Below, one piece after another: positions 1 through 64,000 of a stretch of 64,000 bases of DNA; the stretch's first letter is position 1; every line of letters starts with the position of its first letter. Source of the stretch: Lepidodermella squamata (Eukaryota > Animalia > Gastrotricha); contig JBLDXI010000009.1 of NCBI GenBank assembly GCA_047495785.1, positions 2,976,001 through 3,040,000 of the forward strand. The letters are read 5' to 3'. The position numbers and the translations under genes were made by a program. Below the pieces are notes generated by a model. It was not told where the DNA came from and ran no database searches. It saw only the letters and a list, made by a program, of their open reading frames with translations.

Positions 1-1500
<1,500 letters not shown>

Positions 1501-2039
1501 CGATTAGCAGTGAAATATGGCGAGAATCAAGTCATGCATTGAAAAATAGTAGTAAATTTACTAGACACTATGTTCAGAGTTAACTTGGCCACTGCATTTG
1601 GCACACGACGACGAGAACGCTGCTCCATTGAACGATAAAAAAATCCTCCTCAATTTGAAAAATAATTGTTATTTAAGCGCGCCACTCAAGCTGTATTACA
1701 GTTAATTATACACTGCTCATGATAAAAAAAATTGTGAATATAGGGCACACACTGTGCGCGGTGAAGCGCCCGTCTCCGAAATAGGGCGCGCACAAACTGT
1801 CATCATGCGACAGCTACAAGTGAGGCACCGCACTTGGGAAAATCACTCATCGCGCATACAATTTCGCCCTCGATTTGACACCAAATCGCGTCTGCGGCGC
1901 TCGTGTATATCAATTTACATGCACTGGCGCGACAAAGAAACCCCGGAGAGTTGGCACCAATATAACACAATAAATTATTACGATAAAAAAAAATTATCGA
2001 GTGCGTGGTTGTGGTGCAACGGAAGAGATGAACACAAAT

Positions 2040-2423
2040 GATAATGATAACAAAATTGAGGGGCAATTTTTTGCTACCATCTAACGAGGTCACACTGTTT
2101 TTTGGCTTGCCGTCATCATTCAAGTTGTGGCACGAAATTGCTGGCTTCAGCGTCGAGTTCTCGGCCGAATTACGACGCGACGGCTGCGGCGTCACTGAAA
2201 CTGGCGCTGAGCTGAGGTAGACATAAGTCTCTCGAGGCTCGAATAGAACTTTTTTGCGAATCGCAGCGTTCCAACTGCCCGTCCTCGGCCGTATTAACGG
2301 GCTGTTGGACGCTGAATTAGGAACTAATAGGAAAGCGCCACTTGCAGTGTTTGAAGGCACACTGGCCCGGGCGGCTGGGTTGAAGATTCCGAAAGTGGAC
2401 GTAGATTTCCGATCCATCATCAT
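2040..2423 (-). CDS. Possible alternative first coding exon of the K2P channel (low-complexity cytosolic sequence)
   Basis: GC-richer ATG-initiated stretch of ORF 1803..2423 on the channel strand; no recognisable domain; splice junction not resolved. Confidence 0.35.
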
Positions 2424-5400
2424 AAATCAAGGACGAGCTAGGTCAAGACGGGAAATTAATCTCAACTAAGATAATTAATGATGATGTGATCCTCTACCAG
2501 CTAGTTTAATAAGGTCACGGTAATTAGGTTAAATTTAGTACCTTCGATGCCCTCGCGTATTGACGGCTGCATAACTGCGGATGAAGATTCCCGTCTATTC
2601 GAGTTAGAGCGGATTATCTGTGAGAACATCATCTTCGTGCCGCGCGATGATACTTAGTTTTTTTCGTTAGATCATGTGATTTTTAAGCGAGGTGCGCAGT
2701 TTAATAGTAAAAAAAGCGTAAAATTAAGAGTGCCGGTAGATATTCCTATAGTAATAAAAGTTTAATTGATAGTATAAGTATATGCGAAATTAGAGTGCGA
2801 AATTAGAGTGGGTTGTGAGGTCATCATCAGGATGGTTGTTTGGCTGACTCACAACTGCGTTGATGGTTCATTATAATATCGACTTCGTCGTCGTCCTCAG
2901 ATGTAGCCGTTGTCATGTTGTTTTCCGTGACATATTTAGGTAAGAGTCGGCTACGCGCCGTCGAAGTTGGCGACATCCTGCCGCGGCCGTTGATCAGCTG
3001 ATGATGACTCGTGCCATTGCCACTAGGAATGAAATGCGAATAACGCCGTTGTAGTTGCTGATGCTGTTGTGGAAGCAACAGAAGCGGCTGCTGATTTGGC
3101 CCTCGCACAATGATGGATCCTTTTCTGTGAAGTTTTCGGCTGTTATATTTACATTTTCATATATATAGTCAGTGTTAGTAACGCGAGGGCAAGAGAGATA
3201 GATGTTATAAAAGAGCGAAGTTAATGACCCAGAAAAAGCGTCACAGCTAAGCGCCTCAAAACATCGCTTCCATACCCGGAAAAAATCAGGGAATTTTGAA
3301 TGAAACTCCCACATAGGTGCAAAAAGAGAAAGAAATCCGAAATAATAGTACTAATGTTTGTCTTTCCCCAGCCTTCTAAATGGCGAAAAAATTGATTTTA
3401 CCGAAGCGCTCAGTAAATATAAGGCGGATTTTCTACTTCCCACATTTTCCCAAACAGCTATTTTTCAATATTCTAGAATTTATAGGGAATTTTTTCTAAC
3501 TTTTTTGTCCTTAAAATTGGGTGATGAAAACTGCTGTATTAAGGCGCGTAACTAGTGCGGTAATGATAATGATGATGATGATGATGAGTCCATAGCAAGT
3601 CCACCTTTTTGGTACGTGTAGACATTAAAATTCGATTGCGGCGACAGTGAAACGGCCTACGGATGTCAGCCGCTTGGGGGCATTGAGAACAGGGCAGAGA
3701 GAGAGAATTTAAGCCTAACATAAATAACATTTCAAATGTAAGTATCGTTTTACACAGGGCCGGCCGACAATTTCCGGCTTCCTGTTTTACAGAATGAACG
3801 ATCTCCATCATCATCATCATCGTCGTGACCACACTCTGGTACTTGATGGAGACTTATATAAATATGTGTATCGGAAAATGCATTATAATTCATGAAAAAT
3901 TTGTGAAAAAGCGAAAAAAGCAGTAAGAAGAAATTATTGGTTCAAATAATGTATATATAGATTACCGAGGGGCAGCGACCGCCGCGTTATTGTTATTCGG
4001 CACAGCTAGGAAAACCGTCTGCCGGCGTTGCGGCTGCTGCTGTTGTTGTCTCGCGGGCATTTCGAGACTACAAAATTGCTCTTGTTTGTTGTGCGCGCCC
4101 GCGCGACGATTTCACGCGAGTTTATAAAATTTTATCGCAGCGATATGGTGGTCACAAACATGATCGAAAATATTCACTATAACCGCTCGGAAGCCACACG
4201 GAAAAAATTAATTCATCGCATCATAAATGAGCCGAAAAAGAAACCGAAGGATGAATCAATTTCGTATAAAAAACGGGGTTGAAAGATGACGATTTTTTAA
4301 TGCGAGCATTATTTATTTTTACGCCTATGATTATGCGTAACCCGCATACGATATTTTTTGCCCAGCTGCAGTCACGCGTCAGCGTCTTTTCGATGGCGAG
4401 GCGCGGCGGCTACAAGAGGTCGGCCACCACTTGAGAGTTTAAACAACAAAAAGCGCGCCACGTGATGAATGAGCGCGCTAATTAAAACAACGCCCGACAC
4501 CTAATAATCGCCCTCATAAATAACAATAGCAGACCTTACCTTTATGGTGCCTTTTCGGAGTAGCTACTGCTCCTCCACCTGCATTATAACTGCCGGCGAA
4601 AAGCATTCCAGTAAAACTGTACTACCGGCGAGTGAAAAATTTTGTTCGCTTTTTGATGGCCTCGAATACCAAAAACTATTCTGCGGCTTGTAAAAAAGAT
4701 ATATAATACGAAGAGTGGGCGAAAAATAAAGTGCGCGCGGATATAGAGGTGATTATTGTATAATCTAAGCCGCAGCTTCGTGTTTATATTGCGGCGAGAA
4801 AATTCGCAACTTACATCGAGTCAACCATGGCATCATTTTTCTAAAAATCACGGCCGATTTTCGTGGCGAAAAATGTCAAAAATGCCGGCGCGATTTTTTA
4901 CCATCGGCAACGCGTTCGTTCAGATTTAGTTAGTGCACGATTAAATAAATAAATTCTCGCCTCTTTTGTTAACTAATCAGCGAGTGACGGCGAAAAAATT
5001 ACCAGCCAAGGCAAATACAAAAAAATTTCCTCTTTTATTTATTATTATTACTTATACTATGATTTTCGTTGATAATATATTAAATTATTATTTGCTCTTT
5101 CCTTTTCTCAAGTGATGAATGAAGAGCGGAACGAATTTAGCAGTGATTTTACCTTTTATTGGCGCGCGGAAATGAAATATCAAAGGGAAACATCCGCGGC
5201 GAACGCTATGAATGACCCATTTTATATTGAAAATTGCGCGAGCGGCGGAAATACGCGCTCGCTTCCGGGCGCGACCCACGATTTAACGCGCGCTAAATGT
5301 ATTATTATTATGTGCGAAACACTTGCTCGGAAGTTAATTTATCGATAATAAACTTTCAGTAATTGAATAGCCAAGTTAACGTACGCCGGACGTCATGAAC

Positions 5401-6439
5401 CAGCTGAAACGTTTGCGCAGTGAATCGCCGAGTTATCGGCTTTCGCTGGTCTCCAGATTTAGACGAGCCGAAGAACATGTTTTAAAGCGTTTTGAGAAAC
5501 TAACACACTGACGATATAGCGGAGAAATATCTTTGATAGAGAAGAAAAAAACGCGATGTTCTTTTGACCCAAGAGACGAAAGGAAGTTTTGTACCGAGCT
5601 GGATGAAGCGACGATAAGATGGACGAAATTAAAAAGGCAGAGATTTTCTAGCGATGAATTTATTCGAAATACTCTAGGGAATAGTGGGGTTAATGGTTTG
5701 ACGGTTTCGAGGGGAAAAAATGTAACAAATCCGATTCGATGTTTATTTTTAGATTGAGACAGGCGCATTAGCATTCCCCTCCGGGATGAATTTTAAGAGT
5801 AAATGACCGTGTTTCACCTCATTTCATTAAACACAGCGTTTTATAAGGGCAAAAATTCGGATATTTCTTGCACCCTACAAATCACGTGATTTGTCACTCA
5901 TTGATATTCTCGAAAATGACCCGATAAAAAAGCCAGCGATAAAAAGCGCAGGGTGATCACAATAAATAATAAATATATTCAAATTATAAGTATGCACAAT
6001 AAAAATTGGCTTCTACGGGTGAATAAGTGCATTTTATCTACCAAAATTACGAAATAAATTCACGATTTAAGGGTTCACGTCTTGCCTTCTTCGCTTGAAG
6101 CGTCTTCGACAGTAGTTGAATCATCATCGGCCTCCTTATTACTGTCTTCGGCGCCCAAAATATCGGCCGATTGAGATATGACTATTTTCGCTATTTTTCG
6201 AAAAATTAATTAAGGCTAATTTTATATAAAGCGTGGAAAATATAATAAAATTGAAGAGGTAAGCTGAAGAGGAAATTGCGATTCCAAAGAGCGAATATTC
6301 TCAAATTGGGTCAGCAACAATAATTTGCGAAAATTCAAAAAAATTTAGCAATAATTTTAGAAAATTCAGCAAAACTCTAAAACAACTATAATATTCGCTC
6401 TTGAGAAAGTAGAAGCCAGTTGACTGATGAGGTTGAAAA

Positions 6440-7525
6440 CTTACGCAGATCCTCGCCTGCCGCTTCGTCACGCTCCATGCCTTCGTTGAGTATTTGAAGT
6501 GAAGTCGATTGGCGGTTCCGCGAGCCGCCTGCCGGCGACGGCACCGGCAAACTCGACCGGTGCGCCGTTTGAGCCTGTTGCTGCTGCTTGGCCTGCTGCT
6601 GCTGCTGCTGGCTCAGCGACGCACTGCTGCCGAAGCGCGACACAAATCGCGATATGCGCGTCTCTGAAAAAAGCGTAGCCAACGTTGTCATTTGCAGCGC
6701 GATGAGATTTTTTACAAACGCCGCCGGTACACTTATTTCATCCTCTGAGTCTTGCTCATCTAAAAGCTGCGGACCCTGTTGCTGATCTTCGACCGATTTC
6801 AACGACGACGACGCCGGGCGGTTATTCAACGACCATGAACGAACTCTTGGAGTGCTGTGTGTACTAGCTGGTAACAACTCAAGCGTGTCGTTACCCGCTG
6901 AAAATGCGTCATCTTGCTCGAAAATTCTACCTAACATCGCTACCTCAAGGTCCTCCTCCTCACCTAACTTATCCTCCTCGCCGATAGACGGAGCTAATGG
7001 CGGTAGGATGGGTACAAAACACGACTCTTTCTCATGGGGGAACTCAAGCGAATCCGAGGCGGAAATAAAGCCGGACGAGTCTGAAGACGGTAATTTCGGC
7101 AGTTTTTCCTCGCCGTTAACGATTGGTAACGTTTCGTTGAAAAACACGCCCTGGGACGAACTGCTGAACTTGACTGACCTAGCGCGTCGTGGCCGGTCAG
7201 GCGTGGCGGTGGGGTCGCTAATTTGCGACTCGACTGGCCTGACCAGGATGCTACGACCCGTCGGTGTTATTACCGATTTCGCTTCCGGAACAGGCTCGGA
7301 TTGAACTCGAGATATTTTGGGCCTCTTCTCTAGCGGGACATTATTATTAGCCACGATAGGTTCGTCGCTATCAAGCGAATTATTGGTACTGGCACCGCTC
7401 GTCGAGTGGTGGTGAGCAATCGCCCATTGGTGCACGCGGCGCTTTTTCTCGGACAAAACACGCCTGAATCGATCGAACTGTTTTTTAAGGCGGGGAGCCT
7501 CAGTTGCATCTCTTCCTGAAGCCAT
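6440..7525 (-). CDS. Long Ser/Gln-rich disordered coding exon, probably a distal first exon of the K2P gene or a separate gene
   Basis: 379-aa ATG-initiated ORF with coding-like composition and a GTAAGT donor near 6444; no domain recognised. Confidence 0.55.
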
Positions 7526-10500
7526 GTTTTCGAAAAACTGTTACTGCCTCAACCAGGGCGATTTTTCCTCATTTTTAGGGACCAGTTTTACAGGTCTTTA
7601 ACGAAAAAAAAACTACAGATCAAACTAGTGCATAGCGGTGAGTAAAATTATCGTAGCATACAAAGTCTAAAAAAAATGAAAAATAAAAAAAACCTAATAT
7701 GTCAAAAGCAAAATTGCTATGGGAGCTCTAAATCTTGTGCCTTTGGGGTCGCTCTCGTGACCTTTCGAGTTGTAATTTTAATGAGACGAAAAAAATTGAT
7801 TTTTTTTATGAATGAGTGGCAAAAAGTGGGGTTGAACTTTATTCCCGCTGAGAATCAGTCGCAAAAATTTGACAAGATAATGTCTGAAAAATTGACATTC
7901 GGCTTTGTCTTACTAGTACATAGCCCAATCCTACGGTATGGCGGGGTGTTTTTCGTTATTCGGAGATCTAATAAGATATAATAATTTATATATAATAAGC
8001 CATCAGTTAGGGCACGGATGTTTGTAAAAAACATCGACTGAAAAATCTTTATGCAAATCCGAATGTCGCCACGGTCGTCGTCGTCGTCGTCTTAGGTCGC
8101 TCCTTTTTATCGCATGATATTTATCCTCAGCCGCGTCTTATATAACAATTACTTTTTCCGTTATTGATACACACATCTCAATAATAAAAACGTTATTATT
8201 TATAGAAAAATAGCCCGTATACAACAACAATCAAACGAATTGAAATAGTAGCTAAAGCATTTATACCGGGCGACGATTGGACGCGCATCGCCAGTGCACT
8301 TCGACGCCACAAGCTGAGCATTCGTCGTTGATGGATGATATGATGACAAAATAGCGCGCGCCACAGTCGTTAAGGCAAACACAAAAATCAGCCCGCGCAC
8401 AAGTCAAAAATAAGTTGCTATTTTTTATATTACACTCCGGCCAAATGATATTATTATTATACCAAAATAATGCACGCAATAAATCGCCTGCATTAGGAAC
8501 TATCGAAATGAATGAATGGAAATTTGATTTTTTTTTATCAGATATCATTATGCACGTACCTCTGATCTGATGTCGTATCGCATTAAAATAATAAAATTAT
8601 CCAAAAATTACCATAGCCGCCTAGATAATATAATTATCGAATAATTGGCGTTTTTTTTCTATAAAAATGAGGACATTTTTGATAGCAAATTGCGGTAAAT
8701 GATCGCGGCTATTCATTCATTCAGAATTATAAGTTATCTGTAAACAAAACGACTTCATTACCTTCTTCGCCGACATCTTGTTGCATGAAATACTGGCTAA
8801 ACATATCGTTCAAAACAGTGCGATCAAATTATTATTATTCAAGTATAAGAGAAAATACGGCGAAAAATTGCGCGATTTGATGCGAAAATAATGAAGAAGC
8901 GCGTTGATTTTGAGCTAATATTATTATTATCTTTCATCGCTAAATAATTTGATAGACCTTATACAGCAGAGCAGCCACTTGTCTGGCGTGGAAAAATTTG
9001 TTATTTCTGATAATAAACAAAGCTAAAACGTTGGAAATTGTTGGAAAAAGTATTCTACCCGCTGTGTAAGCGTTCGGCTTCTGAAACGAAAATATGCCAG
9101 TGAGAAAAATATTACAGGAAAAAATTGCGATGCACTTTTTTTTAAGGTAGAGACGCGCTTTGTTTCGCGCTTCGGCGACGATGTTATTTATATGCGCGCG
9201 TTTTGCGCTGTTATCAGTATTTTAGGCGCATAAAAAATATACACAGCGATTGCCGGCTGCTGCTGCTGTAGCGCGCGCAAACGAGGCGGGCGATTTATCG
9301 TTATATAAACAGGTAATAACTCAATGTAAATTTTCGACGCGCCGGTCATGGTATACAATAAAAATCGCATAGATGATTGTGGGGGTTGTAATTTTGTTAT
9401 AACCAGTGAAACTACCGCAGTATCGATAATATTGGACGATGGTACATATTTGCTAAAAAATTTGTATCAATGTTTTATCTATATTATTATTATTTTTGTG
9501 ATGAACCTGAAAATAACATAATTGTTGAACTCACGCTTCTGAGGGGCCAAGGCGGCGGCGGCAGCGGCTTCTTGCTCCTTTCTTTTCTTCTTTCTCTTCG
9601 CGGACATGCCATCTTCGACGCAAGTTCGATTCGCTACCAACATCTCGATGCTGTTGTCGTATTTCGAGGACAAAAAATAACAACACCACTTGGGAAATTA
9701 CTTAAATATCATTTTCAATATATACCAGACTAATAAAAAAATGCCGCAATATCAAATGAGGTTATTAAAGGATGGAAATAATTATGGCGGGAAAAAATAG
9801 AGTCGAATTAAATTTTTTCACACATGTTCACGTGGGCTATTCATAGCGCGCAATATGCGGTCGTTTGCGCCCATGACGCTTCCTAATAAAATGCTAATTG
9901 CGAGCAGCACAAATTATAGTATATAATAGATACATGATAAATAATAAAATGGCAGTGTGTGACAAAGCTCATCATCACGGCAGCGCGGTGAAATTATTCG
10001 TCGATTCAAAGATTTTGAACGTGGCTATTATTGGCGCGCGAATTCGTGTAGTAGTATACAAAATGCGCCATTCAAACTCAATATAATATTCGCACATGCG
10101 GCGCGTAGATAGTGCGATAAACCGAAGTCGATGTTGCGATTAGCATTTTAGCCTCCTTCGGGCTATTTTTGCGAGGCACATTCTTTTGCTATCTACAACA
10201 CACCAGCGGCCGGTTGGTTGGCTTTTCTTCTGCGGTTGCTGCGGTCTCGAGCGGGAGCATCGAAAATTAGCCTCATTTTATAATGACTAAGCGTGGGTGG
10301 CTAAAAGGCGCCGGTCACAATGGCGGTGCCTGTTCGTACTCAAAATCTGAACTCGGCGCGCACGGTCTGATTTTTGTCCTCCAAGCTAGTAATCATGCTT
10401 ATCGCGCTTAAAATAATGTGAGACAAAAATTGTTGTATTAGGGTCTCAAAGGGTGGCTAAAAAAAGAAGAATTGGGGTAAAATATTTATGCAACACGAGT

Positions 10501-11278
10501 TTTACTGAAATTTAAGCCTCATTCGCGCTCACATCGGGACAATGCGCAATAGAAAAATATTGTCTAGGAATGTAAAAATCCTCAGTTCGAAATAAAAAAA
10601 GATCTAATATAAAATGGCTACCTTACATAAATTGAAGTTTTAAAAAATATTGTCCCTTATAGTATGGTTCAAAAATCTTACTCCTGGGCGATGAATAATA
10701 GGAATTTGTATAAATTAGAGCCAAGTCACGCTCTAAATATTGTGTTTTAATGTTTGTTCATTCAATCGTAACGTCTCATATCGATTAATCTCAAGTTAAT
10801 GAGAACAACATTTTTTTAAAAGGAAGTAATTAATATATCCTCGAAAAATCTGGGTTACCGGAATTAACAACGACAGAATAACAGTGCACTATATATGCTC
10901 GCATATTCAAGCTTGGGATTCGGGATTTTCGTGCACTAGTGGAAAATAACCATTTGTTCGCATAATCAAACTCAATCGAAAGCCATTATTCAGGTGCCGC
11001 AGTAAATCATCGTATTCACGTGTTTTTTTCGGCGCAATATAATTATATCGCTTAACGCCGCGAGGGCTTCATTCAAGCAAAAAAACACCAGCTATTCTTT
11101 GAATAGGAAACGCCGGAAGTTGTTCACCCTCGCTATTATTCATGTAAACCCCTCAAAACGCATCTAAAAATTTACCAGTTTATTTCTTGTAAAAGCTATA
11201 TAGGCTTAGGCAATATATATTATTTGCTTCATAACATTTTATGTCAATGAAATGATTTACAAGTCACTCAAAGTTGAT

Positions 11279-14200
11279 CTAACGCTGAAACGACATTGGC
11301 GGGCGGTTACCAAGGTATTGGCCATAGCCCGGCGGTAAACGATTTTGTCGGTGTAAATTCGCTAAATTTTGCCGATCGGCTGTTCCCATGAAGGCTAAAT
11401 TTGTCGCGTAAGTATTACCGCCGCCCGGACTGTTGCTTGGATTAATAAATTCTGGCGGCAAGCGTTGCTGCCGTTGATGAAGCTGTTGTGATGAAGGCAC
11501 GGGTGTGGGCCGAAATTGTTCGTGTTGAGGTCTGTACGGGTAAGGGGCGGCGAAACCATGGTGGGCGGGCGGTGGGGCCATGGGTGATTTCCGCGATTGA
11601 GGCGGCTGGATCATTGATTGCCGGGATGAGACAATTGAAAGTCGATTGTCGTCGACGTAGCCGAAGGGCACGGGCGGTCGGGGCATTAACAGGTGCCGAG
11701 ATGGTTTTCGCCGGGAAAGGCAAACGACGACTACGACAATGAGAAGGAAAGCCATCACACCACCGGCGATGCAGCTGTAGACGATTGAGCTGGGCCACAT
11801 GTCATCAGGCCGAGGAAAAGAGGTTGTGATATCAGTCACAAGAGGAAGATCCCTATGAAAAATCAGAGAATTAATTGCAGAAAAGTAAATAAATAAATTA
11901 AATTCGTATCTTACATTTTAGTTAAAATTTAAAACAAATTAAAAAATTACATAATTACAAAAAATATTAAAAAATCGAAGAAAAAATAAATTACGTCGAT
12001 CTGCCAAAAGCCGGATTCGCAAAGGTTGGAACGACTATGGTGAAAATTTGAGAACGCGTTGCGTAATTGCCATCCTCATCAGAGGCCCAAACGATGGCGT
12101 AGTAGACCGGAGAAATTACATCGGGTGCCATCGCGACAGCCAGTCGGAAAGGATCTGTACTGTTTGTTGTTGCTGCGGAAGCGTTGGCCCAGTATCGTAG
12201 TTGTAAGTTCAGGTTTTGGATGTTGGCAGTTATAGCTAGGTAGTAGTTTGGTTTCTTTCCATATCGCAGAGCTGCGGTCAAAGGAGCGACGTTGCAGAAG
12301 ATTGTGAAATTCAACGGCAGTCGGTATTGCTCGTAAGTGCCGAAATTGTCAGCTTGAGGCTCGAGAACGTTATTGACACCGCAATCGCTCACGATGACAT
12401 TACCAAGAGGGAAGACCTTTGAGGCTATTAAATAACAAAAAAATATAAATTTGAGCGATGACTAAAATATTATCAAGTTTCAATCGTGCGAGCAGGTAAT
12501 TTTTTACAAAAGAAGGGCGCCGGCCTCGAAGCTCCTTGCGGAGCCAAGGCCCACGGCACCGCTGGTGGAGGCGATGGCTATAGAGGCTTGTGCTTGAGAC
12601 TGGAACTAAACTACCAGGACCTGCGTCTGAGAAGAGAAGACAGGCGGTGCCAGGACGGCTCCTCGGTGGTAGCTAGATGACCAAGTGCGTTAAACCCGAG
12701 AGTGGCTAGAATCCGAGCGTTCGGCGGCCGTGCTTCGGATTCGACTCGACTGATAGAGCGCGGGCGACCTAGAGACAAGATGCCTAAGGCTGGGGGATCT
12801 GCCGATCACGTGAAGACAGCGATCAACACTCAGCTAATCTTGAAGAAGGACAACTCGCGCCGCGCCTCCACATTCAACGCTCGCCTGCTTTTCCTTATCA
12901 ACACTATGGCTCCTGTAAAACTCCAAACCCGGTTAATGAGCTAAATTAGGTAATTTAGTGAAATTCAACAACGCGGCTGACCAACTCGTTGACAAATAGA
13001 ATTAAACAGTTACTCGACCTGAAACCAAATTTGAAATCCCCATATCGAAATTCGTTTCCTGTTTCGAGATATTCAGTGTGCAATTTGTGAATATGCAAAT
13101 GAGGTAATAATGCACACTTTAATATGCGCACGTATTTGATTGTGCGCGATGAATCATCACTAATAAAACCGCGTGCGTATTAATAATTTGACTTACTTCC
13201 AAATGGAATCACCAAGTCGAAAGATCCAGCCACTTTGTAGAAGGTCGCATAAATTCCTCTCCCTGTCACTTGAGTTACAGTTGCATTGTCATTAGCAACA
13301 CCAACAAGCGCTACTCCGGGCTTGACGAAGCAATTAGTCTCAGATTTTGTCGCATTCGGAGGTCTTAGACGAACATGGACAGTGTATGTCCCGTTCATAG
13401 TTGCGTTGACTAAAAGGGCCGTGTAGACACCGTCATTTGCAAACCCGTCTTCCCCCAAGCCGTCATCATACATTTTACCATCCGACGATAATAGGCGAGT
13501 TTCAACGGTGGCCGAGTTATCAGGATTGGGTATGGAAGCGTAATAAAGATCGTACTCAGGCTGACACCCGACCAAGGCATGAGGGCCCAGAGAAAAAATA
13601 GCGTAGACGCGAGGAAACTTGAAACGAGGCGATTGTTCGAAAACAATTTTGACCCCAGACGTTAGTTTCGCCTCGCCTTTCGGATATTTGTCCGGAACTA
13701 GGGCGATTCGGTTCTCCCACGGATCTATCCAAGGCTCGGGCACATAATTCTCGCCGGTATAGGCCGAACCCCATTCGAAGGGCCGTGATATTATCATGAC
13801 TGTGACTGGCCTAGCCTGAACCAGTCTCGTATCATTGGGCAGGATATACCTGTAAGAAAAAAAACAATAAATTTTCAAAAAAAAATAACAGAAAATTCTC
13901 TTACAGTGTACTATCTTTCCCGAAGGTGAGGTTAAGGTCGAGTCTGGTATCAGAGACATTTCCAAGCCGGCAGACTACTCGGAACGTTCTTTGAAACCCG
14001 CGGTCGTCTCGGGTGCAATTATCAGAATAATTTGAAGAAACCGTAACTGGAATAAGCAGCGCATCATGTTCGACAATAATCGTCGTATTCAAATTATAGC
14101 CCGGCGGAACTCTGAAAGGAATGCTTAAACTTTCACCGATCTTCGCCGTATAATTTTGAATCAAAATCGGTGTGCCGAAATTGTTGTCATCCAAAAACGT

Positions 14201-17200
14201 TCCCATCGCGTAAAACCAGTGAAGCATGCTGCCGTTAGCGCTTGAAGCATCGGCAATGAATTGCCAACGGCCGTAGGTCGAGTTTGCTAGAGATTGGAAG
14301 TAATCGTACAAAGGGAACCATGTATGGCTGTATTGCTGAGTTTTCGTCAATTTATCCTGGGGCCATAGCGCGATAGGCCATATCGAATAACCAGCTTTTC
14401 GAATTTTCAGCATCAACCCAATGTCAGAGCGCGCTATACCCAAAAAGTCTGAGATGACCAATATTTTAAGGCGGTATTCGGGTTGAGGCGCGAACTTATC
14501 GACCAGCTTAACCAATCCAGTTATAATCGACGTATTTTTGGCGAGTAATGGAGGTCTGATGTAGTACATCCAAGTTTTGACTCGTTCGATCAACAACTGC
14601 CGCCCGAAATGTTGGCCACCCGTCGGTTGGGTGAAAGGACCTAACGGAGTAACAGGCGCGTCCTGAATGACAACCTCCTTATCCGGGCCAACACTGACCA
14701 GTACAACAGGAACCTCGTCCGGCGTTACTTGGAGCAGGCTAATAATCGCATTCAACATGACTGAATTGACAGAAGGCGGGACACTGCCGGAGAAATCAGC
14801 CACAATTGCGATAACCATTTGCCGAATTTTCGGATATTTCAAAAATTTAAACGTCGGCGCCGTATTTCCAACATATCTCGGCGCGTTTTGCGTCATTCCG
14901 AAATCTCGAGTGCTCCAGATTGTACTCAACGTTGAAGTTCGGTTGCAGATCCTATTATGCGGGGTATTCGGCTCAGGATTGTGGCGCCGCGTGTCGTCAC
15001 AGTTCGGAATTGTTGTAGTAGCGCAGAATTCTGCGTTCTCTTTCGGGAATATATCAGGCCGAAACGCGAAAGATGCAACCGCGTTAGGACTTGGGTTCAG
15101 GATGGACAGATTAAACCTCGTGCTGGAATCATAGGTCGGCTGGTAGTTGACTTTCATATTGACTGAACAGGAACTTCCGGCTCGGAGTGTAGCGCTACCT
15201 TGAACTCGGTCATCCGGAACGTATAGGACTTCGGATAGAGTTGACGGTACCTCATCGCCGAAACCCCAGCGATTCATAGCGAATAATTTCGCGACCGTCT
15301 CGGCGGAACCTATTTGGCGAAGGTGGTTTTGGGAGATGAAGACTCCAAGGCCAGATTCGCCACAAGTACCGAGGTTCAAAGCCCTGGCAGGCGTATTAAA
15401 TTCGGGAACGACCTAAATAGGAAAAAATGAAAATTCCACCTTAATTATACACAATTTTCCCAACCTTAACATCAGCATTTCTGAAGGATTCGTAAGTTGC
15501 TATGCCATGCGTGTCGTTCCACTGGCTCAGAACGGTTATGGTTCGGAAATAAGCCCGACCTAATGTTGCCTTGTATAAAGCTGCCGAACTTGCGGTCAAG
15601 ACCTTGACTAAATCCGTAATAATGCTCGGATCCTTATGCTGGCCCTGATGAATCGCGACAATCACGTCATTGAACTCGCCCATAGTCAAATGAGCTCCAT
15701 ATTGAAGCGGCGGGTACGGTTTAGAGCAACAAATTGTGTTTGAAGGGTAGCCACTGCAATCGCCGTATTGAAGAGGGATCTGCTTCGGGCAATACAGCCA
15801 AAATTCTGATACATTCAACATTGCCGGGATTCTCGGTATGGAGCAGAACCCTTGCCCTTGCGAACATTCAGCACCGTCGTAGTAAATTGGAGCGCAGGCA
15901 AGAAATCGAGCAAAATATTTGTAAGATCGCCAGGATATTAGCGTAAATTGGCTCGTATAAGGCATAGGAACCGGCATTGGTGCTAGTTGTTGAAACAGAA
16001 AATCCATAATCCTCGCCGCTGATAGGAACGATCTATGTCCATAGAGTTGACCGAGGTTGAAATTTTGAAACAGCCCACGAATCACTTGGGAGAAAACGTA
16101 GGGTGAGTAATAGGAAAAGTACGACGTTGGTAACAGCCCCATTGACACGCCTTTCCAGTCGACTATAGACTTGTAGACACCCATGGATCCGTTTGTAAAC
16201 ATGAACATCTCACTTACAACGTTCATCTGAACACGAAAATCCAACAATTAAAGCGAATTAAAATATTAAAATTAATTACGAAAAATTGGAGGAAGGAAGT
16301 TTTGTGGCATTCATTGACACACATTCCGATCGCGTCGTCGAACGCTGACAGGAGGAAGGGCGCCCAGGCGAGAACCCGCTGAGGTGCCGCAGCCGTGTTA
16401 GACGTATAGTTCAACAAACCATAAGATTTCACGAGAGCGTTCGCATAGCTGTCGTAGTTGAACGGGCAGGTTATGTTCACTTCTTCGGCTACGCAACATG
16501 GCTGAAAAAATGTCGGAAATATAAAAATTAATTATTTAAATAATCAAATAATTTTACGAATTTTTTAAAATTAAGTAAAATTTAAACTGAATTTTTTGAA
16601 AAAATTTGAATAAGCAAATTTACCGCTCTGACAGGATCTGGACACCCTACTGATACGCCGAGGACATTGTCGAAAATTCCAGGACAAGTTCTGGCGGGTC
16701 GACAGTGACCATAGCGAGTTTTGGTGCCGATAATTAGCGCACAAGACGGCAACATGCAGCAGTACATCGACTGAGGACATTGCGGGGATTGATTTATCGT
16801 GCCATTCATAACATAGACACAGGTGTAGCTATTGGAATAAAATAATATATCGAATTTAAAAAATAATAGAAAAAGTTACAATGAAGTACAACTCCCATTC
16901 CTCAGCTGCGAGTTGCTTGTACACTGAAATAGAGCAAAATTAATGAAGCGCGATTTTTTACAAATCGTCTACCCACCTTAATTGGAACTTCGGGTAGCGG
17001 GTAATTAGCCGGGTCAGAGTAAATGACCGATGTCGACGTGTAGTTAATATTATCAGTTGGAAGCATAGTTGGGGTGATGAAAAAACTTGGCCATGGCTGA
17101 TAAATCGCCTGACCCTGGTGATTACCTGAGCAATTGTGGACCTTTTTAATCGGTGGATAATAAATCGAAGCTTGAAGAACTGGCGTAGTCTGGAGAACTG

Positions 17201-17336
17201 AAATTTTTTTAAATATTAAAAAAAATGAAATAAAATAAATAATAATCGAATTACGGAAAGGAGGATAAGCTTGTTGAGAGCTTGTAAAATCGACAGCCGT
17301 AATCGCAACAATCAACAATAAAAATATTGCTGACAT
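11279..17336 (-). CDS. CLCA-like type I membrane protein A (signal peptide, Cys-rich repeats, CLCA-N domain, vWA, beta-rich/FN3-like region, TM, Pro-rich tail); multi-exon
   Basis: CLCA N-terminal motifs VIVAIH...ASSAALYKATLGRAYFRTITVL..W...ESFRNADV; HNRICNRTST..IWSTRDF; vWA MIDAS-like VADFSGS; DDGLGEDGFANDGVYT (CLCA DNGAGAD..NDGVY-like); TM IAGGVMAFLLIVVVVVCL. Exons join in frame at GT-AG introns 15413-15464, 13850-13904 and 12425-13196. Confidence 0.85.
12508..12871 (-). ncRNA. 7SK-like Pol III RNA, copy 1 (intronic, same strand as host CLCA-like A)
   Basis: By eye the exact reverse complement of 20135-20498. Ends CCCTTCTTTT; 5' GTGGAGGCG pairs with CGCCTCCAC near the 3' end; hairpin with UUGAUC-GCU...GGC-A-GAUC. 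Confidence 0.75.
12872..13174 (-). promoter_or_regulatory. Type-3 Pol III promoter of 7SK-like copy 1 (octamer DSE, PSE, TATA-like)
   Basis: Octamer ATGCAAAT at 13093-13100; PSE-like TTAACCGGGTTTGGAGTTT about -64..-46; GATAAGG about -27; alignable with the copy 2 promoter. Confidence 0.7.
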
Positions 17337-17892
17337 GATTTTATGGCGATTTTTCTCAAATATTGCTGGTTAGAGACATCGCATGTTTTGATGTGAATAA
17401 CACATTGGATTTTAACAACCGCGTACGCCGGTAGATATGAATAATTTCGGTGCACAGAACGGTGATGTCTGGTTAGCTCGCTGCGAACAATACAAACACC
17501 GTTGACTTCAGCGTTTAGGCTCCAGACATATATTCAAGAAGACCATGCGCGGTATTAAGGAAAGCTGAACAAAGTTGACATTACATTGTGACTCGGCTGT
17601 TGTATATTGCGAGAGCTACACCTTTGTTTTGTTTGTTTTTATTGTTGTGTTTATATAATATCTGCGCCGTTTTATATTATACCAATAATAACGTCAAAAT
17701 GACGAGCGCGGCAATTATCCTTTTATAATTAATAAAAATGCCAGTGAATTTCCAGAATTTTTCGTTTATTTTTGCCGTCAATAATAAATATTATTTTTTT
17801 GAGATCGTTGTGCTCTTCATGACTAGTTGTGCGAACTCGAACAAGAGGCGAGGGATTCGAGATTAATATATATTGAGAATATAATTAATGCG

Positions 17893-18968
17893 CTATTTAT
17901 CAGATTTGATCATCATTCCAGATGGGTTCATCATCGACATGGACGGCCCAGCTAACCCAGAGCCGGGCATCATTAAACAATTGCTACTGCTACTTCGCCG
18001 AGCCGCTGATGATCTCCTGCTGAAAAGAAAGAAAAATATTAAGATATTTAGGAAAAACAGGATCAAAAGCTTGAAATTTCATAGGCAAATTTAAATTTGA
18101 GACCAAAATGGTAAGATGAGCCCATGAAACGTGACTCGATATTTTCCTGAAAAACTAGAACTTACGCGAAATCTCGCTCATCGATGCGATCTCGTTGCCG
18201 CCGATTTTTGAACCAATTACTGATTTGGGTTATTGTCAACCCAGTCGTTAGTGCCAGCAGATTTTTCTCATCAGGACTCGGGTATTTCGTCCGCCGGAAG
18301 CACTCTTTCAAGGCGTGGCGAGTTCGCTCTTTGAAGCAATAAACCGTCTCTTCGCCGTCCCAGATCGTCGCTGGGAGTGGGTACTTTTTCCTCAGTCGGT
18401 ACTTATCAACTGCATTTAAAGGCCGGTCACGGATCCGCTCGACCTCCAAATAGTGCGCTTTCCACCATAAATCCTGCAGATACGCGAATTGCGAGCAGTC
18501 GAATTGCCTGCCTTCTAATATAGTATAGACTTGTTCGAAATCTTCCATGTAATAAGCGAGAAGAGCCGCGGCTTTAGCCACGCTTTCACTCGTTGGCCTC
18601 GAGTCGACATTATTGCCGATAACGAGGGCAGCTAGTGATTGAGACGACCCTGGGCCTCGGCCGAATTGCCCCGCTGAGCCAGGGTTATTCAACGAAATTT
18701 GAAACTGGCGTTCGAAGAAATGTTTCAAGACCGATGCACGATTTTCTTTGACTAGAACCTCGCAGATTACATCGATTTGATTCGAGCTAAAAGCTGGCGG
18801 GCCGCCGGTGTTGAGTTGATGAGGCGGCGGCATCATGCCATGGCTCGATTGGGTCATTGTGTGGGACATGGTCGAGGCGTAACTCGCTGATGATATATAG
18901 TCAGAATTGGATTGTAGCATAGATTGGCCCAACATATTTTGGTTAGCATTACTTCCAAGGAGCATCAT
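17893..18968 (-). CDS. Six4/5: SIX-class homeobox protein, Six4/5 subfamily (2 coding exons, intron ~18020-18165)
   Basis: SIX domain ([10 protein letters not shown]...[21 protein letters not shown]) followed by the ETVY tetrapeptide diagnostic of Six4/5 and homeodomain ...[14 protein letters not shown]. Second exon reads in frame to TAG at 17893. Confidence 0.92.
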
Positions 18969-19817
18969 TATTCACTATAAATTAAAAAATTAAAATTTAA
19001 TTTATCGCAAAAATTATATTCTGAATTAACAAGAAATAGTTTGTCAAAGTTTAGCATATGATAGTGGTTGAATTTCAAGAATCAAATTGCTCCCACAATC
19101 AAGTTGCGTTGACGCTTAGAAGGTGTAGAATTATCTACTGGCAGCGAATCAACAAGCAAAACTTGTCCCGATATCTCACAGGTAAGGTAACAACACCTAA
19201 TTAACAGTTATGGCTGAAATTGCATGCGCTCACTTTCCGAAAAACGTCTCACAGCGCGTGAAGAGGTTTATTTATTACCTACAATTATCATCATCGAGGC
19301 TATCATTTTAGCGAGGCGCAGTGAGGTGGGCGGCGGGTGGCGGTGTTAAGTGCGTTAGAGGCGCGCGGATCAACATCTGCCTTTGTTGCAGAGCCGCTAG
19401 CGCACATCCGTTGCAAATGCATTACTTACTCAAATTGCCGGATTTGATGCGGCAAATATTTTAGCCGAGGTCGGAAACACGCCGCCTCGTCACGACTTGC
19501 ACATAATTTTCGTGTAAGGTGTTTTATTGTTGGCGTAAAAAGAGGGGCTGATTTTGCTGAGACTTACTACAAAAAATCGAGTCGCGTATAAACGAATCAG
19601 CCAACAGATGATGACGTGATATTGCTGCTATGAGGCGACCCCCAATTAATCTAAAAGCCGCAACTGAAAAATTGCAGTAGTTGTAATATACCGACGCCAA
19701 TCACTCTAATTTATTTTCGAGGTGCGTGCGCCGATTCACTTGCTCGCGATGATCGCGCCTAATTATTTTTCGAAAAACGGCCCTACTCCCTCAACCAGCG
19801 GCACAAATAATAATGGC

Positions 19818-20134
19818 CGCGGGTTTATCAGCAGCGTTGATGATTCATCGCGCATAATCTCAATGTGTGTGCGCATATTAAAATGAGCAATATTACTGCG
19901 ACCTCATTTGCATATTCACAAATTGCGCACTGAATATCTCCAAACAGGAAACGAATTTCGATCTGCGGATTTCGAATTTGGCTTCAGGTCGAGGAACTGC
20001 TTAATTTTATATATCATCAAGTTATTCAGCCGGGTTGGTGAATCCACAAAATTACCTGATTTTTAGCTCATTAACCGGGTTTTGAGTTTCACAGCAGCCA
20101 TAGTGTTGATAAAGAAAAGCAGGCTTGTATTGAT
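19818..20134 (+). promoter_or_regulatory. Type-3 Pol III promoter of 7SK-like copy 2
   Basis: ATTTGCAT(AT) octamer 19906-19913 (about -229); PSE-like TTAACCGGGTTTTGAGTTT 20071-20089 (-64..-46); GATAAAG 20108-20114 (about -27). Spacing matches the U6/7SK promoter layout. Confidence 0.7.
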
Positions 20135-20498
20135 GTGGAGGCGCGGCGCGAGTTGTCCTTCTTCAAGATTAGCTGAGTGTTGATCGCTGTCTTCACGTGA
20201 TCGGCAGATCCCCCAGCCTTAGGCATCTTGTCTCTAGGTCGCCCGCGCTCTATCAGTCGAGTCGAATCCGAAGCACGGCCGCCGAACGCTCGGATTCTAG
20301 CCACTCTCGGGTTTAACGCACTTGGTCATCTAGCTACCACCGAGGAGCCGTCCTGGCACCGCCTGTCTTCTCTTCTCAGACGCAGGTCCTGGTAGTTTAG
20401 TTCCAGTCTCAAGCACAAGCCTCTATAGCCATCGCCTCCACCAGCGGTGCCGTGGGCCTTGGCTCCGCAAGGAGCTTCGAGGCCGGCGCCCTTCTTTT
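20135..20498 (+). ncRNA. 7SK-like Pol III RNA, copy 2 (intergenic)
   Basis: 364 nt from G20135 to TTTT 20495-20498. M1-like stem 20135-20143/20433-20441; GATC motifs 20182-20185 and 20207-20210 in a long 5' hairpin; internal hairpins GAATCCGA..CGGATTC and CTACCA..TGGTAG; terminal hairpin 20446-20490. Confidence 0.78.
20495..20498 (+). terminator. Pol III oligo-dT terminator of 7SK-like copy 2 (copy 1 equivalent at 12508-12511, minus)
   Basis: TTTT immediately after the terminal hairpin; identity between the two copies breaks down a few nt later. Confidence 0.6.
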
Positions 20499-20614
20499 GT
20501 TAAAAAATTTGTCGGAAAATTCAATTAATCCACAATTATTTTATTACACAAAACATGAAATTGAGCCAAACAATAGGAAGTTTCAATGATCCACATTTTT
20601 CAAAATCAAATCGT

Positions 20615-23600
20615 CTAATATCGCTTAGTGTTATTCACCCCATCCGTCGCTCGGGTGTAGTACGCCTGTAGCTTCGAATTAGCGTTGTTCTGGTGATTAA
20701 CAACCAGTGTCGATTTATAGTGGTTCCCACCGCTCAGTAGAGTCGTCGGCTCCCTGATAGGCAGGAAAATCTCCTGGTTATTACCCGGTCTTCTAGCCAA
20801 CTGCTGAATTTTAACCGCGGGAGTCGGCGGGAAATAGTCCATATTCGGGAAAGATTGCCGGTGATTCCGCCCACCCGGCGGCGGGAATTTAACCCGCTGA
20901 TGCGGCTCGACCTGAGGCCTCACAAATTCAGCAGGCCGGGCAGTAGGATGATGACCGACAGGCCAAATCGAGGGTAGAAAGATGCGATTTGCGTCCTGAG
21001 CCCACGCCATTTTTCTCGCATTTTCGCGACGCCGCCAGAAGCAAACCAGGGTTACAGAAAACGCAGCGGCAAGGACGAGCCCAGCTACACAACTGAAAAT
21101 AATCGCATCTGGCATAGTGTCGTCTGGGCGCGGAAATGATGTTGTTATATCCGATACTGCTGGCAAACTAAAAAAATATTTTGATAATTTGTTTGTGAAA
21201 TTTCGAAAAAAATATCTTACTCATCTCTTGCTGTTTGAACCGAACTTAGTGGAGTATTAACTACCCGAATTTGAGACCTAGTCGCATAATTACCGAATCC
21301 ATCCGTCGCCCAGACAATGACGTAGTAATATGGCGCCAAGAAGTCGCTAATACTCAACGCTATTTGCAAAGTCTCCGCCTTAAAATTATACACCTCGTTG
21401 AGCGTAAAACTCGAGTTTACAGCATAACGAGTTTTATCCGCGAAATCAGCGATTCGATAGCTGACTGATAGGTAATAAGTGATGGTCAAATTGTAGCGGG
21501 TCGAAGTCGTCAATGGGTAGACATCGCAGTAGAGCAACATCGATTTCGGCAGCAAGCCACTTTGGCTCGAAATCGCAGGTTGCTGAGCGTATTGAACGTC
21601 TCTGACATCGCAATTTTTCACCCGAACAGCGCCGAGAGGAATAACTCGACTCGCCTCAGCAGGAACTGTGGCGTAGAAAGAACCAGCCGATTTGTAGAAG
21701 GAAAATTGAGTGTAAAAAATCGGAGCCTGAGCCAACAAATCCGCGTTATTCGCGTAACCAACAACAGCCGCTGATGGTTTCGTGTAACAACTTTGATCCA
21801 CCTTGCGTTTAACCCGGACATAGGCCGTGTAAGTTCCGTTCGAAAGGATTGATCCCTTCAATAAAGCCGTGTAAACTCCATCGTTCGCGAAACCATCCTC
21901 GCCTAGCCCGTCGTCATACATCCGGCCATTTAGGGTGACTAAAGCCGAACTATTTGTTGTATTTGAAACGTATAAATCATACTCGACGTAGCAGTTCAAA
22001 ACTGCCGATTTTCCAGACGCGATAATCGCGTAAATTTTTGGGAATCGAAATTTCTGCGAGTTTTCGAACACGACACTAACGCCTGATGTGAGTTTCGCCT
22101 CGCCTTTGACGTATTGCTCGGGTGAGGTAGCGAGTCGGTATGTCCAAGGATTGTCCCACGGCTTAGGGGTTATGTTATTAATAGCCCCAGTGTTAGACGC
22201 GCCGTACTCAATGGCGCGTGAAACGACCCAGGCGACTACGTCAAACGCCTCAGTTTTCTTACTCGTAGTTCCAAATTGAATTGTTAGGGTGTTGGAGGTA
22301 ACTGAGGTCAAATCGCCGAAACGACACGCGACTCGGAAAAACGCTTGGTAGCCCCGGTCATCGTCCGAACAATTTGCCACGCCAAAGCCAACGGGACCAG
22401 CTGGTAAAAGGTTCGAGTCGTAACTAACGACTACCGAGGTGTTAAGGCTGTAATTCGGCGGTACTGAAAATTGAATGTCGACACTTTCGCCTGGTTTAGC
22501 TTTATATCGTTCGATTTGCAACGTCATTCCTAGGTTCAAGTCGTCGAGGAAGGTCGCTAGCGCGTAAAACCAGTGGTACATGTCGAGAGGGTCTTGGATA
22601 AATTGCCAACGGCCGTAGGTTGAATTCGCGACATATTGGATGTAGTCTAGGAGAGGGTAGTCTACACTCGCCTGGGCTCGTCGAACTTTGTCGACGGGCC
22701 AGAGTGAAACTGGCCAGATTGAATAGCCAGCTTTGTGAATGCTGGTGAGAAGGCGGCTATCGGTCGGCGCAAAGCCGAGAAAATCGGATAAAAGTAGGAT
22801 ATTAAGGCGGTAGTTGGGCTGTTCGAGAAACTTCTCCAATAGTCCTTCGACACCTGTCATAAATGTTTTAATATTTCTTAAAAATACGTGGGCTAGTGGT
22901 AATTAAAATGTTAATTAATTGCAAAATCAGAGAAATTTCTGGCCACGCTCCAAAATTCCGTAAAATCAAATTAAAAATGCCATTGTTTCTTCTGTAATAC
23001 AGCGTGTCCCATAGTTGCACAACTATTTTTTAACTTGGCAAGCTTTTGTAGGAAATTCAAATTATTTTTTCAGTTTAAACCTACCGAGAGAAAATTACAT
23101 CTTTTATCCGCGATTTACCCGAAGAAATAAAAATTTACCGGAGAATACCCGGAAAACCCCGATGGTAACTGGTTCGGTAATTATCGGTAATTTACCCACC
23201 CGAGTAGTAGAGCCGGAGTAAACCGTAACGGTTTTTCAGGATTCAAATAATTTCCCGCGCGAACCTTGGTCGCTATTCGCGCCAAAAAGGTCTCACGTGA
23301 CCTGAAAATAAATGTTGACCAAGGTTCGCGCGGGAAATTATTTGAATCCTGAAAAACCGTTACGGTTTAAACCGGCTCTACTACTCACCCGGTCGGACAA
23401 AATTTCTCCGGACTTTTTTTTAAGAATTGACATAGCTGATTCTCGTGAATTTTTGAATTTTTTAAAAAAAAATTCCGGCTATGAGATGTGCCTTCGCCTC
23501 TCATTTTAGAGTTTCTGAACCCTTTTCCGTGCATTTTCTTTGCTTGCGTTACTTATGGAACACGCTGTAGGACCACCAAACACCAAGAACAACTTCGAAA

Positions 23601-26600
23601 ACCTGAGTTCCATTTGTTCCTAAAAATTAGGGTCCAACTTTGGAATATTTAAACAGAATATCTTTTAGCGGAACCAAATTTGTCTGTTGCGGAACCAAAC
23701 TTTAGATAAGAACAACGTCGCTTTTCGAATATTTCCACGAAATTGCATGAGACGTAGGTAGGACGCCGCAGCTTGAACCCCGCCATGCAAACGGGGGTGT
23801 CATGCTGGTCTCATGCATGAATATTCAAGAATATTCTTATACTGTAAAAATTAAAATTTCAGGGTTTAAAAAGAAAAGAAAATTGAATAATCCCTGAAAT
23901 TTTTATAAATTAAAGCGGGGTCAATTTCAAAAGGGAGAAGAAATGTTCCGGTTCCATAGTTACCAAGCTGGATCCAGGTTCCAGCCTCGGAGAAGATTTC
24001 GAAGTTTCTGAATAAGCCACGCAAAAGGTCTAGGCCGGATTCAGTTTTCAGGATTTCCTGATTAAAATCTAGGAAACGATTCAATTTTCATTAAAATGCG
24101 AACACTTTATGTATGTTGCGCAACTTGAAGAGAGAACACAGCTTGAGTAAAAGTGTTAGTTCTCATTTTAGTACAATAATTTTCGTCTTTTTCTACTCGA
24201 AATCCGAGCGTAATAAAGCCTCTTTTAAGGCTGACTGGTGTAAATTCCGACCCGGGTGTTACATGGCTGGTTCTTATACAAGTTTTGGTCAAAATCACCG
24301 GCCTTTGCCATTCTTACCGTAGCTGATGTTACTGGCACTTTTACCGACGACTTTCTTGAAAGAATCTAGTGATTTATCGATGGATTCTGGTAATCATTCT
24401 TGAACCGAAGTTGGCCTACTTGACAAGTTCCAGTTCACTTTGTTCCTCTGCTGGGCTTCATTTTTCACCATCTAAATTGATAGAGCGAGCTGGAATGGAC
24501 CTGAACTTGGCATGTAACTACGTCTCATGGAACTTGGCCCTGGTCACGTTAAAGTTCGATTTATTTATATTTTTTATCAATTTATTTACTTGAAATTTTT
24601 TGATGGAAAATGTTCTGTAGGCGGGAGCTTCTGCCGGATTTTTCAATTTTACCTGGTCCTATTTTCAATTTAGAGAAAATTTATTGAAGTTAGAACTGAA
24701 GAAGATTCAAGAATGAGAGGGTTCCTCTCAGTTATTGTCGTGGCAATTGTCCTTGCAAACTCTCGTCTGGAGTTATTGGATGACAGCCTGCTATTGAATT
24801 TACTGTCGTCAACCTTCGACTGGTCAATTTACTTTGCTAAACTACCGATCTTTTGCCTGGGAAAAGGGGCATCATGGGTCCTGAGCGACTCGCTTGTGTT
24901 TTACCAAGCAGTGATAGAATGTTTCGCGGCACCAAGCGGATGGCTATTAATGGCTCTGTTTCCCTTACTATCGCTTCTTATTCGTCTAAAAATGTGCTAT
25001 CTGTTTAATCGATCGAATTGTAAAAGAAATGCCCTGTTGTTTCATCTGCTCATGCTTCATGGGTAGGCGGATTTATCACGAAAAAGCTGGGCCTCAAACC
25101 GACCGAGGCGTACCACAGTGACTACGTCGAGTTGCGCTCGCGCGGTGGTGCCACCCAGCCGAACGGCGACGTTATGGCCATAAGGTGGCTCTTTCAGCGA
25201 AGTACCGTGAAGATTTGACTACTTTCAAAAAGCTGGATGATGTGGCAAATCGTATGGGCGGCGAGTTGAACAAAATCAAAGAAAAATCGATCATTCTCCC
25301 GACTTTGTGCCGCCTCAAATACATCTTGGCACGAAGAACCGTGAAATTTTATCGCGAAAAATTTGGAGCATCCTCCTTATCACTGCGTTCAAGTCTAAAG
25401 CAATTAAAAAAAGACTAATTATTTTCCGTTTTATTTTTGACGATTTTCGTCCGATTTGCTCAGCTTTACCGTTGTGATAGAGAAAATATTTACCGAAGCA
25501 ATAAAAATCAAGATTTTCTAAAATTGATCTATGGTTTCATCTTTTCAATCGTGCCATTTTTTTCATCTTTTCACTTGCAAAGTAGCACTTACGGCGTATG
25601 AAACACTCTCTTTTTTTCTCGAAATGAACAGTTTCATCACAACATCTGGCGCCAAAAGATAATGAGATGATTCATCTCATTATTTTCAAAACGCGACCTT
25701 CGACCTCATTATCTCTCATTTCACTTTTTTCTCGTAAAAAGCCCAGCTGCGGCGTCCTAGCTACGTCTCATGCGAAATTGAGGCAATTTATGAACTCTAT
25801 AGTGAAGAGTGCGTCTTATACAGAATTTCACGCTAAATTCAAAGATAATTTGTATTAAATTATGCCGATCAATCATGACATCCCTAAAAGCTTCGAAAAT
25901 GGATTTTAGGCCCATTGAAAATTCCAACATTTTGTTCCGCTAAAAGTAAGACCCATATTTAAATGGCCAACAAAAGCATTGTCGAAATGTTTGGTTATTT
26001 TCAAAAAAATTTCAAATAATTTCGCAGCAGCTCACGTTCCAAATTCAAGCCGGAAAAATACCTCGTAAAATTGATGAATTTCTCGGGCCATTCTTCGTGT
26101 TCAGCAGCCCCATCCAGCCTTTGACCCGCTCGATGAAAATTTGCCGCTGCACATGAAGGGCCCCGGTTGGCTGAACAAACGGCTCAAACGGGGATATCGG
26201 CACCATTTGCACATCTAAATTGCGATCCCACGACACCGTAACCAGCACAATTTTAATTTCATCCGGCGCAACATGCAGAAAATTGATGACGGCATTAATT
26301 AAGGTCGCGCTGATTTGCGCGGTGATGCTGCCGGAAAAATCGGCGACGATCGCGACCACGTGATCCCGCAGCTCTGGATATTTTACGAAGCGAAAAGTCG
26401 GCGCAGTATTGCCGACAAACCGCGGCGAATTTTGCGAAGCGGCAAAATCGTACGAGCTTAAAATTGCGCCCAACGTTGATGTTCGATTGCAAATGCGGTT
26501 GTGAGGCGTATCAGGCTCGGGATTATGTCGGCGGGCGTTATCGCAGTTGGGACGGGTTGTTGTCGCGCAAAATTCGGCATTTTCTTCCGGTAAAAGGTCT

Positions 26601-28975
26601 GGCCGGAAAGCGAAAGATGCGACAGAATTCGTTTTACTGCTCACGATTTGAACTTCTAGCGATTTCGAGACGGTTACATTGCTCGGTAGGTAATTCGATT
26701 TGATGACTTCAGAACAAGAGGCCTGTTGATTTAGGACTGAAGATCCGGCTTTTTGGTCATTTGGCACGTAGTTGATTTCACTCGGGCTCGCGGCGACTTC
26801 ATCCCCGATGCCCCAACGATTAAGGGCGAACATTTTGGCGAGAGATTGAGCGGCTCCTGACGAGCGGAGGTGATTCTGGGAAACATAGACTCCAAGTCCG
26901 GGCTTGAAAAAAATTTAAAAAAAAATTAATAAGTAGGCTGAGAAAATTCTGCAAAAGTATATCAATAATTTTCGATCATCCATAAAAAATTTAAAAATTC
27001 AAATTCAAATTAAAAAAAATTTAAATTCGATAGCAAATTTATGCAATTTTCAAAATTTAAATAAATAAATATAAGATAATTATAACGTTATTTAAAACTA
27101 TTTTTTTCCATTTTTTCAAAAAAAACCTGTTACCTCTCCACAAGTTCCTAGCTGGACCGCTCTCGGTTGCGAAGTGCTGAAATCTGGCAAAACCTTGATA
27201 TCAGCATTTTTGAATGTCTCATACGTCGCAGTTCCATGCGTATTGTTCCACTGGCTCAAAATTGTCACTGTCCTGAAATAAGCTCGCCCGCCCGTAGCTT
27301 TATAAATAGCCGCCGAAGCGTTGGTCATCGCACTGACAAGATCAGCGACCAGGCTGTTGTCCAAGAAATGAATCTGGTGAATGGCGATCACAATGTCATT
27401 GAATTCATTTTTCACCAAATGAGCGCCGTATTTCAAGGCGGGGTAAGGTTTGGCGCAGCAAACCACGTTAGATGGGTAATTTTCACAATCGCCTGGGTAC
27501 CGCACCAATTCATCAGAGCAGTAACGGGAAAATTCCGAAGCTCCCATGACCTGGGTCGAAGGTTCAACGAAACAGATTCCTTGACCTCGACTGCATTCAG
27601 CGCCATCTAAAACACCCGGAGCGCAGTCGAAGAAACTTGCGAAAAGTTTGTAAGATTCCCAGGTCTTCCTAGTAAAAACCGATTGATAATCCGGAAAAGG
27701 AGCGCCTATTTCAGAATTAAGGCTATGCATAATTCGATAGGCCGATAGAAGCGATCCAACGCCGAATCGTTGCTCCAAATCGTAGTTAGCGAATAAATTT
27801 TGAATGAAGTGCGAAAAAACGTAAGGAGAATAGAACGAGAAGTAGCTATCGGGTAGTAAACCCTTTGGGACACCCTTCCAATCAATTAGATGCTTGTAGA
27901 ACCCTGCCATTCCACTCTGGAACATGAAGTTCTCGCTGAAAACGTTCATCTATCAAATAAATTTCATCATTAGAATGCGAAAATCCAATTAAAAGCTCAC
28001 CATAAATTGCACAAAAGACGAGCGATGGCAGTCGAATATGCAAGTTCCTACAGTTTTATCGAAAGCTGATAACAGGAAAGGCGCCCAGGCCAGAACTCGT
28101 TGAGGTGAGGCGACTTCGGTCGAATTCATCAAAGCGAACGTTTTTACAAGAGCTGTTGCATAACGGTCGTAATTGATAGGACAAGTAATATTAACGTCTT
28201 CCGCGACGCAACAAGGCTGTTAAGAAAAATCATTAAAAGTTATTTAAAAATTAAAAAAATTCATGTACTGAATTTATTGGATCAGAGCATCCGTATGAAA
28301 CGCCAGCGACAACGTCGAAGATACCAGGGCATGACCTCTTCGGGCGGCAATGGCCTGAGCGACTCTTTGATCCAATAATTAAGGCGCATTTCGGTAGCAT
28401 GCAGCAATAAAGCGACGAAGGACAATCAGGTGACACATTAATTGACCCGCCCAATACATTAACACAGGAATAGCTATAAAAAAAATGTCAAAAATTACGC
28501 GTCAAGTCTTGGAAATATTTGACTCACTAAGACGTACAGCTGCCATTTCTCAGCTGACTTTGGCTGAAGCACTGAAAAATAAACAAATTCATTTTAATTT
28601 TTTGTGAATTAATATTTTTACCTCGATCGGTGGAGCAGGTAAAAAGTGGCTAGCCGGGCTTCCGAAATTCAGACTTTTATTTATATTTTCAGTCGGGTAA
28701 AGAGTTAGCGGCTCAGGTGTGGGTGTAATAAAATGACTTTTCCACGGCTGATACGTCACGCCTTCGTTAGTCCCAGTGCAATCGAAAACATTACTGGGCG
28801 GCGGGTAATAAAACGGAATCTCTCGCACAGGAGTTCTTTGGAGCACTATAATTTCGAAAAATTAATTTAAAAATTCAAAATTGTGAAATAACTTACGGAA
28901 AGGAGGTGGTTGGCACGTTGCAAAATTTGAAAGACAATGGAGAAAATAAAGAAATATAAAGCGTGCTCCACGCAT
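20615..28975 (-). CDS. CLCA-like type I membrane protein B (tandem paralog of A); multi-exon
   Basis: Signal peptide MRGARFIFLYFLHCLSNFATC at 28975. Same motifs as A (ASAAIYKATGGRAYFRTVTIL, VADFSGS, YDDGLGEDGFANDGVYT, TM). Introns 26903-27133 and 22854-26061 join in frame. Confidence 0.85.
23000..23567. mobile_element. Non-autonomous Tc1/mariner-type element (MITE)
   Basis: TIR CAGCGTGT(C/T)CCATA at both ends, flanked by TA at 22998-22999 and 23568-23569. Confidence 0.7.
23202..23386. mobile_element. Foldback MITE with ~70-bp near-perfect arms, nested in the Tc1/mariner-type element (GAG..CTC ends, possibly Sola2-like)
   Basis: Arms 23202-23271 and 23317-23386; ACCC directly on both sides (candidate 4-bp TSD). 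Confidence 0.7.
23746..25772. mobile_element. P-element-like non-autonomous DNA transposon (~2.0 kb)
   Basis: 28-bp TIR CATGAGACGTAG(G/C)TAGGACGCCGCAGCT (23746-23773 / 25745-25772); perfect 8-bp TSD CGAAATTG (23738-23745 / 25773-25780). CAT..ATG ends with an 8-bp TSD are typical of the P superfamily. No intact transposase ORF. Confidence 0.75.
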
Positions 28976-29395
28976 CTTTTTCGCCCTTTTACGGTATCAT
29001 TTTCGCGCCCTAAAAAGTTGTCAAACGTTTTCTTACAATAGGAAAGTGACGAACATTCAAGGATATATACTTGTTAATAGTGTCGCCTTGTTAAGAGGCC
29101 TGAGTAATCATCATTACTGCGACCATAATATCATATCAACGCATTATTGTTATTAAAACGGCGTCGAAATATAAGGCGGTAATAGACGTGGTGTAGAAAC
29201 AAATATATATTGTAGCGTTATCGCTTTGTTAGGAGTGCGCGCATCACGCATTTCATGGCGCATGTTTGTTTTCGGGTTCGTGCTGTGCGACGCCTTTTGC
29301 GTGTGTCTCGTTTCGCGAAATATACCGCGCCGTTTAGGTAGGTAATAATAACTTTGGCCTCAATTGTTGCGCACCGCAAATCTTCTTCACGTGAA

Positions 29396-29413
29396 TGTGT
29401 GTGTGTGTGTGTG
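29396..29413. repeat. (TG)n microsatellite
   Basis: tgtgtgtgtgtgtgtgtg run. Confidence 0.8.
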
Positions 29414-29799
29414 CGCGCTTCAAAATTGGCCCTATGATGTGCTCTCTATAATTACAAGGCTTGGTCGAGACATTGTCATCATATTAAAGCGCATGTTGAA
29501 ATTTACACGCGAACAATTGCTGTGCAAATAACACGAATAAAAGATTCTTTTATTATTTCTTGAACATTTTTCTCACCCAGTTTTTACTTCACACGGTTTG
29601 GTTTTATTGAAAGATGCGAATAATAATCTGTCGAGTGGAACAAAAAATATTTACATCAGCGGTGTTGCATTGAAGTTTCCTGAGATAATTAAGTAATTAG
29701 CGGCTATTATACACCTATCAGAGAAAATAAAGCCTAATTTAAGGTGGATACAAAATTTTTCGCACTTTTCAAGTGATAATCAGAGTTTTTGGGGTTACA

Positions 29800-30993
29800 T
29801 CTTATTCTGCGGCTTCAGCCTCCGCGGCCTCGACAGCAAAGCAACCGGTAAATCGGGACAATTGATTAGCCATGCTCAGAGACGATAAGAAAAGGAAAAA
29901 CTAAAAATTGAAAAAATTAAAAAAAAATATTTCACGGATTCGGAAAATTACAGTTAGGATCAGGGCGATAAGGGTGTGAATAAACGGGATCATCAAGGTT
30001 GTTTTAACACGCTTAATCATGCTGGTGCAATTCTGAAAAAGCATAAATATTTAATAAAATAAGGGAAAAATTCAACTCGTCAAACCGTATTGCAATTAGC
30101 TGAGACACAGCCGCTACCGTATGATGCGTTCAACCAGGTGGCCTGGGCGGTTCCGAAGTCGGAACATCCATTGTCAACACCACAGCATTGGTACTCGTAC
30201 ATGACACGGCTGAGTCCGGTGGCACGGAAGTTGAACTTGGATGCTGTAATTTCATCTTTCCACTGGGATTTCAATGAAGTGTCAGCCTAAGGGAAAAAAA
30301 TGTATTCGACTCAACCCTTATTTTTCAACTTACCCCATTCCAAACTTGACCCTCATCAGCGGTCAAAATGACGAAGAAAACGAGGTTCATCAGCATGAGA
30401 AGGCACGTCAGCAAAATGGCGGCGCGATGTTGGCAAACAACGGCTAAAAGCCCGATGACAGCCGAGGCTCCGAGGCTGATCCACCAGCACAGCCTAACGC
30501 CAATAGGGACAAACTGGGCGGGGATCAACTTGGTCTGAAAATTTGCTAAAATTATATCAAAAAACTATAATTTTAGGATATCCGTACCGAAAAGTTGGTG
30601 AATCCCCAGCTGACACTTGAACTTTTGTAGCCTTCCATCGAGAAAACAAAGTCCGAAGACATCAAAAAGCAAGCTGTCCAGTACCCAGATACAATCATCT
30701 ATTTCATAGAAATGAATGGAATACGAGGGATTCAATATGAGACTTTTTACCAGAAGTAGTGCTGACATGAATGCAAAGAAGCATAGGCAATGTGGGTCTA
30801 CGCCTGGTGGAGGAGCTGGCGGCTCCTCAGCCGGTGGGGGAGCTTCTTCTTTAGCCGCTGGAATTGGAACAGGCTGGGCGGCCATGACCGGGATGTACTG
30901 AGTAGTAGGAGCTTGTTGCGCTAGTAGCACTGTACTCGGTTGGCCTACAACCCAAGGACCGCCAGACGTAGCCGTGGAAGCCACTTGGAACAT
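29800..30993 (-). CDS. Divergent tetraspanin-like protein (multi-exon; 3' end approximate)
   Basis: Several hydrophobic exons plus an extracellular loop with YQCCGVDNGCSDF and later Cys residues (tetraspanin CCG motif); Pro-rich cytosolic N-terminus. Confidence 0.7.
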
Positions 30994-31315
30994 GTCCGTT
31001 AACAGGTTTTAAATCGCGAATATTCGCGAGGTGGATATGAAGTAGGTTTTAATTACTCAAAACTTGATGAAGATTATGATGATAAGAAGTGTTTTACATT
31101 CAATCTCTGGCGTGATTTAGTTGCGATCCCAAGTTTGACCAGCTGCCGAGTGTTCGAGTTCACGCACATTTTGCGCTAGCTACCCAAAGTTGGCAAACAC
31201 ATTTACGGGAATAAGCGTCAGAAGATGCTGCATGACATCAATTTTATTACCATATAATAAATGTACAAGGTTAGAAACTATGATAGTTTTTGATTGATAT
31301 AAGCCAACTAAATAC

Positions 31316-33784
31316 TCATTGAGTACTTGAGCTAGCTGACGTTGATTGATCGAATTTCGGGGTAGCTCTGTTGGACCTGCTGAAAATCGACGACGCCAAA
31401 CTTCGCTGCTTTAATCCCCTCTTCAAGACATCAATATTTTGAGTCGAGCTGAACAAGCCAGAAATTAGTATGCCCAACACTGCCACAGCGGTCTGCTGTT
31501 GAGCAACGTCTTGCAATAGCAGAAGAATCAAAATGGCAGCCATAAGTATGGTGGTCACTAGAATCAAACCAATGGTATGGGATGAGAAATTGACGAAGCC
31601 CTTGTGCCATTTTGTTTGGCGAAGCTTGAAAGCAATCAAGCACGCGAGGAGAAGGGCAGTGATGTTGAAACAAGTCAGTCCTAACAGCCAGCCGATATTT
31701 GATGAGCAATGATGCTCAAGGTAAATCAGCATAGTGTCAGAGGCTTCATCAAGTTCTGCCGGAAATGGTCGGACTAGTGAACATTGCAGAGGATCTACCG
31801 AAAGCCAAATGGTTAAGATGACGAAATTGACGAAAGCGAAAGCTACTACAAATTTCAGAGCTTGCCTCTCAAAATAGGCATAGGTATAAGATGAAACAGT
31901 TATTTGAGGTAGTCTTCTCTCAGTTATGACAGATATTTGCTCTGAGTTTGTTAGAGACAAGGTAAAATCCCTCAATGTCTCTTTTATGGCATTATAATTC
32001 GCTAGCATTCTAAAAACAATGCTACCAACGATTAAACCTAAGGAGCTAACCAACAGCACGATTCTTACAATCCATACGGGGTAAGGACCTGATGAGCCAT
32101 TTGGAAGGGCGAATGTCACGCTGCATCCATTAAGTAGGACACACCCAAAATCGCTGATGAATTTCAGCTTCGGCATGCGTGTGAACGAATAACGTTTCAC
32201 CTGTTTCAGATCATCAATCAGGTACCAGATTTGAGCCGATGTCAGCAGAGCTGCGAACAATGAGACAAGGACCAAGGCTTCGTAACTTGGCTCAAGGATG
32301 ATGCTTGATATTCGTTGAGAATCTCGAGGAGGAGTACCTTCTGGTGTTACCCAGGGAATCCTTTCCATCAGATTCAACCTGTAGCTGTCATAGTCGTACT
32401 TGGGTGCTCCGTCTAATTGAATGATTTCAATGACCTTAGTGAAACCTCTATCAGGAGTCCAATGTACCATAAAACTAGGAACACCGGCCAATTCGCCGCG
32501 ATAGTCGTAGTAGGCTTGCGGCGTGCGAAGTCCGCTGTAGCTTGACGTAAGAGCTGCTTTTGCAACTTCAGAGCCGACCTCTTCCGGGAACTGGCCGTAA
32601 TGGCGCAGAGTTAAGTTTTGGCGTTTCAAAGCTTTCTCAGCTCTATCCAACGTCAGAATTGCATTCATTGCTGCATCATGACATACCTGTAAGTGAGATG
32701 ACGTTTGAGATAGAAGTAAAATCCTTAAAAGACTTACCAAACGGTACTGGTAGTCGAAATCGCGGGATTTATTGGTGAAATAGTCGAAGATTTCATCGAA
32801 CTCTGGTCGGTTGTAGCCAAACGATGTTTTCATGGTCGGTCGAGAGTGGCAATCGTAATTTGCGAACCAAAGCGTTCGCGACATTTGAGACGCAAGAACC
32901 TCCCTAGTGCAGCCCTTCAAAAATGCTTCTGGCGCAGTTCTATAGTCGATGAAGCTTGAGTCGTATGTCATAAACATGAACCTGGGCCCATACATGCCAA
33001 CCTGATATGCGAGGCAGAAAAACGCTGCTACGTCTTCGATTGATGAGACGATCAAAACTACGACTCTAGCGCCACTTGATTTCAGAGAAATAGCCGTCTC
33101 GTGGTCAAATTCGATTATAGAGTTGAACCAAGCCACGTCGATTTTCTGACTCTCGGCAACGCCTTGTAAATGCAGAGCCGCGTTGTAGCTCAAAACACTC
33201 TTGGCAGATGTGAGAATGGCAATCTTATTCCATTTACCGACCTCCTTAATGAACCTTACGTAGCCATAGTTGAGCGGGTGAGCTGTTACCAAGGTAAGGA
33301 GCAGATTAGGAAATCTTTCCCGTTTTTGAGACAAAACAGTGGCAGAGCAAGTTGTTGCCATGGCGAAAAAGTTGACGTGATGCATGAAGTAACCCAAGCC
33401 TTGGCATGCATTTGATGACGTCGGGCCAATCGCAAGAGGGGACATGAACAAGTTAGGGTCATTAGGATCACTCCCATTCTCGTATTTGCGGTAGAATTGC
33501 CAAAAATTAGTCGGCGCCCGACGTCCGCCAGCTCCCTCGTCGTAGATTGAATAGTCTAGGTTGTAGTCGGGAAGAATGTCCGTTCGATTGTTGGCGTGAG
33601 CGGCGGCGACGAGAGCGCCGTTTCTGCAATCGACAGCTGTGTTGGGCTCAGATCCAGTCACGATAGTGTTGAATAGGATTGAAAGTTTGTATGGCTTTTT
33701 GACACTTGTTGGCCATCTCGACGTGGACTGCGCTTCGTATTGGCCAGTCAGAAAAATAAACAAGAAAATTAACTTGACAAACAT
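31316..33784 (-). CDS. Class C GPCR, GABA-B-receptor-like 1 (probable start MFVKLIFL; 51-nt intron 32687-32737)
   Basis: Signal peptide; Venus-flytrap domain (HANNRTDILPDYNL, IGPTSSNAC, LSQKRERFPNL, KWNKIAIL); W...PP.D linker with no Cys-rich domain; seven hydrophobic segments including IWLSVDPL. Confidence 0.85.
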   Translation of the reverse strand: MFVKLIFLFIFLTGQYEAQSTSRWPTSVKKPYKLSILFNTIVTGSEPNTAVDCRNGALVAAAHANNRTDILPDYNLDYSIYDEGAGGRRAPTNFWQFYRKYENGSDPNDPNLFMSPLAIGPTSSNACQGLGYFMHHVNFFAMATTCSATVLSQKRERFPNLLLTLVTAHPLNYGYVRFIKEVGKWNKIAILTSAKSVLSYNAALHLQGVAESQKIDVAWFNSIIEFDHETAISLKSSGARVVVLIVSSIEDVAAFFCLAYQVGMYGPRFMFMTYDSSFIDYRTAPEAFLKGCTREVLASQMSRTLWFANYDCHSRPTMKTSFGYNRPEFDEIFDYFTNKSRDFDYQYRLVSLLRILLLSQTSSHLQVCHDAAMNAILTLDRAEKALKRQNLTLRHYGQFPEEVGSEVAKAALTSSYSGLRTPQAYYDYRGELAGVPSFMVHWTPDRGFTKVIEIIQLDGAPKYDYDSYRLNLMERIPWVTPEGTPPRDSQRISSIILEPSYEALVLVSLFAALLTSAQIWYLIDDLKQVKRYSFTRMPKLKFISDFGCVLLNGCSVTFALPNGSSGPYPVWIVRIVLLVSSLGLIVGSIVFRMLANYNAIKETLRDFTLSLTNSEQISVITERRLPQITVSSYTYAYFERQALKFVVAFAFVNFVILTIWLSVDPLQCSLVRPFPAELDEASDTMLIYLEHHCSSNIGWLLGLTCFNITALLLACLIAFKLRQTKWHKGFVNFSSHTIGLILVTTILMAAILILLLLQDVAQQQTAVAVLGILISGLFSSTQNIDVLKRGLKQRSLASSIFSRSNRATPKFDQSTSASSSTQ

Positions 33785-33952
33785 TTCACGAAATCTGTCT
33801 TTGATAGCTAATAGGAAATCTTCTAAGTATAGGATAACGCAATACGTACGCCGCCTGCTTCGAATTCCGACAGCATTGTCACTAGCGTCCATATAATTTA
33901 GGCTAATGGACTTAGAAATTCATTCAATTTAATTAATTTTAGCCCTTTTAGG

Positions 33953-34139
33953 ATATCGTTAGCGGCGCGCCAAAACAACCACTTTACTATTATTTATAGA
34001 TTTTATATGGATAGTACGATCGAGAGTAGAAAAAATCAGTGCTCAAATGGCCTATCGTACTTTATCATTACGTTCGGCGACTTCAAGTACGATCGAATGA
34101 ATCATCTAAGTGGTTGTTTTGGCGCGCCGCTAACGATAT
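33953..34139. mobile_element. MITE with ~30-bp perfect TIRs
   Basis: ATATCGTTAGCGGCGCGCCAAAACAACCACTT ... AAGTGGTTGTTTTGGCGCGCCGCTAACGATAT; TA at both ends. Confidence 0.75.
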
Positions 34140-34611
34140 ACGCTTACGCATTATCGGTAGCACGTCATATTCTAGTTTCTAGTACAAGTGCTTATACATG
34201 CGGCGACTCCTGAAAACTTTTCACTTAGATTCTTCAGAAGCGGCGGCTGACGTCATCAGTTGGCATCAGCTCTGCGATAAAGTACACCTTTACAATGATA
34301 CGAGATCTCTCTTCGAAGAACATGAAGAAGGTGGTCAGAAATTTCCCCAGAACGATATTCAAGAAAAAACTAAATGGAGTAAATCTGAATTGCCAGCGAA
34401 AACGCAAGAAGAAAAAAGTGCGTGTAGTTTGGCCATTCCCCGGAGTAGCTCAAGTTCAACCCACGAGGTTTTAATTAATTTCACTCAAATTGATGACTAA
34501 TGAAAGCATCCGTTTATTATTCGCAACACTCTTAATTCTTGGTGCAATCATCTGAGCATCGAACATTAAGTATTTTCTGCCTTACTTTATTGTATCACCA
34601 AAAATACATGG

Positions 34612-36915
34612 CTATGGACTTGTTTGGTATCGTTTCTTGTATCCAACGACGAAAATTATACTGGTGGTTGTCACAGCGTACAACTGTCCCCCGAAAATTA
34701 ACACGATCAGGTTGCTCAAACCTCCAGGTGGTACCATGAAAAATACTGCAGCTAGACATGGTAATAACGTCGCCGTGTTAATTGCATTCAAGCGCGTGCT
34801 TAAGAACTCGTTACATATCGCTGTCTGATGACGCAACTCGTAGGCGAGAAACCCGGATGTGGCGAGAAGAATCACGTGGCATGCGAGTAGGCCGATCCAA
34901 ACTTGATAGTAATCGCTAGCACACGAAGAGGTTCGAACAACATAATACTGTTCTTTTTCCAGATCAAATGCGATGGGTGATACATCTGTTAATAAGCGCA
35001 CATTTCCCGCACCGAAAAGTGTAACGGCGCTAATGATCAGGTTTACGACAGTGAAAATCACTGCAAATAATGTTGATAGCTTCGAAGTTCGTTTCAAGTC
35101 ATGCGCCGTTACGATCCGGGTTGTAGATGTGTGACGAATAGAAGATAAAAATTGCTGCGAGCGGCTGTGATTGATCGTCACGTTTTGAGTTCGAGAGGTC
35201 CTCAAATAGCGCACAATTAGGACCATTCGTGATGATACAGCTCCATTAATTAAACTCAAACCCAAGGCGGAGATGAGAATTCTTGAGCTGCAGACAGCCA
35301 TTGGGAATGTCTCTGCGTCTACTGCGAATAGGAACGAACCTACGAGTAGGCAACCACTGCCAAGGATCGAAAGTTGGTTTGACAGAAAAATTGAGACTTG
35401 ATGAGAACGGTAGTAAACTTCAAGAAAAATAATGATAACGAAAGAGGCGACAAAGGTTGATAACGCCAGCCAGAAAACTACGTCAGATAAACCACCTTTC
35501 CTTTTGCTGACGTTAGAGAGATCGGCAGGCGGTTTGCCGTCGTTTGTGGTCCAAACAGGATCTGCTAACTTTTCGAATCTGTATGAAGACGGGTCGAAAG
35601 TTGTGCTGCCATCATTCCCAACATGCCAGACTTTGTAGATATAGCGCCAAGTTCCGTTGATCCATTGCGCAATCCATTGATTTTCATTGTCGACCTCGAG
35701 CCGATCAGTATACTGAATTCGCCCGATTCTTAGGCCAGAAACGTTCAACGAGGCCGCACTTGCGTTTACAATTTGCAACACCAACTCAGGATTGTTAAGG
35801 TGGTCTTTCAGAGTCATGTTATAACTCGTTTTTAGGGTTCTCTCGGCCGAATCTAGTGTTACAAGGGCTTGAGTCATCGAATCGTGGCATCGGTGCCGCC
35901 GGTCATAATCAGCACTATGAGATCTATTGGTCAGGCCATCGAGAAGTTTCTCAAATTCTTGCAGACCATAGCCAAGGCTAGTTAGCCCGTTGTCAGTGAC
36001 AGCAAAATCAAAGACTCCGATCCAGAAAGTTATGCTCATTTGCTCGAGGATCATAGCTCGGGTGCAAAATGCTGGCAAAGTGTAGTCGCTACTGTACGGA
36101 TCAACAAAGACTACTGTTTGCATGACGAAAGCGTGATGGGGCCCGCGAATTCCGCCTTGATGGCTGAGACACATGAAAAGGACAAAGCGGCTAACGTCGC
36201 TGAACTGGACGAACAAAACTCGAGTATCGCTGGCTTTCAAAGAATCTATCACATCGCTGTCCATATCCATGATACTTCCGAACCAAACCACTTCGACACC
36301 AGCTTGACTAATCGATGTGTGTAGGTTTCTGGCGACTGTAAATTCGTTCTGGTTGCCGGCAAATGTTAGGATTGCAACCTGCTTCCAGAAGCCAATTTTT
36401 TGTATGAAAAGTAAGATAGGGATAACACGAGGCTCGTTGGGTATTCGACTCCGGTATAAATTTGGGTATTTCCCTCTATTCGCCGTGAACTGCGGACCCC
36501 CACATCCTGTTGCGAACTGAATCATGTTGTGACGTTGTACGATTCTTGCGATATTTTGACAGTTCACGTAAGGACCGACTACAACAGGAGATGGGGACCC
36601 AGGCCTAGATTGTCGATTGACAAACTCCATGAATCGGCGTGGGGTCATTCTTGAATTCGGCTCCTCGTTTTGGTAGTCGACTTCGATGTGATAATCACGC
36701 AAGAAATTCGGATTTGCGTTAGCACTGTTAACAGCAACTTGCATTGCTGCTTGACAAATACGGCCATCTCTAGGCTCGGCGCCTGTAAACTGGATCAGGG
36801 CGAGTTGGCGTAGAATGAATGGCTTCATATTCTGCGTAACAGCTGAGTCAATAACCATCACCGTAAAAACAGCGAAGACGGGCAAAGCAATGCAGAACTT
36901 CATTTCGGAAAACAC
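34612..36915 (-). CDS. Class C GPCR, GABA-B-receptor-like 2 (single exon)
   Basis: Signal peptide; VFT domain (ANANPNFLRDYHI, NRGKYPNLYR, FWKQVAIL); W...GKPPAD linker; 7 TM; clear paralog of the neighbouring gene. Confidence 0.85.
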   Translation of the reverse strand: MFSEMKFCIALPVFAVFTVMVIDSAVTQNMKPFILRQLALIQFTGAEPRDGRICQAAMQVAVNSANANPNFLRDYHIEVDYQNEEPNSRMTPRRFMEFVNRQSRPGSPSPVVVGPYVNCQNIARIVQRHNMIQFATGCGGPQFTANRGKYPNLYRSRIPNEPRVIPILLFIQKIGFWKQVAILTFAGNQNEFTVARNLHTSISQAGVEVVWFGSIMDMDSDVIDSLKASDTRVLFVQFSDVSRFVLFMCLSHQGGIRGPHHAFVMQTVVFVDPYSSDYTLPAFCTRAMILEQMSITFWIGVFDFAVTDNGLTSLGYGLQEFEKLLDGLTNRSHSADYDRRHRCHDSMTQALVTLDSAERTLKTSYNMTLKDHLNNPELVLQIVNASAASLNVSGLRIGRIQYTDRLEVDNENQWIAQWINGTWRYIYKVWHVGNDGSTTFDPSSYRFEKLADPVWTTNDGKPPADLSNVSKRKGGLSDVVFWLALSTFVASFVIIIFLEVYYRSHQVSIFLSNQLSILGSGCLLVGSFLFAVDAETFPMAVCSSRILISALGLSLINGAVSSRMVLIVRYLRTSRTQNVTINHSRSQQFLSSIRHTSTTRIVTAHDLKRTSKLSTLFAVIFTVVNLIISAVTLFGAGNVRLLTDVSPIAFDLEKEQYYVVRTSSCASDYYQVWIGLLACHVILLATSGFLAYELRHQTAICNEFLSTRLNAINTATLLPCLAAVFFMVPPGGLSNLIVLIFGGQLYAVTTTSIIFVVGYKKRYQTSP

Positions 36916-37588
36916 TCATTCAAATCCCGTTCAATCTCAGAGTATAGTTCAATCTCAGATTCCCCACCCCCAAACGAGTTTGATTCTTATAATTAGTTGA
37001 TTGGATATCCCAGTCACTCTTAAAGCTAATTACTGAGGGTTAATGGAGGTTTGATGAGAATAATGAAACACGCGTCGATTTATATTCTAAGTTTCTATGA
37101 GTACCATTCAACTCATGGTATGTTGAGCCATCACAGCACTATCACTTCCCAGGCTTTCGCGCAATTCAATGCTTTTTATGTTATTGTTGGATGTTGGCAT
37201 CGATATCGATTATTGCTGGACATCTGTCGACTTATTAACCTAAAAGTAATACTGTTTACTCTGGATATCTCCCACCTTATTTCCCACTTAATTCAACGAA
37301 TTTCCTTACTTTTTCTTGAATATTTCTATTTTGTTCACTCAGTTAATCGGATCTGCAAAGCAACAAAGCAAGAGTTGCGATTTCTATCTCAACTTTTAAG
37401 GACTTTTAAGGAGATAAATAAGGCGATGATGATTCCGAAAAATCTCTGAGGTGTTTTATTTCCAATGTTTTCTGTCATTTCGTGACGATCATGAGTGGTA
37501 AAATTCGGCCGAGACTAGTTCTGCTAAAATCGATTTTCGTCATGATTGTAGTTCGCATAACTTCCAGCAGCCCGTGAAAAAGCGATTG

Positions 37589-38554
37589 TTAAAACCTAAC
37601 TCCAGCGACGCTGATGAAAAAAATGCAGCAGAACAGCGTGGTGATGAGTGAAGGTGTCGAAATAACAGCAGCTGTTGATGAGTCGCCGGCTACGGTTTCA
37701 AATTCGTTGCCCACCGTAGCTTCGTCGTCGATTTCCACGTAATCGGGTTTTCGTCTCCGGCTGGGCGCTGGCACCCCGTCGGGGTTCGATCCTTGCAGGT
37801 GGCAGCGATGGTCGACGCTACTGCAGTACTCCCCATCTACACATGCACAGGCCGGCATGCCGTTGTCGCAATACTCGTCACTGCCATCGCCACTGAAAAA
37901 TAGAGGATTGAAAATTTACCAAAAATTTGAAAAAAATTAGTAAAAAATTTAAATTCTAAATTCTAAATTAAAAAAAAAATATTTTTTGTAAAATTGGATA
38001 GAAAATGAAAAAGGCCTCCTTAAAAATTCTAGATAATAAATTTCAATAATTTTTTAATTACCTATTTATCAATTTTAGAAAATTTCTTTTGACAATATTT
38101 ACCAGTTTTTTGTTCCATCGCAGGCGAGGTACATTTCGACACACTCAGTTTCTCGCTCAGAGTCGCTTGTTTTGCACTGAAAAGCTTCGAGTTCGACACA
38201 TATTCGTTTAGCAGCATCTTGTGACTCAGCGGTCAAACTAGAGCAAGAAAAACCTTTGTTAGATAATAATTAATAATTTAATCCAAAAATTTACGGGATA
38301 AAGCCGAACCCATACGCATTTGAAGATGCGTTGTTGCGCTTCGTCGGCGGCAAATAGTAGTTGTTTTGAGACCTCTCCAACAGCTCAGCATAACTCAAAT
38401 TTTCCCCGGGGTACTTCTCCCGACTGGGCGCTGAAAATGCGGTTTTCAAGGAAGAAAAGCACAGCAGCAGCGCTATTGCTGCTATCGACTTTGAAAGTTT
38501 GAATGGGATTGCCCTGGTAGATTTGCTGTGGTAATTTGCAATTTCATTGCCCAT
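37589..38554 (-). CDS. Small surface protein with one LDL-receptor class A module and hydrophobic C-terminus (3 exons)
   Basis: Spliced exons give FQCKTSDSERETECVEMYLACDGTKNC|GDGSDEYC (LDLa consensus); N-terminal hydrophobic signal; C-terminal SLITTLFCCIFFISVAGVRF. Confidence 0.7.
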
Positions 38555-40299
38555 ATAAAAGGCTAAAACCGGGATATAAAAATCTAAAAAAAAACAGGTC
38601 TATTAAAATAATGATGACGAGAGACTCTCATCTTACAAAATATCCGATAAATTTTGCGTGAGATACATCAATTAGGAGAAATATGAAGAAGGAACACATC
38701 AGCATTAGAGTGGCTCACATATCCTGATTAGTTTTCTTCAATAATACAGCTTGATCAGGCTTCGCTTTATACATCAGCTGATTGTTTTGCCTGTGTGATT
38801 GTGCTGAAGGTGTGGTCAAACCGTTGTTGAAAACACAGACTTTGAGCACGAGCCTTTTTTATTACTCGCTTGAAAGGTCATGCTGGCGTGGCAATAAAAT
38901 GTGCACCAAAACAGCCACCATTAATAGCCAAAAATACGCACGATAAAAACGCAATGCGGAAGTGATGATTCATTGCTCACTTTTTTCGGCAAGCCATTAA
39001 AGTAATTCTGGGGTTTAAAAGCTGAGTTTAAAATCCAGTTAAAAAACTAGGCAAGGCTATGGTGGTTTTTTTTCAATGGAATACCTGGTGCGGGCATAAG
39101 AAAATAATAGGTAACAAAAGAAAAGCCCGTGCAAGGATAAACATTTATATTAATATTACCGCAAAGAAAAAAGTACTGGTCCAGATAGTATTGTTCCAAT
39201 TTGGGCCATGGTGCAAACCCAGAGGCGTTGAAAAATGATCATGAGTAGTCGGCGGTTATAGCTGGTTATAATAATAGCGGCGTAATGTAATACACCGACG
39301 TAAAGCGTTATATGATATCATAGCGCGTTGAGGCATAAAAAATATTGAGCGACAAAATATAATGCGATCAGGCAGAAAATGATCAAGCCGATATAATGCG
39401 GGCTCACTGGACAGTTTTTTGGCAGCGAGCTCGAATGTATTCATGAGAGCTCAGCTCGTAGGCGATCGCTGTTTCCTCATTCAGGCGGCACGCACGTAAT
39501 CGACGCGAAAAAACACGCTGCTGTGGTCATATAAAACGCAGCTGTGTAATAATATAATATGACATAGGTGTCGACACACGCCGACTAGCGCCGCCAACTC
39601 AACACACGCGCACACCCTCTGTAATGCGACATTATGAAAATTGAACTGGCTAATAATGACTGGAAAGAATTTTCTGGCAGCTGTCCATTAATTTCACGCC
39701 GACGGCTTCCAGCGAAATAAAACGTTTCACACCTTTAGCTGAAGACATTTATTTGATCGTTGGGGAAAAAATGCGAACATCTAAAAAATAATTGGCTGCA
39801 TTTTTTTGAGATTAGGAAGATTTAATATGTAAGAACGCAGCTATAGACCGAATCTTAGCTCAGCTTTTTTGACGCGTAATGAGCAAATAATAGGGGCATT
39901 CATCCATCTAGGTCCCAGATGACCTTTCTGTTATAACTTTTCAATCAATTGAGGCGATTGCGAAATCGATTTTTATAAAGCCATTCTAAATGAAAGGCGC
40001 ATGCGGATAAAAAATGGCCGCATTGTTCTGATTTCTGATGTCTCCACGGTTGACTACGTCAGTGACAGAATAAAAAATGTGACTTTCTGCGATAAATTTG
40101 CTCTGGCGGATATTAACTTCCCAGCAAGAGTAAAAATTTGAATTTCAATATTAAAAAAATATTTTTTCAATTTTCAGTTATACTATTTATATTTTTAATA
40201 TTAAAACACAATTTTGAAATTTTAAAATTTAAAGTTATTTCCGGGTGGGATGCTAAGTGAATAATTTATGACTGACTAGGTAAGCAGTAAGACTGCTGC

Positions 40300-42650
40300 T
40301 GTCGGAGAATGACGAAAATTCAGAATGGATTCTCGCTGAACCTCGCCAATGATTCACTTGCGAATTTTGCCACTAATATCGCCAAATGCCTTCAAATCTC
40401 AAACACTCAAATCGAATCCTGAACTTCGTTTCTACGTGATATCGGCGATCTCTTCAATTACGTCAATTTGATTTGGTCCCAAAACAATGTATTCCTACGA
40501 TAATAATACTCAGCGAATCGTCATATAACGAAACTGACTGGAACTTCAATCGAGCCCGAGAATGGCCGAAGAAGCCGAAGAAGATTTGGTAGAATCGACA
40601 ACCAAGCTTTGAAAGTGATGAGATCATACTTATCTAACCGGTACCAAATCGTCAAAGTCAACAATAGTCTCTCGTCGCCGCTCAAAATCAACTTTGGAGT
40701 GCCTCAGGGAAGTGTTTTAGGCCCGCTGTTGTTTACAATGTATATAAACGAAATCTCATCTACAGTTCTTCATTCATCTATCGCGCAATACGCCGATGAC
40801 ACCACTATCTATTACAGCCACGAATGCCCGGACATCGCCCAGACGCGCCTTCAAGCTGACTTGGACTCGATGTGTTCTTGGCTCGGACGAAACTGCTTGC
40901 AAGTGAACGGCAAGAAGTCTCAGCTACTGGTCCTCTCAACCAAGAGAAAGAAACCGAACATCGAAGTGACAGTCGAAGGTGTGAAACTTGCAGATTCGAA
41001 GACCATGAAAATTCTCGGGTTAACGTTGGACAATGCGTTACTCCTGAAAACGCACATCAGCGAAGTTCGCGCTAAGGCGAACCGAGGTACCTACGCTCTT
41101 AAAATGGCTTCAAAACATTTGAACAGGAAATCTTTGGTCACGATGGCTAACGCAGTAGTATTGAGTCACTTGAACTACTGTGACACAGTTTTGGACCAGG
41201 CGTCTGACAGCAATCTAAAAGCTATTCAATCCGTCCAAAACAGAGTCATGCGCATCATCCTACGAAAAGACCGAACGGCTGACCCTAGCGAAATGCAAAA
41301 TCAACTGGGTTGGCTTGACATGGCGGGCAAGCGAAAAGTGCACATCATCACAATGGTTTGGAAATGCTTGAACCAAGAAGCGCCTACAACTTTGCGCGAT
41401 ATGTTCAAATCGAAAGAACAACCACGCAACCTACGCAGCTATTTCGACCAAGCTTTGGAAGTGCCATTTTTCACTTGCAAACGTGCTCAATCAACTCTCG
41501 CTTTCAAAGGTGCTGTAGCTTGGAATGCTTTGCCTCGCCACGTACAAGAATCGAAATCAGCGCATGAGTGTCGACAAAATGTATATCTTTACCTTCTCGG
41601 CGATGCGCCATTCCAGTTTTCAAACGCGTCCCAAAAATTGTAAATTTTAATAGAAACTATTTTTATATGAGCTTACCTTACATCTCATTCTCTCTAATTT
41701 TAACGTTAATGTGGAGCCAATTGTTGTTGTTGTTTTGTATTATCACTACCAAAATGAACAAATGGAATTTGAAACGGACTGAATATGACTCTGATTTTTC
41801 TGCCGGCTATGAGTGGATTGCCCGATTAACATTGTTGTGAGCGTTCGGCTACGGACTTAAGCTCTTAAATAAATAAATAAATATCTTTCCTACGCAACCA
41901 ATTTAGACTACATCATTTTTCTGAAAAACCTTCAGGTAAAGCCCATTGACAACCTAAATGATTATACGGTGTTACGGTGATGTCAGGTATCTGTCAGAAG
42001 CGGGATACTAAGGGGAACTTGGCTATTGTTAGAGCAATACACGATCATGCAGTTCACGGCGGAATCATTGTGCTTTCCACCACGATATCTCACGAGTTGG
42101 GTCATGCTTTCAGTAAGTTTCGGCTGTACAAACCAGTTGATTAATACTTATTGATTGAAAAAGACAGTTACCACGACACACGTGCCAAAGTACTGACCGG
42201 AGTAGTGCAGTGAACGCAAAAGCTCATGGTCAGATTGCAGTCGTAAAGCTACTAGCGAGCACCTTAGAAACCTTCGCCTCATCGCCCCATATTGCTTGAG
42301 GACGCCGCCGGAGATAAACCCGAAGTTACGGCTTGACAGAAAATATTTGCGGAAACGGTATTGTAGAGGAGGGCTAAGAATGCGACTGCGGAATCAAATT
42401 AAATATGTACTGGACCACCTTCAAGAACATATTTTCCTGAATTGGTTTGCAAAACAAGTCAAAGGTCTGTAGGCATCAATCTCGTGGTTTGAGTCTCTTG
42501 ACACGAGATCAAATTGGTTTGAGTACAAGTAAACGATTGGAATGAACTATACTCACTATCCGTGGATTATTTCAGCTCCTGCCATGTTCACAAAACCGTT
42601 ACCGAGGACTACAACTAGAACAATTGCTTTGGCCTCGGAACGGATGAGAA
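40300..42650 (+). pseudogene. Degraded ADAM pseudogene split by a LINE insertion
   Basis: 40320-40600 resembles 43440-43735 (gaatgga..aacctcgccaatg.., tttggtcccaaaa); 41890-42390 resumes with CACGAGTTGGGTCATGCTTTC (HELGHAF) and TGCGGAAACGGTATTGTAGAGGAGGGCTAAGAATGCGACTGCGGA (CGNGIVEEG*ECDCG) containing a stop. Confidence 0.8.
40600..41883 (+). mobile_element. 5'-truncated non-LTR retrotransposon (CR1/L2-like) with RT C-terminal ORF 40609..41643
   Basis: FGVPQGSVLGPLLF, YADDT, ILGLTLD and LNYC motifs; ~240-nt 3' UTR ending in (TAAA)n. Confidence 0.9.
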
Positions 42651-42909
42651 AGATCTGGTAAACGACACAAATGATGCTGTATCCTATCCATCATGGTCCT
42701 GTAAAGCTTCAGCCACAACAATATCAGTGATTACAATATTAACGACGCCAGGACTTTGCGATGCTGTTCACGTTAACTCAATAAAAACTTCCACCTTAAC
42801 GATCCTTGAGAAATTCGTATCATTCTACCTATGACTTGAGCTACAAGTAATTCAGCTGCGTGGATCAGCTGAAAAATTATCCTAATTTGTCTTCTGATCT
42901 GAGATCTTA

Positions 42910-45610
42910 ATGCTTCTCCTTGCAGCCTTTTTACTTGCGCATTTGAAGCTGTCAGACCAAGAGCTTAGTGGCTTTGGCACATGGCACGAGAAATCACTTG
43001 GTCCCGGCCGTGTTACTGTGACGAAGCCATTAAATAGTAAGAGCCGGATTCTCGCACCTGAGGAGGAGAATCCTAACACACTGGTTGTCAACTTTGTTAT
43101 TCCTAAAACTAACCACGGTGGCCGATGTGAGTTGGCAATAAACCGGCGATTTATTCCATCAAATTTCACCATCGATTTTGAAGGCACAATCGGGACTTAC
43201 AAAACGTGCCAATACAACGGAATAGCTTCCTTTGAAAATTCTCCCCACCTAACCAAATGCACGTTCAGCTTTTGCCCAGGCTTCAAATCTGGGCTAGTTT
43301 GGTTAGCAGGCGACAAAGCTCTCATTTCCATGGTGGGTGGTGATGCGGAGTCGTGGAATTTTTCGATGCATGGCGAATATCAACATCTTTCAGACATTGA
43401 AAATGCTTCCACGGATGATGACACATTGAATTATTTGAATTCTGAATGGATACGTGAGTTGAAAAGGGCTATTCAACCTCGCCAATGGTATCACTTACGA
43501 GTCCTTGCGCTCGTATCAGCAAGCGCCTTCACATCGATTTTTGAGTCAAATGTACATCTGACTTTTTCAGCGATATCGAATATTTTCAATTTTGTCAACT
43601 TGGTTTGGTCCCAAAATAATGTTTTGATTTACTTACCTCTGATTAAAATACTCAATGAATCCTCATATAACGACACAGCTTGGGACATAGACAGCGACAT
43701 GGTTTACGTGAAGAATAATATCTGGTCAGATTCCAACTACTCGAAACAGTTTGATTACGTAATTTTATTTAAACATTTGCAAGCTGAATTAAATAATGCA
43801 TCTATTTCAATCGGCCTTACGGCGCTTAACAGTGCCTGTAAATGGCGAGATTTATTAGCTAGCTTGGCTATTGTTAGAGTGTTAGGGCCTGACCTCTCAC
43901 TACTGGACAGAATGATTAAGCTTTCAATCACCGTAGCTCACGAATTGGGACATGCCTTTGGTGAGTGTTAGTTGTAATCGAATGCAGCTCTTTTAAATAT
44001 TCATGTTCGCTGAAATTGTAGGTGCGAAACACGATACTGAGAATTGCACATGTCCAAGCTATGATCGCAAATGCTTGATGCTCCGTACATTAGAAGAAGT
44101 CAGTGCACGGAAAGTTTATTGGGCATGGTCGGATTGCTCCCGTGGCTTCATAAGTGAATACTTGAGAAGTCTTAGCTTGTTTGCTCCTTATTGTCTAAAG
44201 AAACCGCCGGAAATGAGCCCGAAATATGGGATTAAGGAAGGAATCTGCGGTAATGGTATTGTGGAGGAGGGCGAAGAATGTGACTGTGGAATCGAGACAG
44301 GGCCTCCTGGAAGATATAATTTTCCGGGACTTTTTTGTAAAGACAAAAAATGCTGCAATTTTAGAACGTGCAAACAGCACAAGCGCGCCGCCTGTGCCCA
44401 AGGTGAATGCTGCAATCCGTCGACGTGCTCTTTCTACAACAAATCAAATGTTTGCCGTGTTGCGACTTCGCCATGCGACCTGGCTGAATATTGCTCTGGC
44501 GATTCAGCGACCTGCCCGCCAGATCGAGTCTTTATGACAGGAACGCCCTGCTCAATCACCTATGAGTCGAAGATCTTCAACGGAACATGTCATGCCGGTG
44601 AATGCTTAAGCCGGGAAGAGAGCTGTTCACGCTTGATGGGTGGGGTGTTTTACGAGGATCGAGCAGTTGAATGCCAGCGGGATAATATGCAAGGAATACC
44701 AGGGGCAAACTGTGGGCATGAAAGTTTGGTTGGCAAGGAGGATAGTGATAGATTCTATTATGGTTGTGCTAATGCGGAAGATGCTCAATGTGGATCGCAG
44801 AAATGTTGGAACATAACTGAGTCGGTATTGTGGGAGCACCAACTCATATACTATACATATCAGGGCAAGTGTATTTCTTTCGACAGGGATACGGTTAGTT
44901 TCTACGTATGAGATTCGCTTTCCCCAATTAAGTCCTCAATTCTAATTGTTCTCACAATATAGTTCCCAGATTCTGGTTTAACACCGGATGGCATGCCATG
45001 CTCAAATGGAACGAAATATTGCATGAATAATAAATGCAGCGAGGCCATGCCTACTTGTGACGATCCACCCTGTGACAATTTTGGTGTTCACGTTTATGAC
45101 TGGGAATGGTATGATACTAACTATTCATACCCATGGATCATTCCAGATCCTCCCATGTTACCACGGACAACAACTGTTAGACCGACAACAACGACAACGA
45201 GTCGCGTGAAATTAAGGACAACGATGAGAACCCCACAAACTACCCAAAAGGCCGTCTATTCCTCAACGGTGAACAGCAGTACAATGAAAACTTTGACTAG
45301 CTTCGGCAGTTCCAGAGGTTCCACCAAAACGTCATCAAGCACAGCTAGGGCAATGACTAAATCTACGCCAGTACCTTCAAAGAAAACTTCTACTTCGAAG
45401 GGAGCAACGGCGTGGATTGGTACAAGGACAATGAAACCTGAAGTCGTCACCCCATTTTACTATCAAAAGCGTACCTACAAGCCAGCAAACAGCTCGCCGA
45501 AAAATTCAGCTCTAAACCTGTATGCGGCTGACAAAGCCATCCAATTTCTTTTTACTAACTTTGCCACGGTTGCGTTTCTGGTATTCGGCTGCTGTGATTA
45601 CTGTGGTTAA
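42910..45610 (+). CDS. ADAM-type metalloprotease-disintegrin A (introns 43961-44021 and 44894-44962)
   Basis: Spliced zinc motif HELGHAF|GAKHD; Met-turn CLM; disintegrin CGNGIVEEGEECDCG...CDLAEYCSG; Cys-rich domain; Thr-rich stalk; hydrophobic C-terminus. Confidence 0.9.
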
Positions 45611-46092
45611 TAAATTCCAAATTTCAAATAAATAAAATGAGAGGACAAGAGTGGGCAACCTTAAATACAACTTAACCCTTTCATGGCGGAATCATCTATC
45701 TGCATGAGAAAAAATATTTGACAGCAGTTCTAGAGATTTTCGGTGGCTCTGATCACGATTTCGTTGACATGACGCTGAAATCCGTTTATCTTTAATCACC
45801 GTTAAGGCTGTACGAAAACTGGCCGAAATCGTCCTATCTGCAAATAAGCAAGAGGATCCATCCTGTAGTCCTAATCCAGGTCGTGTAACTACAAACATCG
45901 CCCGTCGTCCTTTACTTTAAATACCTCCATAGCCAACGTGATTTCGGCTATTGCTTTAAATTCGAAATTCAATGTAATGACTATCCTTGTACTAGAGTTA
46001 AAGCGGGCAAAATAATCGGTGAAAAGTTAGAAATTGAATTTGTATGGCGCTAGTTCGACTACCACAAGTCAACAGCGGAAATGAAATATCAT

Positions 46093-46154
46093 GACTAAAA
46101 CGCCCTCAATCACCGAAGCTCGCGACTAAAACGCCCTCAATCACCGAAGCTCGC
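46093..46154. repeat. 31-bp perfect tandem duplication
   Basis: GACTAAAACGCCCTCAATCACCGAAGCTCGC twice. Confidence 0.9.
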
Positions 46155-46811
46155 TAGTGGCATAGTGGTTTAGCTCTGACCATGCTAAAGCAGCGTCCTG
46201 CTTCTGTGCTCAGTGGCGGTTTCTTTTTTTCGATCGACGCGAAGTTGCAAACACAAAAAATTGCTATTTGAATAATTAATTATGACAAATAATTTGTGGC
46301 CGCGTTTCGTTCATTTTTTTTTTTTTATTTATAGCATCGTTCATGATTCGAATGGCTTCGCGACCGTTTTTTGCAAATAGGTGAAATTTGCGCATAAAAA
46401 ATGAACGATGATACGAGTTTGTGAATCGCACTTAACATTTGCGGGTAGAAGTTAAGGGCGAGCCACAAACTCGTGGTTGCTTGATTTAGCAAAAAACGCC
46501 GCGCAGTCATATTTGACGATTTGCCGATTTGTATATCGTTCACGTCGCGCATACGTCGCGGAAGAGCCCGCACTTTAGGCAAAAAAACTCCTGTACTCCC
46601 AACTACAGTAATTTTAGGCTGTAATCCTAGTTACAGTCGCTAATGCTGTACGAACAGTACAGTCCACTCTAGCTGTACTGCGAGTACAGTTCGTTTAGCT
46701 GTACCAGCAATTACAGCTATTATTGGCTGTAGCGTGAGATACAGTTCAAATAACTGTACTAGTACAGCCCGAGGAACCGTACCATCAGTACAGTTCAAAT
46801 GATCGTATAAT

Positions 46812-47901
46812 CAGTGCCGGATTTTCCTTGAAGCAAACAAGGCAATTGCCTTTGGGCATCGCGATTTTTGGGCCCTTCGAGAAAAATCCAAAGGGGGATC
46901 GTTATGCCCCAAGGGCCCCCATATTGTCTAATTCTTTTTAAAAAATTGCAAAGGGGGACCCTTTGTGAAACAGGCTTTGATGATCAATTTTTGGCCTTTA
47001 GACAGAGCTGTTTGGCCACAATTTTGAAAATTTGCTCACTTCGCTTGCACTGGTCTATCACTTCGGTCTAAACTCTGCGACTAAAGCTTACAATTGTGTG
47101 CAATTGTCGACAGTACTGTGTGCAGGAAGCATTCGCACCATTATTAAATGTTTGATCAAATCCCAAATTAAACGATGTTTTACTGTACATGAGGTGGCTT
47201 AGGGCTATAGCCAACGTCACAATTATGGATAAAATCAGAAATGATGACATAAGAAAAATCTGTGAAGGTATAGAACCTATCTCAGCTCAAATAGAACATA
47301 ACCGACTACGTTTCTTAGGGCACATTCTTAGAATGAATGACGATAACCTAGTCAAGCAAGCATACTTATGGACCCCACCCAAGGGCTGGCATAGGAAGTT
47401 AGGCAGGCCCAGGGTAGGATGGAATTATTGTAACACTCAAAGCTTATTGCGAGCAAAAAATCTTGAAAATTACAAAAATTTCGTAAGCGTCTACAATAAA
47501 AATGTCTAAATTGGGACAAAATTGAGGAGACAGCTTGTGATCGATGTGACCAAATGATTACTGTACAGAGCTAAATCTGTGTAATTTCGTGCATGTTACC
47601 AATTTGGAAACCAACATTTTGAAGTTACAGCCGCCAAAATTCGAGGTAAAAAGTTAGGAAAATTAGTATTTTGGCAATTTTTATTGAAAAACTCCTGAAA
47701 TTTACTCGCTTCACTCGAAATAATTAGTTCAAATTACATGATGTCATCTCCACCAACGTGGCAGCGAAGTTTTCAATTAAAAACCCTGCGACAGTCCAGC
47801 TCTCAGGTCATTAAATTGTAACAACCAAATGTATAGGGGCCCCTGAAGATGGAGATTGCCTAGGGCCCCGAGAAATTTCCAACTGGGAAATTCCGGCACT
47901 G
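46812..47901. mobile_element. hAT-type non-autonomous element nested in the previous element
   Basis: TIR CAGTGCCGGA(T/A)TTTCC; perfect 8-bp TSD CGTATAAT (46804-46811 / 47902-47909); subterminal GGGCCC motifs. Confidence 0.85.
47189..47440 (+). mobile_element. 3' fragment of an RTE-type LINE ORF inside the hAT element
   Basis: WLRAI..V...DKIRNDDIR...RLRFLGHILRM..NLVKQ...W....R..GRPR..W, the typical RTE ORF C-terminus. Confidence 0.8.
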
Positions 47902-48681
47902 CGTATAATATCATTCAAATGGTTCAGCTGTCAGAAATTTAATTAGCTAGTAGCGACTAGTTCTGCGGCTTGGGTATTTTCTATGCCGCAGGCCGAATAT
48001 TTGCATCCTGGGTATTGGCGATCTTCGTCTATGCAATCGACTACAGTTCGATCGACACTGTACGCGAGAGTACAGTCATGAACTGTACTAGGCGCTACAG
48101 CCGATCTGAGATGTACATTGTACTACAGTCACTGAACTGTACTGAGCTTTACAGCCGATGTGAGCTGTACTGTACAATACAGTCTTTGAACTGTACTAGG
48201 CGCTACAGCCGATCTGAGCCGTGCTATGCATTACATACGACGCACTGTAAATGACTGTACAGTTTCAACCGGCTGTACAATTATTTACAGCTGCGAGAAC
48301 TGTACTTGGCACTTGGCAATACAGTAAAATAATAAAAAAAATCCCCAAAGTGCGGGTTCTTCCGCGACTTGAACGATATGACGCCCCATGCCACAAACGA
48401 ACATTCTAATACGCTAGCGTTATAGTCCGAGAGGATCAAAGTCCACGTTTAGCTGAAAAATGAGATCGTCACTTCGTCGTAGTCGTCGTGTCCGAAAAAT
48501 ACTTGATTGGCTTATTCGCGTATTAACTACGCGTATTAACTCAGAAAAAACTCTACCTTAAAATTCGTATTTTTTCACCTGACTCGTAATGAGACTCGTA
48601 ATGCGAACTGGAACTGCTATAATTCAGCTGCGATGGTCAACTAAAAATGTTCACTTCGTATATTGATTTTTGTAGCAATTT

Positions 48682-51600
48682 ATGCTGCTAATTGCAACCT
48701 TTTTACTTACGAATTTGAAGCTGTCAGACCAAGAGCTTAGTGGCTTTGGCACATGGCACGAGAAATCACTTGGTCCCGGCCGTGTTACTGTGACGAAGCC
48801 ATTAAATAGTAAGAGCCGGATTCTCGCACCTGAGGAGGAGAATCCTAACACACTGGTTGTCAACTTTGTTATTCCTAAAACTAACCACAGTGGCCGATGT
48901 GAGTTGGCAATAAACCGGCGATTTATTCCATCAAATTTCACCATCGATTTTGAAGGCACAATCGGGACTTACAAAACGTGCCAATACAACGGAATAGCCT
49001 CCTTTGAAAATTCCCCCCACCTAACCAAATGCACGTTCAGCTTTTGCCCAGGCTTCAAATCTGGGCTAGTTTGGTTACCCGGCGACAAAGCTTTCATTTC
49101 CATGGTGGGTGGTGATGTGGTGTCGTGGAATTTTTCGATGCTTGGTGAATATCGAAATCTGCCGTATATCAACCGAATGTCCACAGAAACTATTAAACAT
49201 AGTTCTTTGAATTTTGAATGGATACGTGAGTTGAAAAGGGCTATTCAACCTCGCCAATGGTATCACTTACGAGTCCTTGCGCTCGTATCAGCAAGCGCCT
49301 TCACATCGATTTTTGAGTCGAATGTAGATCTGACTTTTTCAGCGATATCGAATATTTTCAATTTTGTCAACTTGGTTTGGTCCCAAAATAATGTTTTGAT
49401 TTACTTACCTCTGATTAAAATACTCAATGAATCCTCATATAACGACACAGCTTGGGACATAGACAGCGACATGGTTTACGTGAAGAATAATATCTGGTCA
49501 GATTCCAACTACTCGAAACAGTTTGATTACGTAATTTTATTTAAACATTTGCAAGCTGAATTTGATAATCAAACCAATCAAATCGGCCTTACGAATTATT
49601 ATAGTGCCTGTAAAAGGCGAGATTCATTGGCTAGCTTGGCTATTGTTAGATTATCAAGGCCTGACCTCGCATTACAAGGCAGAATTTTTAAGCTTTCAGC
49701 CACCATAGCTCACGAATTGGGACATGCCTTTGGTGAGTGTTAGTAGGAATCGAATGCAGCTCTTTTAAATATTCATGCTTGCTGAAATTATAGGCGCAGA
49801 ACACGATACTGAGAATTGCACATGTCCAAGCTATGATCGCAACTGTGTGATGCTTCCTGCAGCGGGAAAGGACAGTGCACGGAAAGTTTATTGGGCGTGG
49901 TCGGATTGCTCCCGTGGCTTCATAAGTGAATACTTGAAAAGTCTTAGCCAATTTGCGCCTTTTTGTCTCAAGAAACCGCCGGAAATGAGCCCGAAATATG
50001 GGATTAAGGAAGGAATCTGCGGTAATGGTATTGTGGAGGAGGGCGAAGAATGTGACTGTGGAATCGAGACAGGGCCTCCTGGAAGATATAATTTTCCGGG
50101 ACTTTTTTGTAAAGACAAAAAATGCTGCAATTTTAGAACGTGCAAACTGCACAAGCGCGCCGCCTGTGCCCAAGGTGAATGCTGCAATCCGTCGACGTGC
50201 TCGTTCTACAACGATTCGAAGCTATGCCGATTAGCAACTTCGCAGTGTGACCTGGCTGAATTTTGCTCTGGAAATTCATCGGTTTGCTCGCCAGATCGAG
50301 TGTTCATGACAGGAACGCGTTGCTCAATCACCTATGAGTCGAAGATCTTCAACGGAACATGTCATGCCGGTGACTGTTTAAGCCGGGAAGAGAGCTGTTC
50401 ACGCTTGATGGGTGGGGTGTTTTCCGAGGATCGAGCATTTAAGTGTCAGTCTAACAATATGCTAGGGGAGAAAGGGGCAAACTGCGGGCATGAAAGTTTA
50501 GTTGGCAAGGAGGCTAGGGATAGATTATATCATCGTTGTGTTAATGCGGAAGATGGTCAATGTGGATCGCTGACATGTTGGAATGTCAATGTTTCGGCGT
50601 TGGCAGAGCGCAGAATGAAGTATGTAAGGCGAGGCAAGTGTTTTTCTTTCGACAGCGATACGGTTAGTTTCTACGCATAATACCCTTTACCCTTTTAAAG
50701 GATTAAGTTATTGGTAAGTCTTCAATTCTAATGTTTCTGGCAATAAAGTTCCCAGATTCTGGTTTAACGCCGGATGGCATGCCATGCTCAAACGAAACGA
50801 AATATTGCATGAATAATAAATGCAGCGAGGCCATGCCTACTTGTGACGATCCACCCTGTGACAATTTTGGTGCCCGCGTTTATGATTGGGAATGGCGCGA
50901 TACTAACTATACTGATCCATGGATCATCCCAGATCCTCCCATGTTGCCACGAAAAACAACTGTTAGACCGACAATAACCACAACGACTCGCGCGAAATTA
51001 AGGACAACGATGAGAACCCCACAAACTACCCACAAAAATGTCTACTTCTCCACTGCGATCAGCAATACAATGAAAACTTCGAGTAGCAACGGCAGTGCAA
51101 TAACTTCCCCCACAAATAAGGCTTCAAGAACAGCTGTGACAACTGCCAAATCTACGCCAGTGCCTTCAATGAAAACTTCTACTCCGAGGGCAGCAACGGT
51201 ATCGATAGTTACTTCCACTACAAAGGCTGCAACCACTGCTAGGACAACCACCAAATCGAAGAAAATAAGGACAACGATGAGAACCTCACACACTACCCAC
51301 AGAACTGTCTATTCCTCCACGGCGATCAGCAGTACAAGGACAACTTTGACTAGCTCCAGCAATGCCAGAACTTCCACAACAAAGGCTTCAACCCCTGCTA
51401 GGACAACCACCAAATCTGCAACAGTGACTTCAACGAAAAATTCTACTTCGAACGTAGCAAAGGTGTCGATTGTTTCTTCTACTACAATGGCTTCAACCGC
51501 TGCTAGGAAAACTACCATTCCTGCGACAGTGCCTTCAACGAAAAATTCTACTTCGAACGTAGAAACGGTGTCGATAGATACAAGCACAGCGAAACCCGAA

Positions 51601-51759
51601 GTCGTCACCCCGTTTCACTATCATAACCATGCTGACTTGCAAGGAATCAGCCCGACGAAGAATTCAGCTCTAAACCTGTATGTAGCTGGCGAAGCTGTGC
51701 GAGTTTTCCTGACTTACCTTCCCGCGGTTTCATTTCTGGTATTTAATCTCGTCCGCTGA
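48682..51759 (+). CDS. ADAM-type metalloprotease-disintegrin B (tandem paralog with longer mucin stalk)
   Basis: HELGHAF|GAEHD, CVM Met-turn, disintegrin and Cys-rich domains; same two introns as A; expanded Thr/Ser repeats 50950-51600. Confidence 0.9.
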
Positions 51760-51976
51760 AATTACTGTGGTTAATTAAGTCATTTTATGCCATTTTATGT
51801 ACCACATTTCACACTGGAATAAAAAATACTGATCTGGATTTTTCAAGATTGCTCACATTTACTTATATGTTTTTCACAACATTCAAGTAACATTAAACGT
51901 TAGAAGTCCAGTACAGATTCGACGACAAGTGCGACAGACGAGAGTTAATAGAGTTAGTAGCTGATTCCTATGAAAC

Positions 51977-54900
51977 CTAATGCTTATTATTACCCGGCTG
52001 GTTTTTAAGAGACAGGTTCATTGGCACTAGAGGCTCTTCATCATAAGGCCAGCCGTCGTAATCAAGAGATGGCCCGTAACTTGGTTGTTGCCCCGTGTTT
52101 CGCATTTGCGGCATATAACGATAATTATGCAAAGTCGGTGAAGCGCGCCCGTAGTAGGGATTAGCATGCGCATGGTGCGGAAAATTCAGTCCATAAGCTC
52201 CGGGTGAATGATCCGAAAGGGGCGACCCATCGCCTGCATTGAAACGTCGACCGTTGTCAAAGCTTTCCTGTCGCACTTTCGGCCAGCAAACCGCAAGAGA
52301 AGCACGTTCAATCTTTGGCACTGGAGTTGGCGGCACTGTGGGTAGGAGTCGACGGGGGAACTCGACGCGACTCGGTCGAGCCGGAACTGCTGGCAGTAAC
52401 CGACGGCGAGGCGGATAATAGCTGCCTAACATGTCTACCCCCAACAGCTGCGGGGCCCCCAGTTCAGCTCGAATAAACTTCGGAGCGATGTCCTCTTCAA
52501 CAGAAGAAAATACTTCATCCAGAGCAATTTCAGGAACAGATTTCCGCTTTCGGGGTTCGGCTGGTTTCATCGCCGGTTCGCTATTTCTAGGTGGCTCAGA
52601 TTCTAATCGGGAGAGAGACAGTAGAGATCGGCGTCTGTTGTGGCTAATGCTCGAAGTGCGGGTTTTTGGAGCCTCAAGTTCAACGCTGTCATCGCTAGCA
52701 ACTCGTTGCTGCCCGCGAATGGATTGAAGCCGTTGAAACTTGTTAAGTTGAGGCTTAATAGGCTGTGGCTTTGATATCACAGTATCTTGGTGCGATAGAA
52801 AACGATGCAAACGTTCGAGCTCTGGTGAATCGTTAGGTTTACTACCCTGAACAATTGGCAATGCCAGACTGCCGCATGGTTGGGATTTTGTCGCACTAAC
52901 GGTGACGAAGCCTGAAATTGTATCGTTCTTCGGAATTTGAATGCTCGACATCTCAGCAGATCTGATTTCGATATTTCTAGGTGGGATTTCTTCAAAGCTT
53001 TGGTTACAATCAACAACTTCCGACCCCGTCATCGATGTTTCATAAATAATCGGGCAATCATGGCCTGAAGGGAGCTCGGGCTGCGGTAATGGCCGCTTAG
53101 AGAGACTTCTTTGAAGTTCAGTTGGCTTAACAGCAACATTATTCGGAGGTACTTCCCGCTCATCAGAGCTCATCTCAATATTGCTGGTTACGGAGTTTAT
53201 TATTGGCCGGGGCAAGGCTCGCCTTGACAAGCTTTTCTGTAACGCTAAAGGTTGGGCATTGGCAATGGCTTGAGAATCACACAGCGATTCCATCTGATTC
53301 TCCACGATCTTAATTTCAGGTTGAGGCAGCGGCCGCCTTGAAACACTCTTTTGAAGCATTAAATGATGCTGAGGCGTGTCCAACTTGATATCACTGCCAA
53401 GATCTGGAGGAGGCTGGTCAGCAATCGGAATGCATCCTGGTTGAGGAAGAGGCCGCCTTGAGATGCTTTTTACCAACGGCTGCAGACCTTCTTCCGAAGG
53501 AACCTTCGCCGTATCTTCAACCTCCAGCTTCGGTTGGGGAAAGATTCGTCCCGATAGCGTTCTGCAAACAGCTAAGAGTTGCGCACGATCATCTTGTTGT
53601 TGAGACCCCTCTGTGGGTATCGACTCATTACCGAGTGTAACGCTTGCCAATCGTTTCACGCTAACCTTTCGACGTAACGGGGACTGAGGTTCAGTTAATT
53701 GGTTATTAACTGGTAACTGGTGAGGATGAACCATGAGCGACGTTTCCTGGTTTGAGTAATGATGCGAATCGCCTAATTCAAAGCTTGATTTCGGCAGAGA
53801 CGTTGTGATTGCCTGCCAAGCACCAGTAGCAAGTGCCACGTAAATGCTAGGCATAGGCACTGGTGTCGGGCTAGAAGCTCGTGGATTTCCTAATGTTCGC
53901 ATAAAGGTTGATTGTTCGAGGCGTCGGCGAAATCGGCGAAACTTGCGCACTTCCTGAATATCCGAGTTGGCCTCATCGAAACCCATCTGCGCGTCCAAGT
54001 TCTGCCAATGGCGACGATAAACTGTTGACGTCGAAGATGGCTGGGCTGTCTAGTCACAGATAAAACAGTTGAATATCGATTGAATAGTGATAGCCAGCGG
54101 CCAGTCACAAGTAACGAACCAATGGCGTCTTCGCAAAAGCTGTACCAGATCCTTGACTTGCACGTCGCAAGTCTCGAAATCTCCTCCAGTTGTTTAAAAT
54201 GATGATGCCAGAGTATATCTTGCCTAAAATTCGCCAGAAAATAACTTTTGCAGAATTTGCATCCTTAAGATGCTTACCTATCGTTGTCTGATGCTCATCA
54301 GTCGCTTTTGCAGGAAGTGGAACGAGAAGGTCCAGCATGTGCTTCGATTCATGCGGCCACAACTTGCGTATCGAGGCACGCAGTTCCCGATCTCGATCGT
54401 CCATTTTCTCAGCCACGTCCAGTTTTATTTTAAGAGACTGACAACAGGAATATCAGTCAGAATGATAACAATTTCGTTAAAAGCTACTCACCTCTCGAAT
54501 AAGGCCAAACAATGTCGTGTTGAATTGAACGGTTTTGTTCTCGTCGAGAGGTGCGTTCATTCGAATCAGTTTCTGCTCAAAAACATTATTGAGTCATTCT
54601 GGAATTGAGACCTGAAACTAACTCTGAATGCAAGCCGAGCTGGGCAGTTGTTACCAAAGCCGAGTGGAGGCTCAATCGTTCGTAGGAGTTCATACATGTC
54701 GCTGTAGTGAACGCGACCGGTTGCATCCGGGTCATATTCAGTCCAAGCACGAACGTATTCCTCAAGGTGATGCGGACCCAAAATTGAGGCGTCACGAGTT
54801 AAATAGTCAAAATTATCCATAATAACTGCGATGAAGAGATTGAGCATCTGAATCATTACATAATTACATGCTCGTCTGACGTATCAAAAGTGAAAATTAC

Positions 54901-57900
54901 CAAAAATGTTGATAAGAAAACGAATGAGACGAAATAGCTGATAGCTACGAAATCTTGGCCGCAAGTTACTGAGGTTGAGCCGCTAGCTGCTATGTAAGAA
55001 GGGTCGCATGGCCGGCCACTGAAACAGCTCAACATGACTTGCTGCCAGGCCTCGCCCGTGGCACATCGGAATAAAAGAAGTAAGCTAGTGAAGAAATTGC
55101 GAAAATTATTCTGCCTATTCAGTTGAGAGGTCTCATCAAGAGCTATGTTCCCAAACACTTGCATGCCAATGATCTAAAAAATTGAAATCTTTAGTTAGGT
55201 TAGGCAGGGAAATGAATCAGTAACGAACGGCGTAAATGAAGAAGAGCATCCCGATTAGTAAGAATACCCATGGCAGAGCTTTGCATGATTGAATGAATGT
55301 CCAGAGGAGAACTCGGATAGTTCCACCCAGCCTCAAAAGTTTGATAAGACGGGCGGCGCGGAATAAACGCAAGAAGCCAAGGTTGATCAGGCTCTGCCCG
55401 CCAATAACATCCTGTGCAATAATATCAGCCACACTCCCGACAACAATCAGAAGATCGAAAGCATTCCAGGGATCTCTGAAGAAGTTGGTAAGTCCAAAAG
55501 CCACAATTTTGAGGCAAGCTTCAGCGGAGAAAATGGCAGTGAATGCGAAGTTAACCCGGCCAAGCACGGTTTCATAAAGCTCGTCCTCAGCAGATTTCCC
55601 ATCAGCTTCGTTATTCTTGCTCTTGAGCATTAGTACCAGTGTGTTTAGTACGATGATCGTCATTATGGCATACTCAAACAACGTTGACTCAACTAATCTC
55701 CAGAATTGGAACCGAATCGAACGACGGTTAGCTGGCATGAAACGAGAAATTGGCCGAGCGTTCATCGCGAACTCAATGCACCGCTTCTGGTTTCGGTCAA
55801 TATCATGATCTGCTAATTCTTGTTCGCCTTGCTCTTGGAATGTGATGATTATCAACGCGACGAAAATATTGATGAAGAAGAATGGAAATACAATGAAAAA
55901 CGCGATCTAGAAAGTTTAAATGGTGTTGAAACGAAAAATCATTAGAAAAAACGAACGTAGAAGAAAGCTGACTCCGTCGAGTAACCCGGCTGTCCACCAT
56001 GGCCTTCTTGTGTTGCATCCATTGAATTCTTAAGAACCAAGGGCCAACCTTCGCCAGTCGTAACCGTGAATAGAGTCAGCATGGCAGAGGCCAGGTTGTC
56101 GTAGTGGAAGTCGTTTTGCTTCCAAAGGCGCTTCTCAACCCTTGGAGCGGTGCTTCTCAAATCGTAGACGTAAAACTCCCCTTCACACTCGTCCGGTATC
56201 AATTTCGAGGCATCGGTGCAGTAGAAGAATTTTCCCTTGAACAATTGGACAGCAATGCAGGCGAAGATGAAGTGAAAAAGCGCGTAAACTATCAGAATGT
56301 TCGTCACATCTTTCAACGAGTTGATTACGCATGAGAAGACGGCTTTGAGTTTCGGGAGTCGGTTTATCGTTTTAAGAGGCCGAAGAACTCGCAGTGCTCT
56401 GAAAGCTTTGATAGTGTTAAGATTCTTACTAGCAGCTCCTCGACCCGCTGTAGCACCAGTTAACTCGGCGTGGGTTGTAATCGCGAACCCAGTCAGAGCG
56501 CAAATAACAACCAGAGCGTCGAGAACATTCCACAGATCTCGGAAGTAGGCGCCAGAATGGGCGAATAGGCCAAGATCAATCATTTTCACAATCATTTCAA
56601 TTGTGAAGACCCCGGTGAAAACGTAGTCGACATAGCCCAAAATACGGTTTCGCTCTGCTTTCTCGTCGATTGGATCCTCAGCTGCCAGTGAAAGGCTTGA
56701 AGCTCCGATAACAATCATGATGAAGAGGTCGAAGTAGCGCAACGTAGCAATCCAATGGCATAATCGTCTGATTCTGAAAAAGGAAATTTCTCAACTCAGT
56801 CCTGCTATTATCAAATTATGCGTCTTACGGATTGTTTGGACCAAAGATAAAGAAAGTTTTCACCGGCAGCATTGGTGGGGGTCCTTGCGCAACATCAGCA
56901 TCTGGAGGCGTATCGACAACCTCGTTATCAGCAGTAGCTGGGGGTATTTCAATGACAGTGACTACACTTGGACTGTCTTTTTCTATTTTGGCGGCAGGAT
57001 TCGATTTCGCATCGGACTGAGTTTTAGTTATTGGGTCGCTCTGAGCAGGTTTCGCTTTTGCGGCCTGCCTTGCTTCTTCAATGGCCGTCATCTCCCGAGC
57101 ATGGCTCAAGTTATCTACGGCAATAGCCAGAAACACGTTTAGCAAAGTATCTAAATAGCGAAAAATCCAATCAAAATTTCGTTTTAAATGTTAAAATGAG
57201 CTCACAGTTGCCGAAAAGGACTAATAGGATGAAGTAAATTGAGTAGACCATGCCTCCGCCATCAACTCCGCCCATCGATCGAATGCCACAGTACAGAACT
57301 TCATTCCAATCTTCGCCAGTCAGTATTTGGAACACAGTCATCATAGCGATTGGCAAGGTATCGAAGTTCGCAGCTGGGCGACCTTCGGGAAAGTTCCACC
57401 GACCACCGAAAATCTGCATCCCCAACATGGCGAAAATAAGTACGAAAAGGAACAATAAGAACAACAGCGAAATAATCGACCGCATTGAGTTGTAAAGTGA
57501 CATGACAAGATTGCGGAGGGAAAGCCAATATCTCGTGAGCTTGAAGATGCGGAGTAATCGTAAAGATCGAAGAACTGAAATGCCGAATGAATCTTGAGGT
57601 CTGAATTCTCCCCAAATGACCTCGGCAAGGGAGCCAACTATGATGAGTGTGTCGAAGACTCGAAAAGCTGACAGAAAGAAGATTCTGGGGCCGAATGCAT
57701 ACAGCGGTATAGCTGTTTCGAGAATAAACAGGGAAGCAAAGACAAACTCGGAGTAATCTGAAAATAAAATCACGGATTTTGGAAGCTATTGACAAACGAA
57801 ATATGGTTTTTACATAAAAATTGAGTGAGCCACTCTGGCTGATTGTAATGTTCGATTGCGAGGCAAAAAGAGTTGATGAAAACTAGCGCAATGACACTCC

Positions 57901-59810
57901 AGAACCAGGCCTCAGTTTTGACGATTCTGCGCAACCTCACGCGAATCCGCTTCTGAAGAAGAGACCATCTCTCACAGCCAAGACATGAGTAAAGCCACGA
58001 ATGCTCCGGCATTCGTACGCGTAGGCTTAGATGGTCCAAGCTGAGTTGCTCCTGTTGCAAATTCTTCCGCTTAACTTGGGGCGTATTGTGCACGGATTGA
58101 AGCGGGGCAGTTGGGTGGCTGGTTAACAGGTCGTCATTCTCATCATCATCGTCGCAGTCTTCTATATCAACTGTTTCATTCAAGTTGTTCTGCTGCTGGT
58201 TGGAACTATTCGCACGTCTCAGCATGGCTCGTTTTTGGCGTCGACGGATTTGACGTAGATGCTTAGCAGCCGCCTGTCTACGACACTCTATGATTCGCAG
58301 TTTTTCCTCCTCACTCTGCTCGTCCTCGTTCAAAATCGCGTTCTCAGCCGCTGTTATCCAGTCAATGTAGTTATCCAGTTCCATTTTCATGTGCTCACGT
58401 CGCCGCATTCGCATGAACCGTCTTCGCTTTTCAACCCGCTTCCTCTCCCTCGCGAATTCTCCGCTTAAAACACCGAGAACCAGGTTCAACATGAAGAACG
58501 AGCCAACAATGATAAGTGGTACGAAAAAGACCCAGCTTGTCGCACTCCCTGTTGCGTCATCAGTCCAATGCATGATATTCACCCAACCCTCCATCGTCAC
58601 GCACTGGAACACAGTCAACATAGCGAATCCTATATTGTCGAATGAAGTTATCCCATAGTTCGGCCCGACCCAATACCTCAGACAGAACGTTGTTTGATTG
58701 CTTGAGCTGGATGCTGGACATCGATAGCCGACGGAATAAGCTGAGCAGGGTCTGGCATCGTGTGGTATGACGTCATCAGAATACGGATTCACGCAGGTTT
58801 GATGGAAAATTCCGCTGTAGAACTCGAGGCCGATGATTGCGAACATCAGCAATGCGAACAGGACGAGCAACGCGATTTGAATTAAAGGAGCCATTGCCCG
58901 AACAATCGAACTCAACACAACTTGCAGACCTATTAGAAAATTTGCTTAACTGAATGAAACACCTCGGTTTTAGAGACTTACTTGGTATTCCTGAGACTAG
59001 TTTGAGAGGCCGCAAGACTCGAACAGCTCGAAGGACTCTCAGATCGAATAGCCGTGAACTAGTGACGAAGAAGGGAATCAAGCCAGTTACGACAACCGTG
59101 AAGTCTACAAGATTCCAAGGATTCCGCAGGTAAGCTCCCCTTTGCAGGATGAATCCTGATGCAATTATTTTAAGCCCTGCTTCAATGCTGAAAATCCCGA
59201 GGAAGTACACCTCAGTTTCTTCAAGCATCAAACTCAATGGCCGTTTGTCATCTCGTGGCAGTCGCTGCTCGAGGCCTAGTACTATGCAATTTGCTACAAT
59301 AGTGGCGAGGACCAGCCATTCAAACGGCGACCATTCATTTATAGCCCGGGCACATTTTCTCACAGCGTTGGTTTTATCGAAAATGAAGCATGATCTTTGA
59401 TTGTGAGTGATGCCTGGAATTCGAAGATGAATCACGCGGCGGTAAAATAGCAGCCATTTACTAGGTCGGTGCTCGACATGCGCCGAGCCGATGCTCTCGC
59501 CCATTTTGAAAATTTGCCTCAATTTATTTGAGGCGGCTTCATCACGTGACACGCTTGTTCGTAATGTAGCAGTCGTAGCTTTCACCAGCGTTGGGCTAGT
59601 AGGAACCGCCCCGCTTTCTACGCTAGATGCTCGATGATGAAGGCTTGCCTCAAGGCTTTTTATGGATAAATGCCCGATTGATTGCTGGCTTATCTGGCGT
59701 GGGGTTGAACGCGCAGCTTGCATGTGGCGCTGCGAGGGAGGACTGGGATAGCCGGCTAGTTGAACCCGCATTCCCTTAGCTTTAACCACCGTCTCCACTA
59801 CGGCATCCAT
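51977..59810 (-). CDS. Voltage-gated calcium channel alpha1 subunit, Cav2 (N/P/Q/R, unc-2/cacophony-like) type; multi-exon
   Basis: Four repeats with S4 segments and EEEE filter (TMEGW, TGEDW, TGEGW, TGEAW); Cav2-type motifs [33 protein letters not shown]; EF-hand region; long C-tail joined via an AG acceptor near 54049. Confidence 0.93.
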
Positions 59811-60127
59811 TGCTGTTTGAAAATGTGACTAAAATAAGTGAGCTAGTTTGTGCGCACACCATGTTTACGCGTGACCTAATGACAAGCGCAATTAATGTCA
59901 ACGCTAATCAGGTGATGTTTTCAATTTATAATCTCGCGTATTGATTCGAAGATATATTTAGCACCTTTTTTATTCAATTTTCATCTCGGAGAGGGTATAT
60001 CAGGAAATTTATGAAAAAATCTCGAATAATTTTCAAAAAAGTAGAGGATGTTGTACATTTCGAAAGCCGATTTCACGAACATCAAAAAATTAGCAGCCGC
60101 CATTAGAGGGAATAGTATTTCGGGGTT

Positions 60128-63100
60128 TTAGTTGGTTTTATTGACGTTGTGGTGATGGGCGTTTGGCGGGTTGTGAGGGCTATGAAGGCTGGCGCTGTTT
60201 CGCCCGCTTGGATGATCAGGAGCCGTAGCAGCCACGCTTCGATGACCCGGCGAGTTCGGTCGTTTAGCTGTTGGCTTCGGCGATACGGACGAGCTGAGAT
60301 CACTCATCGCCTTGGCGCCAGAATTAACTGGCTGACGAGGTGGGGAAGCTTCGTATTCGTCGTAGAATTGCTTTGTTTCTCCAACAATTTCGCTTGAATT
60401 CACGTGGTCGGTGATGAATTTTTCGATTTTGTCGACGCAAGCGTCCTGGTAGTCGTGCAGCCATTTGATAGTGTTCAAACTGCAGACTGATCGAATGTCG
60501 GCCGGCAGTGAGTTGGGCGATGCTGGCCATGTGAAAAAGTTGTCCGCGACTGGAATTATGTTGCAGTTGGCGTGCATTGCGGCGTAGATTTCCCGGTGAA
60601 CCCAGTCGCGCCGGTCTTCGTCACCCAGGGTGCCATCTAGGCACCCGCCGGTTAGCACGAGCAGGAAATGGCGACTAGCGCTTATTGTTTCGACGAGGCG
60701 GTCGTAGCAGAGGCCGGAGGAGAGGTCGGTTACGTCGAGAAACACGCGATAGCCCCGCATTTCCAGGTAGACTTTGAGCAAACTCGCCAACTGAGAGCCC
60801 GAGGCTCGCCTATAACAAAGAAATGCGTAAATTGGGACATCGAAAAAAATAATTGAAAAAAATTAATTAAAATTTTAAATTAAAATTTCCTATAAAAATC
60901 AAAATTTTACTAATCAAATATTTTTAATTTAATTATTTTCCAGATTTTGCTAACCATTTAATTGTTAATTAATTTTTTTTAAAGGCGAAAAATCGATCTA
61001 TCAAAGAAAAAATTGATATCGAAAAAAATCTGTAAAATTTCGAACTTGAACCAAAATTTTAATCGAACAATAATCAAACCAATGTTATTGATATTTTTTA
61101 CTGATCTGATCTGATTCTTACTTGTAACAGATGAAAACGTCGTAAAGCCATTTATTTGGGACATGCGCCGATTTCGAAGTTTCATTTCTCGACGCTTGCG
61201 AAGATCTCGAGACTCGATCGCGCGGCGCCGCTGATAAGCAATTCGAAGCCATCAAAATTTGCTGCCTATGAACGCTGTTCGAAATGCCGCAGTCCGCCGC
61301 CAGCATCGCCTCGTCAAGCTGGCCATTAATCGCGAAATGGTGATCAACCCCGGCGTGAATGAACGAATACGTGTATTGCCTCAGTTTCGGCTCAATCCTA
61401 GTCAGAAAGCCGTCAACGTCCGATGTATCGAACCCGGAATAGTCAGCCATCATTTTAAGGTGGCTCAAGTGACGCGTGAATAGCGCTAGTTTCGCCTTAT
61501 TTGCCGCTTGGCTGAACAGGGCTTGTTTCAGCTCTTGAAACGGCATCGTTAGCAGCAGATCGCCGTCTAAAAATTCCGTCGCGCTTTTCGCCTCTTCGTC
61601 CAGGGCTAAACCAACGCATGACGTCAACCACCGCCTGACATCAAGCACCGACCACTGCGGGACTCGGCTTGATAAACGCTGCGTTGAGATCGATTTTTGA
61701 TTTTGCGCGGCGATTTTTTGCAAAATCGAAGCCGCTAATCGATTCGCGAGGCTGTTAGGCGATTCAGCGATCTCGAGCAAAGGCTGCATGAAGGCATTTG
61801 TTCGAACGTAATCGTCGACTAGGCCTGTCCCTAGAACACGTTCCAACTCGACTGCGATGTGGAAAAGGGCCATTCCTTGGATTTCGGGCGCGAAACCAAC
61901 ACGACCTGGTCCAGTTGCCACAGCGGTTTCGATGAAACGCTTCAGCCAAGATTCAGGCTTAACAGCGATCGACATAGGCCCACGTCGAACCAGTAAGGAA
62001 CAAGCGGCGAATGGGAAGGCATTAGGCGAATTGCCGGGTTTGGTCAAAAACGCGGCCATACTGGCTCGAATTGCGCGGTCATCGCTGCCGAAGCGTGAGA
62101 ACGATGACGATGAATCATCGCTGTCATTCAATCGGTGGAACGAAACGGCTGATAATAGGGCGAAATATTGCGCGACTGGGTTGTCATCGGCGTTGCAAAT
62201 CGGTAGGATAAGCTTGTCGATTGCGTTGGCTTGGCTGATGATTTGCTGGTGATGAGCGCCTGATTGAAGAAGAGTGGCTAACGTTGCGACAGAAGCGGAC
62301 AGGGTTGACTGGATCTGATTCAGCTCGGTTGAGGGCGATGAGGACAGGACGCTGGGTAGAATTCGCAGACCCAGGGAAACTGCATCCAAAACTCCGTTGT
62401 CAAGGGCCTATTGCACAAAAATTTACAGTTCAGCGCTAGATTTCGATTTTTTTATTTTATTTGAAAAATAACTAATTAATTTAAAATTAAAATTAAAATT
62501 AAAATGTTTAGAATTTGTATTCGATTTATTTTCTATTTTTTATTCTAATTATTAATAAACGCTTAATTTAATTTGAAATAATTTTAATTATTTATCCAAC
62601 ATTTTAAATTTCCTCAATTTTTTACTGAATTTAAAATTGAAATTTCTAGAGTAATTTTTAACTCACAGTGCAACAGCTGTCGTTTGAATGGGCCATCAAG
62701 CTGCGAACGATTCCGAACCCAGCCAGGCATAACTCGGCGTCAAAGTCACTGTTCGACGATGCCGTTCGAAGCGCAGCCGCGGCATGGCCGAATAATTGGG
62801 TCAAATCGCCGACCTCCTTCGTCGTCTGCGTTTTGCCATTTTTTTGACCTAATTGCAGCTTCCCAGCCTCTTTCACCTGACTTACAAACCAAATTCGATT
62901 TTCACTGGAAAATGACGAGACCAGTAGTCGGAAAGTGTCTATAGAAAAATTATAAAAAAAATTATAAAAAAAATATTCGAATATTGTTGACTTACTCAGT
63001 CGAAGATCTCGAAGGCTGGTTGTGTTTGACGAAGCTAGGGAGAATGCAAGGGCCAGGGCGCCTTCCTGGCGCACATCACGGCACATCGCCTCAGCGACCT

Positions 63101-64000
63101 CAACACCCCTCTGGCCACCTCGATTCCACGCCTGCTCCAAAATCGCCGACATTTTGCCAGCTAAATCCGCCTGTTGAACTTCAGTATTACTCGCCATGAA
63201 GTGAATAATCAACTGCTTCATCAACGGCGGCATCGCGTCGAGGTCGGGCAGGGATTGCCGGGTCTGTTGAGCGGGCGAGGACGGCTGGGGTTGCGGAACA
63301 GGCTGCTGAACGGCCGGCGAGTCACTCCTGGTCTGCCGGCTCGTTTGCACCACTGATTTTTCAACTACAACAATAGGTTTGCTCGCTTCAGTGGTCGGCG
63401 ACTGGGTTGATTCGGTCCCAGTTAAGGAAGATTGGCGCTTGTGTTGATACGCGACTTTGATCTCCTTGCCCTCTCCATCTGTAACAGACGAGGCGAAAGA
63501 GACGGTTTTAACAACGGAAGGAGTTGTTGACGTGATTGACGTCGTAGTCGAGGTTCCGCCTGCTTCGGTTGCTGACGACATGCTCCGGGTCAATATCATG
63601 CCCGGGGTCGCTGAACCACGACGGAGAACCGTCACGCGAGGCTGGCCACCCGCGGCTAGAACGGCCTCGTTCAACGCTGCCTGAGCCTGTGACGTCCCCT
63701 TCAAAATTTCAGCCTTCAACTTCTCGAAAATCGCCTCGTTGCTAGGCTGCTTCGCCGCAGCAGCAGCGGTAGGGTGTTCAATAACTGTGGCCTGCGACGT
63801 AGCCGAGTCTTGCGAATCAGTTCGGCCTGATTCGCGGAAAGTGACGCGCAACTTTTTGCCCGATTCAGTTCGGGTGAAGAACGTCTTCGATCTCGATGAT
63901 GACGATGACTCAAATGCCGCGTCACCAGCCGCTAGTTCGGCGGCTTCGGAGGCCGAAATCGAGCCTTGCCGTAGGGCAGGCGCCAATTCTTGCTGTCGAT
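60128..64000 (-). CDS. SARM1: SARM1/TIR-1-like NADase (ARM-like region, tandem SAM, TIR); 5' end off the right edge
   Basis: VPQWSVLDVRRWL and LDGDLLL (SAM1), LRQYTYSFI...CGISNSVHRQQIL (SAM2); TIR YDVFICYK|RASGSQLASLLKVYL...VFLDV...DWVHREI...CNIIPV with the catalytic Glu in WVHREI. Confidence 0.88.

What the first reader, a model, noticed from the sequence alone, without database searches (positions are those of the whole stretch)
20135..20498. Unannotated, highly divergent 7SK-like snRNA gene with a complete type-3 Pol III promoter, present in two copies
Seen: 364-nt unit with octamer ATTTGCAT at -229, PSE-like box at -64..-46, TATA-like GATAAAG at about -27 and a CCCTTCTTTT end. The 5' GUGGAGGCG pairs with CGCCUCCAC just before a terminal hairpin. 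A long 5' hairpin contains UU-GAUC-GCU(GUCUUCACGUGAUC)GGC-A-GAUC. Known: human 7SK has the same promoter class, a 5'/3' closing stem (M1) followed by a 3' hairpin (M8), and the HEXIM-binding UU-GAUC-GCC...GGC-U-GAUC motif. Inference: this is this lineage's 7SK, or a 7SK-derived novel Pol III RNA, with little other primary similarity to known 7SKs that I can see. The ORF track shows it only as spurious duplicated peptides.
Basis: partly seen in the sequence, partly recalled or inferred. Interest (0 to 1): 0.88.

Follow-up and report, generated by a model that had tools for sequence, protein, structure and literature searches.

The report
Divergent 7SK snRNA gene pair

Summary
The unit at 20135-20498 (+) recurs, inverted and 100% identical, at 12508-12871 (-). 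Identity is perfect exactly from -2 to +365. The 330 nt upstream carry about 45 substitutions plus indels, and the downstream sequence cannot be aligned.

- **Pol III signs:** there is no internal T4 run, and the unit ends in a T4 run after a stable 3' hairpin.
- **Architecture:** a 9-bp stem joins the 5' end to the bases just before that hairpin.
- **Family match:** the 5' hairpin carries UU-GAUC...A-GAUC. It gives the only Rfam match, a local hit to Arthropod_7SK (17.3 bits, E about 0.01, below the gathering score of 44). RNase P, MRP, SRP, U3 and tRNA models do not match.
- **Expression:** contigs from soil, lake and species RNA libraries cover only the gene body. A DNA run covers the flanks too.

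My reading is a genuine, highly divergent 7SK snRNA gene pair with an upstream Pol III promoter (confidence about 0.8).

Not shown: covariation (no homologues could be fetched), exact RNA ends, a PSE comparison with U6, and partner proteins. The organism was not identified.

Side result: copy A with its promoter makes up a complete 772-nt intron of a CLCA-like gene.

The parts
20135..20498 (+). Copy B: predicted 364-nt 7SK-like RNA
   Evidence: 100% identical to copy A exactly over -2..+365. No internal TTTT. RNA-run contigs lie within 20155-20418 only.
12508..12871 (-). Copy A: identical 364-nt RNA gene, inverted relative to copy B
   Evidence: blastn 364/364. Lies inside an intron of a minus-strand CLCA-like gene, in the sense orientation.
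19806..20134 (+). Copy B upstream (promoter) region, about 87% alike between the two copies
   Evidence: Similarity to copy A's upstream region starts near -330 and carries about 45 substitutions plus indels.
19901..19926 (+). Longest perfectly kept upstream block (-234..-209), holding the octamer ATTTGCAT at 19906-19913; candidate distal element
   Evidence: no differences in this block. One search shows the octamer alone is at chance frequency. Function is inferred.
20062..20082 (+). Perfectly kept 21-nt block (-73..-53); candidate proximal sequence element
   Evidence: Could not be compared with a U6 promoter of this genome. Function is inferred.
20107..20114 (+). TATA-like TGATAAAG at -28..-21
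   Evidence: Copy A has G at -22, so only TGATAA is shared. A weak box.
20135..20143 (+). 5' strand of the closing stem (M1-like), GUGGAGGCG
   Evidence: Pairs with 20433-20441. Pair probabilities 0.80-0.999.
20173..20216 (+). Distal 5' hairpin with GAUC at 20182-85, 20199-202 and 20207-10; candidate HEXIM site
   Evidence: Rfam Arthropod_7SK model positions 27-72, 17.3 bits, E 0.009-0.019. Motif 2 observed against 0.01 expected. The 7SK-type conformer folds at -9.6 kcal/mol against an MFE of -13.3.
20264..20297 (+). Stable internal hairpin
   Evidence: z = -2.74. A>G at 20266 in relatives keeps the pair as G-U.
20433..20441 (+). 3' strand of the closing stem, CGCCUCCAC
20443..20492 (+). 3' terminal hairpin: GCAA loop, 5-bp upper stem, UU bulge on the 3' strand; candidate LARP7 site
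   Evidence: -32.3 kcal/mol, z = -2.98. Bulge and loop G compared with human SL4 as described in PMC5175362.
20495..20498 (+). T4 run; Pol III terminator giving a U-rich 3' end
   Evidence: Identity between the copies stops 2 nt after it.
12425..13196 (-). Intron of the CLCA-like gene made almost wholly of copy A plus its promoter
   Evidence: GTAAGT donor at 13196 and TAATAG acceptor at 12425. Removing it restores an open frame that aligns without a gap to the uninterrupted exon of the tandem paralog.

Best explanation
These are two copies of this animal's 7SK snRNA gene.

**Proposed mechanism**
- RNA polymerase III transcribes each copy from an upstream (type-3-like) promoter: a TATA-like box near -27, a conserved block at -73..-53 and a conserved distal block holding an octamer near -229.
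- Transcription starts at about 20133-20135 and stops at the T4 run at 20495-20498, giving a ~364-nt RNA with a U-rich 3' end.
- The RNA closes on itself through a 9-bp stem between its 5' end and the bases just before the 3' hairpin.
- The distal 5' hairpin presents a paired GAUC/GAUC motif with a UU bulge on the 5' side and an A bulge on the 3' side.
- By analogy with characterised 7SK RNPs, a HEXIM dimer binds that motif and then captures and inactivates P-TEFb (CDK9/cyclin T).
- A LARP7 homologue would hold the 3' hairpin and U tail, and a MePCE/Bin3 homologue would cap the 5' end.

**Shown here:** gene anatomy, selective conservation of exactly the transcribed part, the family-specific motif, and presence in RNA libraries.

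**Inferred:** the polymerase, the exact RNA ends, all protein contacts and the effect on P-TEFb.
For: - **Family match:** Arthropod_7SK is the only Rfam hit. It falls on the GAUC hairpin with 14 of 16 model pairs formed. No other family matches at E <= 10 within the unit.
- **Literature criterion:** the search criterion of Marz et al. is two base-paired GAUC motifs 6-30 nt apart in a 5' hairpin (quoted in PMC2995076). It is met: 21 nt apart, and the conformer is feasible.
- **Motif rarity:** 2 observed against 0.01 expected.
- **Core stems:** the M1-like stem has pair probabilities of at least 0.98 for eight of its nine pairs. The 3' hairpin has z = -2.98, a two-pyrimidine bulge on the 3' strand and a G in the apical loop, followed by a single-stranded U-run.
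- **Pol III compatibility:** no internal T4.
- **Selective conservation:** perfect identity of the two copies from -2 to +365, against about 13% divergence upstream. The chance of 367 unchanged positions at that rate is about 1e-23.
- **Expression:** at least 15 RNA-labelled environmental or species runs hold it. In three RNA runs the contigs lie only within 20155-20418 with zero depth on both flanks, while a DNA run covers the flanks evenly.
- **Variation in relatives:** 7 of 13 variant positions fall in unpaired positions of the MFE model.
Against: - The Rfam score of 17.3 bits is far below the gathering score of 44. It covers only 46 of 351 model positions.
- The 3' part gets no 7SK hit.
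- The 7SK-type pairing of the GAUC motifs is not the MFE. A third GAUC allows a conformer that is more stable by 3.7 kcal/mol.
- The whole-RNA folding z-score is only -1.6.
- No homologue could be fetched, so there is no covariation evidence.
- The TATA-like box is weak, the octamer is at chance frequency, and no U6 promoter of this genome was available for comparison.
- The RNA contigs do not reach either predicted end.
- Perfect identity could owe something to recent gene conversion rather than selection alone.
- HEXIM, LARP7 and MePCE genes could not be looked for.
Confidence: 0.8

Rival explanations
1. A lineage-specific Pol III small RNA that is not descended from 7SK. Its GAUC hairpin, closing stem and 3' hairpin would resemble 7SK only by chance or convergence.
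For: The covariance score is sub-threshold and local. The 3' part has no family hit. The middle 200 nt match nothing. The MFE prefers a non-7SK pairing of the GAUC motifs.
Against: The E-value of 0.009-0.019 already allows for all 4227 families. The match covers the flanking CUGAG...CAG stem as well as the UUGAUCGC...GCAGAUC core. Three separate architectural hallmarks co-occur in the right order and at the right size.
Confidence: 0.08
2. A 7SK-derived mobile or retroposed cassette (SINE-like element or pseudogene family), not the working 7SK gene.
For: - The cassette has moved: copy A is inverted, 7.3 kb away, and sits inside an intron.
- In DNA run X1 the 3' 65 nt reach a summed depth of up to 1634 against about 86 on the flanks.
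- One X1 contig joins 20192 to 20433, and another shares only the first 10 nt before diverging. These hint at further variant copies.
- Other first-stage notes report Pol III cassettes on transposons in this genome (unchecked).
Against: - The duplication includes about 330 nt of promoter, so it is DNA-based and not retroposition.
- There is no A-tail, no tRNA-like part and no decayed copy in 64 kb.
- The gene body's depth is about 2.5 times the flanks, not hundreds of times. The tool also warns that summed depth is not copy number.
- Both copies are intact and identical, and the RNA is abundant enough to assemble from environmental RNA.
Confidence: 0.07
3. The stable RNA is made by RNA polymerase II and processing, as proposed for Drosophila snRNA:7SK:94F, rather than by Pol III. 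For example, it could be cut from the CLCA-like pre-mRNA intron (copy A) or from a longer precursor.
For: Copy A lies in the sense orientation inside an intron. The TATA-like box is weak and the PSE is unverified. A Pol II route has been proposed for a second Drosophila 7SK (PMC8406779).
Against: Unlike 7SK:94F, this unit has no internal T-runs and ends at a T4 run. Copy B is intergenic and convergent with its neighbour, so no host transcript can supply it. About 330 nt of upstream sequence travelled with the gene and keeps perfectly conserved blocks. RNA contigs never extend into the flanks.
Confidence: 0.05

Closest known systems
Arthropod 7SK RNA (Rfam RF01052; Gruber et al. 2008)
   Same: The distal 5' hairpin matches the model consensus CUGag..UUGAUCGC...GCAGAUC..CAG, including the A (not U) before the second GAUC. 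Overall size class, upstream promoter and U-run end are also shared.
   Different: Only 46 of 351 model positions align. The score is 17.3 bits against a gathering score of 44. The 5' end, the interior and the 3' hairpin are not recognised. A third GAUC sits in the loop region.
Vertebrate 7SK snRNA (Rfam RF00100; human 331-nt RNA)
   Same: - Paired GAUC motifs with a UU bulge on the 5' side (PMC2995076).
- A long-range 5'/3' closing stem (SL0/M1; PMC10083321).
[quoted passage not shown]
- From my own memory only, not tested: the first bases (AUGUGGAGGCG against human GGAUGUGAGGGCG) and the last bases (UUCUUUU) also look alike.
   Different: There is no detectable similarity in the interior. 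The 3'-side bulge is A rather than U. The 3' hairpin is about twice as long, with a 4-nt GCAA loop instead of AUGUG. The candidate is 364 nt, not 331.
Drosophila snRNA:7SK:94F, the 'alternative 7SK' (PMC8406779)
   Same: A second 7SK-like locus with M1, M3 and M8-like motifs, located inside an intron of a protein-coding gene, with a PSE/TATA-like upstream region.
   Different: 94F has five internal T-runs and is thought to be cut from a Pol II lncRNA. It also differs in sequence from the canonical fly 7SK. Here the two copies are identical, lack internal T-runs and end at a terminator.
Tentative 7SK candidates in Schistosoma and Caenorhabditis
   Same: They show how hard 7SK is to recognise outside vertebrates, arthropods, molluscs and annelids: only the 5' stem is recognisable (PMC2770079; PMC8406779).
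   Different: The Schistosoma candidate lacks a conserved 3' stem, and the Caenorhabditis one is disputed as a U8 homologue. The present RNA has all three core modules.

Membership tests
7SK snRNA | Two base-paired GAUC motifs 6-30 nt apart in a 5' hairpin, flanked by bulges (the HEXIM site) | tested here: met
   GAUC at 20182-85 and 20207-10, 21 nt apart, with a UU bulge on the 5' side and an A bulge on the 3' side. The conformer folds at -9.6 kcal/mol. CM alignment. Motif 2 observed against 0.01 expected. Criterion quoted in PMC2995076. Caveat: the MFE pairs GAUC1 with a third GAUC instead.
7SK snRNA | Reaches the curated Rfam gathering score for RF00100 or RF01052 | tested here: not met
   No gathering-level hit in the window. 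The best is 17.3 bits against 44, local to model positions 27-72. This is a curated detection threshold, not a biological property. Invertebrate 7SK RNAs are known to escape such searches (PMC2770079).
7SK snRNA | Long-range closing stem between the 5' end and the region just before the 3' hairpin (M1/SL0) | tested here: met
   9 bp, 20135-43 with 20433-41, pair probabilities 0.80-0.999.
7SK snRNA | 3' terminal hairpin (M8/SL4) followed directly by a single-stranded U-run | tested here: met
   20443-20492, z = -2.98, UU bulge on the 3' strand, loop GCAA, then CUUCUUUU. No sequence-level match to the 7SK models.
7SK snRNA | Upstream type-3 Pol III promoter (TATA, PSE, distal element) like the same genome's U6 | tested here: inconclusive
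   Conserved blocks at -234..-209, -73..-53 and -39..-23 between the copies, and a weak TATA-like box. The octamer is not above chance. There is no U6 gene in the window, so the PSE could not be compared.
7SK snRNA | Pol III-compatible body: no internal T4 run, terminator at the end | tested here: met
   Only one TTTT, at 20495. 21 occur in 2 kb of flank.
7SK snRNA | Abundant stable RNA of about 330-450 nt | tested here: inconclusive
   Present in many RNA libraries. Contigs are confined to 20155-20418 in three RNA runs, with zero depth on the flanks. Size and ends were not measured, and the runs were chosen because they hold the sequence.
7SK snRNA | Structure supported by compensatory changes among homologues | tested here: inconclusive
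   No homologue sequences could be fetched. Only single-position variants from close relatives are known, mostly in unpaired positions.
7SK snRNA | Binds HEXIM, LARP7 and MePCE and sequesters P-TEFb; partner genes present in the genome | not testable with these tools
   Only one 64-kb window of the genome is available, and no binding data exist.
SINE / Pol III-derived retroposon | Internal A/B-box promoter or tRNA/7SL/5S-derived head, an A-rich or repeat tail, and many dispersed decayed copies | tested here: not met
   No tRNA-like part and no Rfam tRNA, 7SL or 5S hit. Copies share about 330 nt of external upstream sequence. No decayed copies in the window. The genome-wide count was not available.

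The most novel reading that the evidence does not exclude
The 7SK gene here may behave as a movable, modular unit in two ways.

- **Intron gain:** a complete promoter-plus-gene cassette was copied 7 kb away into a coding gene. It now makes up an entire 772-nt spliceosomal intron that the tandem paralog lacks. That would be an intron gained from, or wholly replaced by, a Pol III snRNA gene.
- **Second type:** the same species may carry another 7SK-like type that shares only the closing stem, the 5' half of the GAUC hairpin and the 3' hairpin. This is hinted at by a DNA-run contig joining 20192 to 20433, and by another sharing only the first 10 nt.
Probability: 0.25. Interest if true: 0.6.

Novelty: new member of a known kind. 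Interest (0 to 1): 0.42.

Why it matters
7SK is a central brake on RNA polymerase II elongation in animals. Its sequence drifts so fast in invertebrates that it is missing from the annotation of most non-model genomes, and Rfam's models miss this one.

A well-delimited new 7SK keeps only the three core modules: the closing stem, the GAUC hairpin and the 3' hairpin with its U tail. It therefore helps define the minimum the RNP needs. It gives a seed for finding 7SK in this animal's relatives. It also offers a natural variant of the HEXIM site (an A bulge and a third GAUC) to test.

The RNA appears to be common in soil and freshwater metatranscriptomes, so homologues for a covariation study should be easy to collect.

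The intron made of a Pol III gene cassette is a separate curiosity, relevant to how introns arise.

Tried and rejected
**Homologue searches**
  - None resembles the RNA beyond the pattern.
  - Every match lies in a stop-free stretch of at least 79 codons, mostly on GC-rich, bacterial-looking contigs.
  - Six of the least coding-like loci gave no 7SK hit.
- A 25-base pattern found nothing in genome contigs or viral contigs.
- I tried to reach homologous contigs through the spurious peptides that gene callers predict inside the RNA. Nothing came from the search for homologous proteins, the search of protein representatives or the look-up of encoding contigs.
- Synteny: the closest relative of the neighbouring SIX homeobox gene is P0001 (66% identity, on metagenome contigs L001/L002). 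It has no 7SK-like gene nearby.

**Organism identity (not resolved)**
- Exact-protein look-ups failed.
- The CLCA-like exon found no relatives.
- SIX hits are equidistant from molluscs, arthropods and rotifers.
- Atlas searches were uninformative.

**Literature**
- No paper holds the sequence.
- The two searches pairing 7SK with 'tardigrade' and with 'rotifer' returned only incidental mentions, none reporting a 7SK gene in either group. The 15 listed papers of the genus-name search did not contain '7SK' at all.
- The two key papers, Gruber 2008 and Yazbeck 2018, are not held.

**Rejected identities**
- RNase P, MRP, SRP, U3, U6atac, Y and vault RNA: no Rfam hit at E <= 10 within the unit.
- tRNA-derived SINE.
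- Gene on the opposite strand: the promoter conservation, the terminator and the CM hit are all on the stated strand.

Full report
**The observation**

- It begins GUGGAGGCG.
- It holds UUGAUCGC-15 nt-GGCAGAUC at 20180-20210.
- It holds CGCCUCCAC at 20433-20441, followed by a GC-rich hairpin.
- It ends CCCUUCUUUU at 20498.

A repeat search finds the second copy as an inverted repeat. Arms 12500-12873 and 20133-20506 are 374 nt long and 100% complementary. A word-7 blastn of the RNA against the whole window finds only these two copies and no partial or decayed ones.

**The boundaries of conservation define a transcript**

I aligned the two copies with their flanks and counted the differences.
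- The 330 nt upstream are recognisably alike but carry about 45 substitutions and several indels. The last differences before the gene are at -10, -9, -7, -6 and -3.
- From -2 to +365 there is no difference at all.
- The next differences are at +366/+367, and beyond about +375 the sequences no longer align.
- At the upstream divergence rate, 367 unchanged positions have a probability of about 1e-23.

So selection, perhaps helped by gene conversion, acts on exactly the unit bounded by the predicted start and the T-run.

Inside the upstream region the longest perfectly kept blocks are:
- -234..-209, which holds the octamer ATTTGCAT;
- -73..-53;
- -39..-23, which ends in the TATA-like TGATAA.

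The octamer is not itself remarkable: 5 in the window against 6 expected. Only its position in the best-kept block speaks for it. The unit has a single TTTT, at its end, while 2 kb of flank have 21. The unit is 59% G+C against 44% for the flanks. All of this fits a Pol III gene with an external promoter.

No U6 gene lies in the window, so the proposed PSE could not be checked against another type-3 promoter of this genome.

**Family assignment**

At gathering thresholds Rfam finds nothing in the window. With permissive thresholds on the region, the only relevant match is RF01052, Arthropod_7SK. Model positions 27-72 align to 20173-20216 at 17.3 bits, with E 0.019 in 801 nt and 0.009 in 376 nt.

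The aligned part is the distal 5' hairpin. It matches the outer CUGAG...CAG stem, the UU bulge, GAUCGC, and GC-A-GAUC on the return strand. Fourteen of the sixteen model pairs are formed.

No model for RNase P, MRP, SRP, U3 or any other small RNA matches within the unit, even at E <= 10, and ARAGORN finds no tRNA-like part. The 3' third of the RNA gets no 7SK hit on its own.

The motif TTGATCGC-N(6-24)-GCWGATC occurs in the window only in the two copies, against 0.01 expected.

Published work treats two base-paired GAUC motifs 6-30 nt apart in a 5' hairpin as the top search criterion for 7SK, and as the HEXIM binding site (PMC2995076). Here the outer GAUC motifs are 21 nt apart.

**Structure**

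- **Closing stem:** the MFE structure joins 20135-43 to 20433-41. Pair probabilities are 0.98-0.999 for eight of the nine pairs. This corresponds to the M1/SL0 stem of the 'circular' 7SK model (PMC10083321).
- **3' hairpin:** 20443-20492 is significantly stable, at -32.3 kcal/mol and z = -2.98. It has a 5-bp upper stem under a GCAA loop, a UU bulge on the 3' strand, a longer lower stem, and then a single-stranded CUUCUUUU. [quoted passage not shown] The layout is the same, but the hairpin here is longer and the loop differs.
- **Internal hairpin:** 20264-20297 is also stable (z = -2.74).
- **Weak points:**
  - The whole-molecule z-score is only -1.6.
  - The 5' hairpin is not unusually stable.
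  - A third GAUC (20199-20202) lets the MFE pair GAUC1 with GAUC2 at -13.3 kcal/mol. The 7SK-type GAUC1:GAUC3 conformer reaches -9.6 kcal/mol. Alternative GAUC pairings are also discussed for human 7SK, but I have not tested their relevance here.

**Expression**

The 364-nt sequence is held by many public runs labelled as RNA. These include soil, lake water, sediment, microbial mat, root, plant, moss and freshwater metatranscriptomes, and runs of three other labelled organisms.

I laid four runs on 19700-20800.
- **DNA-like run X1** (organism A) covers both flanks evenly at about 86 and the gene body at 213.
- **Three RNA runs** have contigs only within 20155-20418 and zero depth on both flanks. 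They are a soil metatranscriptome, a lake metatranscriptome and organism B.
- **Close matches:** contigs with one or two mismatches over 200-260 nt occur in both the soil and the lake libraries. More divergent relatives share 20157-20220 and then drift.

The runs were selected because they hold the sequence, the contigs have no strand, and they do not reach the predicted ends. This shows an abundant RNA from the gene body. It does not show its size or ends.

Variant positions seen in close relatives fall mostly in unpaired positions of the MFE model (7 of 13). One, 20266 A>G, keeps its pair as G-U. That is compatible with the structure but too little for a covariation test.

**Unexplained in the DNA run**

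- The last 65 nt (closing-stem 3' strand plus 3' hairpin) reach a summed depth of up to 1634, in several short variant contigs.
- One contig (depth 419) joins 20192 directly or indirectly to 20433.
- One contig has the same first ten bases and then 19 different ones before rejoining at 20162.

The tool warns that summed depth is not copy number. Taken cautiously, this suggests further 7SK-like variants in that genome that share only the core modules. It is far from the hundreds of decayed copies expected of a SINE.

**Genomic context**

Both 7SK copies lie among two tandem CLCA-like genes and a SIX homeobox gene, all on the minus strand.

- **Copy B** is intergenic. Its promoter faces the SIX gene's upstream side, and its terminator faces the 3' end of the second CLCA-like gene.
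- **Copy A** is on the minus strand inside the first CLCA-like gene.
  - A GTAAGT donor lies at 13196 and a TAATAG acceptor at 12425.
  - Removing these 772 nt gives an open frame. It aligns without a gap, at 42% identity over 351 residues, to an uninterrupted exon of the paralog.
  - Similarity to copy B's cassette starts within about 6 nt of the donor and ends about 70 nt before the acceptor.

So the intron is essentially the cassette. Either the cassette landed in a typical short intron just after its donor, or its insertion created the intron. I cannot tell which.

The cassette was copied as DNA, because the promoter came along, and in the opposite orientation to the tandem duplication of the host genes.

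**Homologues and organism**

All attempts to fetch homologues failed.
- The metagenome pattern scan returned only chance matches in bacterial-looking coding sequence.
- A stricter pattern found nothing in the prokaryote genome and viral collections.
- The spurious-peptide route found nothing.
- The nearest relative's SIX locus has no such gene.

The organism stays unidentified. It is a metazoan with SIX, CLCA-like, class-C GPCR, ADAM-like and voltage-gated channel genes. The genome is compact, with about 43% G+C and roughly 60-nt introns. Its SIX protein is equidistant from molluscs, arthropods and rotifers. The habitats of the runs suggest a ubiquitous micro-invertebrate.

In the held literature, 7SK is accepted in vertebrates, arthropods, molluscs and annelids. 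It is tentative in Schistosoma and disputed in Caenorhabditis.

**Verdict**

This is most likely the lineage's 7SK snRNA, in two identical gene copies. It is recognisable only by the three core modules and invisible to standard annotation.

It is a new member of a known kind. Membership fails only the curated Rfam threshold. Covariation, the U6 promoter comparison, end mapping and partner binding remain to be done.

Noticed in passing
window 12425-13196 (-): The whole 772-nt intron of the first CLCA-like gene is the 7SK cassette (promoter, gene and about 70 nt). Splicing it out restores a frame collinear with an uninterrupted exon of the tandem paralog (21217-22860). This is either intron gain by cassette insertion or insertion into a short pre-existing intron.
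   Followed up: partly
window 20143-20161, 20192/20433 and 20437-20500, as seen in DNA run X1: Variant contigs share only the first 10 nt, then 20162-20192, then 20433 onward. Several variants of the 3' hairpin occur (A>G at 20469; deletions at 20467 and 20469), with high summed depth. This may be a second 7SK-like gene type in the same species. The contig sequences could not be retrieved.
   Followed up: partly
window 20199-20202: A third GAUC in the loop region lets the 5' hairpin switch between two pairings: GAUC1:GAUC2 at -13.3 kcal/mol and GAUC1:GAUC3 at -9.6 kcal/mol. All RNA-run relatives carry A>U at 20195 in the loop.
   Followed up: partly
window 42907-45600 and 48679-51750: A tandem duplication of about 5.8 kb (91-99% identity) carries ADAM-like genes with reprolysin and disintegrin domains. 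Its 3' part shows extra internal repeats of about 100-270 nt in the second copy.
   Followed up: no
window 40609-41643 (+): An ORF with a reverse-transcriptase domain (RVT_1, E 7e-17) lies just upstream of the ADAM-like tandem pair.
   Followed up: no
window 23202-23271 / 23317-23386: A 70-nt inverted repeat, 97% complementary with a 45-nt spacer, lies inside the span of the second CLCA-like gene. It may be a hairpin element or a MITE.
   Followed up: no
window 48079-48262: Three overlapping copies of a 76-nt unit at 54-nt spacing (75-78% identity) lie between the two ADAM-like repeats.
   Followed up: no
window 19968-19982: GGATTTCGAATTTGG in copy B's upstream region loosely resembles a tRNA B box. 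Copy A has CAAA instead of CGAA, and no tRNA model matches. It may relate to another first-stage note that this genome's snRNA genes lie downstream of tRNA remnants.
   Followed up: partly
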